Shown here: positions 1-64,000 of the stretch, one piece after another | Layout of the letters: the number at the start of each line of letters is the position of its first letter | Numbering within the stretch: the stretch's first letter is position 1 | Assembly: GCF_963921235.1 (NCBI RefSeq) | Contig: NC_086097.1 | Location: forward strand, 77,750,001-77,814,000 | Origin: Mobula hypostoma | Lineage: Eukaryota | Length of the DNA stretch: 64,000 nucleotides | Direction of reading: 5' to 3' | Position numbers and translations under genes: made by a program | The notes under the pieces: model-generated | Seen by the model: only the letters and a program-made list of their open reading frames with translations | Databases searched by the model: none | Told to the model about the DNA's origin: nothing

Positions 1-432
1 GGGTAATACCGTTCCGGCTGACCGGAGGTGCACTGAGAGCGGTAAGCGTAAAGGAGTTGGGTGCTTACTGATCTGGTTAACAACAGATGGTGCAATCCGG
101 GTCATATTATGATCGAGGAACATGTTTGCAGACTGGATATTGAACTTTTTACTATTGGACTTCGGCCACATTCCACCGTGATACGACACTTGGCGGCATG
201 GGAGGTCGTTCCTTCCTGTGGCCATCGAACGTGCAGCTCCTCCCGTGGAGGGTCAGACACCCTGAGCCAATAGACTGGTCCTGGACTTATTTTCCGTCTG
301 GCATAGTTTGCATTTTGCTGTTTGATTGTTGGTGGTTTTTGTATTGCTATAGTTACGCTCTATTCTTGGTTGGTGCGGCTGTAACGAAACCAAATTTCCC
401 CTCAGGATTAATAAAGTATATCTATCTATCTA
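1..432 (+). mobile_element. Internally deleted Rex1/Babar LINE: endonuclease fragment fused to ORF2 C-terminus, 3'UTR and (TATC)n tail
   Basis: 1-170 reads as APE-domain ADRR..SGKRKG..VNNRWCNPGH..DIELF..LRP. From ~171 it matches the 3' end of the Rex copy at 40539-40640 (SFLPVAI..GGSDTLSQ). Ends in AATAAAG + TATC repeats. Confidence 0.75.
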
Positions 433-782
433 TTTATCTATCATATTCCATCTGCCATTTCCCTACGCATATCTGCAATTGACCTCTACCCTCTGTATCC
501 TTTGCCAGTCTTCTACACTATTTTTCACACCACCAATATATAGGCCAGCCAGATTTGAATCAAAACAGACAATTAACTGTGGATCCCAAACAGTTTAATC
601 TCCTGTATGAACCTGCTATAAAGGTCAAATGGCTTACTAATAAACTCCATGTAGACAACATCCACGGCTCCATCTGTATCAATCACCTTTAATCGGGTTA
701 GAAAGATATGATTTATCCCACAAACGCCACGCTGACTGTCCCAAACCAGGCCATGATTTTCACCAAATGCCCATAAATCCCG

Positions 783-1625
783 TGTCACGGTTCCGACCAT
801 TAATTTCCCATTTCCTCCTAATTCCCTCTGATGGTGGCACACCTGGTTCTCATCAAGATCTGCAGCATAAAAACCCCAGCTTTGCACCCACTAGTTGCCA
901 GATTGTTGTTTTAGCCAGTGTGGTGATTAACATTCCCGGCCGCTTAGGATTGTGTATTCTAAGTTTTACTTCAGTACCGAGGTTTACCTGTGTTACTCTG
1001 TTTCTCCATGTCAAGATAAAGATTTTAAGATTTATACTTTATACTTTATTGTCGTCAAACAATTGATGCTAGAGCATACAATCATCACAGCGATATTTGG
1101 TTCTCTCTTTGTGTTCCCTGGAGTACAAATCGATAGTAAGTATTAAACATTTAAATTATAAATCATAAATAGAAAGTAGAAAAGGGAAAGTTAGGTAGTA
1201 CAAAAAAACCAAGAGGCAGGTCCGGATATTTGGAGGGTACGGCTCAGATCCGGGTCAGGATCCGTTCAGCAGTCTTATTACAGTTGGAAAGGAGCTGTTC
1301 CCAAACCTGGCCGTATGAGTCTTCAAGCTCCTGAGCCTTCTCCCAGAGGGAAGAGGGACGAAAAGTGTGTTGGCTGAAGTGAGAAGTGAGATTTACTTCA
1401 GTACCGAGGTTACCTGTGTAACTCTGTCTCTCCGTGTCAAGAAAAGTATTGTCCTCCACTTGCCTTTCTATGCTTCATGTCAAGATAAGTTCTGCCTGCC
1501 TTCTGCTTTCCTGTTCACCCTCCTATTTGCCGTTCAGTTCCAGCCACTCCCATACCCTCATCTGAATCCTAACTCAATCTCCGTGCCAATGTCCTGCGTT
1601 TGGATTCGCCCCATTCCTTGCAACA
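783..1625 (+). mobile_element. Solo LTR (Gypsy-type) carrying a Rex 3' fragment
   Basis: TGTCACGG...TTGCAACA termini split a CR1 reading frame. The 3' end (GTCCTGCGTTTGGATTC) resembles the LTRs at 24130 and 49703. TSD not clean. Confidence 0.6.
1030..1376 (-). mobile_element. Rex1/Babar LINE 3' end
   Basis: Minus strand reads LFVPLPSGRRLRSLKTHTARFGNSSFPTVIRLLN; tail GACAATAAAGTATAAAGTATAAA. Confidence 0.8.
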
Positions 1626-3469
1626 TCGCATCCCTAAAAATCCTCTCCAGTAGCTTCCCCAACACGGTGTGAGACTCACCTGCAGCTTCCAAGTTTATTT
1701 TGTTTTCCCACTTGAATTATGGAGCATCATTAGCTTCTTCCAGGACCAAGCCTGTGTCTAGAGAGGACACAAAGGTCAGGGCCTCAGTATATTGTGATTT
1801 TATAAAAATTCGTGGGTCCTCATCACAACAGCCCTCCTTTTTGTAGCACTTGCAAAGTTGTTTGCTATACGTGTGTGTTCTACATCCAAGTCAATAATCT
1901 ACATTGAAGGGAGTTGGAGTCCTAGCAGTGACCCCTGTGAAATGCTACTGGTTAGAGACTGCCAAGATGAAAATTACCTCCCTATGTTACTCATTGCTTC
2001 CTGCCTGTTCACCAACTGATTCTGCTTGATTAGATTAAAATCTCCAAATGCATTGTTAATAGTTCATTAATATTTGATCATAGGATAAAGCAAATTATCA
2101 TTTGGCATAGTTCATGGTTTTCTCAACAATGCACTCACTTCAGTGATTATTAATCTCATGGAACAGTAAACTCAGTTTGCATGTATGAAGGATGCCTTAC
2201 AATTAACTTGTTATTCCCAGCTCCGACAAAGTAATTTAACCCAGAAATTTAACTTTCTTTCTCTTTGTTCATATGGCCTACTGTTTCCAGAATCTTCTCT
2301 TTTTATTTCACGTTTTGAGCATTTGCAGTTCAGTAATTTTCAAATCCCCAGAATTTGCTGTTTATATCTTACCTGTTAGATTCAACAAGTAAATGTCCAA
2401 AACTAATAACATCATTTGAACCGCTATTCCTCAACCTATGGTATTTAATTCGTTAAATGTTATAAACTTTATTTTCATCCTTTTGCTAATAGTTAGCTTT
2501 TTAAAAATAAGATACCAGCAAAAGACAAAATTAGCTTCTTTTGATTGGCAAATACTTGCATAACTCCACATGGTCTCTCACATATATACTGTTTAATCCT
2601 GTGCACATGTCCAATATTCAACACATCCAGTCCAAGACAAATATTGTACACAACCTGGCCACCTCATCAATTACAAGTTCTGAACTACATCCTTTCCAAC
2701 TTATTTACTTAAATAAAAACAACTTCAGTTTGGTGGGTCTTATGATAATTTTAAAATGTGAGTCCTTGAATCACCTTCTCTTTGAATGTTTCTGCAAAGA
2801 GACATTCCTTAAAAGCAGGACTCTCGAAGTTTTTCATGGGTGTTCTAAATGAATAGATACCTCATGTACAGCAGACATAGAAAAATATTTGAACTTGTTT
2901 TTTTATATTTAAAAAACTGGAACGTGAATCTGATAGAAAAATATTAAGTTTACTCTAGCTTAAATTCCAAAGGAATTTCCTTGCAAAGGAATCTAAATCT
3001 TGTGAAAAAAAATGCATTTCTATTTTCAAATGTATTCATGAATTAAAATGGTTGCTTGCTTGAAACAGTTTTCCTGATCAACATCTAATTCTATGACGTT
3101 GAGGAATCTTCCCTTTGGGGTTGTCTGCCCACTTGTTGCTTCATCAGTTTAAACAATCAAAAGTCCAACTTCTCCATAATGAATACTTGCAGTTAATTTC
3201 CCTAACATTAAATATCTTACTCCAAAACGACACCCAGGCTTTTACACCCTAATAAAGATTTTGATAATGATGTATCCATTAAAGACTATTGTGTCCTAGT
3301 GAGAATCTTCAAAGAACAAATAAAAGAAATCGAAATTGCTCAAGTACAGACACTTAAAAAAACACGAGGCAGATGTTTTATCGATAGCTGCTGAGATATC
3401 TAAAATATTTATGCTCATGAGTACAGCGGCATATTCAATTCATATGTGACTGTAATTATGACCAGATGA

Positions 3470-4635
3470 GCTAAGCTGCCTCTGAGCATGTTTTGATTTG
3501 TTCTAAAATAATTTCCACATTCAAGAAATTGCCCTCCGTAATTTCTGCCACTTCCAACAAGATTTCAGACACATCTCCCTGTCTCCTTTCAGCACTCCAT
3601 ATCTTTCCCTTCGGTATAGCTTTGTTCTTTACCTCCACCAGTCTCTCCTTCTCACTGCACTTCCCCATGGAAATGCAGAAGATGAAGTACTCCCCCTTTA
3701 ATATTTCCATTCCCACCATCATGGGACCCAATCCTTCCAGGTGAAATGGGAATTTGTGTGTATTTCTTCCAAACTTATGTATTGCATTTGCCCCTAATGA
3801 CATGGCATCTCCTACATGGGAGAAACCAAATACAGATTGGGAAACCAGCTTGTAGAAGCTCTCCATTCAGTCTGTCAGGGTGCCCTTGAGTTTCCAGCTT
3901 CCTGTCACATTAATTCTCTACTCCACTCAGATGTCTCTATATGTGCTCTCCTACACTGTTCTAACGAGGCCTAACGTAAACTCCAGGAACAACGCCTCAC
4001 CTTCTGTCTTGGGATACTCTGCGGCCTTTAGGGCTCAATATTGAATTCAAACATGACATATATTCAGCCTTTCTTGTTTGTGTCAGAACTGAACAGAATT
4101 GGTCTATGTCATCCACTGGTAATGCTAATTCTCTTCTCCTTTGCCCTCTTCTCCCTGGCGTCATCAGGAGGAAGACGCTGGTGTCTCAGGACTCGCACTA
4201 CCAAGTTCAGGACAGTTCTTACCCCTCAACCATCAGGCTCTTGAACCAAAGTGGATAACTCCACTCAACTTCACTTACCCATCATTGAAATGTTCCCACA
4301 AGCAATGGTCTCACTTTCAAGGACTCTTCACCTCATGTCCTCGATATTTATTGATTGTTTATTTATTATTATTTTTTCTTTCTTTTTGAATTTGCTCAGC
4401 TTGTTGTCTTCTGAACTCTGATTGAACACGCAAGATGGGCAGTCTTTCATTGACTCTGTTATGGTTATTATTCTTTAGATATATTGAGTATGCCCACAAG
4501 AAAATGACTATCAAGGTTGTATATAGTGACATATATGTAATTCGGTAATAAATTTACTTTGAAATTTGAACTTTTAACTGTTACCTGATCTGCTGAGTAT
4601 TTCCAGCATTCTTTTTTTATTTCAGACTTCCAGTT
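3470..4635 (+). mobile_element. Old Penelope-like element (GIY-YIG remnant), interrupted by a Rex 3' end at ~4145-4577
   Basis: Decayed TIMGPNPSFQV..LYMGETKYRLG..QEQRLTFCLG..GLNIEF, colinear with 20840-21583. A pLTR-like motif 'cctgatctgctgagtatttccagcatt' resumes at ~4585. Confidence 0.7.
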
Positions 4636-6374
4636 ATGGTTGGATTTAGTTACTCACACTTCCTGCATGTTTTACCTGTTTTTAAATTTATAGTTCTCAT
4701 TTTTCTTGCTCTATTTATGCTCATCGAGACAAGTGAGTTAAGATTTATAAGCATTCATCTCCATCTCTGAGACAGCACCAAAAATAATTGTTTCACTTGG
4801 ACACTTTAACGTCCTCTCCATCACAGATATTTTCTTTACTCTCTCCAACACCCAACTCTCCGCAACTTAAAATAGCTTTCTTTTCTCACTTTTCCAATTC
4901 CATTAAATAATCAGTGACCTGATGTTAACGATATCAGTAAACACTCCAGTCAGTGATTAGCCGAGGTCTTCACTACTCAGCTAGGTGTACAACCTGGACT
5001 AGATGCTTTCCGTGTGATCATCCTCTTGAAGGGTATTCTCCCATTGGCCTCAGAGACTGAAATTGGTCAACTGGAGCCTTAAAAGGCATTGACCTCGTCT
5101 AGGAGCAAAAGCTTGTTTAACTTATGTCACTTAGTTTTGTTTGTAGGAGATGATAGCATTCAAGCCTTGTTTAGCTCAAAGCTGGTCCAGAATTGCCACT
5201 TTGCATATGAGATGACTTTTCAGAGGACTTGAAAACTTCTACAGATGTACCAGGGAGAGCATTCTGACTGGCTGCTTCATGATCTGGTATGCGGAGGGGT
5301 GGGGGAGTGGGGGGGGGTGGAGACGGGGATCCATTCAAACCAGACTAAGTCCCCAGATCCGCTCTCAGAGCAGACAGAGTAGACCCAACCCTCGGTCCTA
5401 ATTCATCATACCGGCAGGGCAAAAACACGCAATAGCAGGGTCAGTTCCCAGGCTCGGCACCGCAGAGAAAGGAATGAACATTCGCGGGAAAGCGAGCAAT
5501 ATCAACCCGACCCTTGCTTCTGTTCCTGACACTTGGGCTTCCAGCCTATTTGTGCTGCCATTTTAATTGTCCAAACACTGGGTAGTGCTTTGACACCGCA
5601 TCCCACACCCCCCCACCCCGCCCCAGAGCCAAAATATGCTCGGGCTGCCCAGCCCGAAGCTATTCTCAATCTCACCAAATTGCTTCAGTAAATATGTTGT
5701 AAGTAATGGTCTTAGACTCTTTCCTTCATCTCTTGGTTTATTCAAGGCTTCTGGTTGGAGGAGACATTGAATGGTTTCATAAAATCCATGACAACTGAAG
5801 CATATTCATTCAGGTCCTCTGATGAGGCCTTGAACATAGCCTAGTCCATGACTCAAAACAATTCCAGTGGCCACCTCTTTGTTGTCCATAGCTCTAGTGC
5901 CTTGTTCTTTAGTCTCTGCCTGTATGCAGGTAGGAGAAACGCAAATGATCAGATTTCCCAAATTGCAGACTAGGGATGAAACAGTAAACATTCCTAACAG
6001 TAGTGTAGCACAGAGTGAGTTTGTTGGGATCCCTGGCACTGCAATTGATGTGGTGGTAGTAACTTGACAGAAATTTCTTCAAGCTAGCCTGAGATAAGTC
6101 CCCAGCAAGTATATGAAAAGCATTAGGTAAATTTCAGTTAATCTGGCTCTCCAGAATGCTTTGTAACTCCAGTCATATTTTTGGAAACAAATATTCCATT
6201 CTGAAAACCCTCAACAGAGTTGCAGAGTCTTTTAAAATTATATCCACATGACACAGTCACAGAAGCACATTATGCCCATGGCAGTATTCTGAACATCTCC
6301 CAGAAAGATCTAATCACCCAATGCTCATCCTGTTTCTTCTCAGGGCATGACTTCAGCATAAGCATCTATTGATA

Positions 6375-6578
6375 AAACTGAGTGAAATGCCCTGCCAGGG
6401 GTGGTGGTAGATATATTAGGGCATTTAAGAAACTCTTTGATAAGTACACGAATGATAGGAAATGGAAGGCGACGTAGAAGGGAAGAGTTAGGTTGATCTT
6501 ATTATAGTTTAAAGAGTCAGCAGCATCATAGGCCAATGGGCCTGGTTGGTGCAGTAGTGTTCTATGTTCTATGTTCTA
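6375..6578 (+). mobile_element. CR1 LINE 3' end
   Basis: LPGVVV..FKKLFDKY remnant followed by a (TTCTATG)n tail. Confidence 0.65.
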
Positions 6579-6969
6579 AAAGAGCACTTAAGAGTTTCAA
6601 AAGCTCACTTTGTGCCAAATTCCATCATATACAATGTTCATATCTCTCAAGTGCTTTTACCATATGAGGGTCGGTTAATCAGCTCATCAAGTTCATTCCT
6701 GCTTGTTTCCTTGTAACCTCTAACTTGCTAATCAACATCTCAATTCTCCTGTCATCCACCTACATCCGGAGCAATTTACAGTAGCCAGTTATCTACCAAT
6801 CAGTGTAGAGGTTTACTTTATTCCAGGTGCTTTGACACTTCTACAAGGGTTTGGTGGTTGCTATGATAGATTCAAGGTGTTAAGGGTCTCAGTGACTGAA
6901 CAACACAGTCACTAATGTCTGAGCAAAGCTAAACTGGTAGACTGAGCAGGCAAAGACACCAGTTCTGCT

Positions 6970-7318
6970 GGGAGAAAGACAAAAGGGGAGATAAAGGAGG
7001 GAGGGTTTCAGGATGAAGGATTTGAAGGCATTAAGGTGGGTCAGAAGGAAGGAGCAGTAAAGGGGGGAGGAAGGAGAGGGTCAAAAGAGTATGTTCAAAG
7101 AGGAGAAAGATGAGGGTGTGGAAGATGAAAGGGTCATAATCAAAGAGACATATAATAACACAGCATGATAACAGGCAGCAGTGGAGGAGGAGTTGGAGGA
7201 TGACGAGGCAGAGAAAGAGAGAAGGTGAAGAAAGAGGGCAAGGAGGCGGTGAAGGAGGAGGAGGAGGAGGGGAGGTGAAGGATCAGTGGGCCGAGAAAGA
7301 GTGGGTGAATGAGAGAGC
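6970..7318. repeat. Purine-rich (GA/GAG) low-complexity tract
   Basis: Strong G/A strand bias with (GAG)n runs, e.g. 7254-7270. Confidence 0.7.
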
Positions 7319-8029
7319 ATCTATACATGTACAATACAGGGCATTTTACTAATCAATCAACTTCCATTGCTGCTGATTTTATAGTCTGTGATTCTCTGAT
7401 ACCACCTGTTCCAATCTCTCAATTTTGTATCTCCATCTGCTTCATGTCACCAAGCCAATTATGCAGTGAGACAAATTACTGCCTTTAATTCCACAAAACG
7501 AACATTTTTTCATGTATATGGACCATTCACATTCACCAAATTAGTTTCCCGTTCACCTAAACGTGAGCTGAAACACTGACCTGACTGGCCCAGATAATTC
7601 TGAAACCATGTCGCAAGGCCTTGGAGCATTGTCAAGGAGTGCCAGAAGATGCCTTGCCCACTAACACCCTCTGGAAGCATTAACACCTTGAAACACTACA
7701 TGCAGGTCTTTGCCATCAGCCAAATTTTCTCATTATTTTTCAATGTCTCCACATAAAGAAATATTTAATGTCTTTGAAAAATAATCAATACATTTTTTAA
7801 GAATAACTTAATTAAATGAATTGGAGCATGGTTCTAAATAATTAAAAACACTTGACAAAAGTAACAATAAAGCAATGAATGTAACTTACTTTATGCTTCC
7901 ATTTCTTACTCAGATCTCTGTAACCCCTATCCACATTAAGGCTTACATACACTGTGCCTGCTCTAATGTAACGCACAGTCCGAGACCAAGTTATCCAGTG
8001 AGTTGCTGGAAAACCTTAGCAATCTACAC

Positions 8030-9170
8030 ATAAGATCATAAGACATAGGAGCATGATTAGCCAATCTGGCACATCGAGTCTGCTCCTCCATTCAATCATG
8101 GCTGATCCTTCTTTTAATCTCTTCGTCAACCCCAGTTCCCTGCCTTCTTCGATAACCTTTGATGCCATGTCCAAACAAGAAACTATCAATCTCTGCCTTA
8201 AATACACCCAATGACTTGGCCTCCACAGCTGGATGTGACAACAAATTCCAAATATTCACCAACCTTTGGCTAAAGAAATTTCTCCGCATCTCTGTTTTGA
8301 AAGGGCACCCATCTATCCTGAGGCTGTGCGCTTTTGTCCTCAACTCTCCCACCAAGGGATACACCCTTTCCACATCTACCCTGTCTAGGCCTTTCAACAT
8401 TCGAAAGGTTTCAATGAGATCCCCCCTCATCCTTCTGAATCCCAGCGAGTACAGACCCAGAGCCATCAAACGTTCCTCGTATGATAACCCTTTCATTCCT
8501 GGAATCTTCCTTGTGAACCTCCTCTGGACCCTCTCCAATGCCAGCACATTTTTTCTAATAATGAGAAAATTTGGCAGATGGCAAAGTTCTTCATGTGGCG
8601 TTTCAAGGACCCAAAACTCTTCACAATACTCAAGGTGAATCCTCACCAGTGCCTTATAAAGCCTCAGCATCACATCCTTGCTCTTGTATTCTAGACCTCT
8701 TGAAATGAATGCTAACATGGCACTTGCCTTCCTCACCACCGACTCAACCTGCAAGTTAAGCTTCAAGATGTTCTACACAAGGACTCCCAAGTCGCTCTGC
8801 ATCTCAGATTTCTGGATTTTCTCCCCATTTATAAAATAGTCTACACATTTATTTCTACTACCAATGTGTATGACCATGCATTTTCCAACGCTGAAATTCA
8901 TTTGCCACATTCTTGCCCATTCTCTTAATCTGTCTAAGTCCTTCTGCATCCACCTGTTTCCTCAACACTACCTGCACCCCCACCAATCTTCGTATCATCT
9001 GTAAACTTGGCAAAAAAGCCATCTATTCCATCGTCTAATCATTTATATACAGCATAAAAAGAAGTGGTCCCACATCGACCCCTGCGGAACACCACTAGTC
9101 ACTGGCAGCCAACCAGAAAAGGATCCTTATATTCCCCTCACTGCCTCCTACCAATCAGCCAATTCTCTAA
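8030..9170 (-). mobile_element. 5'-truncated CR1 LINE (RT C-terminal half + 3'UTR)
   Basis: 224-aa ORF 8092-8766 with LYKALVR.HLEYC, LERVQRRFT, RGDLIETF, RRNFFSQR; (TCTTATG)-type tail at ~8030-8046. Confidence 0.92.
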
Positions 9171-10477
9171 TGTATGGAACACAGCCAGTAAATTGCTGTT
9201 GTAACTTGGATATTAAGTTTAGGGCTTTCAGGCACACATAAGTGTCCCAAAACCTATCAACAAATTTGTTGAGAAACACCAGCGGTCCTGCATGGAATGG
9301 CCAGCAAAATCCTGGCCTTCAATTCTATTGATTCTGATGAACAAAGGCAAAAGTGCAAAGCTGTGATTCTGAGGAAATACGTGGTTCAAAACGCATCATG
9401 CAAAGGATGGGCCAATTACGTTTGCTTTCTATTACAGTTCTCATGTGGGAGAACAGATGTTGCATTTTGATTCATCCTGTCCAGTTGGAAGCCAGAACAA
9501 ATAAAAACCAAACACAATGAAGTAAATGAAGTTGGGATGAAGAATTCCAATACTTAAATTGTGGTGGCACATCTCAAAAATGTATCCTCTCTCTGAGGAT
9601 ATTCAGAGTTGTGGCTATTTATAATCTCATATGATTTTATGAGAATTTTACTTTCCTTCCAAATGTACATCCTAGTCAAGTATACCTCCAACAGTGCATT
9701 TTTGCAGTTTATTTTTCCACTGCCTTCAATAGTTCTGCTATACTCTCAGTTTCTACAAATAAGTTTCATAAACATAACGACAATGTTGCAAGCAAAGGGC
9801 TTATTAATGCCACAGAATAATTTCACTACTCTGTGCCCTTTAGTGAACTGGGTAAGATAGGAGCTATGGTAACCTTCATAGACATATGGTAACCAACCAA
9901 ACTAGACCAATGTTAAATATTGCTCAACACTTTGGAGAAACTACACTCCTTCTACTTCTGAAACTAGAAACACGCTACAAAATGATTTACAAGACATTGA
10001 TCTATCATCACTAACTTGTATTTTCTTAATCTACCTTCCCTGACCCCACCCCAGCTAAATGAATAAGCAAGTATTAAAAATTTCGTCACATTTTCAGTCC
10101 TCACATAGTGACAACAAAGGAAGCAGCACAGCTGTATTTTATCTCTTGTGATTTTACCTCAATTTCCCAGCTGAATTAATGACCCACTTGATTTTAAGCT
10201 CTTTGTTATAAAACCAGTCAAAAGTAACTCAGTGATATGTCACTGAAGCAGAATCCTTTCTTACAAAATAATGAGCTATCGAGTCTGACATAAATAAAAA
10301 CATATCAAATTGATGTGAGAGGAGCACCTAAAAGTAATGAGTGTCTTTGATTTCAGAGTTGACAGCAATGTTACAGTCAACATTAGTTGGCAATCAGGAG
10401 GGCCATTTTACACCGTATTTTCTCTGTAGAAACAGTGACGAATGAGGTGAATGGGTTGGATGTTGAGTATTTTGCTG

Positions 10478-11690
10478 AGTTAAGTTTATTGTTGTATGTA
10501 CTATATCACATGCACAGGTGCAATGAAAAACTTACCTGGAGCAGCACCTCAAGCACATAGCATCATATAAGCAGCATTCTCAAGAAAATTATAGATTAAA
10601 TATCCTATATTCATAGATAAAATTATACACAATTTTTATGAGAAAAAAAACAGGATTAGAAAAAAAAAGCAAAGTCAATTTTAATACAAGGTAATCAGAG
10701 TGGTTATAGCATTTCTCAACTATGTGGTGATTAGGGTTCTGTCCGTTAGTTCAAGAACCGAATGGTTGAAGGGAAGGAGCTGTTCTTCAACTCGTTGGTG
10801 TGGGAGTGGAACCTATACCTCTGTACCTCTTGCCGATAGTATCTGCCTTAAGGTGGCATGGCCTAAATTCAGGGGGATCTTTGATGATGAACGTTACCGT
10901 TTTGGGGCAGCTCATCCTGTAGATACTACCGATGGTAAGGAAAGATGTGTCTGTGATGTACTGGGCAGAGTCGATGACTCTCTGCAGATTTTTACATTGA
11001 AATTGCCATACCAGATCATGATGCAATCAACTGGGATACTTTCAACAATACATCTGTAGAAGGTTGTTAGAGCACTTGATGACAAGACAAACTTCTTTAA
11101 CCTCATAAGGAAGGAAAGATGCCAGTGCACCTCCCTTAAATTGGTCATCTGATACATTAACAACCAAGAAGTTAAAACTGCTGACTCTCTTCACTGCCAG
11201 TCCCCAACATAGACTGATGCATGTTCGACCTCCTTCTCCTTCCTGAAATCACCAACCACTCTTTAGTTTTCCTTATGTTGAGGAAGAGTATACAGCTGTG
11301 GCTACACCCAACCAGTTATCCTTCTTGCTCCAGTATTTTAACTCATCGCCACCTGCGATTCTGTAAGAAGGGCAACGGTAATGTTGTTGGCAAATTTGAA
11401 GATTAGCCACACAGACATGTTTGTACAGAGAGTAGTGCAGGGGCTTAGCACGCAACCTTGAGGTGCACCTGTGTTGATGGTCAGTGAGGAGGAATTGTGA
11501 CCGACCCTCATTGATTGAGATCTGCCAATGAGGATGTTGGTTATCAGATTGCAGAGACTCAACACTTGAAACCTGATGAGGTTGGAAGGGATGATTGTGT
11601 TGAATACTGAACTGCAGTTGTTGAACAGCAGCTCGACATACAGTGCGTGGTCCTATTGTCCAGGTAGTCTAGAAAGAAGTGAAGGGCCAG
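10478..11690 (-). mobile_element. Decayed Rex1/Babar LINE
   Basis: INTGAPQGCVLSP, TFYRCIVESI, LQRVIDSAQYIT motifs with frameshifts; AATAAAC tail near 10485. Confidence 0.8.
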
Positions 11691-12149
11691 AAAAATCACC
11701 TCTGCTATTCAACTGTTTTAACAGGTTTCAACAGTAGAAGGTGAAAAGAATGAATGAAGTTGTTCAACATATGGGTGTTCGGAGGGCTGTTGCTGAACTG
11801 AACTGAAGTTGGACAAGTCATTTAAGTGTCTATAGATGAAACTTTGGGAATAGTGAACATAGGGTGGTGAACTTCAAGCCAGTCATTGGAAAAGATGAAT
11901 TTTGTCCTTGAGTTCACACCCTAAATTGCAGGAATACACATCTCAGTAGTGTCAGAGAGGATATGAGAAAGGGAGACTGGGATTAGCTGCTTGGGAGGAG
12001 ATCACAACTGATCAGTGGGAAGTGTTTAAAAGCATTAAGAGTTCAGAGTCACCACATACCTTTAATGATAAAATGTAAAGGTGGTTAGTTTTAGGTAATG
12101 CTAGTTAACAAAAGATATTGAAAGTTTTATTTGGAAAGAGAGGAGGATT

Positions 12150-12670
12150 ATTATGAAATTTGTTGTTTTGTAGCAGTAGTACAATGTAAAGACATAAAAT
12201 TAGTATAAATTACAAAATAACTAAATTATGCAAGAAAGATTAATGAAGTAGTGTTCTTAAATTCATGGATTGTTCAGAAATCTGATGGCAGAGTGGAAGA
12301 AGCTGTTCCTGAATCAGTGAGCTTGGGTCTTCAGGCTCCTGTACCTTCTCCCTGCTGGTAGTAATAGGAAGAGCACATGTACTGGATATTGAGGGTTCTT
12401 AGTGATGGATGATACTATCCTGAGTCACCTCTTGAAGATTCATTAATGATGAGAATGGTTCTGTCCCATGACGGAGATAGCTGAGTATATAATAACTCTT
12501 TGCAGGTTCTTGCAATCCTATGCATTTGAAGCTCCACACCAGACTGCGATGCAACCAGTCCACTTTACATCTACGGAAAGTAGTATGAGTTTTTGGTGAC
12601 ATACCAAATCTCCTCAAGTTCTAACAAAGTTGAGCCACTCTCATGCCTTCTTCATGATTGCACCAAAGTG
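12150..12670 (-). mobile_element. Rex1/Babar LINE 3' fragment
   Basis: RRFGMSPKT and GRRYRSLKT motifs on the minus strand. Confidence 0.7.
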
Positions 12671-12679
12671 CTTTGGCAG

Positions 12680-13508
12680 AGCTCAGGAGGGATAATGGCG
12701 CCTAACAGCAACTCCTTTGCTTGCATCTTTGGAAACAGCTCTATTTCCACCATTAATGTCTTTGTTTTTCCCTTTCAGGACTCTTTTGAAGGCCCCAACC
12801 AGGAGTTACACGCAGGCTTCGATTCTTTGCGGGAATGGGACCTGTTCTCGGGGTTCCGTGCCTGCCCGTTATTCGACATGCCAAGGGTTTGGCCAGAGAG
12901 TCTCGATTGTGTTCAGAAGCCTAAGATCTCAGGGCTCTGGAGATGGGCGGATTAAGGGTTGGTGTCACGGCAGGAGGCTCGTGTGACGTCAAGGAGACCG
13001 GAAAACCTTTCACTGTGACACCGCTGTGGGCCCGAAGACCCGAGGTCTTTGCGAACTTTGGACACAGAGCTTGAAAAAAGCGACAAAACGGACTTATAAC
13101 ATCGTAAATCAGCGGGTTGTTCTTATGTTTTCCGCTCGCTGTGAAAATGGGGGATACCTCACTCACCCTTGCCAGGGAGAGAGAGAGCCTGTGGTGTGTC
13201 GAATGTCGGATGAAATGCCAAGCATTTGGGGTAGCTTTGGTCTGTGTCTTTGCTATTGCTTAGCTCACGCTTGTGCATGGTAGCGGGTACGCTTTTTGTT
13301 TTGCTGGGTGGGTGGGAGGGGGGATTGTTGCTCGCCGCCGCTTACATGCAGGAGGGGGGAGCTGGGGGGTACCTTGGGGTTCTCATGTTTAACTGTCCTT
13401 CATTCTTTCCGGCACTTCTCTGTTCTTGTGGATGTTTGCGAAGAGAAAGCATTTCAGGATGTATATTGTATACATTTCTCTAACATTAAATTCGACCTTT
13501 GAACTTTG
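12680..13508 (+). mobile_element. ORF-less non-autonomous retroelement with a Rex-type 3' tail
   Basis: GC-rich start with ATAATGGCGCC, CpG-rich body, and a 3' end 'GAGAAAGCATTTCAGGATGTATATTGTATACAT..CTTTGAACTTTGA' like the Rex tails at 4500-4577 and 36255-36322. Confidence 0.55.
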
Positions 13509-13650
13509 AAGTGTTGGCCAACTGGGTCCAAAATTGATTTGGTGATAGGAGGTGGCGGGCACTGGTAGAAAAGTGTTTTTCTGACCGGCAATTTGCAGCA
13601 AGTGATGTACCACAGGGATTAGAGCTGAAATCTTCGTTGTTTGTAATAAA

Positions 13651-14182
13651 CACTCGGTGGCTACTTTATTAGGTACCTCCTGCACATAATAAAGTGGCCA
13701 CTGAGTGTATGTTTGTGGTCTGCTGCTGCTGTGGCCCAGCCACTTCAAAGTTCAAAGATTTGTGCATTCAGAGATAATCTTCTGCACACCACTGTTGTGA
13801 TAGTGGTTACTTGAGTTACTGTCACCTTCCTGTCAGCTTGAACCAGTCTGGCCATTTGCTCACCGAAATACCGTTCACTGATTTTGTTTGTTTGTTTTTT
13901 GTGCCACTCTCTGTAAACTTCAGAGACTGTTGTGCATGAAAATCTCATGTGATCAGCAATTTCTGAGATACTCAGACATCTGGTACCAACAAAATTTCCA
14001 TGATCAAAGTTCAGCTAAATCACATTCTTTCCCATTCTGATGTTTGGTCGAAACAATAACTGAACCTCTTAACCATATCTGCATGCTTTTATGTTTTGAG
14101 TTGCTGCCATATGATTAGCTGATTAGATACTTGCATTAACGAGCAGTTGTACAGTTGTACATAATAAATTGGCTACTGGGTG
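13651..14182 (-). mobile_element. Non-autonomous Tc1-like DNA transposon with three TIR copies
   Basis: TIR CACTC.GTGGC.ACTTTATTAGGTAC at 13651, inverted copies ending at 13707 and 14182, each followed by TA. Transposase remnant FSCTTVSEVYREW..MARLVQADRKVTVTQ. Confidence 0.8.
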
Positions 14183-14415
14183 TAGGTAAATGACTTGGTC
14201 GAGAATGTAGGAGGAATGATCAGTAAAATGTGTGGAGACGTGGGCAGTGAAGAGAATAGTCTATGATATTGTTGGACACGTTGTAGATCAGCTGGAAAGT
14301 TGCACCTTAGGAGAACTAATGTACTGACAGAATTTAGGTCCAAGGCTTTAGCTCCCTGAAACAAAAGTTATTTAGTGTGAAAGCAAACCATTTAGTATGC
14401 TTTCCTTTATATAAG

Positions 14416-15107
14416 TGTAGCCCCCTGGAAAGCCTCAGTCTCGCTCAACTCGCTTTCATCTAGGGGGAGCAGCCTTCGGCCCCGCCAAGCTGGGTAATCA
14501 GTTTGTGTGGACGCTGTGTGATGTACCCCACCCCGCCAAATAACAGATAATACACCATATGCAATTAAATGACTACACTTTATAGATCTTACTGGAACTA
14601 TGTAATTAATAGAGATAAAATATAAAAGGGAAATAAAAGGCGCCAAACTTAACCAACCACTTCATGAACAACAGTTGGAGTTCAATTAACGGAGTCTCCT
14701 TTCCACCAATCGATCCTCTCCGACCGCCTGGGACCAACCATGGTGGTCAACTAGACACTCCACGTGAGTCTGTCTTCGTCTCCTCTCCTCGCAGAGGACC
14801 CTTGGCCTCAGACTCCCGCTTGGGGGCTGTCCCATTGGCCAGTTTACAGCATCGCTCTCCTCTCTCTGTCCCCATTGCGCCTTCTCCCTCAAAGCCCGCG
14901 AACAATAGCTTACAGACGCACAAGAAAGAATAACACCTATCCCAATTGGTTAGCAAATTAATATAATTCTCTTTATAACCCAAGCAAGCTGCTAGAAAGA
15001 GAACTTTCTCAGCAGTTATTATTACAGAAAAGCCATTTTAATTATAACATAACAAAGAAGCCATGTTGTTAGCCTTTGCAGTAACATAAAAGAAGAAACC
15101 TCTTACA
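14416..15107 (-). mobile_element. Solo LTR (692 bp) with 4-bp TSD TAAG
   Basis: TG...CA termini, TAAG on both flanks, splits a CR1 remnant; shares sequence blocks with 49037-49653. Confidence 0.85.
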
Positions 15108-15640
15108 TAAGATAATTAGATCACATTCAGAGTATTGTGTACAATGTAGATGTCATGCTACAGGAAGAATGTGGCAGAGAAAGTACTGCAGAGATTTATC
15201 AAGATGTTACTTGGAATGGAGGCCTGTAGTTATAAGGAGAGACTAAATAGCCTGGGTTCTTTCTCACTGGAATGTTACAGGCTGAGGGGAGGCCTTGAAG
15301 AGGCTTACACAATTATAAGGTGCACAGATAGGAGAGAATCTTTTTCCCAGGGCAGGGTAATTTGGTACTAGAGGCCACAGATTTAGCGTGAAAAATTTAA
15401 AAAGAGACCGAATGAATAAGTTCTTTTTTCATACAGAGTATGGTGGTTATATGGAACAAATTGCCCCAGGAGGTAGTGCAGTAAAATATGATTTCAGTGC
15501 TTAAAACATGCTTGTATAGTACTTAAATAGGAACGGCGCAGAGGGATATGGCCCTAATAAGGACAAATAGAATTAGTGTAGAGAGTCAGAAAGTGCCAGA
15601 TTTTGTGTTGGGTATTTCTACGATTCCATAATTCTATGAT
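15108..15640 (+). mobile_element. Decayed CR1 3' end
   Basis: YRKNV..VLQRFIKML.GM..SYKERLNSLG.FSLE..RLRG motif and a TTCTATG-like tail. Confidence 0.75.
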
Positions 15641-15844
15641 AAGCTTGATTAAGTTTCAGAAAGGCCAAGCCTAATTGTTTGGATCAGCAAATAACGCCCA
15701 AAAAATGCCAGTGTAAGGCAACAAACTATACTTAACTATAAATTTCATGGCAATTGCGGGTATCAACTCATATGCTTCCTCTCCATCATCTGAAGTACCT
15801 TCAATAACTCCGAAAGACTGAGGTTTGGTAAAATACTGGAAGGC

Positions 15845-15926
15845 TTTTATTCGCAGTACAATACGACCTCCACGGTGAGTGTCTCCCCCGGACTGAAGGG
15901 GAGGGGCAAGGCGAACCACCTTTATA
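15845..15926 (-). promoter_or_regulatory. LTR core promoter and poly(A) signal: TATAAA, Inr-like TCAGT, AATAAA
   Basis: Minus strand: TATAAA at 15926-15921, TCAGT with its A at 15894 (32 nt downstream), AATAAA at 15851-15846. In the 5' LTR copy the TATA box reads CATAAA. Confidence 0.6.
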
Positions 15927-16019
15927 CAGGACTCTGTGGGAGGAGCCACAGGGGCAGTCAGCAGAGGTGTGTGTCCAGACAGTTAACCCAGTTACAACAC
16001 ATATATATGGTTTACCACA

Positions 16020-16035
16020 TTCACCCCTCTTTTTT
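16020..16035 (-). other. Polypurine tract of the Gypsy element
   Basis: Minus strand AAAAAAGAGGGGTGAA lies immediately before the TGTGG start of the 3' LTR. Confidence 0.85.
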
Positions 16036-16086
16036 TAAAAGAGTCCTGCAGGGTGAAGTGACTGACAATATTTACAACAAGTATAT

Positions 16087-18931
16087 TTACAGGTTAAGTC
16101 TATCAGGCGGTCGAGTCCGTCGCTGTGATCTACGTAGCACCGGCGGTGATTGCATCGGCGATGGCGGTTGTGCTGGCTCCGGCCTGACTTGAGGTGTCAG
16201 CACGTTAGGCGTTGTTAACCCTTCGTGCGTGTGCGTCGCGCCCGGTATGGGAGTGTCGTGTGGTGTCTGTATAGGGTTTGGGGTGCACGGTGTCTCGTAG
16301 GTACATACATTGGTGGGTACGGGGTCAATAGTCACCACGGAGTGTTCAGGGTAGGGGCCCGGAGCTCTTGCGGTCGCCAGGTCGCAGATGGAGACCGTGT
16401 CCTCCCGCCCATCAGGTAAAACCACGTAGGCATACTGGGGGTTCGCATGAAGTAAGTGGACCCTCTCGACCATCGGGGAGTATTTATTGCTCCTCGCATG
16501 TTTCCGGAGCAGCACTGGCCCTGGGGACGTCAGCCAAGTTGGTAGGGTGGTCCCAGTGGTCGACTTTCTGGGAAAAGAAAAGAGCCGCTCATGAGGGGTG
16601 GCATTGGTGGCTGTGTGTAACAGGGAGCGGATGGAGTGGAGTGCCTCGGGAAGGACCTCCTGCTAGCGGGAGACCGGCAGTCCCTTTGACCTGAGGGCTA
16701 AGAGTGTGGCTTTCCACACTGTGCCATTCTCCTTCTCTACCTGTCCATTCCCCCAGGGATTATAGCTCGTGGTCCTACTGGTTGCAATTCCCCTAGCCAG
16801 TAGATATTGGCGCAACTCGTCACTCATAAACGAGGACCCTCTGTCACTGTGGATATAGCATGGGTATCCAAACAGAGTGAAGAGCTTGCGCAGGGCTTTT
16901 ATAACTGAAGTGGTAGTGGTGTCGGGGCAGGGGATGGCAAAAGGGAACCGTGAGTACTCGTCGATAACGTTCAGAAAGTACACATTGCGGTCAGTGGAGG
17001 GAAGGGGGCCCTTAAAGTCAACACTCCGTCACTCAAAAGGGTGGGTCGCCTTGATGAGTTGGCCCTTTTCGGGTCGGTAGAAGTGCGGTTTGCACTCTGC
17101 GCTGACTTGGCAGTCCCTGGTCATCATCCTGATCTCCTCAAGGGAGTAAGGCAGGTTCCGGGCTTTCACGAAGTGGAAAAGCCGGGTGACCCCCGGGTGG
17201 CAAAGGTCTACATGTAGGGTGTATAGCCGGGTGATCTGCGCGCTGGCACATGTTCCCCGGGATAGGGCATCGGAGGGCTCATTGAGCTTCCCAGGCCTGT
17301 ACATGATGTCATAGTTATAGGTGGAGAGTTCGATTCTCCACCTCAGAATTTTATCATTTTTGATTTTGCTCCGCTGCTGATTATTAAACATGAACGCGAC
17401 TGAGCGCTGGTCAGTTAGCAGGGTGAACCTTCTGCCGGCAAGATAGTGCCTCCAGTGCCTAATAGCTTCCTCTATGGCCTGGGCCTCTTTCTCCACTGCA
17501 GAGTGCCGAATTTCAGGGCCTTGAAGGGTACGGGAGAAGAACGCCACTGGTCTTCCCACCTGGTTGAGGATAGCAGCCAGTGCGAAGTCGGAGGCGTCGC
17601 TCTCTACTTGGAAGGGAATGGCCTCATCCACCGCATGCATTGCTGCTTTGGCAATGTCCCCTTTTATGCGGCTGAAGGCCGCACGGGCCTCGGCTGAGAA
17701 GAGGAATGTGGTGAACTTGACCAGGGGGTGGGCCTTGTCTGCGTAGTTAGAGACCCATTGGGCGTAATACGAAAAGAAGCCCAGGCACCTTTTGAGGGCT
17801 CTGAGGGTGTTGGGAAGAGGGAGTTCCAACAGGGGGTGCATACGGTCGGGGTCAGGGCCAATGACTCCATTCTCCACGACACACCCAAGGATAGCAAGTC
17901 GGGTGGTCCCAAATACACACTTGTCCTTGTTATAGGTGAGGTTGAAAGATTTTGCCGCTTGGAGAAATTTTTGGAGGTTGTTGTCGTGATCCTGCTGGTC
18001 GTGACTGCAGATGGTGATATTATCCAGATATGGGAACGTGGCCTTCAGTTGGCACTGTTCCACCATCCGGTCCATTGCCCTCTGGAAGACAGATACACCA
18101 TTCATGACACCGAAGGGAACGCGCAGGAAGTGATAAAGCCTGCCGTCCGCCTCAAAAGCAGTGTAAGGGCGGTCCTCCTGGTGGATGGAGAGCTGATGGT
18201 AAGCGGATTTTAGGTCTATGGTCGAGTACACCTTGTACTGTGCTATCTGATTGACCATATCCGCGATGCGGGGTAGAGGGTACGTGTCGAGCTGCGTGAA
18301 CCTATTGATGGTCTGTCTGGCTATAGTCCACGACCATCCTATTCTTCTCCCCGTTCCGAACAACGACCACCTGCGCCCTCAAAGGACTTGTGCTTGTCTC
18401 AATGACCCCCTCCCTGAGCAGCCGCTGCACCTCCGACTTAATGAAGTCTCTGTCCCCCGCGCTGTACCTCCTGCTTTTAGTTGCCACAGGTTTACAGTCG
18501 GGGGTCAGGTTGGCGAACAGCGGTGGGGGAGCGATCCTGAAGGTGGAGAGGCCGCAAGTGGCGTCGGTAGTGCGGCAGTTGGCATGGTGTTGGGTGGGAT
18601 GTGCGGGTCGGTGTGTGTGTGTGTGTGTGGTCAGTAGTGGAGTACGTGACATATCTCTACAGAACTGGGGATTTACAACAGTAATTGGCGGGAGGGGCCC
18701 ATCATACTTCATTGTCACGCTTTTCAGGTGGCTCTGGATGTTGAGTCCCAATAGCACAGGGGCACACAGTTGAGGCAAGACCAGTAACGTAAAGTCTCGA
18801 TATTCTGTGCCCTGCACCACTAGCGTCGCTACACAGCCCTCCCGGATGTCTGTTGTATGCGACCCAGAAGCCATGGTGACCCTCTGACTTACTGGCCATA
18901 TCATGAGTCCACAATGCTGCACCGTGTCCGG
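16087..18931 (-). pseudogene. pol: Gypsy pol: protease C-half, RT, RNase H, integrase (HHCC-like + core)
   Basis: PVLLG (PR); RMVVDY, YPLPRI, IDLKSAYHQ, TAF, VPFG, YLDN (RT); SDASD, EKEAQAI, TDQRS, DALSR (RNase H); H..HPG..C..C, VDFKGP, VIDEYSRF, SDRGSSF, NGQVEKEN (IN). Frameshift near 18320; stops at 17029-17031 and 16663-16665. Confidence 0.95.
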
Positions 18932-19600
18932 GGGAGACACTCACCGTGGAGGTCGTATTGTACAGCGAATAAAATTGAAGCACCTTCAATGACTCCAAAA
19001 CACTGAGGTTTGGTAAAATACTGGAAGGCTTTATTCGCTGTACAATATGACCTCCATGACCACACGGTGAGTGTCTCCCCCGGATGGGGGGGAGGGGCAA
19101 GGCCAAATCACCTTTATGCAGGACTCTGTGGGAGGAGCCACAGGGGCAGTCAGCAGAGGGGCGTGTCCAGACAGTTAATCCAGTTACAACACATATATGT
19201 AGTTTACCACATCATCAAAGTAGTTTAAATTTGTGGCTAGATCAACAGGCCAAAGTCATTGCATTTGATGAAAGTTAGATATTATATCTCTGCCATTTTA
19301 AAGGGAGAAAATACTCTGTTTTATAAACTGATTCAGCAAGCTCTAAATTTATCTCAAGCTAGTTCCAATAACAGAAAACATTCCCAAAGAACTCCACTAG
19401 ATCAGTTCGACATGATTTCCCTTTCGCAGATCTATGCTGACCTGCTTAATCACATTATTACTTTCTAAATACAGGTACTCCCTGCTTTTCGAATATTCGC
19501 TTTACAAAACCTCACTGTTACGAAAGACCTACATTAATAACCTTACATCAAAGTTGCTGGTGAACGCAGCAGGCCAGGCAGCATCTATAGGAAGAGGCGC

Positions 19601-19636
19601 AGTCGACGTTTCAGGCCGAGACCCTTCGTCAGGACT
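19601..19636 (-). ncRNA. Hammerhead ribozyme in the inverted pLTR
   Basis: Exact reverse complement of 21877-21912. Confidence 0.85.
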
Positions 19637-19969
19637 AACTGAAGGAAGAGTGAGTAAGGGATTTGAAAGCTGGAGGGGGAGGGGGAGATCCAAAATGATA
19701 GGAGAAGACAGGAGGGGGAGGGATAGAGCCGAGAGCTGGACAGGTGATAGGCAGAAGGGGATACGAGAGGATCATGGGACAGGAGGTCCGGGAAGAAAGA
19801 CGGGGGGGGGGGGTGACCCAGAGGATGGGCAAGAGGTATATTCAGAGGGACAGAGGGAGAAAAAGGAGAGTGAGAGAAAGAATGTGTGCATTAAAAAGAG
19901 TAACAGATGGGGTACGAGGGGGAGGTGGGGCCTAGCGGAAGTTAGAGAAGTCAATGTTCATGCCATCAT

Positions 19970-21583
19970 GCTACCAACCTTATAGTTCCCACACCCCGCA
20001 CTTCCCGTTTCTACCTCCTACCCAAGATCCACAAACCTGCCTGTCCTGGCCGACCTATTGTCTCAGCTTGCTCCTGCCCCACCGAACTCGTTTCTGCATA
20101 CCTCGACACTGTTTTATCACCCCTTGTTCAATCCCTTCCGACCTATGTTCGTGACACTTCTCACGCTCTTAAACTTTTCGATAATTTTAAGTTCCCTGGC
20201 CCCCACCGCTTTATTTTCACCTTGGATGTCCAGTCCCTATATACTTCCATCGCCCATCAGGAAGGTCTCAAAGCTCTACGCTTCTTTTTGGATTCCAGAC
20301 CTAATCAGTTCCCCTCTACCACCACTCTGCTCCGTCTAGCAGAATTAGTCCTTACTCTTAATAATTTCTCCTTTTGCTCCTCCCATTTCCTCCAAACTAA
20401 AGGTGTAGTTATGGGCACCCGTATGGGTCCTAGCTATGCCTGCCTTTTTGTTGGGTTTGTGGAACAATCTATGTTCCGTGCCTATTCTGGTATCTGTCCC
20501 CCACTTTTCCTTCGCTACATCGACGACTGCATTGGCGCTGCTTCCTGCACGCATGCAGAACTCGTTAACTTTATTAACTTTGCCTCCAACTTTCACCCTG
20601 CCCTCAAGTTTACCTGGTCCATTTCTGACACCTCCCTCCCCTTTCTAGATCTTTCTGTCTCTGTCTTCTGAGACAGCTTATCCACTGATGTCTACTATAA
20701 GCCTACTGACTCTCACAACTATCTGGACTATTCCTCTTCTCACCCTGTCTCTTGCAAAAACGCCATCCCCTTCTCGCAATTCCTCCGTCTCCGCCGCATC
20801 TGCTCTCAAGATGAGGCTTTTCATTCTAGGACGAGGGAGATGTCTTCATTTTTTAAAGAAAGGGGCTTCCCTTCCTCCACTATCAACTCTGCTCTTAAAC
20901 GCATCTCCCCCATTTCACGTACATCTGCTCTCACTCCATCCTCCCACCACCCCACTAGGAATAGGGTTCCCCTGGTCCTCACCTACCACCCCACCAGCCT
21001 CCGGGTCCAACATATTATTCTCCGTAACTTCCGCCACCTCCAACGGGATCCCACCACTAAGCATATCTTTCCCTCCCCGCCTCTCTCTGCATTCCGCAGG
21101 GATCGCTCCCTACACAACTCCCTTGTCCATTCGTCCCCCCCATCCCTCCCCACTGATCTCCCTCCTGGCACTTATCCGTGTAAGTGGAACAAGTGCTACA
21201 CATGCCCTTACACTTCCTCCCTTACCACCATTCAGGGCCCCAAACAGTCCTTCCAGGTGAGGCATCACTTCACCTGTGAGTCGACTGGGGTGATATACTG
21301 CGTCCGGTGCTCCCGATGTGGCCTTTTATATATTGGTGAGACCCGACGCAGACTGGGAGACCGCTTTGCTGAACATCTACGCTCTGTCCGCCAGAGAAAG
21401 CAGGATCTCCCAGTGGCCACACATTTTAATTCCACATCCCATTCCCATTCTGACATGTCTATCCACGGCCTCCTCTACTGTAAAGATGAAGCCACACTCA
21501 GGTTGGAGGAACAACACCTTATATTCCGTCTGGGTAGCCTCCAACCTGATGGCTTGAACATTGACTTCTCTAACTTCCGCTAG
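19970..21583 (+). pseudogene. Penelope RT + GIY-YIG endonuclease, 5'-truncated, one in-frame stop
   Basis: One frame carries FYLLPKIHK..GRPIVS, DVQSLYTSI, GVVMGTRMGPSYA, RYIDD, then TGA at 20669-20671, YYKPT, CxxC, VIYC..LYIGET..R..EH..E..GLN. Confidence 0.95.
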
Positions 21584-21876
21584 GCCCCACCTCCCCCTCG
21601 TACCCCATCTGTTACTCTTTTTAATGCACACATTCTTTCTCTCACTCTCCTTTTTCTCCCTCTGTCCCTCTGAATATACCTCTTGCCCATCCTCTGGGTC
21701 ACCCCCCCCCCGTCTTTCTTCCCGGACCTCCTGTCCCATGATCCTCTCGTATCCCCTTCTGCCTATCACCTGTCCAGCTCTCGGCTCCATCCCTCCCCCT
21801 CCTGTCTTCTCCTATCATTTTGCATCTCCCCCTCCCCCTCCAGCTTTCAAATCCCTTACTCACTCTTCCTTCAGTT

Positions 21877-21912
21877 AGTCCTGACGAAGGGTCTCGGCCT
21901 GAAACGTCGACT
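21877..21912 (+). ncRNA. Minimal type I hammerhead ribozyme in the Penelope pLTR
   Basis: AGTC-CTGACGA-AGGgtctcggCCT-GAAAC-GTC^GACT: intact core, helix I AGTC/GACT, palindromic ACGT helix III. Confidence 0.85.
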
Positions 21913-22724
21913 GCGCCTCTTCCTATAGATGCTGCTTGGCCTGCTGCGTTCACCAGCAACTTTGATGTATGTTGCTTGAATTTCCAGCATCTGCAGAATT
22001 CCTGTTGTTTACATTAATACCCTGTTTTCGCTAACAGAAGGTGTTTTCACTGTTACGAAAAAAACAGTGAGCGAAGAAAACAGTGCGCAAAAAAAGCAGC
22101 GCGCGCCCCGAGCAGCCACTCTCCCACGGATTCGGAACTGCATTCTAGCCGGCACTGCTTAAACGCGTGCCTGTGAGCAGCCGTTTGCAAGATGAGTTCT
22201 ATGGTATCGGAAAAGCCAGAAAGAGCTCGTAAGGGTGTTACACTTAGCGTAAAACTAGACATAATTAAGCGTTTTGATCGTGGTGGACGAAGTAAGGACT
22301 AAGTGAGTTTGGCTTGTGGAAGTTGACGAAGATGATGTTGAAGAAGTTTTGGCATCCCATGGCCAAGAACTGACAGATGAAGAGCTGATGCAATTGGAAG
22401 AGGAAAGGATAACAATTCAAACGGAGTGAGTAATGATAAAATATGACTTTAATTTTGAAAGGGTACGTCGGTTTAGGGGATATTTGCAGGATGGTTTGAG
22501 TCCTTACAAAGAACTGTATGATAGAAAAATGTGCAAGGCTCAGCAATCAAACAAGCCTTCCACATCAGCCACAGCAGATGACGAACCTCGACCTTCGACA
22601 TCGAGGCGGGCAGTCATAGGAGAAGATGAGTTGCCTGCCCTAATGGAAACAGACGATGAGATGACATCCCAGTGTCCCACCACCCCAACACCCAGGCCGC
22701 GGACAGATACCGATTCGCGGAGAA

Positions 22725-22960
22725 TGCAGCAGTAGCCGGGAGACACACAGCACATCTTTAAGAAAAAAGCCGAAATAAACATGCTAATTAATTAGGTACC
22801 ACGCGGCATGTAATTGTCGGCCCAGATCAGAGGCGATGCAATCGGCAATCGGCATTGATCTGGGCCGACAATTACGTGCCAGGCGGCACCTAATTAATTA
22901 GCATGTTTATTTTGGCCTTTTTCTTAAAGATGTGCTGTGTGCCTCCCGGCTACCGCTGTA
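22725..22960. repeat. Long inverted repeat (~105-bp arms, ~26-nt spacer) inside the Tigger derivative
   Basis: 22725-22829 pairs with 22856-22960, e.g. ATAAACATGCTAATTAATTAGGT / ACCTAATTAATTAGCATGTTTAT. Confidence 0.95.
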
Positions 22961-23774
22961 CCATTGCATGCTTCGCGGCAATGTTTCGGGGCGTCGCCTG
23001 GAGGGTGGGGGCCACTGCACCACCCCAATCTGCGACGACTCAGCCTAACACACCACCATCTGTGTGCTCCGTGCTTTCCCAATTCCGATAAGTGATACTA
23101 CACTGTACATACATTATTTCTACTTTATATTGGCTGTGTATTTTTATATATTATTTGTATGATTTGGCAGCTTCATAGCTTAAAGGTTACTGGAGAGCGC
23201 TTGTGTGAGATTTTCTGCCAATGGCGCTTGCGCCGTGTTTTTGCCGACAGCGCTTGCGTGAGATTTTCGCTACGGAGAACAGTTCAGGCAATGATTGTGG
23301 AAAAGTATTTCTACTTTATATAGGCTGTGTATTTATCATATCATTCCTGTTTTTACTATATGTTACTGTTATTTTAGGTTTTATGTGTTATTTGGCATGA
23401 TTTGGTAGGTTATTTTTGGGTCTGTGAATGCTCACAAAATTTTCCCATATAAATAAATGGTAATTGCTTTTTCGCTTTACGACATTCTGGCTTACGAACC
23501 GTTTCATAGGAATGCTCTACCTTTGGAAGGCGGGGGAAACCTGTATCCTGATCATCCTCAAGAATCATTACCTTGTTGTTGGGGAAGAGGGCTGTGAGTT
23601 CCTAAGATCCCAAGAGTGATACCGTCTGGAGTTTAACTATCTGGCATTTAACTTCAGGTGCAATCACCCATGGTGGTAAGGTCAAGAGGAAGGTTCCAGA
23701 CGAAGAGTGATCTAACCGAGACCTCAACAGTGGAGCTGGCAGAAAATGATGACGCATCATAACGGTATATATAC

Positions 23775-26700
23775 ATCATATCAAAAGAGATGGGGGAGAT
23801 TTTCAACAATTTCTTTTCTTCGGTATTCACTAAGGAGAAGGATATTGAATTGTGTAAGGTAAAGGAAATAAGAAGAGTAGTTATGGAAAGTATGACAATT
23901 AAAGAAGAGGAAGTACTGGTGCTTTTAAGGAACATAAAAGTGGATAAGTCTCTGGGTCCGGACAAGATATTACCTAGGATCTTGAGGGAAGTTAGTGTAG
24001 AAATAGCAGGGGCTCTGACAGAAATATTTCAAATGTTATTAGAAACGGGGATGGTGCTGGAGGATTGGCGTATTGCTCATGTGGTTCCATTGTTTAAAAA
24101 GGGCTCTAAGAGTCAACCTGGCAGTTATCTGTCATGGTCCAGTCCGTGAAGACCACATTCCGGTTCATGGTCTAGTCCATGGACTCAGGACTCCGGGTCT
24201 TCCAGCTGTCCTTTGTTTGACTAAATCAAAGGCACCTGATTCCCAGCTTTGGGCTTGCAAGTTTGTAAGTAGCCTTGAGATTGAGTGTGGACTACTGGTT
24301 TGTCTTGTCAGTCCCCCTTGAAGTAACCTGCTGATGGAAGGCTAATGGAAACATTTGTGATCTCTAGGCCTGGTTGGGGGACCACTGCTTCATGGAGCCT
24401 TGTTGCCACTCGTTGGAGTGGTCTTTGCGGTATGGATTTGGCTGTTTCTCGGGCCAGCTGAGTGGCTGCCAGACACTCCAAGCTAGGTAGGGATCCGGCT
24501 GTTTCTGTGGCCAGCTGAGGTTGCTGGCTGAACTGAGACTCAGAGCTACCCTGGAGCAGAGATGGAACAGTCCGTTGTTCTTTGGTGTTTGTCTCTTCTT
24601 GTCCTTGCCTCCGTGGGGTAAGTCAGGCTGTCTTGCAGTTGCCCTGTGGGGCATCATGTCTTGTCTTGTCCTCGCCTCTGTGGGGTAAGTCAGGCCATCT
24701 TGCTGTTGCCCTGTGGGGGGACGTGTCTTGTCTTGTATTTGCCTCTGCTGGGTAAGTCTGGCCATCCTGCCATTACCCATCAGATGGACCTGTCCCACCT
24801 TAGTGTGGAGAAGTTGAGTCCCGGCTTGTCTTAGGATAAGTACCAGCTCTATGTTTATGTTCTGTCCTGTCTCACATTCGTGTCGTGTTAAAGATGAGTC
24901 CTGGCTTGTTGAAGGATAAGTCCCGGTTTTATGTTGATGTTTAGTTCCCAATCTGTCTCTAAGCTCCAAGAATCCCAAGCCAAGCTCAAGACCCAAGGCC
25001 CCAAGCCTCGAGGATCCCAAGCCAAGCTCAGGACACAAGACCCCAAGCCTCGAGGATCCCAAGCCAAGCTCAGGACCCAAGACCCCAGCCTGCAGCCAAG
25101 CTCAAGACCCAAGACCCCAAACCTTGAGGATCCCAAGCCTAGCTCAAGACCCCAGCCTCAAGCCATGTCATGTCCTTGCCTGGTTCCGGGGTCCGAGCCC
25201 CAGGCAAGACCCAGGTTCTGGGTCCTTGTCCAGTTTCGGGCTCGGAGTCCAAGCCTTGTCTCCTAGTCCATGGTTCCTAGTCCTGGTCCCGCTTTCCCTA
25301 GCCCAACTCTGTGTTCTTGTCCCTGCTCCTTGCCTGAATCCTGTCACGTCCCTACTCTAGTCAAGTCCCGTTCTTTGTTCTTCAGTGTCTGTGTCTTGCA
25401 TTTGGGTCCATTCCCATCAACGCCCCCACTTGTGACATTATCGGCCTGTGAGTTTGACGTCAGTGAGGGGTACATTGATGGAAAGTATTCTTAGAGATGG
25501 TATATATAATTATCTGGATAGACAGAGTCTGATTAGAAACAGTCAACATGGATTTGTGCATGGAAGGTCATGTTTGACAAATCTTATTGAATTTTTTGAT
25601 GAGGTTACTAAGAAAGCTGACGAGGGTAAAGCGGTGGATGTTGTCTATATGGACTTCAGTAAGGCCTTTGACAAGGTTCCACACGGTAGGTTAGTTAGCA
25701 AGGTTCAATCGTTAGGCAATAATATGGAAGTAGTAAAATGGATTCAGCAGTGGCTAGGTGGGAGATGCCAGAGAGTAGTGGTGGATAACTGTGTGTCAGA
25801 TTGGAGGACGGTGTGTAGCGGTGTGCCTCAGGGATCTGTACCGGGTCCAATGTTGTTTGTCATATATTAATGATCTGGATGATGGGGTGGTAAATTGGAT
25901 TAGTAAGTATGCAGATGATACTAAGATAGGTGGTGTTGTGGATGATGAGGTAGCTTTCCAAAGCTTGCAGAGAGATTTAGGACAGTTAGAAGAGTGGGCT
26001 GAAGGATGGCAGATGGAGTTTAATGCTGAAAAATGTGAGGTGCTACAGTTTGGTAGGACTAATCAAAATAGGATATACATGGTAAATGGAAGGGCATTGA
26101 AGAATGCTTTAGAACAGAGGGATTTAGGAATAATGGTGCATAGTTCCCTGAAGGTGGAATCTCATGTGGATAAGGTGGTGAAGAAAGCTTTTGGTATGCT
26201 GGCCTTTATTAATCAGAGCATTGAGAATAGGAGTTGGGATGTAATGTTGAAATTGTATAGGGCCTTAGTAAGGCCAAATTTGGAGTATTGTGTACAGTTC
26301 TGGTCACCGAATTATAGGAAAGATGTCAATTAAAATTGAGAGAGTACAGAAGAGATTTACTAAAATGTTGCCTGGGTTTCATCTCCTAAGTTACAGAAGA
26401 AGGTTGAACAAGTTAAGTCTTTATTCTTTGGAGCATAGAAGGTTGAGAGGGGACTTGATAGAGGTTTTTAAAATTATGATGGGGATTGATAGAGTTGACG
26501 TGGATAGGCTTTTTCCATTGAGAGTGGGGAAGATTCAAACAAGAGGACATGAGTTGAGAGTTAAAGGACAAAAGTTTAGGGGTAACATGAGGGGGAACTT
26601 CTTTACTCCGAGAGTGGTAGCTGTGTGGAACGAGCTTCCAGCAGAAGTGGTTGAGGCAGGTTCGATGTTGTCGTTTAAAGTTAAATTGGATAGATATATG

Positions 26701-26830
26701 GACAGCAAAGGAATGGAGGGTTATGGGCTGAGTGCAGGTCGGTGGGACTAGGTGAGAGTAAGAGTTCGGCACGGACTAGAAGGGCCGAGATGTCCTGTTT
26801 CCCTGTTGTAATTGTTATATGGTTATATGG
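23775..26830 (+). mobile_element. CR1 LINE ORF2 (RT) + 3'UTR, interrupted by a solo LTR
   Basis: KSLGPD..PRIL, VVPLFKKG, [LTR], RPVSLTS, QHGF..RSCLTNL, DFSKAFDKVPH, GVPQGSV, YADD, LEYCVQFW, RGDLIEV; frameshifts near 25860 and 26330; (TTATATGG) tail. Confidence 0.95.
24130..25437 (+). mobile_element. Solo LTR (1308 bp), TSD TTATC, with internal tandem repeats
   Basis: TGTCA...TGACA termini; TTATC at 24125-24129 and 25438-25442; splits the CR1 motif Y|RPVSL. Confidence 0.93.
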
Positions 26831-27032
26831 TAGTGAAGGTGGAGGAAGGCTTCAGCAGTGAGCGGTCCCCAGTCATCTTGCATTCCATGTCACTGGACCT
26901 TGACCCTGATCTGTCAATGACCAAGTGGCAATGCCCATGCACGTTAAACAACGTCATACACAGGCATCCTCCTTCTACGGAAATCACCCTTAAGTGTCTT
27001 GGTATAACATTTCTGAACCCGGAAATTCAGAT

Positions 27033-27132
27033 CAACACACAGAAAATGCTGGAGGAACTCAGCAGGTCAGGCAGCATCTGTGGAAGTGAATAAACAGTTG
27101 ATGTTTTGGTCCAAGATCCTTCATCAGGACTT
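27033..27132 (-). mobile_element. Penelope pLTR remnant with decayed hammerhead
   Basis: Minus strand GTCCTGATGAAGGATCTTGGACCAAAACATCAACTG..GATGCTGCCTGACCTGCTGAG. Confidence 0.75.
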
Positions 27133-27444
27133 TCTGATGTCAGATAAATGGGTCAATTGTCTTCTGTTTTCTCTCTCCTTTCTTTCATGAGTGGTGTGGT
27201 CACATTTGTGACCCTCAGCTCAGGCACCCAAGAATCTAAAATTCTGAGAAGAAGTAACCACTGCATCTACTAGATACTTCATTGTTCCCGAAGGAAATTA
27301 TAGTGTCACAGTAGTATGCAAGTGCACAAATATACAAATATTAGGAAAGAAGTAAAAAGAATAAAAAGACTTGCCTTAAAAAATAAGATGTACAAGATTT
27401 ACAAGTCAAAGATGACAAAACTCACAAGATTTCCAAGTTCACAC

Positions 27445-27795
27445 TGATAAGATTGAGGCATTGACCGTGTGGATAGTCAGAGGCTTTTTCCCCGGGCTGA
27501 GATGGTTGCCACAAGAGGACACAGGTTTAAGGTGCTGGGGAGCAGGTACAGAGGAGATGTCGGGGTGTTTTTTACGCAGAGTGGTGAGTGCATGGAATGG
27601 GCTGCTGGCAGCGGTGGTGGAAGTGGATACGATAAGGTCTTTATAGAGACTTTTGGATAGGTACATGGAGCTTAGAAAAAATAGAGGGCTATGGGTAAGC
27701 CTAGTAATTTCTAAGGTAGGGAAATGTTCAGCACAACTTTGTGGGCCGAAGGGCCTGTATTGTGCTGTAGGTTTTCTACGTTTCTATGTTTCTAA
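27445..27795 (+). mobile_element. CR1 3' end
   Basis: DSQRLFP..TRGHRFKV; (TTTCTATG)n tail. Confidence 0.85.
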
Positions 27796-28326
27796 GATGG
27801 TACTGCAAAAATTATCAGTGCACATTCACTGCATCCAGATAAGACGTGATGATAGTATTGCACAGGGTGTGGTAAACAGAATTAAACAGAGCTTAAACAG
27901 AGCTCTGGTAAACAGGTTAACAACAGTCTAACAGGAGGGGGTCATCACTTCCCCGGCTCTAAGTTGACTCATTATAGAGCCTAGCGGCCGAGGGTATGAA
28001 TGACCTTACACAGTGTTCTTTGGAGAAGCGCAGTTGTCTTAGTCTATTACTAAAAGTGCTCCTCTGTTCAGCCAAGGTGGCATGCAGAGGGTGAGAAACA
28101 TTGTTCAGAATTGCCAGGATTTTCTGTAAGGTCGTTTGTTCTACCACAGTCTCCAGTGTGTCCAGTTTGACTCCTACAACAGAGCTAGCCTTTCCAATCA
28201 ATTTATTGAGCTTGTTGGCATTACCCATGTTGATGCCATTGCCCCAGCACACCACCACATAGAAGATCATACTGGCGACAACAGACTGATAGAACATGTG
28301 AAAGAGAGGCCTGCATACTCCAAAAA

Positions 28327-29855
28327 GATCAAGTTGGATAAGTCACCAGGACCAGATGAGATGTACCCCAGACTACTGTGGGAGGTAAGGAAGGTGGTTG
28401 CTGAGACTCTGGCGATGATCTTTGCATCATCAATGAGGACGGGAGATGTTCTGGAGGATCCGAGGGTTGCAGATATTGTTCCATTATTCAAGAAAGGGAG
28501 TGGAGATAGTCCAGGAAATTATAGACCAGTGAGTCTCAAATGGTTGGTAAATTGATGGAGAGGATCCTGATTTATGAACATTTTGAGAGGCATAATATGA
28601 TTAGGAATAGTTAGCATGGCTTTGTGAAAGGCAGGTCGTGCCTTACGAGCCTGAATGAATTTTTTGAGAATGTGAGCAAACACATTGATGAAGGTAGAGC
28701 AGTAGATCTAGTGTATATGGATTTCAACAAGACATTTGATAAGGTACCCTGTACAAGGCTTATTGAGAAAGTTAGGAGGCATGGGATCCAAGGGGACCTT
28801 GCTTTGTGGATCCAGAACTGGCTCACCCACAGAAGGCAAAGAGTGATTGTAGACGGGTCATATTCTGCATGGAGGTCAATGACCAGTGGTGTGCCTCAGG
28901 GATCTGTTCTGGGACCCCCTACTCTTCATGACTTTTAGAAATGACCTGGATGAGGAAGTGGAGGGATGGGTTAGTAAATTTGCTGATGACACAAAGGTTG
29001 GGGGTGTCGTGGATAGTATGGAGGGCTGTCAAAGTTACAGAGAGATATTGATAGGATACAAAACAGGGCTGAGAAGTGGCAGATGGAATTCAACCTAGAT
29101 AAGTGTGAGGTGGTTCATTTTGGTAGGTCAAATATGATGACAGAGTATAGGATTAATGATAAGACTCCTGGCAGTGTGGAGGATCAGAGGGATCCTGGGG
29201 TCTGAGTCCATAAGACACTCAAAGCTGCTGCGCAGGTTGACTCTGCAGTTAATAAGGCATACGGTGCATTGGCCTTCATCAATTGTGGGATTGAGTTTAG
29301 GAGCCGAGAGGTAATGATGCAACTATACCCCACTTGGAGTATTGTGCTCTGTTCTGGTCGTCTCACTATAGGAAGGATGTGGAAACCATAGAAAGGGTGC
29401 AGAGGAGATTTACAAGTACGTTGCCTGGATTGGGGAGGATGCCTAATGAGAATAGGTTGTGTGAACTTGGCCTTTTTTCCTTGGAGCAACAGAGGATGAG
29501 AGGTGTATAAGATGATGAGAGACATTGATCATGTGGATAGTTTTTTTTTCCCCCAGGACTGAAATGGCTGCCACAAGAGGGTACAGTTTTAAGGTGTTTG
29601 GAAGTAGGTACAGAAGAGATGTCAGGAGTAATTTTTTTTCACACAGAGAATGGTGAGTGTGTGGAATGGGCTGTTGGGGATGGTGGTGGAGGTGTATACG
29701 ATAGGGTCTTTTACGAGACTCCTGGACAGGCACATGGAACTCAGAAAAATAGAGGGCTATGGGTAAGCCTAGGTAGTTCTAAGGTAAGAACATGTTTGGC
29801 ACAGCTTTGTGGGACGAAGGGCTTTATTATCCTGTAGGTTTTCTGTGTTTCTATG
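28327..29855 (+). mobile_element. CR1 LINE RT region + 3'UTR
   Basis: DKSPGPD.MYPRLL, PLFKKG, NYRPVSL, GRSCLT, GVPQGSVLGP, KFADDTK; TTTCTATG tail; same 3'UTR subfamily as 27445-27795. Confidence 0.92.
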
Positions 29856-30444
29856 ATCCCAGTCTCCTCAGGAAGTAGAGGTGATTCTGGCCCTTCTTGT
29901 ACACAGCTTCTATGTTGATGCTGTAGTCAAGTCTGTCATCCAGATGTACCCCAGGTACTTGTAGGTCCTCACCACATCCACACCCTCACCATCAATAGTA
30001 TCTTATTATCACCACTTTAAGAGTGGATATAAGTCCTTGAGAATTTGTTAATTTTTCAGGTCTTTTCATTTCTCTGATAAGTTGCCTTTCCCCATTTACA
30101 TGAACCCTTTTTTCTCAATGGCTGGAGAACTTAAATGCAAATAATTGAAATGATTGCCATAAAATAACTAGATTGTCATTAAATTCCTTTAGCAAAAAAA
30201 TTGCCATTCCTACTGGTCTTGTCTATATTCAGCTCCAGACTAACCAATGTGGTTGATGCTTAACTTAATCCAGAGACAGTTAGGGTTGGGTAATAAATGC
30301 CAACATCGCCAGTGGGAATAACATCACATAAATAAAATTTTAAAAAATAAATTCAGTTTGTTTCCTATTTTCTACATGATGGCAGATACACGAACAACAG
30401 AGAGAAGATGCACCTTGCAACTTTTCCTTTTATTATGCAGCTGA

Positions 30445-30745
30445 AGGGGAGTCTAGGACCAAAGGGCACAGCCTCAGAATAGAAGGACATCCCTTTAGAA
30501 CAGAGATGAGGAGGAATTTCTCTAGCCAGAGGGTAGTGAATCTGTTCAATTCATTGCCACAGATGCCAGTGGAGGCCAAATCGTTGGGTATATTTAAAGT
30601 GGAGTTTGATAGGTTCTTGAGTCATAAGGGCATCAAAGGTTATGGTGAGAAGGCAAGAGAATGGAATTGAAAGGGATATAAATTAACGTGATGAAATGAT
30701 GGAACAGACCCAATGGGCCAAACAGCCTATTATCTTATGGTCTTA
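30445..30745 (+). mobile_element. CR1 3' end
   Basis: GESRTKGHSLRIEGHPFRTEMRRNFSSQRVVNL; TCTTATGG tail. Confidence 0.85.
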
Positions 30746-31499
30746 AGTAAAACCAATGCTTTTGCTTTGAAAAAATAACATTTTTTTCAAGAATTTGGCC
30801 AAAATTAAACTGGCTGTAGACAGAATATAAATGGAAAGCCAAAACTTAACAAGGTTTAATGGTAACAACGTTTGCACCGTGCCTTGCCATGATGAGAGCA
30901 AACAAAAACATAATGCTGATTCCAGAGACTGATGTTACAAACTCAAATTGGTTATTCTTCATGGGTAAACAATGCATTTCATTCAAGCAAGCAGGATGTT
31001 TAACACCTACTGAGCACACATTCTCAGTCGACTGCAAGTCTGTTCCAATGGAAAGGGCACATCTGTCTCAGTGGACGATAAACCTGCCACTCCCAGTGAC
31101 TGTTGGTATAGAAATTAAAACTGGGAAACAAATCATAGCTCCCAAGTAAGGGACCAGCCTGAAAGCAACTTTCAGAACAAAAAACAAATACTGAAGCAGT
31201 AATCAACAAAGATTGAGAAAAAGCCATTCTTTGAAAAGAAACTCAGGTACTAAATCATGATGCTGTTGGTGCTGGATCTAAAAGTGAAGGCCAGATTGGC
31301 AATCAACTGCAAAAGACTTTCTCAAAACTAGAATTGAAGTGCAGTGTGCTATAATAAAACTGAGAATAAGTTATCTAAACAATTTAAGATTAACTTAAAA
31401 TGAATATTACCTCTCATTGTTACAATTAGAAGTGCACACCTGCTTCTAAAGGGCAATAATCATACCAGTATCAAAGAAGAGTAGGGTGTGCTGCCTTAA

Positions 31500-33030
31500 T
31501 GACTATCATCTGATAGAGCTTCCATCTACAGTGATGGAGTGCTTTGAGAGGTTAGTTATGGTTAGAATTAACTCCTGGCTTGGCAAGGACCTGAACCCAC
31601 TGCAATCGCCACAATAGGTCAACGGTGGATGTGATCTCACTGGTTCTTCATGTGGCCTTGGATCACCTGGACAATACAAATACCTATGTCAGGATGCTGT
31701 TTATTGAGTTCAGTTCACCACTGAAGACAATCAATACTATAGTTCTGATCAAAAAGCTCCAGAGTCTGGGCCTCTGTACCTCTCTCTCCTTGACTTCCTT
31801 ACTGGAAACCACAATCTGTGCAGATTGGAGACAACGGAGACAACCTCAGGAATTGATTTGTAGAGCCCACAGCTCTACTTTCTCTACACCCATAACTGTG
31901 TACCTAAGTTAATTTGAAGTTAAAGTCTGTCCCGAGCCTTATAGGCTCATCAGGCTGATGCTTATGCCGGTTTCCGGGGCATGAAGCGACTAAGAGTACG
32001 AGACTCCCCCCAGATAGGACACCAGTCTATCAAGAGGTTAACCCTCAGCATTTTTGCCGGTACCCATTTTCAGCTGGGTGGACTGGAGCAGTGTGTGGTT
32101 AAGTGCCTTGCTCAAGGATACAACACGCTGCCTTGGCTGGGACTCGAACTCACGACCTTCAGATCACTAGTCCATCGCCTTAACCACTTGGCCACGCGCC
32201 ACACACTGTGTACCTAGGCACGGTTCAAATGTCATATATAATTTTGTTAACCACACAACTATTGTTGGCAGAATTTCAGATGGTGATGAGAGGGTCTACA
32301 GGAGCGAGAAATACTGGCTAGTTGAGTGATGTTCCAGCAACAACCTTGCACCCATTATCAGTAAGATCAAAGAACTGATTGTGGACTTCAGAAAGGTAAA
32401 AATTGGGAACGAACACCAATCCTCATAGAGGGATCAGAAGTGGAAAGATAGAGCAATTTCAAGATCCTAGGTGTAAATATCTCTGAGGATGTAAACTGGA
32501 CCCAACATATTGCTGCAACTACAAAGAAGGTATGCCAATGGTTATATTTCATCATGAGTTTGAGAAGATTTGGAATGTCACCAAAACCATGAACATTTCT
32601 CCAGCTGTACTGTGGAGAGCATGCTAACTGGTCGCATCACCATCTTGTATGGGTTGAGGGGGGTGGTGGCTGCTGCATAGGGCTGAAATAAGCTGCAGAG
32701 AGTTCTAAACTAAGTCAGCTCCATCATGGGCACTTGCCAGGACATCTTCAAGGAGCAATGCCTCAAAAACATGGCATCCATCATTAAAGACCCCCAACAC
32801 CCAGGTCAGGCCTTGGTTCTCAGTTCTACCCTCAGAAAGGACACAGAAATGTGAAAACACACACTCAACAATTCAGGAGCAGCTTCTTCTCCTCTGCCAT
32901 CCAATTTCTGAATGGACGTTGAACCCATGAACACTACTTCACCTGCATTACTATGCATTGCATTTTACTGCTGCTGGAAAGTCAACAAATCTCACAACAT
33001 ATGCGAGTGATATTAAACCTGATTTTGCTT
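31500..33030 (+). mobile_element. Decayed Rex1/Babar LINE containing a SINE
   Basis: [50 protein letters not shown] motifs. Confidence 0.8.
31907..32204 (-). mobile_element. tRNA-derived SINE with CORE-like domain, 12-bp TSD
   Basis: ACTGTGTACCTA at 31895-31906 and 32205-32216; A box TGGCCAAGTGG; B box GAGTTCGAGTCCC; CORE-like TCCTTGAGCAAGGCACTTAACC..AAAATGGG. Confidence 0.88.
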
Positions 33031-33759
33031 CTGCATCTAACATATGCAAGTGATTTTGTTGAAAACTTGGCCCCACCTAAAACCTGGTGGAAATCATCTC
33101 AGCAGGACAACACAGTATTGGGAGGATAAACAGTCAAAATAGCAGAAGTAAAATAGTTGTGACAGAGGAAATTCTGTACCTATTGGAACACAGATGGTCT
33201 GTGCCCTGGCATAAATGCTAAATATTTAGAGGCTAAAAATAATGTGCACATAGAAACCACTCAACCCAAACTGAAATTCAATACTTTGAAATTTATTTCT
33301 GCAGTAACTACTACTGACAACATTGTCATCAAAGGCTGACGAGATGGGAAACTGTCATATGCACAATTAACATATAAGAACATTCAAAACTTCAGGCTGC
33401 TCTGGCAGAAGAACTTCAATGGCAGCAGAGAACTATTAAATTAATTCAAAAGAGTCCCAGGTGTAAGGGAAGGGGCCTGAGGGCAGATGCTGTTTTTTGG
33501 AAAACTGTACTTGGAGTTAATTTAGTCCAAGTCAACAAAGTGCATTACTGGGCAAACTTCCACAGTAATACAACAGAAAAATGACTGGTGAAAATACACG
33601 GCAGGGCTGTCAGTATTTGATAAGGAAAAACTGCAGCATATGTCATTCGTGCATCACCTAGCATAAAATAGCCTAAGGAATATCAGGAAAAATAATAAAA
33701 ATATTTCAATAGATCTTGAAAGGAGCTAAAATCTGAGCAAATCAGACTGGACTTGTAAG

Positions 33760-34351
33760 TTTCTGTCCGCCAGAGAAAGCAGGATCTCCCAGTGGCCACA
33801 CATTTTAATTCCACATCCCATTCCCATTCTGACATGTCTATCCACGGCCTCCTCTACTGTAAAGATGAAGCCACACTCAGGTTGGAGGAACAACACCTTA
33901 TATTCCGTCTGGGTAGCCTCCACCCTGATGGCATGAACATCGACTTCTCTAACTTCCGCTAAGGCCCCACCTCCCCCTCGTACCCCATCTGTTACTCATT
34001 TTTATGCACACATTCTTTCTCTCACTTTCCTTTTTCTCCCTCTGAATATATCTCTTGCCCATCCTCTGGGTCAACCCCCCCCCCCCGTCTTTCTTCCCGG
34101 ACCTCCTGTCCCATGATCCTCTCGTATCCCCTTTTGCCTATCACCTGTCCAGCTCTCGGCTCTATCCCTCCCCCTCCTGTCTTCTCCTATCATTTTGGAT
34201 CTCCCCCTCCCCCTCCAACTTTCAAATCCCTTACTCACTCTTCCTTCAGTTAGTCCTGACGAAGGGTCTCGGCCTGAAACGTCGACTGCACCTCTTCCTA
34301 CAGATGCTGCCTGGCCTGCTGCATTCACCAGCAACTTTGATGTGTGTTGCG
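33760..34351 (+). mobile_element. 5'-truncated Penelope copy (GIY-YIG C-terminus + pLTR with hammerhead at 34252-34287), 12-bp TSD
   Basis: Near-identical to 21383-21975; TGGACTTGTAAG at 33748-33759 and 34352-34363. Confidence 0.95.
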
Positions 34352-35009
34352 TGGACTTGTAAGGTTGAATTTTTAGTGTCTGCAAAGTTGTCTGACATTG
34401 TAGATTAGATTTAGACCGAAATAAATGGACTCTATATTTTATGGTGAGTTTAAGTTTGGTGGTGCTTCAACCTGCCTAAAATAATTTAAGCAGTGAAAAG
34501 AAAACAATGACATGCAATAACCAAAATCAATGCAGAGAAGTCAGAAGCTTAAGAGGAGAAGTTTTTATGTTTTAGGGATGAGCTTCCAGACCACTCATGG
34601 GTTCAATGGAGCTAATCAGACAAAATTTATAGTTATCCTTTGCACCAACTGTCTCTTTGCTGAAAGGGAGCTTAGCATTGAAAGCATTTAAATACCCTGG
34701 ACTTGAATTGACGCAAGGAACAATTTGGGTTGCCAAATGAATTATAGATTTGGAAGGGTGCTCAGATTAGTACCAGGAATGCCTTGATTAACTTTATTAC
34801 ATAAAAAACTAGGAAGAGATCTTGTCAGGGTGGTGACTTTCTCAAATAATTCCTAAATTACCTCCACTTATATAACATTAGAATATTTTATATTGATATC
34901 AGGCTCTTACCTATGTGAAAAAAAACTTATAGTATTTTCTTGACAAAGGTTAAAGTTCCACTGTGAACTTTCCAGAGCTCAGTGGTCCCAGTCTGATTTG
35001 TTGGATCTG

Positions 35010-36090
35010 ATCCAATTTGCTCACTATCACAAAAGCAGCTGACACTTCATTGGCTCTTCATTCAAAGTCTGGATAGTGAAGATGCATACATCAGGATGTT
35101 CTTCGTTGATTACAGCTCTGCATTCAATACTATCATCCGCTCAAAACTAGTCAATAAACTGCAAGACCTAGGCCTCAACACCTTCTTCTGCAACTGCATC
35201 ACCAATTTTCTCACTTCGAATTGGCAACATCACTTCCACAATCACCATCAGCACAAGTGCACCACAAGGCTGTGCTTAGTCCCCTTCTCTACTCGCTTTG
35301 TATTTATGACCATGAGGCTAAACACAGCTCCAATGCCATATTTGTGTTTTCTGACACCACCACTGTTGTTGGTCAAATCAAAGGTGGTGACAAATCAGCA
35401 TGTAGGAGGGAGATTGAAAATCTGGCTGAATGGTGCCACAACCACAAACTCTCACTCAATGTCAGAAAAACCAAAGGACAGATTATTGAGTACAGGAGGA
35501 GGAAACAAGAGTCCATGAGCCAGTCCTCATCAGGAATCAGAGGTGGAGAGGGTCCAAAACTTTAAATTCCTTGCTGTTATCATTTCAGAGGATCTGTCGT
35601 GGGTCCAGCATGTAAGTGCCATTACAAAGAAGGCACTTTCTTAGAAGTTTGTGAAGATTCGGCATGTCGTCAAAAACTTTGACAGACTTCTATAGAAGTG
35701 CGGTAGAGGGTATGCTGACCAGTTGTATCATGGCCTGGTATGGAAACAGCAATGACTTTGAACAGAAAAGCCTGCAAAAGGTACTGGATACAGCCCAGTT
35801 GAACCCTCCCCACCAATGAGCACATCTACAAGGAGCACTGTTGCTGGAAATTAGCATTCATTATCAAAAACCCCCACCACTCAGGCCATAGTCTCTTCTC
35901 ACTGTTGCTGTCAGGAACGAGGTACAGGAGTCTCAGGATTCACACCACCAGGCTCAGAAACTTTTATTCCCCCTCAACCATCAGGCTCTTTAACCAGAGG
36001 GTTCACTTGACTTCACTCGTCCCAAAACTGAACTGATTCCCATTCTATGGACTCAATTTAGAGAACTCTTCAACTCATGTTCTCAATATT

Positions 36091-36123
<33 letters not shown>

Positions 36124-36322
36124 GTCTATATTTGCACAGTTTGTTGTGTTTTGCACATTAGTTGTTTGCCTGTCTATGTTGTGTGTGTGTGTCTGTATGG
36201 GTGTGTTTTCATTAATTATATTGTGTTTCTTTGAATTTACTGTGAATGCTGCAAGAAAATGAATCTCAGGTCAGCATATGGTGAGAGAATAAACTGAAGA
36301 ATAAACTGACTTTGAACTTTGA
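35010..36322 (+). mobile_element. Decayed Rex1/Babar LINE
   Basis: RMFFVDYSSAFNTI..KL.DLGL, VLSPLLYSL, LAEWC..LSLNV.KTK; (TTTGAAC) tail. Confidence 0.85.
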
Positions 36323-36714
36323 GTATTTTGTTTAGTCAATAACGTTACCAGAAAGGCAAGAAATCCTGCACACAAATACTTCAGACTCTTGCAAAGGGTT
36401 TCCTGCTCATTTCAGTGGGTTATACCATGATCTGAAAATTCTCTCTATAATTCCTGTTTAAAACTGGAGCTGAAGGACAATGGAAGATAAATATGCAGTG
36501 CCATGAAATAAATGAGAACACAATGTAACAATGAGATTGCAAGAGCACTGAAGCTGAAGAACTGTGTAAATAAATTACTTTAGATTAAGCTGAATTCACA
36601 CTTCCTGCATCTGTACCTTCATATATCATATATACATGATATATTTAAATGAAGAGCAGATTGTTGACATATGGAAGGGGTAGATGAGTGCTTGACTTCC
36701 TTATCAGATGACCA

Positions 36715-38330
36715 CAGTCAGTGCGGATCAGAAATAACATCTACTACTCGCTGAAAATCAACACCAGCACACCTCAAGAATGCTTTCTTAGCTCGCTGCT
36801 CTACTCTCTGTGCGGCTAGGCACAGCACAAACATCATCTATAAATTTACCAATGACGCAAATGCTATCAAAAAGATCTCAGAAGGTGACAAGGAGTCTCA
36901 CAGGAGTGAGATGAATCAACTGGTTGAATAGTGTTGCTACTAAAACCTAGCATTCATCGTCAGTAAGACCGAGGAATTGATTGTGGACTTCAAAAAGGAG
37001 AAGTTGAAGGGAACACACACCAGTCATCACAGTGGAAAGGGTGAGCAATTTCTATTTCCTAGGTGTCAATATCTCTGAAGATCTGTCCTAGGTCCAACCT
37101 ATTGATGCATGGCAATGGTTATACTTCATTAAGGGTCTGAGGAGATTAGGTATGTCACCAAAGAATCGAGCGAATTTCTCCAGATGTACCATGGGTAACA
37201 TTCTAACTGGTGGCATCACCATCTGGTTTGGAGGGGTTGCTGCACAGGATTGGAAAAATCTGCAGGAAGTTCAAGTTCAGCCTCCCCACCATCCAGGACT
37301 TCTTTAAAAGGTGATGCCTTAAAAAGGTGGCACCGATCATTAAGGACCCTGCTGCCCAGGACATCCTTTCTTTTCATTGCTCCCATCAGAGAGGAAGTAT
37401 AGGAGCCTGCTTTGGAGTGGATCCTCGATGCTCTAGGGACAGCTTCTTCCTCTCTACCATCAGATTTATGAATGGACAGTAAATGGATGAACTCCACCTC
37501 ATTATTTTTTCTTTTGTTTTCCACTACCTATTTACCTTTTTTAACATATATGTTTCTTGTTATAATTTATAGTATGTTTTATGTATTGCACTGTACTGTT
37601 TCTGCCAAACAACAAATTTCACAACATATGCTAGTGATAATAAACTTAATTCTAATTTGGTATTTGCCCCAATCTAAAGGAACTGGCAGCTTGATCGGTA
37701 ACTTTAAATTCCTGAGCAGTAACATATTGGATGAGCTTTCTTTGGCCCAGCACACAGAAGGTGCAACAGCATCTTTAGTTTCTTAAGAGGTTAAGGAGAT
37801 TTGGCTTGTTATCAAACAAACTTCAACGAATGTGCTGTTGAAAATATCCTGACTGGTTGCATCATTTTCTGGTATGGCAATTCAAAGGCACCGAAATGCA
37901 AGAGGCTGCAAAGAGCAGTGGACTCTGTCCAATACATCACAGACACATACCTTGCCACAACAAAGCAAAACCATCATCAAAGATCCCCCACCATCCAAGC
38001 CATGCTGCCTTCTTGCACCTACCATTGGGCAGCTGGTACAGAAGTCTGAAATATCACACCATCAGATTCAGGAACAGCTACTTGAATTCAACTATTTGGT
38101 TCTTGAACAAACCTGCACAGACCTAACCACTACCTTAGTACAGAAACACGATGTCCACTTCGACCACTCTGCACTAAAACAAACTATTTTCTGTTCTAAT
38201 TGCATTCTTCATTGTAACAATTGTGAACAATTTATGTTTAATTGATATTTTCTTGTAAATAGTGCTAATAGGATGCAATGTGCCTGTAATACTGCTGCAA
38301 ATAAGTATTTTTGCCCCTGTGGATACAATA
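36715..38330 (+). mobile_element. Two tandem decayed Rex1/Babar fragments (~36715-37655 and ~37700-38330)
   Basis: ELIVDFK, ENILTGCI..WYG, RLQRAV.S.Q.IT and GSWYRSLK motifs recur. Confidence 0.7.
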
Positions 38331-38742
38331 TAAAACGGTAAGAATCATGATAGAATATTCAGTGAAATATCTTATGAATTATATTAAACTAATTTTGGCT
38401 CAAAGAAGATAACTAACAGCAGATGAAGCAAAAAGAATTGCCCACTTTACATCCTCTCATAACAGTATTTTTGTTTTTGACTAAGAAAATGTGCATGTCA
38501 CACTTAAAGCTGCGTAGTAAGCTGGCTTTATGTTCCAAAACTGGTCACAAATCGATATGAAAAACTTATCAGTCATCATGAATCATTGACACAAGAGACT
38601 ACAGAAACTGGAATCTGGAGCCATGAACAATCTGCTGGAGTTCTGGTCTGTGGAAGGAATGTTCCGATGTAGGGTCATTGACCCAACTTTAAATCCTTTT
38701 CTGCTGCCTGATTTATTAACTGTCGCCAGCATTTCCTACACA

Positions 38743-39085
38743 TACATTCAGTAAATACTTAATTATGTACACCTGTTGATGCTTGTTAATGCAAATATTT
38801 AATGAGCCAATCATGTAGCAGCAACTCAATGCGTAAAAGCATGCAGATTTGGTTAAGGGGATCATTTGTTGTTCAGGTCAAACATCAGAAGGGGGAAGAA
38901 ATGTGATCTGAGTGACTTTGACTATGGAATGATTGCTGGTGCCAGGTGGGGAGCTATGAGTATCTCAGAAACTGAAGATTTCATGGGATTTTCATGCACA
39001 ACTGTTTCTAAAGTTTATAAAGAATGGTTAACCAGCATTACTGCAGAATAACTGCTGGTGCCAGACAGGATGGTTTGAATATCTA
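38743..39085 (+). mobile_element. Tc1-like remnant, same family as 13651-14182
   Basis: KKCDLSDFDYGMIAGAR..SISET..GFSCTTVSKVYKEW; decayed left TIR. Confidence 0.8.
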
Positions 39086-40394
39086 CCCTTTTATATTCTT
39101 GTCCTCTCCAAATGAATGCTAACATTGCCCTTGTCTTCCTTACCACTGATTCAACATGCAGATTAGCCTTTAGGGAATCCTGCACAAGGACTCCCAAATC
39201 CTTTTGCACTTCTGATTTTTGGATTTTCTCCCCATTTACAAAATAGCCTATGCCTTTATTCCTTCTATCAAAATGCTTGATCAAACATTTCCCTACACTT
39301 CATTCCAACTGCCACTTTTTTACCCATTCTCCCAATCGGTCCAAGTCCATCTGCAAACTCCCTATTTCCTCAACACTACCTGCTACTCCACCCATCTTTG
39401 TATTAAATGCAAACTTGGCCAGAAAGCCATCAATTCCATCATCCAAATCATTGACATAGAACTGAAAAGAAGCTCTCCCAATATCGACCCCTGTGGAACA
39501 CCACATGTCACTGGCAGCTAACCAGAAAAGGCCCCTTTATTCCCACTCGTTGCCTCCTGCCAATCAGCCAATCTTCTCTCTATCCAGATATCTTTCCTGT
39601 AATACATGAGTACTTATCTTGTTAAACAGTCTCATTAGCGGATGCTTGTCAAAGGCCTTTGAAAATCCAAGTAAGCAACATCCACTGACACTTCTTTATA
39701 TATCCTGCCTGCTTTTTCCTTAAAGAATTCCAATAGATTTGTCAGGCACGATTTCCCCTTAAGGAAACCATGCTGACTTTGGCCTATTTTATCATGTGCC
39801 TCCATGTACCCTGAAACCTCATCCTTAATAATCAACATCTTCCTGACCATTGATGTCAGGCTAATTGCCTATAATTTCCTTTCTTCTGCCTCCATCCCTC
39901 CTTAAAGAATGGAGCATATTTGTGAGTTTCCAGACCTCCGAGAACCATTTGACAATCCAGTGATTCTTGAAAGATCATTACTAATGCCTCCTGGTCTCTT
40001 CAGCTACCCCATTCAGAACCCTGATGTGTAGTCCATTCGGCTCTAGTGACTTATTTACCTTCAGACCTTTTAGCTTCTCAAGGACCTTCTCCTTAGTTAT
40101 AGCAATTACACTCACCTCTGCTCCCAGGCACTCTTGTATTTCTGGCCTACAGCAAGTGCTTTCTACAATGAAGACTGATGCAAAATACTTATCAAATTTT
40201 TTCACCATTCCTTTGTTTCTCATTACTAGACCTCCAGTGTCATTTTCCAATGGTCCATTATTCACTCTCACCTCTCTTTACTCTTTATATATCGGGAAAA
40301 AAACTTTTCGTATCCTCTTTGATATTTTAGGATAGCTTACTTTCATTTTTCATCTTTGGTTGCCTTCTGTTGGTTGTAAATGCTTCCCAATCCT

Positions 40395-41514
40395 AGTCAT
40401 AGTCATAGTCATACTTTATTGATCCCGGGGGAAATTGGTTTTCGTTACAGTTGTACCATAAATAATAAATAGTAATAAAACCATAAATAGTTAAATAGTA
40501 ATATGTAAATTATGCCAGGAAATAAGTCCAGGACCAGCCTATTGGCTCAGGGTTTCTGACCCTCCAAGGGAGAAGTTGTAAAGTTTGATGGCCACAGGCA
40601 GGAATGACTTCCTATGACACTCTGTGTTGCATCTCGGTGGAATGAGTCTCTGTCTGAATGTACTCCTGTGCCCAGCCAGTACATTATGTAGTGGATGGGA
40701 GACAGTGTCCAAGATGGCATGCAACTTGGACAGCATCTTCTTTTCAGACACCACCATCAGAAAGTCCAGTTCCATCCCCACAACATCACTGGCCTTATGA
40801 ATGAGTTTGTTGATTCTGTTGGTGTCTGCTACCCTCAGCCTGCTGCCCCAGCACACAACAGCAAACATGATAGCACTGGCCACCACCGACTCATAGAACA
40901 TCCTCAGCATCGTCTGGCAGATGTTAAAGGACCTCAGTCTCCTCAGGAAATAGAGACAGCTCTGACCCTTCTTGTAGACAGCCTCAGTGTTCTTTGACCA
41001 GACCAGTTTATTGTCAATTCGTATCCCCAGGTATTTGTAATCCTCCACCATGTCCACACTGATCCCCTGGATGGAAACAGCGGTCACTGGTACCTTGGCT
41101 CTCCTCAGGTCTACCACCAGCTCCTTAGTCTTTTTCACATTAAGGTGCAGATAATTCTGCTCACACCATGTGACAAAGTTTCCTACCGTAGCTCTGTACT
41201 CAGCCTCATCTCCCTTGCTGATGCATCCAACTATGGCAGAGTCATCAGAAAACTTGTGAAGATGACAGGACTCTGTGCAGTAGTTGAAGTCCGAGGTGTA
41301 AATGGTGAAGAGAAAGGGAGACAAGACAGTCCCCTGTGGAGCCCCAGTGCAGCTGATCACTCTGTCGGACACACAGTGTTGCAAGCACATGTACTGTGGT
41401 CTGCCAGTCAGGTAATCAAGAATCCATGATACCAGGGAAGCATCCACCTGCGTCGCTGTCAGCTTCTCCCCCAGCAGAGCAGGGTGGATGGTGTTGAACG
41501 CACTGGAGAAGTCA
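40395..41514 (-). mobile_element. 5'-truncated Rex1/Babar LINE with uninterrupted 302-aa RT C-terminal ORF (40539-41447)
   Basis: GAPQGTVLSPFLF, KFSDDS, LNVKKTKELVVD, YKYLG, LYFLRRLRSF, SFLPVAIKLYN; AATAAAG + (GACTAT)n tail. Confidence 0.95.
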
Positions 41515-42133
41515 AAAAACTTCCTCTAAATTTACAGAAAATTTTGGTATATTATATGCCCTTTCTTCTGCTTTAGTGTTTTCTTTGACTTCCTTTGTCA
41601 TACAGAGTTGCCTTAGAATACTTTGTATCTTTGAGATGCATCTAACCTGCATCTTCTGAACTGCCTTTGAAACTCTAGCCGTTGCTGTTCTGACATCATC
41701 CCTGCTAGTGTCCCTTTCCAATCAATTTTGGCCAGCCCTCTCTAACGCTTCTGTTATTCCCTTTACTCCACTGTAATACTGATTCATTTGACTTCATCTT
41801 TTCCCTCTCAAACTGCTGGGTGAATTCCATCATATTGTGATCACTTCCTCCCAAGGGTTCCTTTACCTTAAGCTCCCTAATCAAATCTGGTTCGTTATAC
41901 TATCCAGAATTGCCTTTCCCTAGTGGGTTCAATCACTAGCTGCTCTAAAAATCCATCTCATAGGTATTGAACAATTCTCTCCCACGGGATCCAGCAGCAA
42001 CCTAATTTTCCCAATTACCCGTATATTGAAATCTCCCATGACTGTCGTAACATTTCCATAATTACGTGCCTTTTCTATTTCCCATTTATATTTATATCCG
42101 ACATCCTGGCTACTACTTGGGGACCTGCATATA

Positions 42134-42543
42134 CAGTACTGTGCCAAAACCTTAGGTACATCTTTAAAGAATCTGTAAAGTGAAGATGCTTTCAAAAATA
42201 ATGAAATGAAAAGTTTCTAAATATCAAAAAAATACTATAGAGAGTAATAAATGGTAAAAAACTAAATCAAATCAATACTTGGTGTGACCTTTAAAACTGC
42301 ATCCATTCTCTTAGGTACACTGTCATGCAGTTTTATTAAAAAAAATCAGCTACTAGGTTGTTCCAAGTATCTTGGAGAACTTGCCACAGTTCTTCTGCAG
42401 ACTTTGGCTGTCTTGCTTGCTTGTGTTTCTCCAGATAATCCCAGACAACCTCGATGATGTTGAGATCAGGGCCCTGTGGAGGCCATACCATCTGAAACCA
42501 TATCAAATAAATCTAGGGTGCCTGAGATCTTTGCACAGTATTG
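42134..42543. mobile_element. Tc1-like MITE
   Basis: TA-flanked TIRs CAGTACTGTGCCAAAACCTTAGGTAC / GTGCCTGAGATCTTTGCACAGTATTG. Confidence 0.85.
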
Positions 42544-44389
42544 TAACTCTCATCAGGATCTTTTTTATACCTGTACATTCTTATTTCTGCCCACAAGGTA
42601 GAGACCCCATGTCTCCTCTTTCTAAGGATTTTACTTTATTTTTTACTAACAGAGCTCCCACCCCCTCTTCTTACCTGCCTGTCCTTTCAATACAAGGCAT
42701 ATCCTTGGATGTTAAGCTCCCAACTATTTCAGCCACATCTCAGTGATGCCCACAACATCATACATACCGATCTCTAATTGCACTAGAACATCATCTACCT
42801 TATTCTGTATACTGCATAGATTCAGATATAACACCTTCCCTTCAGTATTCATCACACTTTTCAATTTGACCCCCATTACACTTCAACTCAACCCACTGAC
42901 TGCAATTCTGCCCTGTCATCTGCCTGTCTAGCCTTAGTCTCACTACCAACTTCGCCGTCCTCAGCATTATCACTCTGGTCCCCATCCCCATGCCAATCTA
43001 GGCATTCTGATTACTGTATCCTGTGTTTAAGACATGAAAATACAAAGTTTATTCCTCTACACCAGAGATACAGGCTGCAAATTTCCTTTAGCTTTCTCCC
43101 AGCCATTTCATCAGAACCTATTCATGAGCACCTTTGAATCAGATTTTAACCTTCGAGTATCAGATCCTTCAGAAACTTTTCCATGCGACAATTACCTGTT
43201 GATGATCAGTGATCATTAGATCTTCTTTCAATAGTCAGATGTAAATAATAAATTTAATGTTCAAGCACCAGACACTCAGCTGTCCTGACACTTCCTGATG
43301 GGAATACAACATCAGGACATAGAAATCCAACTCTCAACCATTGACAAATAACAATCAGGCTGCATCCAGATTAGTGTGCCTTGCCCCATAGAAAGCACCA
43401 CAAAAGATTTGTAGCTTACCAGAACTAACTTCAATACAAAAAATACTTACCTGAATTCAGTTCTCTCCTTCACTCTCCATCCATCTTGTCTTTCCCTACC
43501 TTCTGCCTCACCCTGGATCCCGCCACAATATTGTAATCCAGCTTGTGTTTGAAATTCTACTTGCTTTCAACTTCTCCTGGGTAACACTGTGGGGAATTAA
43601 TCATATATTGTTAAAAAAATAGAACAGTAAACAGTCTGCCTGAAGAAGGAATTGTTGCCCCAAGTACATTTCCTATTTGGACTATTAATCTAGGAGATGA
43701 GGGAAACTTCGTGGCTTTCAATGAAAGCCAACAAACCCAGTCAAATGAAAAGAAAAATGTTTGCTCCATATTCCGCCAGTTATGTGAAAATTGCTTTGTT
43801 CCATTTTCTGGGTTTCCGGTTTAATTCAACATTGGCTGTGCATGACACCATATATCACAGTTTATGTATGTATAGAGTTTTTCTTCCCTCAGCTGTCTGG
43901 ATCATTTCCAAAGAGAGATTTCTTCAATTTAGGGAAATTAGCAAGGTTGAAAGCATTGCAGCCATGTTGTACTTTTTGCTGCAAAAATTCCATGAGGTTG
44001 ACAAGCTTGAGGGTCTACAGAAAAAGTTCAGGATTTATCCTCCCTAGTTTATGCAAAGTTCATGAGTTTATTTTCTTCTGAATATACAGTATTCATCCAA
44101 TATCTATGGAAAGAGAAACGAAATACACAGCAATTTTGAAAATTAAAAGGAGTGATTTGATTTGGGTCTTATTTTTGGAAGCAACGTGGTGTGTCTGCAA
44201 TTTCCACTTTGTAGTGGCTACTCTGTTCCTGCTGGTGACAGGGAGTATGGTTTGGGAGCAGCCAAAGAAATAAGAACAATGCCTTTGGGACCTCACTATT
44301 CTGTCAGTTAGAAAAAGAAAACTTCCATTGATGTAGTGCTGTTCATGAACTCAAGATGACCCCTGGATTTTTTAACCAATCTTATTTTT

Positions 44390-44640
44390 ATCGTAGAAAG
44401 GTAGCAATAATGAAAGCAGGCATATGTTCAGAAGTCCCCACCACTGGCAATATCTGTGTAACTTGTGAGCTGAGTGAGGATATATTTGGCCAGGATATGA
44501 GGAAGTAGACATTTGATCTTCTTTGAACTTGTGGCTTTGGATCCTTATTGCCCAATGGAGACCAGAGAAAACATGGATTTAACATCTCAAAAACAAAATG
44601 GGGCCACAGATCACAGCCCCAGTGAGACTTGTGTGGTCAA
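44390..44640 (-). mobile_element. Ancient DeuSINE-like (SacSINE1/AmnSINE-type) remnant
   Basis: Blocks GAGGATATATTTGGCCAGGA..TCTTCTTTGAA..GGATC..TTTAACATCTCA resemble the antisense Deu domain as I recall it. Confidence 0.45.
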
Positions 44641-45899
44641 CTCCCTGGGGCGAAAGCCAAACTTGCAACCATCTTATTCCCATTGCTCCCCATCAGCCTC
44701 AGTGATTGAGATGAACTTTCTAAAACGAAGTGCACAGGATCTTGGAAGCAAATAGATTCTTAAGTGAATATACCAACTGCTTTCAAATACTTCATAAAAA
44801 GAAAAGATTCTTAAATGCTCTTGACATGTTTTAGGAACTTATCATATCAAATCTACTGTGCCCTCTCAACGCCTTTAATCAAACACTTCTGACTTAGTTT
44901 TACAGAAAATCCATCTCCTCGCTGCTGCTTATTTTTAGTGTAAAGGCAGTTAATATGCTGATATTATTCTATCAAAGTGAAAGCCTCTGTTTTCCAAGTA
45001 GCAGTCTGCTAGCCTTCCCCACGTATTTTAAGCGGCAAGGGTAATTAGGCAATGTGAGTAGGCCCCAACTAGGCGCTGCGTTGTTCACATGAAAAGTCAG
45101 CCAGAGATTTACTTGTAGCTGTCCAACATTTATGATTATTTGCTTTCTTGGCTGCAAAGTACCAAAGAAGGAATCAATCCCATTTTTTCATATGAACAGC
45201 TTGAACAGATCTTCAGAAAAAAAGATCTTGGCAAACAGAAATCTCAATCCTTACTGTCTGGAACACAGAGTAACCCCTTTGGAGTTATAACCCATGAACT
45301 AGGGAACTATTCAAGCACTAGGCCCCTTCGTACAGACTAACCTATTGACCAAATTTATTTATTATTGAACAACAGCACCAGAAACATGTCAAAGTACTGC
45401 ACATCACAAAGAGTGATTTAGAGAAAGACATACAATTACGTAAAGAAGTTTCTCCTTTTTGGTTTTTCATAAATCTTTGGAAAGATTTAGTGCTAGAAAT
45501 TGAATATAATAGCTCAAATATTGTATAATAAATTGCAACTGTGGTATAATGGCTTGCATACTGGAGAGCTCTTGCTGACACTTGGCACACCAACCACCAA
45601 AGCACCCGTGACATGAATCAACCAGCAAAGCTCACTTAAAGCCATCTTGATGAAATTTTACCACGTATTCCTGATTAAAGGTCATCCAAGGGACTGAGAA
45701 TTTAACAATGGCTACGGCTTGTAGCTTTCTGGGGGTGGTGGTCACCTCTACATCTTTACAGTCACACAGAAGTGGTATTGTATTCAGTCATGCCAATGCT
45801 ATGAAAAACCTTTCCTTTATTAACTCTGCCCTGGGACTTTTGGTGGTGGTTCTGTGGACAGAAGTCTCAATTACACTTTCTCTATTTCCCCCTCATTTC

Positions 45900-46335
45900 C
45901 CTTCATCTTATCACCCCTGAGATTGAACAAATGTAGAAATCCCCTGTTACTTTCCTTCCACCCCATGACCTTTTGCATCTAATGCACTATTGTTTACAAT
46001 TCCCATCAACTTCTAAAATGTTCCTACCACACTTATTCCATCTTCCTTTCTCCTTTCTGCATTCCACAGTGAAATTCTCATTTTACAATTTCTTGGTCCA
46101 CTTCTTCATCCTCAACCACCACTCCCCATCCATTGCACCTTACCATACAACCAGAGGAAATGCAACATCTGTGTCTTCACCTTTTCCCTGCCTACCATCC
46201 AGGGGCCCTGAGCAATAATTCCAAATGCACTTCTTCCCATCTACTTCACTGCTTTCAGTGATCACAATGTAACCTCCCCTACACTGGAGAAATGAAACTT
46301 CAAAGTGATGATTGTTTTGCAGAGCCCTTCCATGT
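45900..46335 (+). mobile_element. Old Penelope GIY-YIG remnant
   Basis: Decayed TIQGP..FQ..LYTGE.K..DCFAE, colinear with 21225-21375. Confidence 0.6.
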
Positions 46336-47112
46336 CGGCATTGATACAGCTCACTAACAGCTTATGTCTATCAGTAGTACAGCTCACTTCTTGTTCCCCC
46401 TCTTATGAAATTCTTACATCGACAATAGACTCTGCACTTTGCAAACCCCTACGTTGACTACACTTTCCCCACCCTTGAATTTCCTCTTCTTTCTGGACAT
46501 GCCTGTAGTCCATCTCCCAAGCAACAAGACACCCATTCTGTTTCCATGTCCTGTTTTGAACTGTTGGGTTGCGTTGGTACGTGGGCGATATTAAATGAAT
46601 GGAAGTGCTGTTTTTGTTCTATCGAAACCAATTGAACATTCCCTGACACCATAAGCTGTCACAATGACATTCACAAGGAAGCTTTACAGTTCTGTTTTTA
46701 TGAACATTGTAGAGCAGGATGTCTGATATTTAATCTACTGATTAAATCAGTGAACCACACTATTATCATTAGCATTACTTGTAAATCCTTAGGCAAAGCT
46801 ACTTTCAGACTGCTTTGCTTTGATTGTTTTGAAAAAGAAAGAACAAAAGACAGCTTCATCATTAGACCCAAGAGTTATTCCAAAAACTTCAGTAACATTA
46901 ATATGAAGTTTTAATTACATCAACTATTGCACTCGCAATACATTAAATGAATTTGACTTCAATCCTATAATCATGCTTAATAAAATGAGACTGTACAGAT
47001 ATCAGCCAAGGAGTTCAACAGCTGTGTTACAGTTAGTTCTCAAGATGGATAATGCATCTGTCACAGAAGAATGTATCTTAAATGTTATTTCCTTAAGGGT
47101 TTAGTAATAGAG

Positions 47113-47255
47113 CCATCATCTTGGTTAAATGGTAGCACTCTCAACTTTCAGTTAGAAGTCTCACGCTCAAGCCTTGTTTTACAAAATATAATGCAGCATC
47201 TCAGTACTTAAAGAATACTATACCGTTAAGGACGTTGTCCTTTGAATGTGACCAC
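47113..47255 (+). mobile_element. Ancient DeuSINE-like 5' remnant
   Basis: TGGTAGCACTCTC..TCAGTTAGAAG..CTCAAG head followed by CAGTACT..GTCCTTTGAATG. Confidence 0.45.
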
Positions 47256-47399
47256 AATCAGGGACCACGTATGGCTGTTTACATACACTCAGGAGTTTGT
47301 CTTTGCTGCCATCTTGTGCCATGTGGCTTCCAGATCAGTTTTCAGGCCTCTCCGATCAGACTCACTGAGGATCCTAGGAACTCACATTCAATTGACCTT

Positions 47400-47692
47400 T
47401 CACTTCTTCTTACCTCCTATTACTTCCCCCTGAGGCCCCTCCTTCTTCCCTTTTTCCCTAGGTTCACTCTCCTTTCTTATCAGATTTTTCTGCTCCAGCC
47501 CTTGATGGTTCCCACCCACTTGGCTTCACCTTTCAGCTAGCCTCTTTCCCCTCCACCCACCTTTTTATTCAGGCATCTCCCCCTTTCCTCCTCATTCCTG
47601 ATAAAAGGTCTCAGTCCAAAACATCTACTGTTTACTCTTTTCCATGGATGCTGCCTGACCTGTTGAGTTCCTCCAGCATTTTGTGTGTGTTG
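47400..47692 (+). mobile_element. Penelope pLTR remnant with decayed hammerhead
   Basis: TCCTGATAAAAGGTCTCAGTCCAAAACATCTACTG..GATGCTGCCTGACCTGTTGAG. Confidence 0.8.
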
Positions 47693-48522
47693 TGAAAGAT
47701 AAATTATATATTTTTTCATTGCTGTGCCCATTTCCCTACTTAAAACTAGAGACTTCTTCAAATGCAAAGTCATGTCTGTAAACTTCTTCAGGTCAAATAG
47801 GTTAAATAAAAAGTGTGTTTTTCCAAACCAAACTAAAGTTTTAGTTAAACTGATGCTTGCCTGCCTGTCCCTATTGCGTGTTTTCTAATTCATACTTTGT
47901 TGTCTTGGAGTTTACTTGTTACACTTGCTTACTGCAATCAATCATTCTGTAGTGACGGGATAATGTCCTTCTAGTTAAAATATTTTCTTTCTGCTCATTC
48001 TCTAATCCAGTCTTTCTTTCCCTTATTTTCTTTATCTATTTAACATCTATTGATCTATTTCCTTCTCCACCATCCTTTATTCTCTTCCTCAACTCTTAAC
48101 ATTAACCTGAGTTATTTATACCTCAGACACTCTTTTTTTGCAGTCTGGGAGTGAGAGCACTAGCGTGAACAAGCCTGGCGGGGGAGATACAATGAATCTT
48201 CCTTTATCCTTAATCATTTTTGTTTGCAAGTTTGACTGGAAATTCTGCTTGGACATTGAATTACAGAAAAAAAAACTCCTGTGGCTGAAAAAGCAATTGT
48301 TAGCTAAGCCCACATGCGAAGGTCAGCAATCTGGTGAAATAATGGAAGACTGTGTAAAAGGTTAAGGATAGAAACCTGGGGAAATTAATAGAAACCGAGA
48401 AATACTTTGAATTATCAACTTTGAATATCAACTTAAAAAGAATCAGTTTAAAGTATAAAATAAAAGGAAACAGTTTTGCAATGAAAAAACAAAATAATAA
48501 TTTGGCTGCATTAAACAGCCAC

Positions 48523-48797
48523 GGGCAGCACGGTACCAAAGTGGTTAGGGCATGCTTTACAGTGCCAGTGATTACGGTTCAATACCCACCACTGTCTGTA
48601 AAGACGGTCTCCCACATTCCAGACATATGGGTTAGGGTTAGTAAGTTGTCGGCATGCTATGATGGTGTCAGAAGCATGGCGACATGTGCAGCCTGTCTCC
48701 AGTACATCCTCAGGCTGTGCTGCTCATTGGTGCAAATGACACACTTCGCTGTGTATTTTCACGTGACAATGTGCATTTGACAGATAAAACTAAACTC
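48523..48797 (+). mobile_element. tRNA-derived SINE remnant (V-SINE-like) with LINE-type tail
   Basis: GGCAGCACGGTA..AGTGGTTAG A-box region, GGTTCAATACC B box, CTCCCACATTCCA block. Confidence 0.65.
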
Positions 48798-49036
48798 ATT
48801 TTTAAAGATCTTTATCTTTAAAGAAATGTGTCCCCAACAGGTAGTCCAGATGTTTATCCACAAGTTATTTTGACTGACACATTTTATTAAAAAATTCATT
48901 TTAAATAGTTAATAATGTGGAATTCAATTTACGCAATAGCAAATTAGATACTGATTATAATCCAGAAATAAAGACACACCTACCAAAAAACCTTTAAAAC
49001 AGTAACAAAAATATTGTTGAAATTTTAGCATACACG

Positions 49037-49653
49037 TGTAACGCTCAGTTATATTGGCTCGTATATGTCTAGGGGAAATCCCACCCAGCACCGGCCTGAA
49101 CACTTCCCACGGAGTCGGTCGCTGTACCGCTGCCGCCCGAATCAATCCCAGACATCAATCATCAGCCAGCACACACAGTACATTTTACCAAGTACACTTT
49201 ATAGATATTTCTAAGTCTATGACATTAATATAAATTTGATACAGAAAAGGAAGTAATGAAAAAAAAGGCGCCAAGACTTATCAAAGTCCAAGTTCTTCGT
49301 GCGCAACTGTTGGAGCTCAGTCAATTCCTGACGACCACCCGGATCCAGTCGACCCACGGCTTGGGACCACCCAAAGTGATCGACTGGAGCCTTTCCGCAT
49401 GTCCGCCGTCCTCCCCATCTCTCCTGTGACTCCTCGCCAAAAACCCCGTTCCCAGTCATATAAGACAGCATTATCATCCGAAAAAAAAATGATACATGAA
49501 CACCCATTGGCTAATAGCACCCTGCTGTCTGTATTAACCCAAGCAAATGTCGACTTTCTCAGCATTTAACATAACAAAGAAGCATTCCCCAGTATAACAT
49601 AACAAAGAAGCCATTTTAAATTTAACATACAAAAAAAAGAAAGATCCCGTACA
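49037..49653 (-). mobile_element. Solo LTR (617 bp), TSD CACG
   Basis: TGTAAC...GTACA termini, CACG on both sides; related to 14416-15107. Confidence 0.88.
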
Positions 49654-49702
49654 CACGTTTTGCATATAACTATCATATTGGGATATATTTACAGGCACGA
49701 GT

Positions 49703-51206
49703 TGTCATGGTCCGGATCGGGGGCCCTTTAAATTTACCTTGTTTATGTTACGATCCGGACCATTGATTCCCTGTTTCCCCGTGTCCCTCGGCTTTGGCGA
49801 TTCGAGGCAATTAATGCTCGGCTGAACCGGTAGTTTATAGTCTCCGGCTTTCAGCCGTATGGCGCGAGAGCATCTGCAAAGTTATCAAAGGCACGGTGTG
49901 CCGATGTCATCTGGCCGGAGCAAGCCTAGTCTCTGTCGAAGCGTGTGCCAGTAATTTGCCCTTCCTCACCGGAGCAACTCTGTCCAGTTACCTCGCCAAA
50001 GCGAGCCTGCAAAGTTTTCTCAGCAAGGTAGGTCTGTCAGTTAACCCGCCGGAGGGAATCAAGAACCGCTGTCTACTGTTCCCGGGCTGAGTCGAGAGCT
50101 CGCCAATACCTGGACGTTCCAAGTCAAGTCCTGGCCCTGGCGGTCTGTGATTCCTGTCCTACGCCCTTGTCTGCACTCGAGCTCCAAGTCAAGTCCTGGC
50201 CCTGGCGGCATTCAAGCACCAAGTCAAGTCCTGGCCCTGGGGGCATTCAAGTACCAAGTCAAGTCCTGGTCCTGGCGGCATTCAAGTACCAAGTCAAGTC
50301 CTGGTCCTGGCGGTTTCCCAGTTCTGAGTCAAGTCCTGGCCCTGGTGGTCTGTGATTCCTGTCCTACCCCCTTGTCTGAATCCCTTCTCTGCCCCTCTCA
50401 CCTCTAGCCCTCGTCTGCAGCCGCCTGCACTTCAGTCTAGTTCCATCACCGGAGCTAGATAGATACTGTCTGGTGTTCATTCGTGTTGGTCTTGTCTTGT
50501 CTTGTCCTCACCTCCGTGGGGTAAGTCAGACCATCTTGCTATTGCCCCGCGGGGAGTCATGTCTTGTCTTGTCTTGTCCTCGCCTCCGTGGGGTAAGTCA
50601 GGCTGTCTTGCCGTTGCCCCGTGGGGGGTCATGTCTTGTCATGTCTTGTCCTCGCCTCCGTGGGGTAGGTCAGGCTGTCTTGTCGTTGCCCCGCGGAGGG
50701 TCATGAGTCCCGGCCCTATGTCCTGTACCCAAGGAGGGGTCCCAGCTCTCTGTTCTGTGTGTGAGTCCCGGCCCTATGTCCTGTACCCAAGGAGAGGTCC
50801 CGACTCTGTGTTCTTTCTATGTGTCCATGGTTCCATGTACCTGCTCCCCGAGACCGAGGCTCTGTGTTCCCATGTTCCTCCTCTCCCTAGCCCATGTCAT
50901 GTCCTTGCCTGGTTCTGGGGTCCGAGCCCGAAGCAAGACCCAGGTACTGGGTCCTTGCCCAGTCTCTGGCTCGGAGACCATACCCTAGCCTCTTCATGTC
51001 TCCTCTAGTTCAGGGAGCCGATTCCGAGTCCTAGCCCAGACCCTTGGTCCCAGCCTAGTCGTAGTCCTCAGTCCTTGTTCAGTTCACTATTCCTACTCCT
51101 GCCTTGCTCTCCTGGTTTCAAACAATAAACTAAATTTAAGTAACCTCACAAGATGTGTCTTGCATTTGGGTCCACCCTTGCTCCCAATGCCCCCGCCATT
51201 GTGACA
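49703..51206 (+). mobile_element. Solo LTR (1504 bp), TSD CGAGT/GGAGT, with tandem arrays
   Basis: TGTCATGGTCC...TTGTGACA termini as at 24130; shared ~60-bp repeat unit and terminal block. Confidence 0.9.
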
Positions 51207-51584
51207 GGAGTATGATAATTATTTTTTTCTAAACGGTTCTGAATTTTATATTGTTTTCCAGGCAGCAAAATGCAAGTTATTTGAGATGAAATGTCAGACT
51301 AATATTTGCAGTCAGAGATGAGCTCTTGCCAATAATTTACTCTTTAACTTTGATACGTTAGGAAAGTGTTTATTTAGATGTATCCAGCCTTAGTTTCACC
51401 TAGTCTTCCTGGACAAAAGCCCAGGCAGTGCCTATCTCCAGCCTATGACCTGGGTGTCTATGAATGGTGACAATCAATTGGCATACTAGTATTTGATTTT
51501 CATAAGTGCCCATTAGATGAAATGAAGAATTACAGGCTTCAGTTGACCTAATGAAGCCTGTATATGTCCAACGTCTAAACTCTA

Positions 51585-51910
51585 AAAATTTTTGAGTCAT
51601 GGTATACAGCATGGAAATTGGCCCCATAGACCACTGTGGTTTGCCAGCTATCAAATACCCATCTGTAATAATCCCTATTTCTAATCATGAAAACATCATC
51701 CTCTAAGCCAAGTCTTTTCAATTGCTTACATGAATATTCTTGAAATGTTATGAGTTTACCTGCTTCCATCACCATCTCAGAGAGAACAATCTAATTTCAT
51801 CCACCCTCTGGGTGAAAGCAATTTGTCTTCAAATCCCAACTAAATTTTCTATCCCTTAGATTAAACTTAAGATTGCTGGTTATGGACAAGATGAGTTTCT
51901 CAATGTTTAC
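51585..51910 (-). mobile_element. Decayed CR1 3' end
   Basis: Minus-strand FTQRV..E..MEAG motif; a tail-like sequence near 51595. Confidence 0.55.
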
Positions 51911-53629
51911 ACTGTGATGGATATTAATTTCCAGGGCTGGGGTTCTCTTGTTTTTGCCAAGCTTAGCTTTCTAAACACACGCAGCTGCCACTTGTAAAGA
52001 TCAAACAGTTGTAAGTTAAACTCCCAACTACATTCTTTGTTTAGCTGCTGGTTAGAAACGGGAGCCAATCTTCAGTTTTTTTAGTGTAAATGGCAATCAA
52101 TAATCAGTTTGAAGTTAAAGGGACAGCTTTGCAAACAGACGCACTGTATATAGAAAGTAGGATGTTGAGTCACAGTACCTGGACTGACTTCTCAAGAGGT
52201 GCAGTGTAATTAATGTGCCCAAATCAATGGGCACATTAATTTGGCTTGTTTCAAAACCAGACAAGAAGGGTAATAGACCAGATGGATAATATCATTTTGC
52301 ATATCAAACTGCTGATCTGTTAATAGTTGGGAAGCTTGTATGCTCAGAGTCAGCTTCACAACACTAATTATGAGCGTCTGGATATTGTTTAAAATGGGTA
52401 TCTGCGGAAATATCATATGCATGTAAAGTCACCCAACAAGCAAACAAAAGCCATATATATGAAGAAAGACGATATATATGAAGAGAGCGGTTCAGAATTA
52501 TTAGGAATAGAGTTAGAAACATAAACAAGAATGTCAGAAACACAGGGTGAACTAAAATCTATTCCTTTGTCTTTGATTTCTGCATTGGAGGATTTGTTCA
52601 CCTGCATCATAGGTATGTCTTTTTAGCTCCTAGGAATTGTACCTGTGTTTTGAAATCATTTGAGTTTCAGAAATAGTTTATAATTTGGAAGCCTTTTATA
52701 AGATAGAAATCATCTCTGAGTTTTCAGTATGTTATAAGAATGTTACTTGAAGTTAAGCATCTATTACTGAAAATTAATGAACTGTATTTAAGCTACTTTG
52801 TTATCTAGAAGTATCTTTTCCTAGTAGGGAAGAGGGGTTCACTGCTCCAATAGTGGGTATTGGCAGCTAAACTCACTGTGGAGAATAAACAGGGATGACT
52901 AACCTTTGAAGATTGAGTAATTACAGTATAATCTCCCTTTAGTGAGTGTACCCATAGCTATTTATATTGGACAGGTCTAAAGATCTCGCCTTGAGTTTAG
53001 AACTTCATGTCACCAAATCCAATACTATCACATAACATGTATGTCCCTCATAGCTTTGTATCAGCATCAGCTTTATTATCAACATCTTGTATGACATGAA
53101 ATTCATTCTGCAGCAGTAAAACAGTGCAAATGATAGAGTAGAGTATCTTTCTAGCAGCAACCACCCTCGTCCCCAATGTTCTCTATACCAGAGGAAACAA
53201 ACCCAGCCAATACTGTCCTGTCCTCAGAGCGGCAATGCTCTCTCCCAGTCAACATCTTGGTAAAGCTCCTCCATACCCTCTCCAATGCACAGAAGCCAAC
53301 AATGTGATATGGCCACTTGGTAAAATAGACATGACATAGTTAAGATATGACTAACTCCAGCCATACTTTCTTTCGTTGCTTTTCCATCATCAGCTGTGCA
53401 CTGAACTTCATGACATGGTCAAACACTTATCATTTCTGCTGCTCAAAGATTCTCTCACTATTTGTGCAAGCTGAATGGTATTTGAGTTTCTTGATTCAAG
53501 CATAAAGCTGTCCTAACACCAAAACACTTTTATCAAAATAACTAACTGTGTGAAACAAGGTGAAGCCTTCAGCTTTGAAATTTGATTATGCTTTTCATTT
53601 CTTATTCAACTACAAACCACACTTGGGAC

Positions 53630-54335
53630 TATCACGAGTGTCCTGACCGACAGCATCACTGTCTGTTATGGGAATTGCAAGACAGCTGACCGCAAGTCCC
53701 TACAAAGGATTAAAATGACTGCTAAGAGAACTTTTGGGGTCTCTCTTTCACCCATCAGAGGTTCTTAACAAGACCAGGATTCTTAGCATTGTCAATGACC
53801 TTTCAAATCCATCCAACAATTTTTTTGACACCCTACCATCAGGCAAGAGGTACTGTAGCATCAGGACAAGAACTGTCAGGACGGGAAACAGCTTCTTTCT
53901 CAGGCTGAAAGACCACTGAACTCCCTGCCACCGCCCAGTTCTTATCACGTATGAAGTGCCAGTAGCGTTATATTGCTTTCTTTTTAACTTGTGTCATAAA
54001 TGTACTTTATTATTTGTCATAAGTCCATAAGACCATAAGACAAAGGAGCAGAAGTCGGCCATTCGGTCCAGCGAGTCTGCTCCGCCATTTTATCATGAGC
54101 TAATCCGTTCTCCCATTTAGTCCCGCTCCCCCACCTTCTCACCATAACCTATGACCCCCTGGCTACTCAGATACCTATCAATATCAATTTACTTGTGGTA
54201 ATTTTACTTTATGTGTTATGTCTATGAGTTATATGTACTGTGTCGTATACCTTGGTCCAGAGGAACTTTGTTTCGTTTGGCGGTATACATGTGTATGGTT
54301 GAATGACAATAAACTGTAGTTGAATTTGAATTTGA
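53630..54335 (+). mobile_element. Rex1/Babar 3' fragment with an antisense CR1 tail inserted at ~54018-54180
   Basis: FDTLPSGKRYCSIRTRT.R.GNSFF; GACAATAAAC + (TTGAA) tail. Confidence 0.8.
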
Positions 54336-56218
54336 TTTGTTAGCCAGATGGTGCTATAACTGCTCTGATTTACAAATGAGAATGAGAGTTGTTTTTATGC
54401 AGACAACAGTGGCAATGTGGAGAGCTTCTCTGCACGAGCATCTCTAGCAATTTTCATATCTATGCTGTTAGGTAACACTTCATGTTCATATTCTGCTTGT
54501 AAATATAAAATATTTCCTCTGTGACACTTCCAAAGATAAAACTTTTAGAGTGGGAAAGACAATTACAACCTTTCACTGATATTGATATGTAGGATATACC
54601 AGTGGCAACACTACTTTGATTTCAGGCAATAAGCACTTCCTAGGAAGAGCTTATCATAATCATAATAAATGGTTTTACATAAAAGCTCCAAAGCAACCAG
54701 CTATGCATCAACTTTTCAATTTTTAGAGAACAATTTGAAAAGGTCTGTAGATAAGGAGATTTGCAATTCACAGCTGTTGCTATTGCACAATGTGGACCAC
54801 GGATTACAAGTGAATGGTCCACTGGTCAGATTACCCACTACAGTTGCCACAAGCATTGGAGACTGCCTGAGTCTGCTCGGTTTGAAATATGTACAATCCC
54901 TGAATAAGATTAATCAAGATTATATTAGGCATCCCACATGCCTCATGTACCACACTTCAAGGTGTATTTAAAGCTGAAATTCATTTTGGACATTCGGACA
55001 TGTGGTGAGAGTCCATCAGCAAGACATTTCTTAGTTCAAAAACAAATTTCACCACTTTTCAGCCCAAAGTCAGCAGTCCACATCTTGAGCCTACGCGGCA
55101 AAAGGCAAACTTCCAAACAGAGGGAATGAGTATAAGTGGAAGATCCCAGATGATTATATATAAAATAAAAGCATAATTTATAAAACCTGGTGAGCTTTTT
55201 CCTTCTCACATAACAATTTCTCCATTTGAAACTCACTTCCAAATATTCTTAATTGATTTAAACACTTCTCTCAAAATAATTTCTGGACAATATCATATTT
55301 AGCTTAAAGATCATGCAATATAATTTTTCAAACATAAAACATCAATATAAAATACAATGAAGGCCAGAGAGTCGAAAGGTTGAGTTACACTTTTGAAGGA
55401 ATGACTGAATGAGTTTTGGCAGTCTCTACATGGCTCACAGTGGAAAGAATTCCAAACATTGCACTAATTCTGCTTCTAATTAACCAGAGAAGTCCTAGGG
55501 AACATGAGTGTTCAAGGATGCTGCAATCTTTATCCCCAAAGCTCACTCCAGGACTCCAATGCAAAAATAATAAGTCGTCTCTAAGTGTGCTACTAAGGTT
55601 TTACAATAATAGTGGAAAGGAATTTTCTTCTTCCAACACAAGGTAAAGGGATTTATAATAAAAGCCATGTCCATACCTGTTAGCATCAGCAAAAATACCC
55701 TGACTTGAACAAATACCTCTCCATCAGCTAATGTCAAGGGATATAGTCAATTAGCCATCCAATCTGAAGAACTAAGCACAGAAATCCGAAAAGTATTCCT
55801 AAAAAATTATATCGTTCTTCAGCTGAATAAAACCTGGAGAAATTTGCAGATTGCTCATGCAGATGTACAAGAATAATTCAAAATGGAAAATCGTATTTTA
55901 GACATAACAGGACTGGAAAATAAAAGGATCAAATACATACTTCATTTCTAATAAGTCTTAATCAGGTTTCAGTAGGTGTACAGCATCCAGCTTTGCCTGT
56001 CACATATCAGAGGCAACATGCTAATCTTAAATAAGGTGCAATGTAGATTTAATAGAACAATCTCAGAAGAGGACAGATTGTGCAAGGTTGGTCTATACAC
56101 ATTCAGTCAACAATATTGAGAGGAAGAACTGATCAATGTATTTAAAATAATGAAAGCGTTTGACAAAATTTCTTTTCATGAGAGATATTTTTGTCCAGGG
56201 TAATTAGTGACAGGAATT

Positions 56219-56615
56219 TACATGCATGGGCCTCCGTTGGTCAGCGTTGACCAATGATATTGCATCCTAGCTATCTAGATACGCAAGCCTGGACAGTACG
56301 AGATGGAGAGCAAGCTGTTTTCCATGTAGCAAGCTTCCCCTCTCCACACACCTGATGAACCCAAAGGAACAGGAGAGACAGATACAGTTTTGTACCAGCA
56401 GCGTCGCAGGAGTTGCCAGTCAGCATTGAACTCAATGTAGGAATGCCTTAGGGACTCCAGCTCCGGATTTACACCTGAAGTCTTCCCCATGAAGGCTTGC
56501 AGGTACAGCCGCAAGTCAGTGGAGGTTTAAGATCAATGTTTTCCTTCTTCTGGATGAGCTGCCAACTACGGCTGATGAGCTCCACCCGTCCAAAGGGACT
56601 GGTTTTAAGGCACCT
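56219..56615 (-). mobile_element. RTE-derived non-autonomous element inside a CR1 3' remnant, 7-bp TSD
   Basis: AGGAATT on both sides. Minus-strand GGCAGCTCATCCAGAAGAAGGAAAAC resembles an RTE 5'UTR motif as recalled. Confidence 0.6.
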
Positions 56616-57235
56616 AGGAATTAATCACAATATTAATACTCAGGTGTGAAATCAGGAAGAACTGTCCCACAAAAGAATAGAAGAATTCTGTTCCTCACAA
56701 GATAGAGGAGACTAAGTCAATTACATCTTCTGAAACAGTGATTGATGGATTAATATTACCATTAAAAACTAGGCGAATGAAGCTGATGCAGAGATCAGCT
56801 TTGAACAAACTGAATGGTGGAGCAGGCAAGGGACTCGGTGGACAGCTCGTGTTCTTTAGCTCCTAAATGCTGATCTCTTTCTGAGAAACTTCCATTACTG
56901 AAGGTTCAATCCAACAGGAGACAATCTGGGCACAGTGTGCCTTCTCTGTAGTCATAACTTAGATGCATAGTCAATATCTAGGGATGTTTTGAACCACAAT
57001 CTGCATTGGCAACTAGATTCGGAAATGAAGAAATCACTATTGAGTTTTAAATGAACTAGGGACATTTTTTCAGAAGTTGTGCAAGCTGTCCAAAAAACTA
57101 AAACAAACAACTCAGATTCACAGCTATACAGTGCAGATGGGTAAACATTCAGCGCAAAACTCCAGGGCTAGGGTTGAGTAGGCAAGTAAAAGGTGATGAA
57201 CTTAAATAAATGAAAACCAGCGACTTAATCTCATT

Positions 57236-57930
57236 AAGGTTCAAATTTCAAGTACACTTATTATCAAAGTATGTATAAATTATGCAACTTCGAGATTAAT
57301 CTTCTTACAGCCACAAAACAAAGTACCCATAAAAAAAGACCATCAAACACCCAATATGCAGAGAGAGAAAAAAAAACAAATTGTACGAACAATAAAATTA
57401 AGCAAATAGCATTCAGAACAAAAATGATTCCATTGACATGAAGCCCAGTGCAGACAGAGCAAGCCACAGTTTCAGCTTTAGTTCAGCACAGAGCTGAGTG
57501 AACATCACAGAGCCCGAAGTAGCCAGAGCAGGCCACAGCCAAAGCCTTAGTTCAGTACTGAGCCGAGTAAAGGTCTGGCATTTAGATTGATCAAACCTCG
57601 CTCTGGGTTTAGGTTGATGGGCCTTGAATCTGCCTCTCATCTGCTCTGACTTTGCTCCACACCGCTCGCCCTGATTTTGCCTCAAATATGCCTTGACCTC
57701 ACCCCAACTTTGCCTCAAACATACCTCAACCTTGCCTCAACTTTGCCTCAACTTCGCTTCGACCCTCAGCTCAGCCTTGCCTTCGCTCACCTCTCTATTG
57801 TTTTCAGTGATCATTTACCATAAATTTTACAAGAAAAAGTGTTTTTAATAAAGTAGTTAGTTGTTTTCTTTGTCTTGTTTACTGCCAGTAAGAGACCACT
57901 GGGCTTCACAGGTGCCATCTTAAACCAGAG
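57236..57930 (-). mobile_element. ORF-less non-autonomous retroelement with a Rex-type tail
   Basis: Minus strand starts CTCTGGTTTAAGATGGCACC and ends AATCTCGAAGTTGCATAA..GATAATAAG..TTGAAATTTGAACC; internal TTGCCTCAA repeats; ATCTCA on both flanks. Confidence 0.55.
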
Positions 57931-58959
57931 ATCTCACCCAATAATGATAATGCTCTAGATTTAAAACAAAACACAATGCTCACAGCACAATGAATACTAA
58001 AAATAGTGACAAATTAATGGGAAAAATGTTTTCTTAATTAAGTGATTCATGATTTGATTTTTTAGAATAGGTATTTTATTGTAGGATTATGTTTCCTAGT
58101 GCAGTCATAAAATGCACCGAGATGTTCAAGAGGATGATGAAGAACCCAATTCTGGGACTGATATCATCTGTCAATCAAGGAGTTATAATGGAAGTTAGTC
58201 ACTTATATTATTTTGTAGAAAATAAAATGTAACGACACAATTAGCAAATGAGTTTCATTAAGGTGAAGTGAACCAATAGTTCCTTGGTAGAGTTCAGACT
58301 TGGGTTAAATCACTGATATTAAGCTAATTTGCCAAATAGTCTGTGTTTTCCCATTGAAAACATAGTGCTGAATGCTAGATCCTGAAACACAGTCTCCCAT
58401 TGTATTAAGTAGAACCAGATTCAAATATAGTTATTTCATATAAATTTTCATAACATTTTTCCATTTAAATTAAAAGGATTATATAAAGATTTATGGCATG
58501 AAACCTGTGCCAGTGTTAAATATTGAAAGAATATCAGACACTTATTCGATACTAGCAGTTAAGAGGAATTAAATGAACTGATTGGGACAATCCTACTAGA
58601 AGATCACATGGAAATCTTATTGTGCCTTTTGTAACTCCTACAACTTAATTGCAAAATCTTTTCTCCAACACTGTCCCCCACACCACTCCCACCAAGACCT
58701 AAATTGTTTCAAGTTATTCACTTGAATGGACAATGAATCATTAAAATAATAGTTACTTCAAATTTCAAAATTCAGCATTTCATGTAGATATGCTCAATAG
58801 CTGGACAGGCTTCTACTGCATACAGGCAGGTTTTAAAACTACACTAATTTAAATTGTAAATTCGGACATTATTCACTATTCACATTTAAACAGAAAAGAG
58901 GGGAGTAGAAATATTTTTCACAATGAAAATCCCTCACAAAATACATATAGAGCCAATAC

Positions 58960-59130
58960 TATTGAAGTTCAAACACTGCTGGACTTGTGGATTAGTCATA
59001 GCCAATTTAGGCATAGCAAGGTCCCAAAAAATCAGGGTGGTGCTGATCAGAAAATTCACATTTTGGTGAAGGAATAAGTATTAGGCTGTTGGAACTTCTT
59101 TGCTTTCTCAGTCCAAGGTAAACCTAACTG
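58960..59130 (-). mobile_element. Ancient DeuSINE-like remnant
   Basis: AGCCAATTTAGGCATAGCAAGGTCCCA..GAAGGAATAAGTATTAGGC resembles the antisense Deu domain as recalled. Confidence 0.45.
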
Positions 59131-59139
59131 CCCTCCATA

Positions 59140-59573
59140 TGAGGGGTGATTGATAAGTTCGTAGCCTAAGGTAGAAGAAGTCAATTTTAGAAAACCTAGC
59201 ACATTTATTTTTCACCACTGCTGTGGACCTCCAGGTGGTCCAGAGCAGGGGTGATTGATAAGTTCGTGGCCTAAGGCAGAAGGAGATGAGTTATACAGCT
59301 CTCATTACATGCACGTGCAGTTCAACTCTTTGGGTGAAAATGCAGAAAGTTTGAAGTTTCTCGTCATCCCGCTCTACTTTAGGCCACAAACTTATCAATC
59401 ACCCCTCCTGTGGACCACTTCTGGAGGTCCAAGACCTCGACTTCTACAAAGAAGGGACCCGTATGCTCCACAACCACTGGACTAACTGTGCAAGTGTAGG
59501 AAAAATAAATGTGCTAAGTTTTCTAAAATTAACTCCTTCTACCATAGGCCACGAACTTATCAATTGCCCCTCA
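59140..59573. mobile_element. Mariner-derived MITE with nested double TIR pairs
   Basis: TA-flanked ~72-bp TIRs TGAGGGGTGATTGATAAGTTCGT.GCCTA..; an inner TIR pair; mariner C-terminal remnant DFYKEG.RMLH..WT.C. Confidence 0.9.
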
Positions 59574-59737
59574 TACATGGAAATCAGGATGTCCAAATCA
59601 TAGAAGACATTTTTGAGACAATTTCAGACATAATAGTTCCAGCTTATGATTAAAAAAAACCTTTTGAGCAGAACACTAGGCATTTATTTGAACATGTTGA
59701 TTGTAGAATCACATTAGCTGAGCTGCTATAAATTTGT

Positions 59738-59969
59738 CTGTCTGTCTGTCGAGGTACCATATTCGATGCGGACTTTGGTGACCATGGTTTTCCATATAGA
59801 GCTATCCTTTGTTTTTTGGATGACTTCCATTTCCTCGATGTGTAGCTACCTGGCTATGCTTTTGATGTACATAAGCCGAGGTCTTCCTCTAGGTTTACTC
59901 CCTTAATTTTTCCAGAGAGTATGAGTTTTTCTAGTTCATCTTTCCGCATGATGTGGCCTAGGAATCTGA
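59738..59969 (-). mobile_element. RTE LINE 3' end, 10-bp TSD
   Basis: FLGHIMRKDELEKLILSGK..PRGRPR; (AGAC)n tail; ATAAATTTGT at 59728-59737 and 59970-59979. Confidence 0.88.
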
Positions 59970-60369
59970 ATAAATTTGTAAGCAACCAAATTTAATTTTT
60001 TTTTAAAATTCTGCTACATTTATTTACAACCAGTAGAAAATGTGCACACAATGCTGTTGCTTAGGTATTTTCTAGTAATTATGGAAAATGTAGTGACATC
60101 AATATTTTCAAAAAAACTGAATATATTCATAATCAGTACTCATTCCCATAACATTTTGTTAACTATTTTTTAAGTTTTCAAGATTACAAGTTATGAGTGA
60201 GGGTGAGGTATGATTCGACAGCTTATCCAAATAGAGTTTGTATGTCATATTGTAGGAGCAGTGGGGAGGGGGTTATGGTGGGGGGAGCAGTTTCCATTTG
60301 GGGAGCAATGTGGTTAAGCCAGCTTGGTAGAGGGTTAAGAAGCTCCAAGTTGCAATTTGGTTAATAGAA

Positions 60370-62545
60370 CAGAAAAATATGTTTAAAAATTATTAGATTG
60401 AATGTGCTCAGTCCAGATAGCTGCAACATTCACAGTAAGGTGAATGAATTAATGGGTGAATAAGAACTGGAGAATCATGGCAGTGGATTGACCAAAGCCG
60501 GGAGCTGAACATTTGACAAATAGAGAAAAAAATGTGAAATGTTTGTACAATTTACAAATGCAAGAAACTGGTAAGAAATTGTCTTGCCTTGGCATATAAT
60601 GACATAGATTTAAAACTAATTCTAGTCAAGCTAAGAAATATCAAAGAACAGAAAGTATTAGTAGGAGATATAAGCTACTAAATCACAGTTATAATATTGA
60701 GCATGCATATACTAGGATGATTATGGTGCATGTTACAGGGCCAATATGGTAATCTCATTTCATTTTAACCTATAAGTAGACTGGACAAGTCAAATTAGCA
60801 ATGGAAGATGGAGGGCAAATTTATAGAATGTGCATGACATGGCTCTCTATATTAATGCTTCAAGAAACAAAACAGGAAGAAGGGTAAGTTCTGTTCTGTT
60901 TCAGCAATAAAAAAGGGTTAACTAATCTTCACAGAAAGACCTCTTATGGAGAAATGGTGGCACTTTACATTAAGTTTGTTAGTGATGTATTTCAATCTAA
61001 AACAAGAACTTGGGTCATAAATAATTATAAAATATGAAGCTAAAGAGAGAGTACTGGCTGTGTTGGATTGGGGAGGTTTACATTTAAATTATCAACCTTT
61101 TAAAAGTATTTCCCCAATCAACCACAGCATTCAAAGAAATAGTGGATAAATTGCAAACAAAATTCCTTTAAGGCACAAGAACCCAAAAGGAAGATAAGAA
61201 AAATTATAGACGGCATTAAATCACAGGAAGTTGTATATACCCTACATTTGCCAGACATTCCAGCAGGGTGAGGACTGGGAGCATTTTAGAACTCAGAAAA
61301 ATAAGGTTACGAAGTTGATTAAAAAAGGCAAGTTAGAGTATAGGAGTTGGTGTGAAACATAAAATGCAGTCTGTTAGAGCTTCTACTGGTATATAAAAAG
61401 GCAAAAAATGAGTGCACGCAAATGAGTGTGCCTTACCGAGAATCTATAATGGCAGAGAATCGAGCATTTACTCTGACTGTCCTCCTGAAAAAAGCACAAT
61501 AAACCTGCCACTAATATTACAGAATCAATGGAGGAGCAAGAATGAGGAATTCAAATTTTGTGAAAAAAGTACCTGAGAAATTGGTGAGCTTGAAAGCTGT
61601 TAAATTCCAGACATGGGAGTGTACAGAGAGGCCGGTTATAGAAATCACAGAATTTTGCAGGTTTTGGAGGTGTTCCTATGGACTGGAGTAATACAAGTGT
61701 GATCCAATGTTCCCTCTAATTTGTAATGACCACAGTGTGCAAAAATTTTGTGCTGTGAAATTTTTTGCCCTATGCTCACTGTATAATTTCTTCAATAAAA
61801 ATAGGATAAATAAGCCAGTCCTTAAATCTGCAGACAAGTCATTGAAAATTCCACGTTGTCAACGCTGTCCGCATCAGGATCCAGAAAAGGAAATGTGATT
61901 GTATGCAACCATGAAGTATACTTAACATGCCAATGAGGTAGATGGTGACAACCTTTTGTTCAGTTTAAATTCCTTTGTGTGTGAGTAGCAAAAGATGTGT
62001 ACACACGCATACCTTAGAGGGAACATTGGCGTGATCTCAGTCTTTTGGAAAGGAGGGAAAGGAACAATGAACGAGTTAATCTTAGGCCTTTGACCTTTCA
62101 TGATAGATTTCAGCATATTTTCACTACACTGGTGATAAGGAAGCTGCTGAAATCTATAATGAAAGATAAAATAATAGAATTACTTGCAAAGGATAACAGG
62201 ATTGAGCAGAGTTAGCATGGTATTCTGCAATGATAAAGAAATCCTGACGAACCTGCTGGAAATATCTAATGAAGTGATTTAGCCATCACCATTGATTAAT
62301 TACGTTGGAGAAATGGTATATCTGTATTTTAGGAAGATATTCGATAAGGACTCATGTAGGAGGTTAGAACATATGGAGTTGGGGATAAAATATTAAATTA
62401 TATTAAGCATTGGTTATTGGACAGAAACCAAAGAGTGGGAATAAATGGATCTTTTTCAGACAGGTGCACTGGATGACGGAGGTGTTGCAAAGGTTGAGAG
62501 TTGGGGCCTAGTTATTCACAATCTATATCAATGTTTAACTAAGAG
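60370..62545 (+). mobile_element. Very old, heavily decayed CR1 LINE
   Basis: Scattered CR1-like blocks, e.g. the SQHG-like block 'GAGCAGAGTTAGCATGG', 'ACGAACCTGCTGGAA', 'AGAGTGGGAATAAATGG', 'TATTCACAATCTATATCAAT'. Confidence 0.55.
61705..62028. mobile_element. hAT-type MITE
   Basis: Perfect 15-bp TIR CAATGTTCCCTCTAA / TTAGAGGGAACATTG; 8-bp TSD GTGTGATC / GCGTGATC. Confidence 0.9.
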
Positions 62546-62556
62546 AACTAAATAAC

Positions 62557-63266
62557 ATCAGAATTAGGTTTATTATCACCGGCTTGTGACGTGAAATTTG
62601 TTAACTTAGCAGCAGCAGTTCAATGCAATACATAATCTAGCAGAGAGAGAAAAAATAAATAAATAAAATAAAACATGACAATAAATAAACAAGTAAATCA
62701 GTTACATATATTGAATAGATTTAGAAAAATGTGCAAAAACAGAAATACTATATTAAAAAAGTGAGGTAGTGTTCAAAGCTTCAATGTCCATTTAGGAATC
62801 AGATGGCAGAGGGGAAGATGCTGTTCCTGAATCACTGAGTGTGTGCCTTTAGGCTTCTGTATCTCCTACCTGATGGTAACAGTGAGAAAACAGCATGCCT
62901 TGGGTGCTGGAGGTCCTTAATAATGGACGCTGCATTTCTGAGACACTGCTCTCTAAAGATGTCCTGGGTACTTTGTAGGCTAGTGCCTAAGATGGAGATG
63001 GAGCAACCTTCTGCGGCTTCTTTCGGTCCTGTGCAGTAGCCCCTCCATACCAGACAGTGATGCAGCCTGTCAGAATGCTCTCCACAGTACAACTATAGAA
63101 GTTTTTGAGTGTATTTGTTGACATGTCAAATCTCTTCAAACTTCTAATAAAGTATAGTCGCTGTCTTGCCTTCTTTATAACTAGATCGATATGTTGGGAC
63201 CAGGTTAGATCCTCAGAGATTTTGACACCCAGGAACCTGAAGCTGCTCACTCTCTCCACTTCCATA
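62557..63266 (-). mobile_element. Rex1/Babar 3' fragment
   Basis: VERVSSFRFLGV.ISEDLTWS, KKARQRLYFIRSL, FSLLPSGRRYRSLK; ATAATAAACC tail. Confidence 0.9.
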
Positions 63267-63437
63267 TTTCCACGTTTGCAGTTAGATGGGATTGATTGCA
63301 AAGAGACTTCAGGGAAATATGGGCAAACAGAGAGAAAGTTAATAATGAGGTTGTTGAAATATACCATACAAACTGTGAGGCCATTTAGTCTGGTGCTTTA
63401 AAACAGAAAAGCAGAGTGTTTTTGAAATGGAGATTAG

Positions 63438-64000
63438 AGTCTTAGAGTTATAGAACACTACAGCACAGAAACAGCCCCTTTGCCCATCGAGTTTGTGCTG
63501 AATTATCCTGCCCAGTCCCATTTGACCCACACCTAGACCATAGCCCTACATACCCTTCCCATTCATGTACCTATCCAAGTTTCTCTTAAATTTTGCAATT
63601 GGAGCTGCATTCACCACCTGCACTGGCCGTTCATTCCACACTCATATCACCATCTGAGTGAAGTTGTTTCCCCTGATATTCCACTTTAGCATTTCACCTT
63701 TCACCCTTAACCCATGACCTCTAGTTATAATCTCACCCAACCTCAGTGGCAAAAGCCTGCTTACATTTACCTTAACTATATCCTTCAAAATTGTGTATTA
63801 CCTCTATCAAATCTTCCCTTATTATTTTAAGACCTAGGGAATAAAGTCCTTGCAGATTTTCTCTGCACTCTTTCGATTTTATTTACATCTTACCTGCAGG
63901 TAGGTGACCAGAACTGCACAGAATACTCCAAATTAGGCCTCAACAATGTCTTATACAAGTTCAGCATAACATCCAAACTCCTGTACTCAATATTTTGATT
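63438..64000 (-). mobile_element. CR1 3' region (runs off the window)
   Basis: LYKTLLRPNLEYSVQFWS; TRGHGLRVKGE motif. Confidence 0.85.

Follow-up and report, generated by a model that had tools for sequence, protein, structure and literature searches.

Why does a Gypsy retrotransposon in the genome of the ray Mobula hypostoma carry, at the place of a tRNA primer-binding site (PBS), a 49-nt inverted copy of part of its own LTR? The window, i.e., the whole stretch of 64,000 nt that was analysed (contig NC_086097.1, positions 77,750,001 to 77,814,000), contains on its minus strand a gag-less, protease-truncated Gypsy element of 3.4 kb, flanked by a 5-bp target-site duplication (TSD). The short length and the loss of gag go beyond the description given in the earlier note on this locus. 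The features of the element, in window coordinates, are as follows.

15786..15790, target-site duplication, left copy, TCATC (plus strand); the same 5 bp are found at 19212-19216
15791..16019, minus strand, 3' LTR of 229 bp, TGTGG...CTTCA, containing TATAAA, the Inr-like TCAGTC, the R segment 15893..15845 and AATAAAA
15845..15893, minus strand, LTR segment that is the reverse complement of the block (48/49), from the inverted-repeat scan
15860..15845, minus strand, last 16 nt of that LTR segment, TGTACTGCGAATAAAA on the element strand, corresponding to the complement of the family's PBS
16020..16036, minus strand, polypurine tract (PPT) AAAAAAAGAGGGGTGAA, adjoining the 3' LTR; the same tract lies 5' of the 3' LTR in copies L034-L036
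16087..18925, minus strand, decayed pol in four stop-bounded frames: C-terminal part of protease, RT, RNase H and integrase
18926..18932, minus strand, deletion junction, a 7-nt microhomology (CCCGGAC) common to the block end and the canonical protease sequence
18926..18974, minus strand, 49-nt inverted block, i.e., the 16-nt family PBS and an additional 33 nt of antisense R, from the inverted-repeat scan
18959..18974, minus strand, portion of the block corresponding to the normal PBS of the family, TTTTATTCGCTGTACA; the same 16 nt occur in canonical copies
18975, minus strand, single spacer base A between LTR end and PBS, in the context CA/A/TTTA
18976..19211, minus strand, 5' LTR of 236 bp, TGTGG...CTTCA, reading AATAAAG instead of AATAAAA and carrying an 8-nt insertion in R at about 19056-19063
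19212..19216, target-site duplication, right copy, TCATC, a perfect match to the left copy

The two LTRs of the window copy are 88.7% identical over 239 columns. Pfam analysis of its pol returned gag-asp_proteas (weak), RVT_1, RT_RNaseH and rve, and neither gag nor the protease DTG motif was found in the window element by ORFs, Pfam or alignment to full-length copies. A DIRS-like or tyrosine-recombinase element, which the inverted repeats might suggest, was rejected on account of the rve integrase in pol and the 5-bp TSDs. On the element strand (18974..18926), the block reads TTTTATTCGCTGTACAATACGACCTCCACGGTGAGTGTCTCCCCCGGAC. In a 6-kb scan for inverted pairs it formed pair I1 (arms 15845-15893 and 18926-18974, 49 nt, 98% complementary, 48/49), and its match to the 5' LTR was split by the 8-nt insertion into I2 (27 nt, 96%) and I3 (22 nt, 100%). 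Both had been described in the earlier note, which placed the inverted LTR copy one base after the 5' LTR and matched it to the 5' LTR apart from an 8-nt insertion, and both descriptions were confirmed. Since the other six inverted pairs of the same scan were shorter and less complementary (18-27 nt, 71-86%), the 49-nt block is far beyond what chance would produce. Direct reading of the sequence after the window's 5' LTR also bore out that no TGG-initiated tRNA site is present there. TATAAA lies at 15926..15921 in the 3' LTR, 32 nt before the A in TCAGTC as previously reported, and TCAGTC fits the Inr motif quoted as TCAKTY in the excerpts of PMC3601003; the block extends to within one base of the RNA start predicted from these two elements.

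Past the block, the element enters the second half of protease directly, with no leader. At this junction the canonical protease reads LFDTGSTESFIHPDTVQHCG, compared with a window sequence beginning at ..PDTVQHCG, and the alignment to full-length copies begins 7 nt inside the block, with partial similarity over 23 nt (CACGGTGAGTGTCTCCCCCGGAC vs CACGGAGAGTTTTATCCACCCGGAC). Among the 40 best-scoring genomic places, this block-to-protease junction was covered by the window alone. Since the other 39 lack the junction, the copy in the window is an aberrant product that stands alone, and an amplified non-autonomous subfamily carrying the junction was rejected on the same ground.

The family to which this copy belongs is Ty3/Gypsy, with more than 800 copies of about 4.4 kb in the order gag-PR-RT-RNaseH-IN, LTRs of about 230 bp and no chromodomain; the hallmarks of Ty3/Gypsy (Metaviridae), namely LTRs, TSD, PPT and the domain order PR-RT-RNaseH-IN, are all found in it. 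Regarding the chromodomain, the integrase C-terminal ORFs of the window and of L031 matched no Pfam family, and none was present in the precomputed Pfam lists of 120 relatives. In full-length relatives (about 4.4 kb), no more than the initial 16 nt of the block are present, TTTTATTCGCTGTACA, and gag follows; three full-length-looking copies read LTR-A-TTTTATTCGCTGTACA-TTTTAAAGC-ATG, and the distance from LTR to gag ATG in canonical copies is only 26 nt. The canonical junction (the 16 nt, then TTTTAAARC and the ATG of gag) had 830 genomic matches with up to 3 mismatches, the extended junction had 61, and both reversed-pattern controls had 0; 30 canonical junctions were read directly in the examined loci. 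All 16 nucleotides of the PBS (16/16) are complementary to the element's own LTR segment, which ends exactly at AATAAAA. The conserved post-LTR start complementary to the LTR AATAAAA, for which the earlier note had proposed to search, was indeed found, 16 nt long and at 830 canonical junctions. A standard TGG-initiated, tRNA-complementary PBS in intact relatives, which the same note had set against its own proposal, was found after the 5' LTR neither in the window copy nor in canonical copies (LTR-A-TTTTATT...). Judging from these sequences, the family most likely primes its own reverse transcription and does not use a tRNA. A cellular RNA with the 3' end ..UGUACAGCGAAUAAAA would speak against self-priming. 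Contigs from four sequencing runs, aligned to the canonical copy L036, gave greater depth over the LTR than over gag; among the runs listed as containing the sequence, none was recorded as RNA.

All 61 extended loci were classified by the point at which the inverted arm stops. LTR palindromes with the arm stopping at the U3 edge accounted for 44 of them; the arm stopped at 158-163 nt in 3, continued into inverted PPT or pol in 8, and ended at 49-53 nt, at the TATA/Inr-predicted RNA start, in 4 (the window copy included), the remaining 2 being of other forms. The inverted-repeat by-products make up about 7% of the family's PBS-bearing junctions (61 of 891). A clear 5-bp TSD was seen in 23 of the 29 intact solo palindromes, with one more ambiguous, and the composite copies L003, L034 and L036 have perfect TSDs. 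Both arms of a palindrome had a subfamily allele in common in 24-25 of 26-27 cases, vs 13 expected, and both LTR haplotypes of the palindromes were also found in canonical LTRs, which together argue that palindromes arose at least twice. Arms were barely more alike within a palindrome (0.917) than between palindromes (0.890), and just 7 of 54 arms had their partner as nearest neighbour; what is supported is thus two or more origins, not an independent origin of each palindrome. A search for arm-specific columns in the palindromes found none, the largest frequency difference being 0.19. Overall, the 61 extended copies have the appearance of reverse transcripts that misfired; no description of LTR palindromes made by strong-stop snap-back was found in the literature searched.

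The explanation that we prefer, with a probability of roughly 0.7, is that this family of more than 800 copies self-primes, and that the block in the window is a copying error in which strong-stop DNA was over-extended and then jumped at a microhomology. By analogy with Tf1, the R segment of the genomic RNA would fold back on the PBS, beside the U5 stem, and RNase H would cut after AAUAAAA, the freed 3' end priming minus-strand DNA. The sole hint of an RNase H cut site is the invariant ..TAAA/RCC context in the clade. Since the PBS is complementary to R, the 3' end of plus-strand strong-stop DNA (U3-R-U5-A-PBS) could anneal to R of a plus-sense molecule and be extended; in the predicted DNA fold (z -4.6) this end is paired and recessed, and would thus be extendable. 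In the window copy, the extension would have run 33 nt beyond the PBS, the template being the self-primer, if this had not been removed, or else the 5' R of an RNA; the product is identical whether a retained primer was copied or the DNA annealed to another R, and sequence does not tell the two apart. The displaced 3' end (..CCCGGAC) would then have annealed to minus-strand DNA at a 7-nt match immediately past the protease DTG codons, and synthesis would have resumed there, a jump that would have deleted about 1,060 nt comprising the leader, gag and the first half of protease. With its LTR ends normal, the product would have integrated with the 5-bp duplication. The 405-bp LTR palindromes of the family may be the outcome of the same error, with snap-back on the strong-stop DNA itself and a stop at its U3 5' end, as may the copies with long inverted internal segments. 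An autointegration or LTR-circle junction for U5-A-R' was rejected, as the junction is the normal LTR-A-PBS junction, extended. It speaks against the explanation that it gives no route from a snap-back hairpin to a two-ended, integrase-competent 405-bp duplex, and that the window LTRs differ by the R insertion, also a subfamily marker, which is a poor fit to a simple single-template history.

An alternative history, unlikely in our estimate but the likeliest of the rivals considered, is that block and deletion were both made in the chromosome after a normal integration, not by reverse transcriptase but by replication template switching, i.e., fold-back at the 16-bp inverted repeat and a microhomology-mediated jump. 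This inverted repeat with its 55-nt spacer and the 7-nt microhomology junction are typical substrates of that process, and the TSD would be preserved under either history. Nonetheless, the arm stops exactly at the LTR edge in 44 of the 61 extended copies, with no run into host flank, which argues for a free LTR-ended molecule as template. The solo palindromes and composite copies also have their own TSDs at many sites, evidence that comes from family copies other than that in the window.

Self-priming, the first half of our preferred explanation, was examined through the covariation of R and PBS. In the ray family, R TACAGCG was combined with PBS CGCTGTA at 461 loci and R TACTGCG with PBS CGCAGTA at 37 loci, the latter with a distinct U5; a mixed combination occurred at only 3. 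At a second pair (G:C to T:A), both partners had changed in 6 of 7 loci, as they had in L046. True LTR pairs were present at 20 loci in metagenome contigs whose pol is about 50-60% identical, and in 17 of these loci a perfect complement of an LTR segment, 11-19 nt long, stood right after the 5' LTR, compared with 1 of 23 control windows, located 300 nt downstream, that reached 10 nt; the pairing was kept in at least 8 sequence-unrelated lineages of these contigs. When 11 clade representatives were compared, 142 of the 143 cells of pairs 1-13 were Watson-Crick, pairs 4-13 showed 2-4 pair types each, and the frame ..TAAA/RCC..CA/A/TTTA.. was invariant in all 11. It is to be noted that covariation among related copies partly reflects shared descent, and that, since a self-primed element recopies its PBS from R in each cycle, R:PBS covariation does not separate mechanism from selection. 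Since the pairing is kept by compensatory changes in ray subfamilies as well as in distant lineages, we interpret it as self-priming of the Tf1 kind throughout the clade, in a Gypsy group that has no chromodomain.

Folding predictions were made for the leaders also. The ray leader RNA folded at -43.9 kcal/mol (z -2.8), with the R:PBS duplex predicted to stack on the U5 stem; the same fold was predicted for 8 of 8 foreign leaders (z -3.8 to -7.3), with an RCCU..AGGY hairpin predicted to abut the arm in 6 of the 8. In the ray leader, the predicted native 16-bp duplex covers AAUAAA. Thus, the suggestion in the earlier note that a leader duplex hides the 5' poly(A) signal holds in the prediction, but for a duplex of 16 bp, and the native leader duplex of about 49 bp that it had envisaged is not the state of the family. 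The covered AAUAAA might be taken to mean that the 16-nt complementarity is structural or regulatory (hiding the promoter-proximal AAUAAA, packaging or dimerisation) and that another primer is used, the more so as AATAAA or ATTAAA ends the arm in 7 of the 11 clade representatives. We consider this improbable, a little more so than the chromosomal history. The site falls exactly at the obligatory PBS position, LTR CA plus A, in 11 of 11 representatives; the 26 nt between LTR and gag ATG leave no room for another primer site; the arm ends with GTTAAA or TTTAAA, which are non-standard poly(A) signals, in 4 of the 11; and the aberrant copies are the very products that extension from the R:PBS pairing predicts.

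The length of the block bears on the nature of the primer. The earlier note had proposed that the primer was the element's own first 50 nt or so, ending at AATAAAA, and that it was copied in full. Of this, the self-complementary PBS ending at AATAAAA stands, and a copy of R extending approximately as far as the RNA 5' end is in keeping with the 4 of 61 arms that stop at 49-53 nt; the 49-nt length is not native, as the site is 16 nt (830 vs 61 junctions). That such a primer is regularly copied in full, the 49-nt block being the element's regular state, is therefore very unlikely. The block does start exactly where the family PBS starts and ends within one base of the TATA/Inr-predicted RNA start, and three other copies also stop at 49-53 nt; against this are the 830 canonical junctions with 16 nt and a gag leader vs the 61 extended ones, only 4 of which stop near 49 nt, a window junction that is unique among the 40 best places, and the coincidence of the block with the loss of gag and half of protease. 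Under our preferred explanation, of an occasional over-extension, the 49-nt stop could mark the cap site at the predicted RNA start, to which we give slightly less than an even chance. Just 4 of the 61 extended copies end at 49-53 nt, which counts against a cap-site stop. Since the window's endpoint falls inside the 7-nt microhomology with protease, it may be set by homology and not by the RNA end. Lastly, although inverted repeats are prone to misassembly, an artefact is hardly credible for a junction type that recurs at 61 places, spread over many contigs and differing in flanks and TSDs, and for a window copy with a coherent TSD and a clean microhomology junction.

To our knowledge, self-priming has been experimentally documented only for fission-yeast elements; beyond fission yeast, most inferences of it concern the chromodomain-bearing Tf1/Sushi group, along with some plant lineages. 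The present results extend the same self-priming logic, with strong comparative support, to a different-looking Gypsy clade with a different geometry, i.e., an internal R segment ending in ..TAAA, in which the family's own by-products indicate the primer end and possibly the RNA start. A fuller reading can be offered, tentatively and with the odds tilted a little against it as a whole: a distinct kind of self-priming would operate in a widespread chromodomain-less Gypsy clade, from sea-anemone-type hosts to sharks and rays, with the primer 3' end at a conserved ..UAAA/RCC, often the poly(A) hexamer itself, such that a single RNA duplex would at once generate the primer and mask the promoter-proximal poly(A) signal. 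The ray primer would be a capped leader, about 50 nt in length, and the ray genome would hold graded fossils of misfiring, from a cap-site run-off of about 49 nt through 405-bp snap-back palindromes integrated via two U3 ends to elements with inverted interiors. If true, plus-strand strong-stop priming on R is the price of the design, and the intermediates of reverse transcription have left a natural record in an animal. A cost of the design is that dozens of integrated 405-bp palindromes are potential sources of hairpins or dsRNA and potential fragile sites. The question is then raised of how self-primed elements prevent their plus-strand strong-stop DNA from continuing into R or annealing to it. 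For annotation, LTR finders that require a tRNA site would miss or mislabel this abundant family.

Among known systems, the closest is that of Tf1, Tf2 and Tj1 of fission yeast and the Tf1/Sushi group, in which reverse transcription is self-primed, with the first 11 mRNA nucleotides given as the primer of Tf1 (excerpts of PMC4600332, PMC5445492, PMC6317226 and PMC6934838). As far as these excerpts go, the ray family resembles that group in having no tRNA site and a post-LTR PBS complementary to its own LTR transcript, in a U5 stem between the pairing partners (predicted in the ray), and in a PBS that varies together with its complement. In contrast to the first 11 nt of Tf1, the complementary segment in the ray clade is 13-19 nt long and ends with ..TAAA (AAUAAAA in the ray). 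In the ray, the TATA/Inr-predicted start is situated about 33 nt upstream of this segment, and the primer would accordingly be about 50 nt; this predicted start, together with the four arms that stop at 49-53 nt, suggests that in the ray the complement is not the very 5' end of the mRNA, as it is in Tf1. A self-primer that ends at the poly(A) hexamer was not found described in the literature searched, outside which lay Butler et al. 2001 on vertebrate elements. The chromodomain is the hallmark of the Tf1/Sushi chromoviruses, and the ray family lacks one; it is by this feature, not by an RT/IN tree, that the family is set apart. Similarity to Mag C, in the excerpts of PMC3601003, is limited to the clade's short LTRs (127-244 bp) and TGT..ACA ends, and serves as a lead only.

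The fossils also have parallels. About half of the Tf1 cDNA keeps a copy of the self-primer as a single-stranded PBS tail, the Tf1 RT adds untemplated bases, and the tails lead to unusual insertions, including integrase-independent insertion at PBS homologies (PMC11042837, in the portion summarising Atwood-Moore et al. 2006). By that account, the Tf1 tail is the 11-nt PBS and its insertions are integrase-independent, whereas the ray fossils extend beyond the PBS along R, generating inverted repeats, and most have integrase-type 5-bp duplications. In HIV-1, TAR-dependent self-priming (snap-back) by minus-strand strong-stop DNA is known from in vitro reactions (excerpts of PMC6088434); there, as proposed for the ray, strong-stop DNA folds back via R complementarity and is extended by RT to a dead-end hairpin. 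According to the same excerpts, the HIV-1 reaction concerns the minus strand and yields products in vitro, whereas in the ray it would be the plus strand that folds, driven by the complementarity of PBS and R, and the products are found integrated in the genome.

The 49-nt antisense LTR block described in the earlier note is real and stands as written there. It belongs to a Gypsy element on the minus strand of the window, laid out as follows:

19211..18976, minus strand: 5' LTR (TGTGG...CTTCA)
18974..18926, minus strand: inverted block of 49 nt, preceded by a single A after the 5' LTR
adjoining the 3' LTR, minus strand: polypurine tract (PPT), AAAAAAAGAGGGGTGAA
16019..15791, minus strand: 3' LTR (TGTGG...CTTCA)

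The block is complementary to the 3' LTR at 15845-15893 in 48/49 positions (inverted pair I1), and its match to the 5' LTR is in two pieces, split by an 8-nt insertion (pairs I2 and I3); all remaining inverted pairs in a 6-kb scan were at most 27 nt long and at most 86% complementary. The two LTRs are 88.7% identical to each other, and the whole element is bracketed by a perfect 5-bp target duplication (TSD). The insertion, located in R of the 5' LTR at 19056-19063 (compared with 15866-15872 of the 3' LTR), is absent from both the 3' LTR and the block, and resembles a decayed form of the 10-nt duplication GGAGGTCATG that marks some LTRs of the family. The same asymmetry was seen in another genomic copy, L032 (5' LTR 239 nt, 3' LTR 229 nt); either the LTRs were unlike at integration, by use of strong-stop DNA of a second co-packaged genome, or they were converted later. 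Such asymmetry in both copies makes LTR divergence a poor clock here. A 241-codon open frame on the plus strand (19946-20671), some 730 bp outside the element past its 5' LTR, has a weak RVT_1 match of 26.7 bits that is below the Pfam cut-off, and is part of a different retroelement fragment adjoining the Gypsy copy.

The window element is 3.4 kb long, as against ~4.43 kb for full-length relatives. Downstream of the block, stop-bounded frames code for the last part of protease and then for RT, RNase H and integrase, with no gag among them; the ~1,060 nt missing comprise the leader, gag and the N-terminal half of protease including the DTG codons, the lost canonical protease region reading ..LFDTGSTESFIHPDTVQHCG... 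The deletion junction falls in a 7-nt identity, CCCGGAC, common to the block end and the canonical protease sequence, within a looser similarity of 23 nt. When the block and its downstream sequence were compared with the best 40 genomic places, the junction was covered by the window alone, the others being ordinary internal sequence; the copy therefore reflects a single event and does not represent a subfamily.

Full-length-looking family members, which the earlier note had proposed to align, bear out its expectation of a start complementary to their own LTR: they read 5' LTR, A, TTTTATTCGCTGTACA, TTTTAAAGC and ATG, leaving no room for a tRNA site between the 5' LTR and the gag ATG, which in L032 starts a frame of 326 codons that includes a zinc knuckle. 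The canonical primer-binding site (PBS) of 16 nt is the opening 16 nt of the window's block and the exact complement of the LTR segment TGTACAGCGAATAAAA, and the flanking bases are unable to pair on either side. Genome-wide search with 33-nt patterns at no more than 3 mismatches found this canonical junction 830 times and an extended junction, in which antisense R runs beyond 16 nt, 61 times, with 0 matches to reversed-pattern controls. The 49-nt block of the earlier note does start at the family PBS, but the family site itself is only 16 nt long. In 30/30 canonical copies read (e.g. L038-L066), gag carries, ~180-240 nt after the PBS, a stretch resembling it, T(C/T)TATTCGCTGAT, that shares 9-11 identical nt with it; the resemblance could be coincidental, or the stretch could offer the R hexamer region a second place to pair.

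All 61 extended copies were sorted by where the inverted arm ends:

U3 5' edge (170-183 nt), giving a 405-bp palindrome U3-R-U5-A-R'-U3': 44 copies
158-163 nt: 3 copies
running on into inverted PPT and pol: 8 copies
49-53 nt: 4 copies (window, L028, L095, L176)
other rearrangements: 2 copies (L003, L084)

Among the solo palindromes, 29 have a complete LTR; 23 of these show a clear 5-bp TSD, and one further case is ambiguous. A few arms carry some PPT-complement bases past U3, as would be expected from copying of a residual PPT primer. At subfamily-diagnostic columns the two arms of a palindrome agreed in allele in 24-25 of 26-27 cases, where 13 were expected. Canonical 5' LTRs show both haplotypes as well, and ordinary family members have therefore given rise to palindromes on at least two occasions. 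No column tells left arms from right ones, which argues against amplification of a single asymmetric master palindrome.

Four composite copies, each with a perfect TSD, share one plan: the LTR and A lead into an inverted segment, whose length differs between copies, followed by sense sequence up to a normal 3' LTR. The inverted segment is 49 nt in the window, ~180 nt in L003, ~4.1 kb in L034 and the whole element in L036; L074 follows the same plan, its fetched stretch ending before the 3' LTR. In L034 (element at 4582-9227, TSD GGTGC), two LTRs in direct orientation enclose an interior, PBS to 3' R, that is inverted throughout and stops 10 nt into the PBS complement, as would be expected from an RNA template with R-U5 already removed by RNase H. 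In L176, on another contig, the LTR, A and a 49-51-nt block are followed by an inverted piece (the last 17 nt of R, then U5-A-PBS-gag) that runs backwards from family position 549 to 169 and whose end coincides exactly with the first position of the 16-nt PBS complement, and then by sense gag from 559 onward. L003 has at 1392-1500, in place of most of the inverted U3 arm, an unrelated ~100-nt insert (..GACGAAGGGTCTCGGCCTGAAACGTCGAC..) that looks like a piece of another repeat.

The block is most probably a one-off by-product of reverse transcription, by a mechanism that we infer to be as follows. In a self-primed element, plus-strand strong-stop DNA would hold R and also, at its own 3' end, the PBS, and when this DNA was folded in silico the 3' end was predicted to be paired and recessed on R (z -4.6). 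Extended on itself, this strand would reach its 5' terminus at the U3 edge and halt there with a 175-nt arm; extended on the 3' R of genomic RNA, it would proceed into U3, PPT and pol; and with a retained self-primer or an RNA's 5' R as template, it would run off after ~49-50 nt. After the excursion, the strand would rejoin minus-strand DNA by homology, in the window at the CCCGGAC match in protease, and complete a two-LTR molecule acceptable to integrase. The stop at 49 nt may mark the cap site of the RNA: four arm endpoints lie within 4 nt of the predicted initiator (Inr), the window's own being ambiguous over 7 nt. Chromosomal template switching after integration is possible for this one locus, but would leave unexplained both the arms that end exactly at the LTR edge and the many TSD-flanked products. 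An assembly error is unlikely, because the same junction type occurs at 61 loci.

The R:PBS pairing has strong comparative support from sequence. Within the ray family, one duplex position has two states with both sides changing together: by self-complementary patterns, with every locus counted once, 461 loci had A in R and T in PBS, 37 had T in R and A in PBS (these form a sub-lineage marked by a U5 of its own), and 3 were mixed. At a second pair, G:C became T:A, with both sides altered in 6/7 loci and in L046. Pol relatives are 77-93% identical in rays and catsharks, and 55-60% in many ~4-kb contigs and in sea anemone. In a sample of 80 related metagenome loci, those of at least 4 kb were scanned, and direct-repeat pairs were found in 23, of which 3, being overlaps of contig ends within coding sequence and not LTRs, were set aside. 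In 17 of the 20 remaining loci the 5' LTR is immediately followed by a perfect 11-19-nt complement of an LTR segment, and in the other 3 the complement is imperfect; in control windows 300 nt downstream, 10 nt was reached in 1/23 loci. The pairing arms are unrelated in sequence from lineage to lineage; in 11 representatives, pairs 1-13 are Watson-Crick in 142/143 cells, and pairs 4-13 show 2-4 pair types each, within an invariant frame of arm end ..TAAA, RCC, a 36-66-nt loop, LTR end CA, one A and PBS start TTTA. The last bases of the arm are AATAAA or ATTAAA in 7/11 and GTTAAA or TTTAAA in 4/11, and the poly(A)-signal link is therefore frequent, not universal. In predicted folds, 8/8 foreign leaders form the R:PBS duplex (z -3.8 to -7.3), 6/8 with a small RCCU..AGGY hairpin stacked on it, and the ray leader folds alike with a longer U5 stem (z -2.8). 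A purely regulatory duplex does not fit its invariant position in the PBS slot. The window block sits on what is most likely a genuine clade-wide self-priming site, where priming and primer cleavage would take place.

Many of these metagenome relatives are on ~3.6-4.4 kb contigs whose two ends share an LTR or overlap in coding sequence (e.g. L113, L114, L121), as if multi-copy elements of eukaryotic hosts had been collapsed during assembly; some carry a bacterial 'DDE-type integrase/transposase' label in public records. Contigs of sequencing runs X1-X12, from six organisms, contained 21-46% of sampled words of a canonical copy, and close family relatives therefore exist in several sequenced organisms.

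Precedents for the proposed excursion come from two papers: in Tf1, about half of the cDNAs still carry the self-primer as a single-stranded copy, and the RT appends untemplated bases (PMC11042837); in HIV-1, the minus-strand strong-stop DNA folds back on itself via TAR in vitro (PMC6088434), whereas the ray proposal concerns the plus strand. The literature search, with key older papers on vertebrate self-primed elements outside its reach, returned no description of this self-primer geometry or of such palindromes. Tf1-type self-priming is defined (PMC4600332, PMC5445492 and PMC6317226) by three features, namely the lack of a tRNA site, complementarity of the PBS to LTR RNA of the element itself, and an intervening U5 stem; the ray family shares all three, the stem as a predicted fold. 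No chromodomain was found in the ray element or in the Pfam lists of 120 listed relatives, and the clade was therefore not placed in the Tf1/Sushi group. Unlike in Tf1, the complementary segment is probably not the first bases of the RNA: TCAGTC in the ray LTR fits the Inr motif TCAKTY (PMC3601003), and its A, 32 nt after TATAAA, is the predicted RNA start, the 16-nt segment beginning ~33 nt further on. From this predicted TATA/Inr start, the ray primer would be ~50 nt long and end in AAUAAAA. Self-priming here thus appears to differ from the known Tf1-type mechanism, both in the chromodomain and in the longer primer of the ray family.
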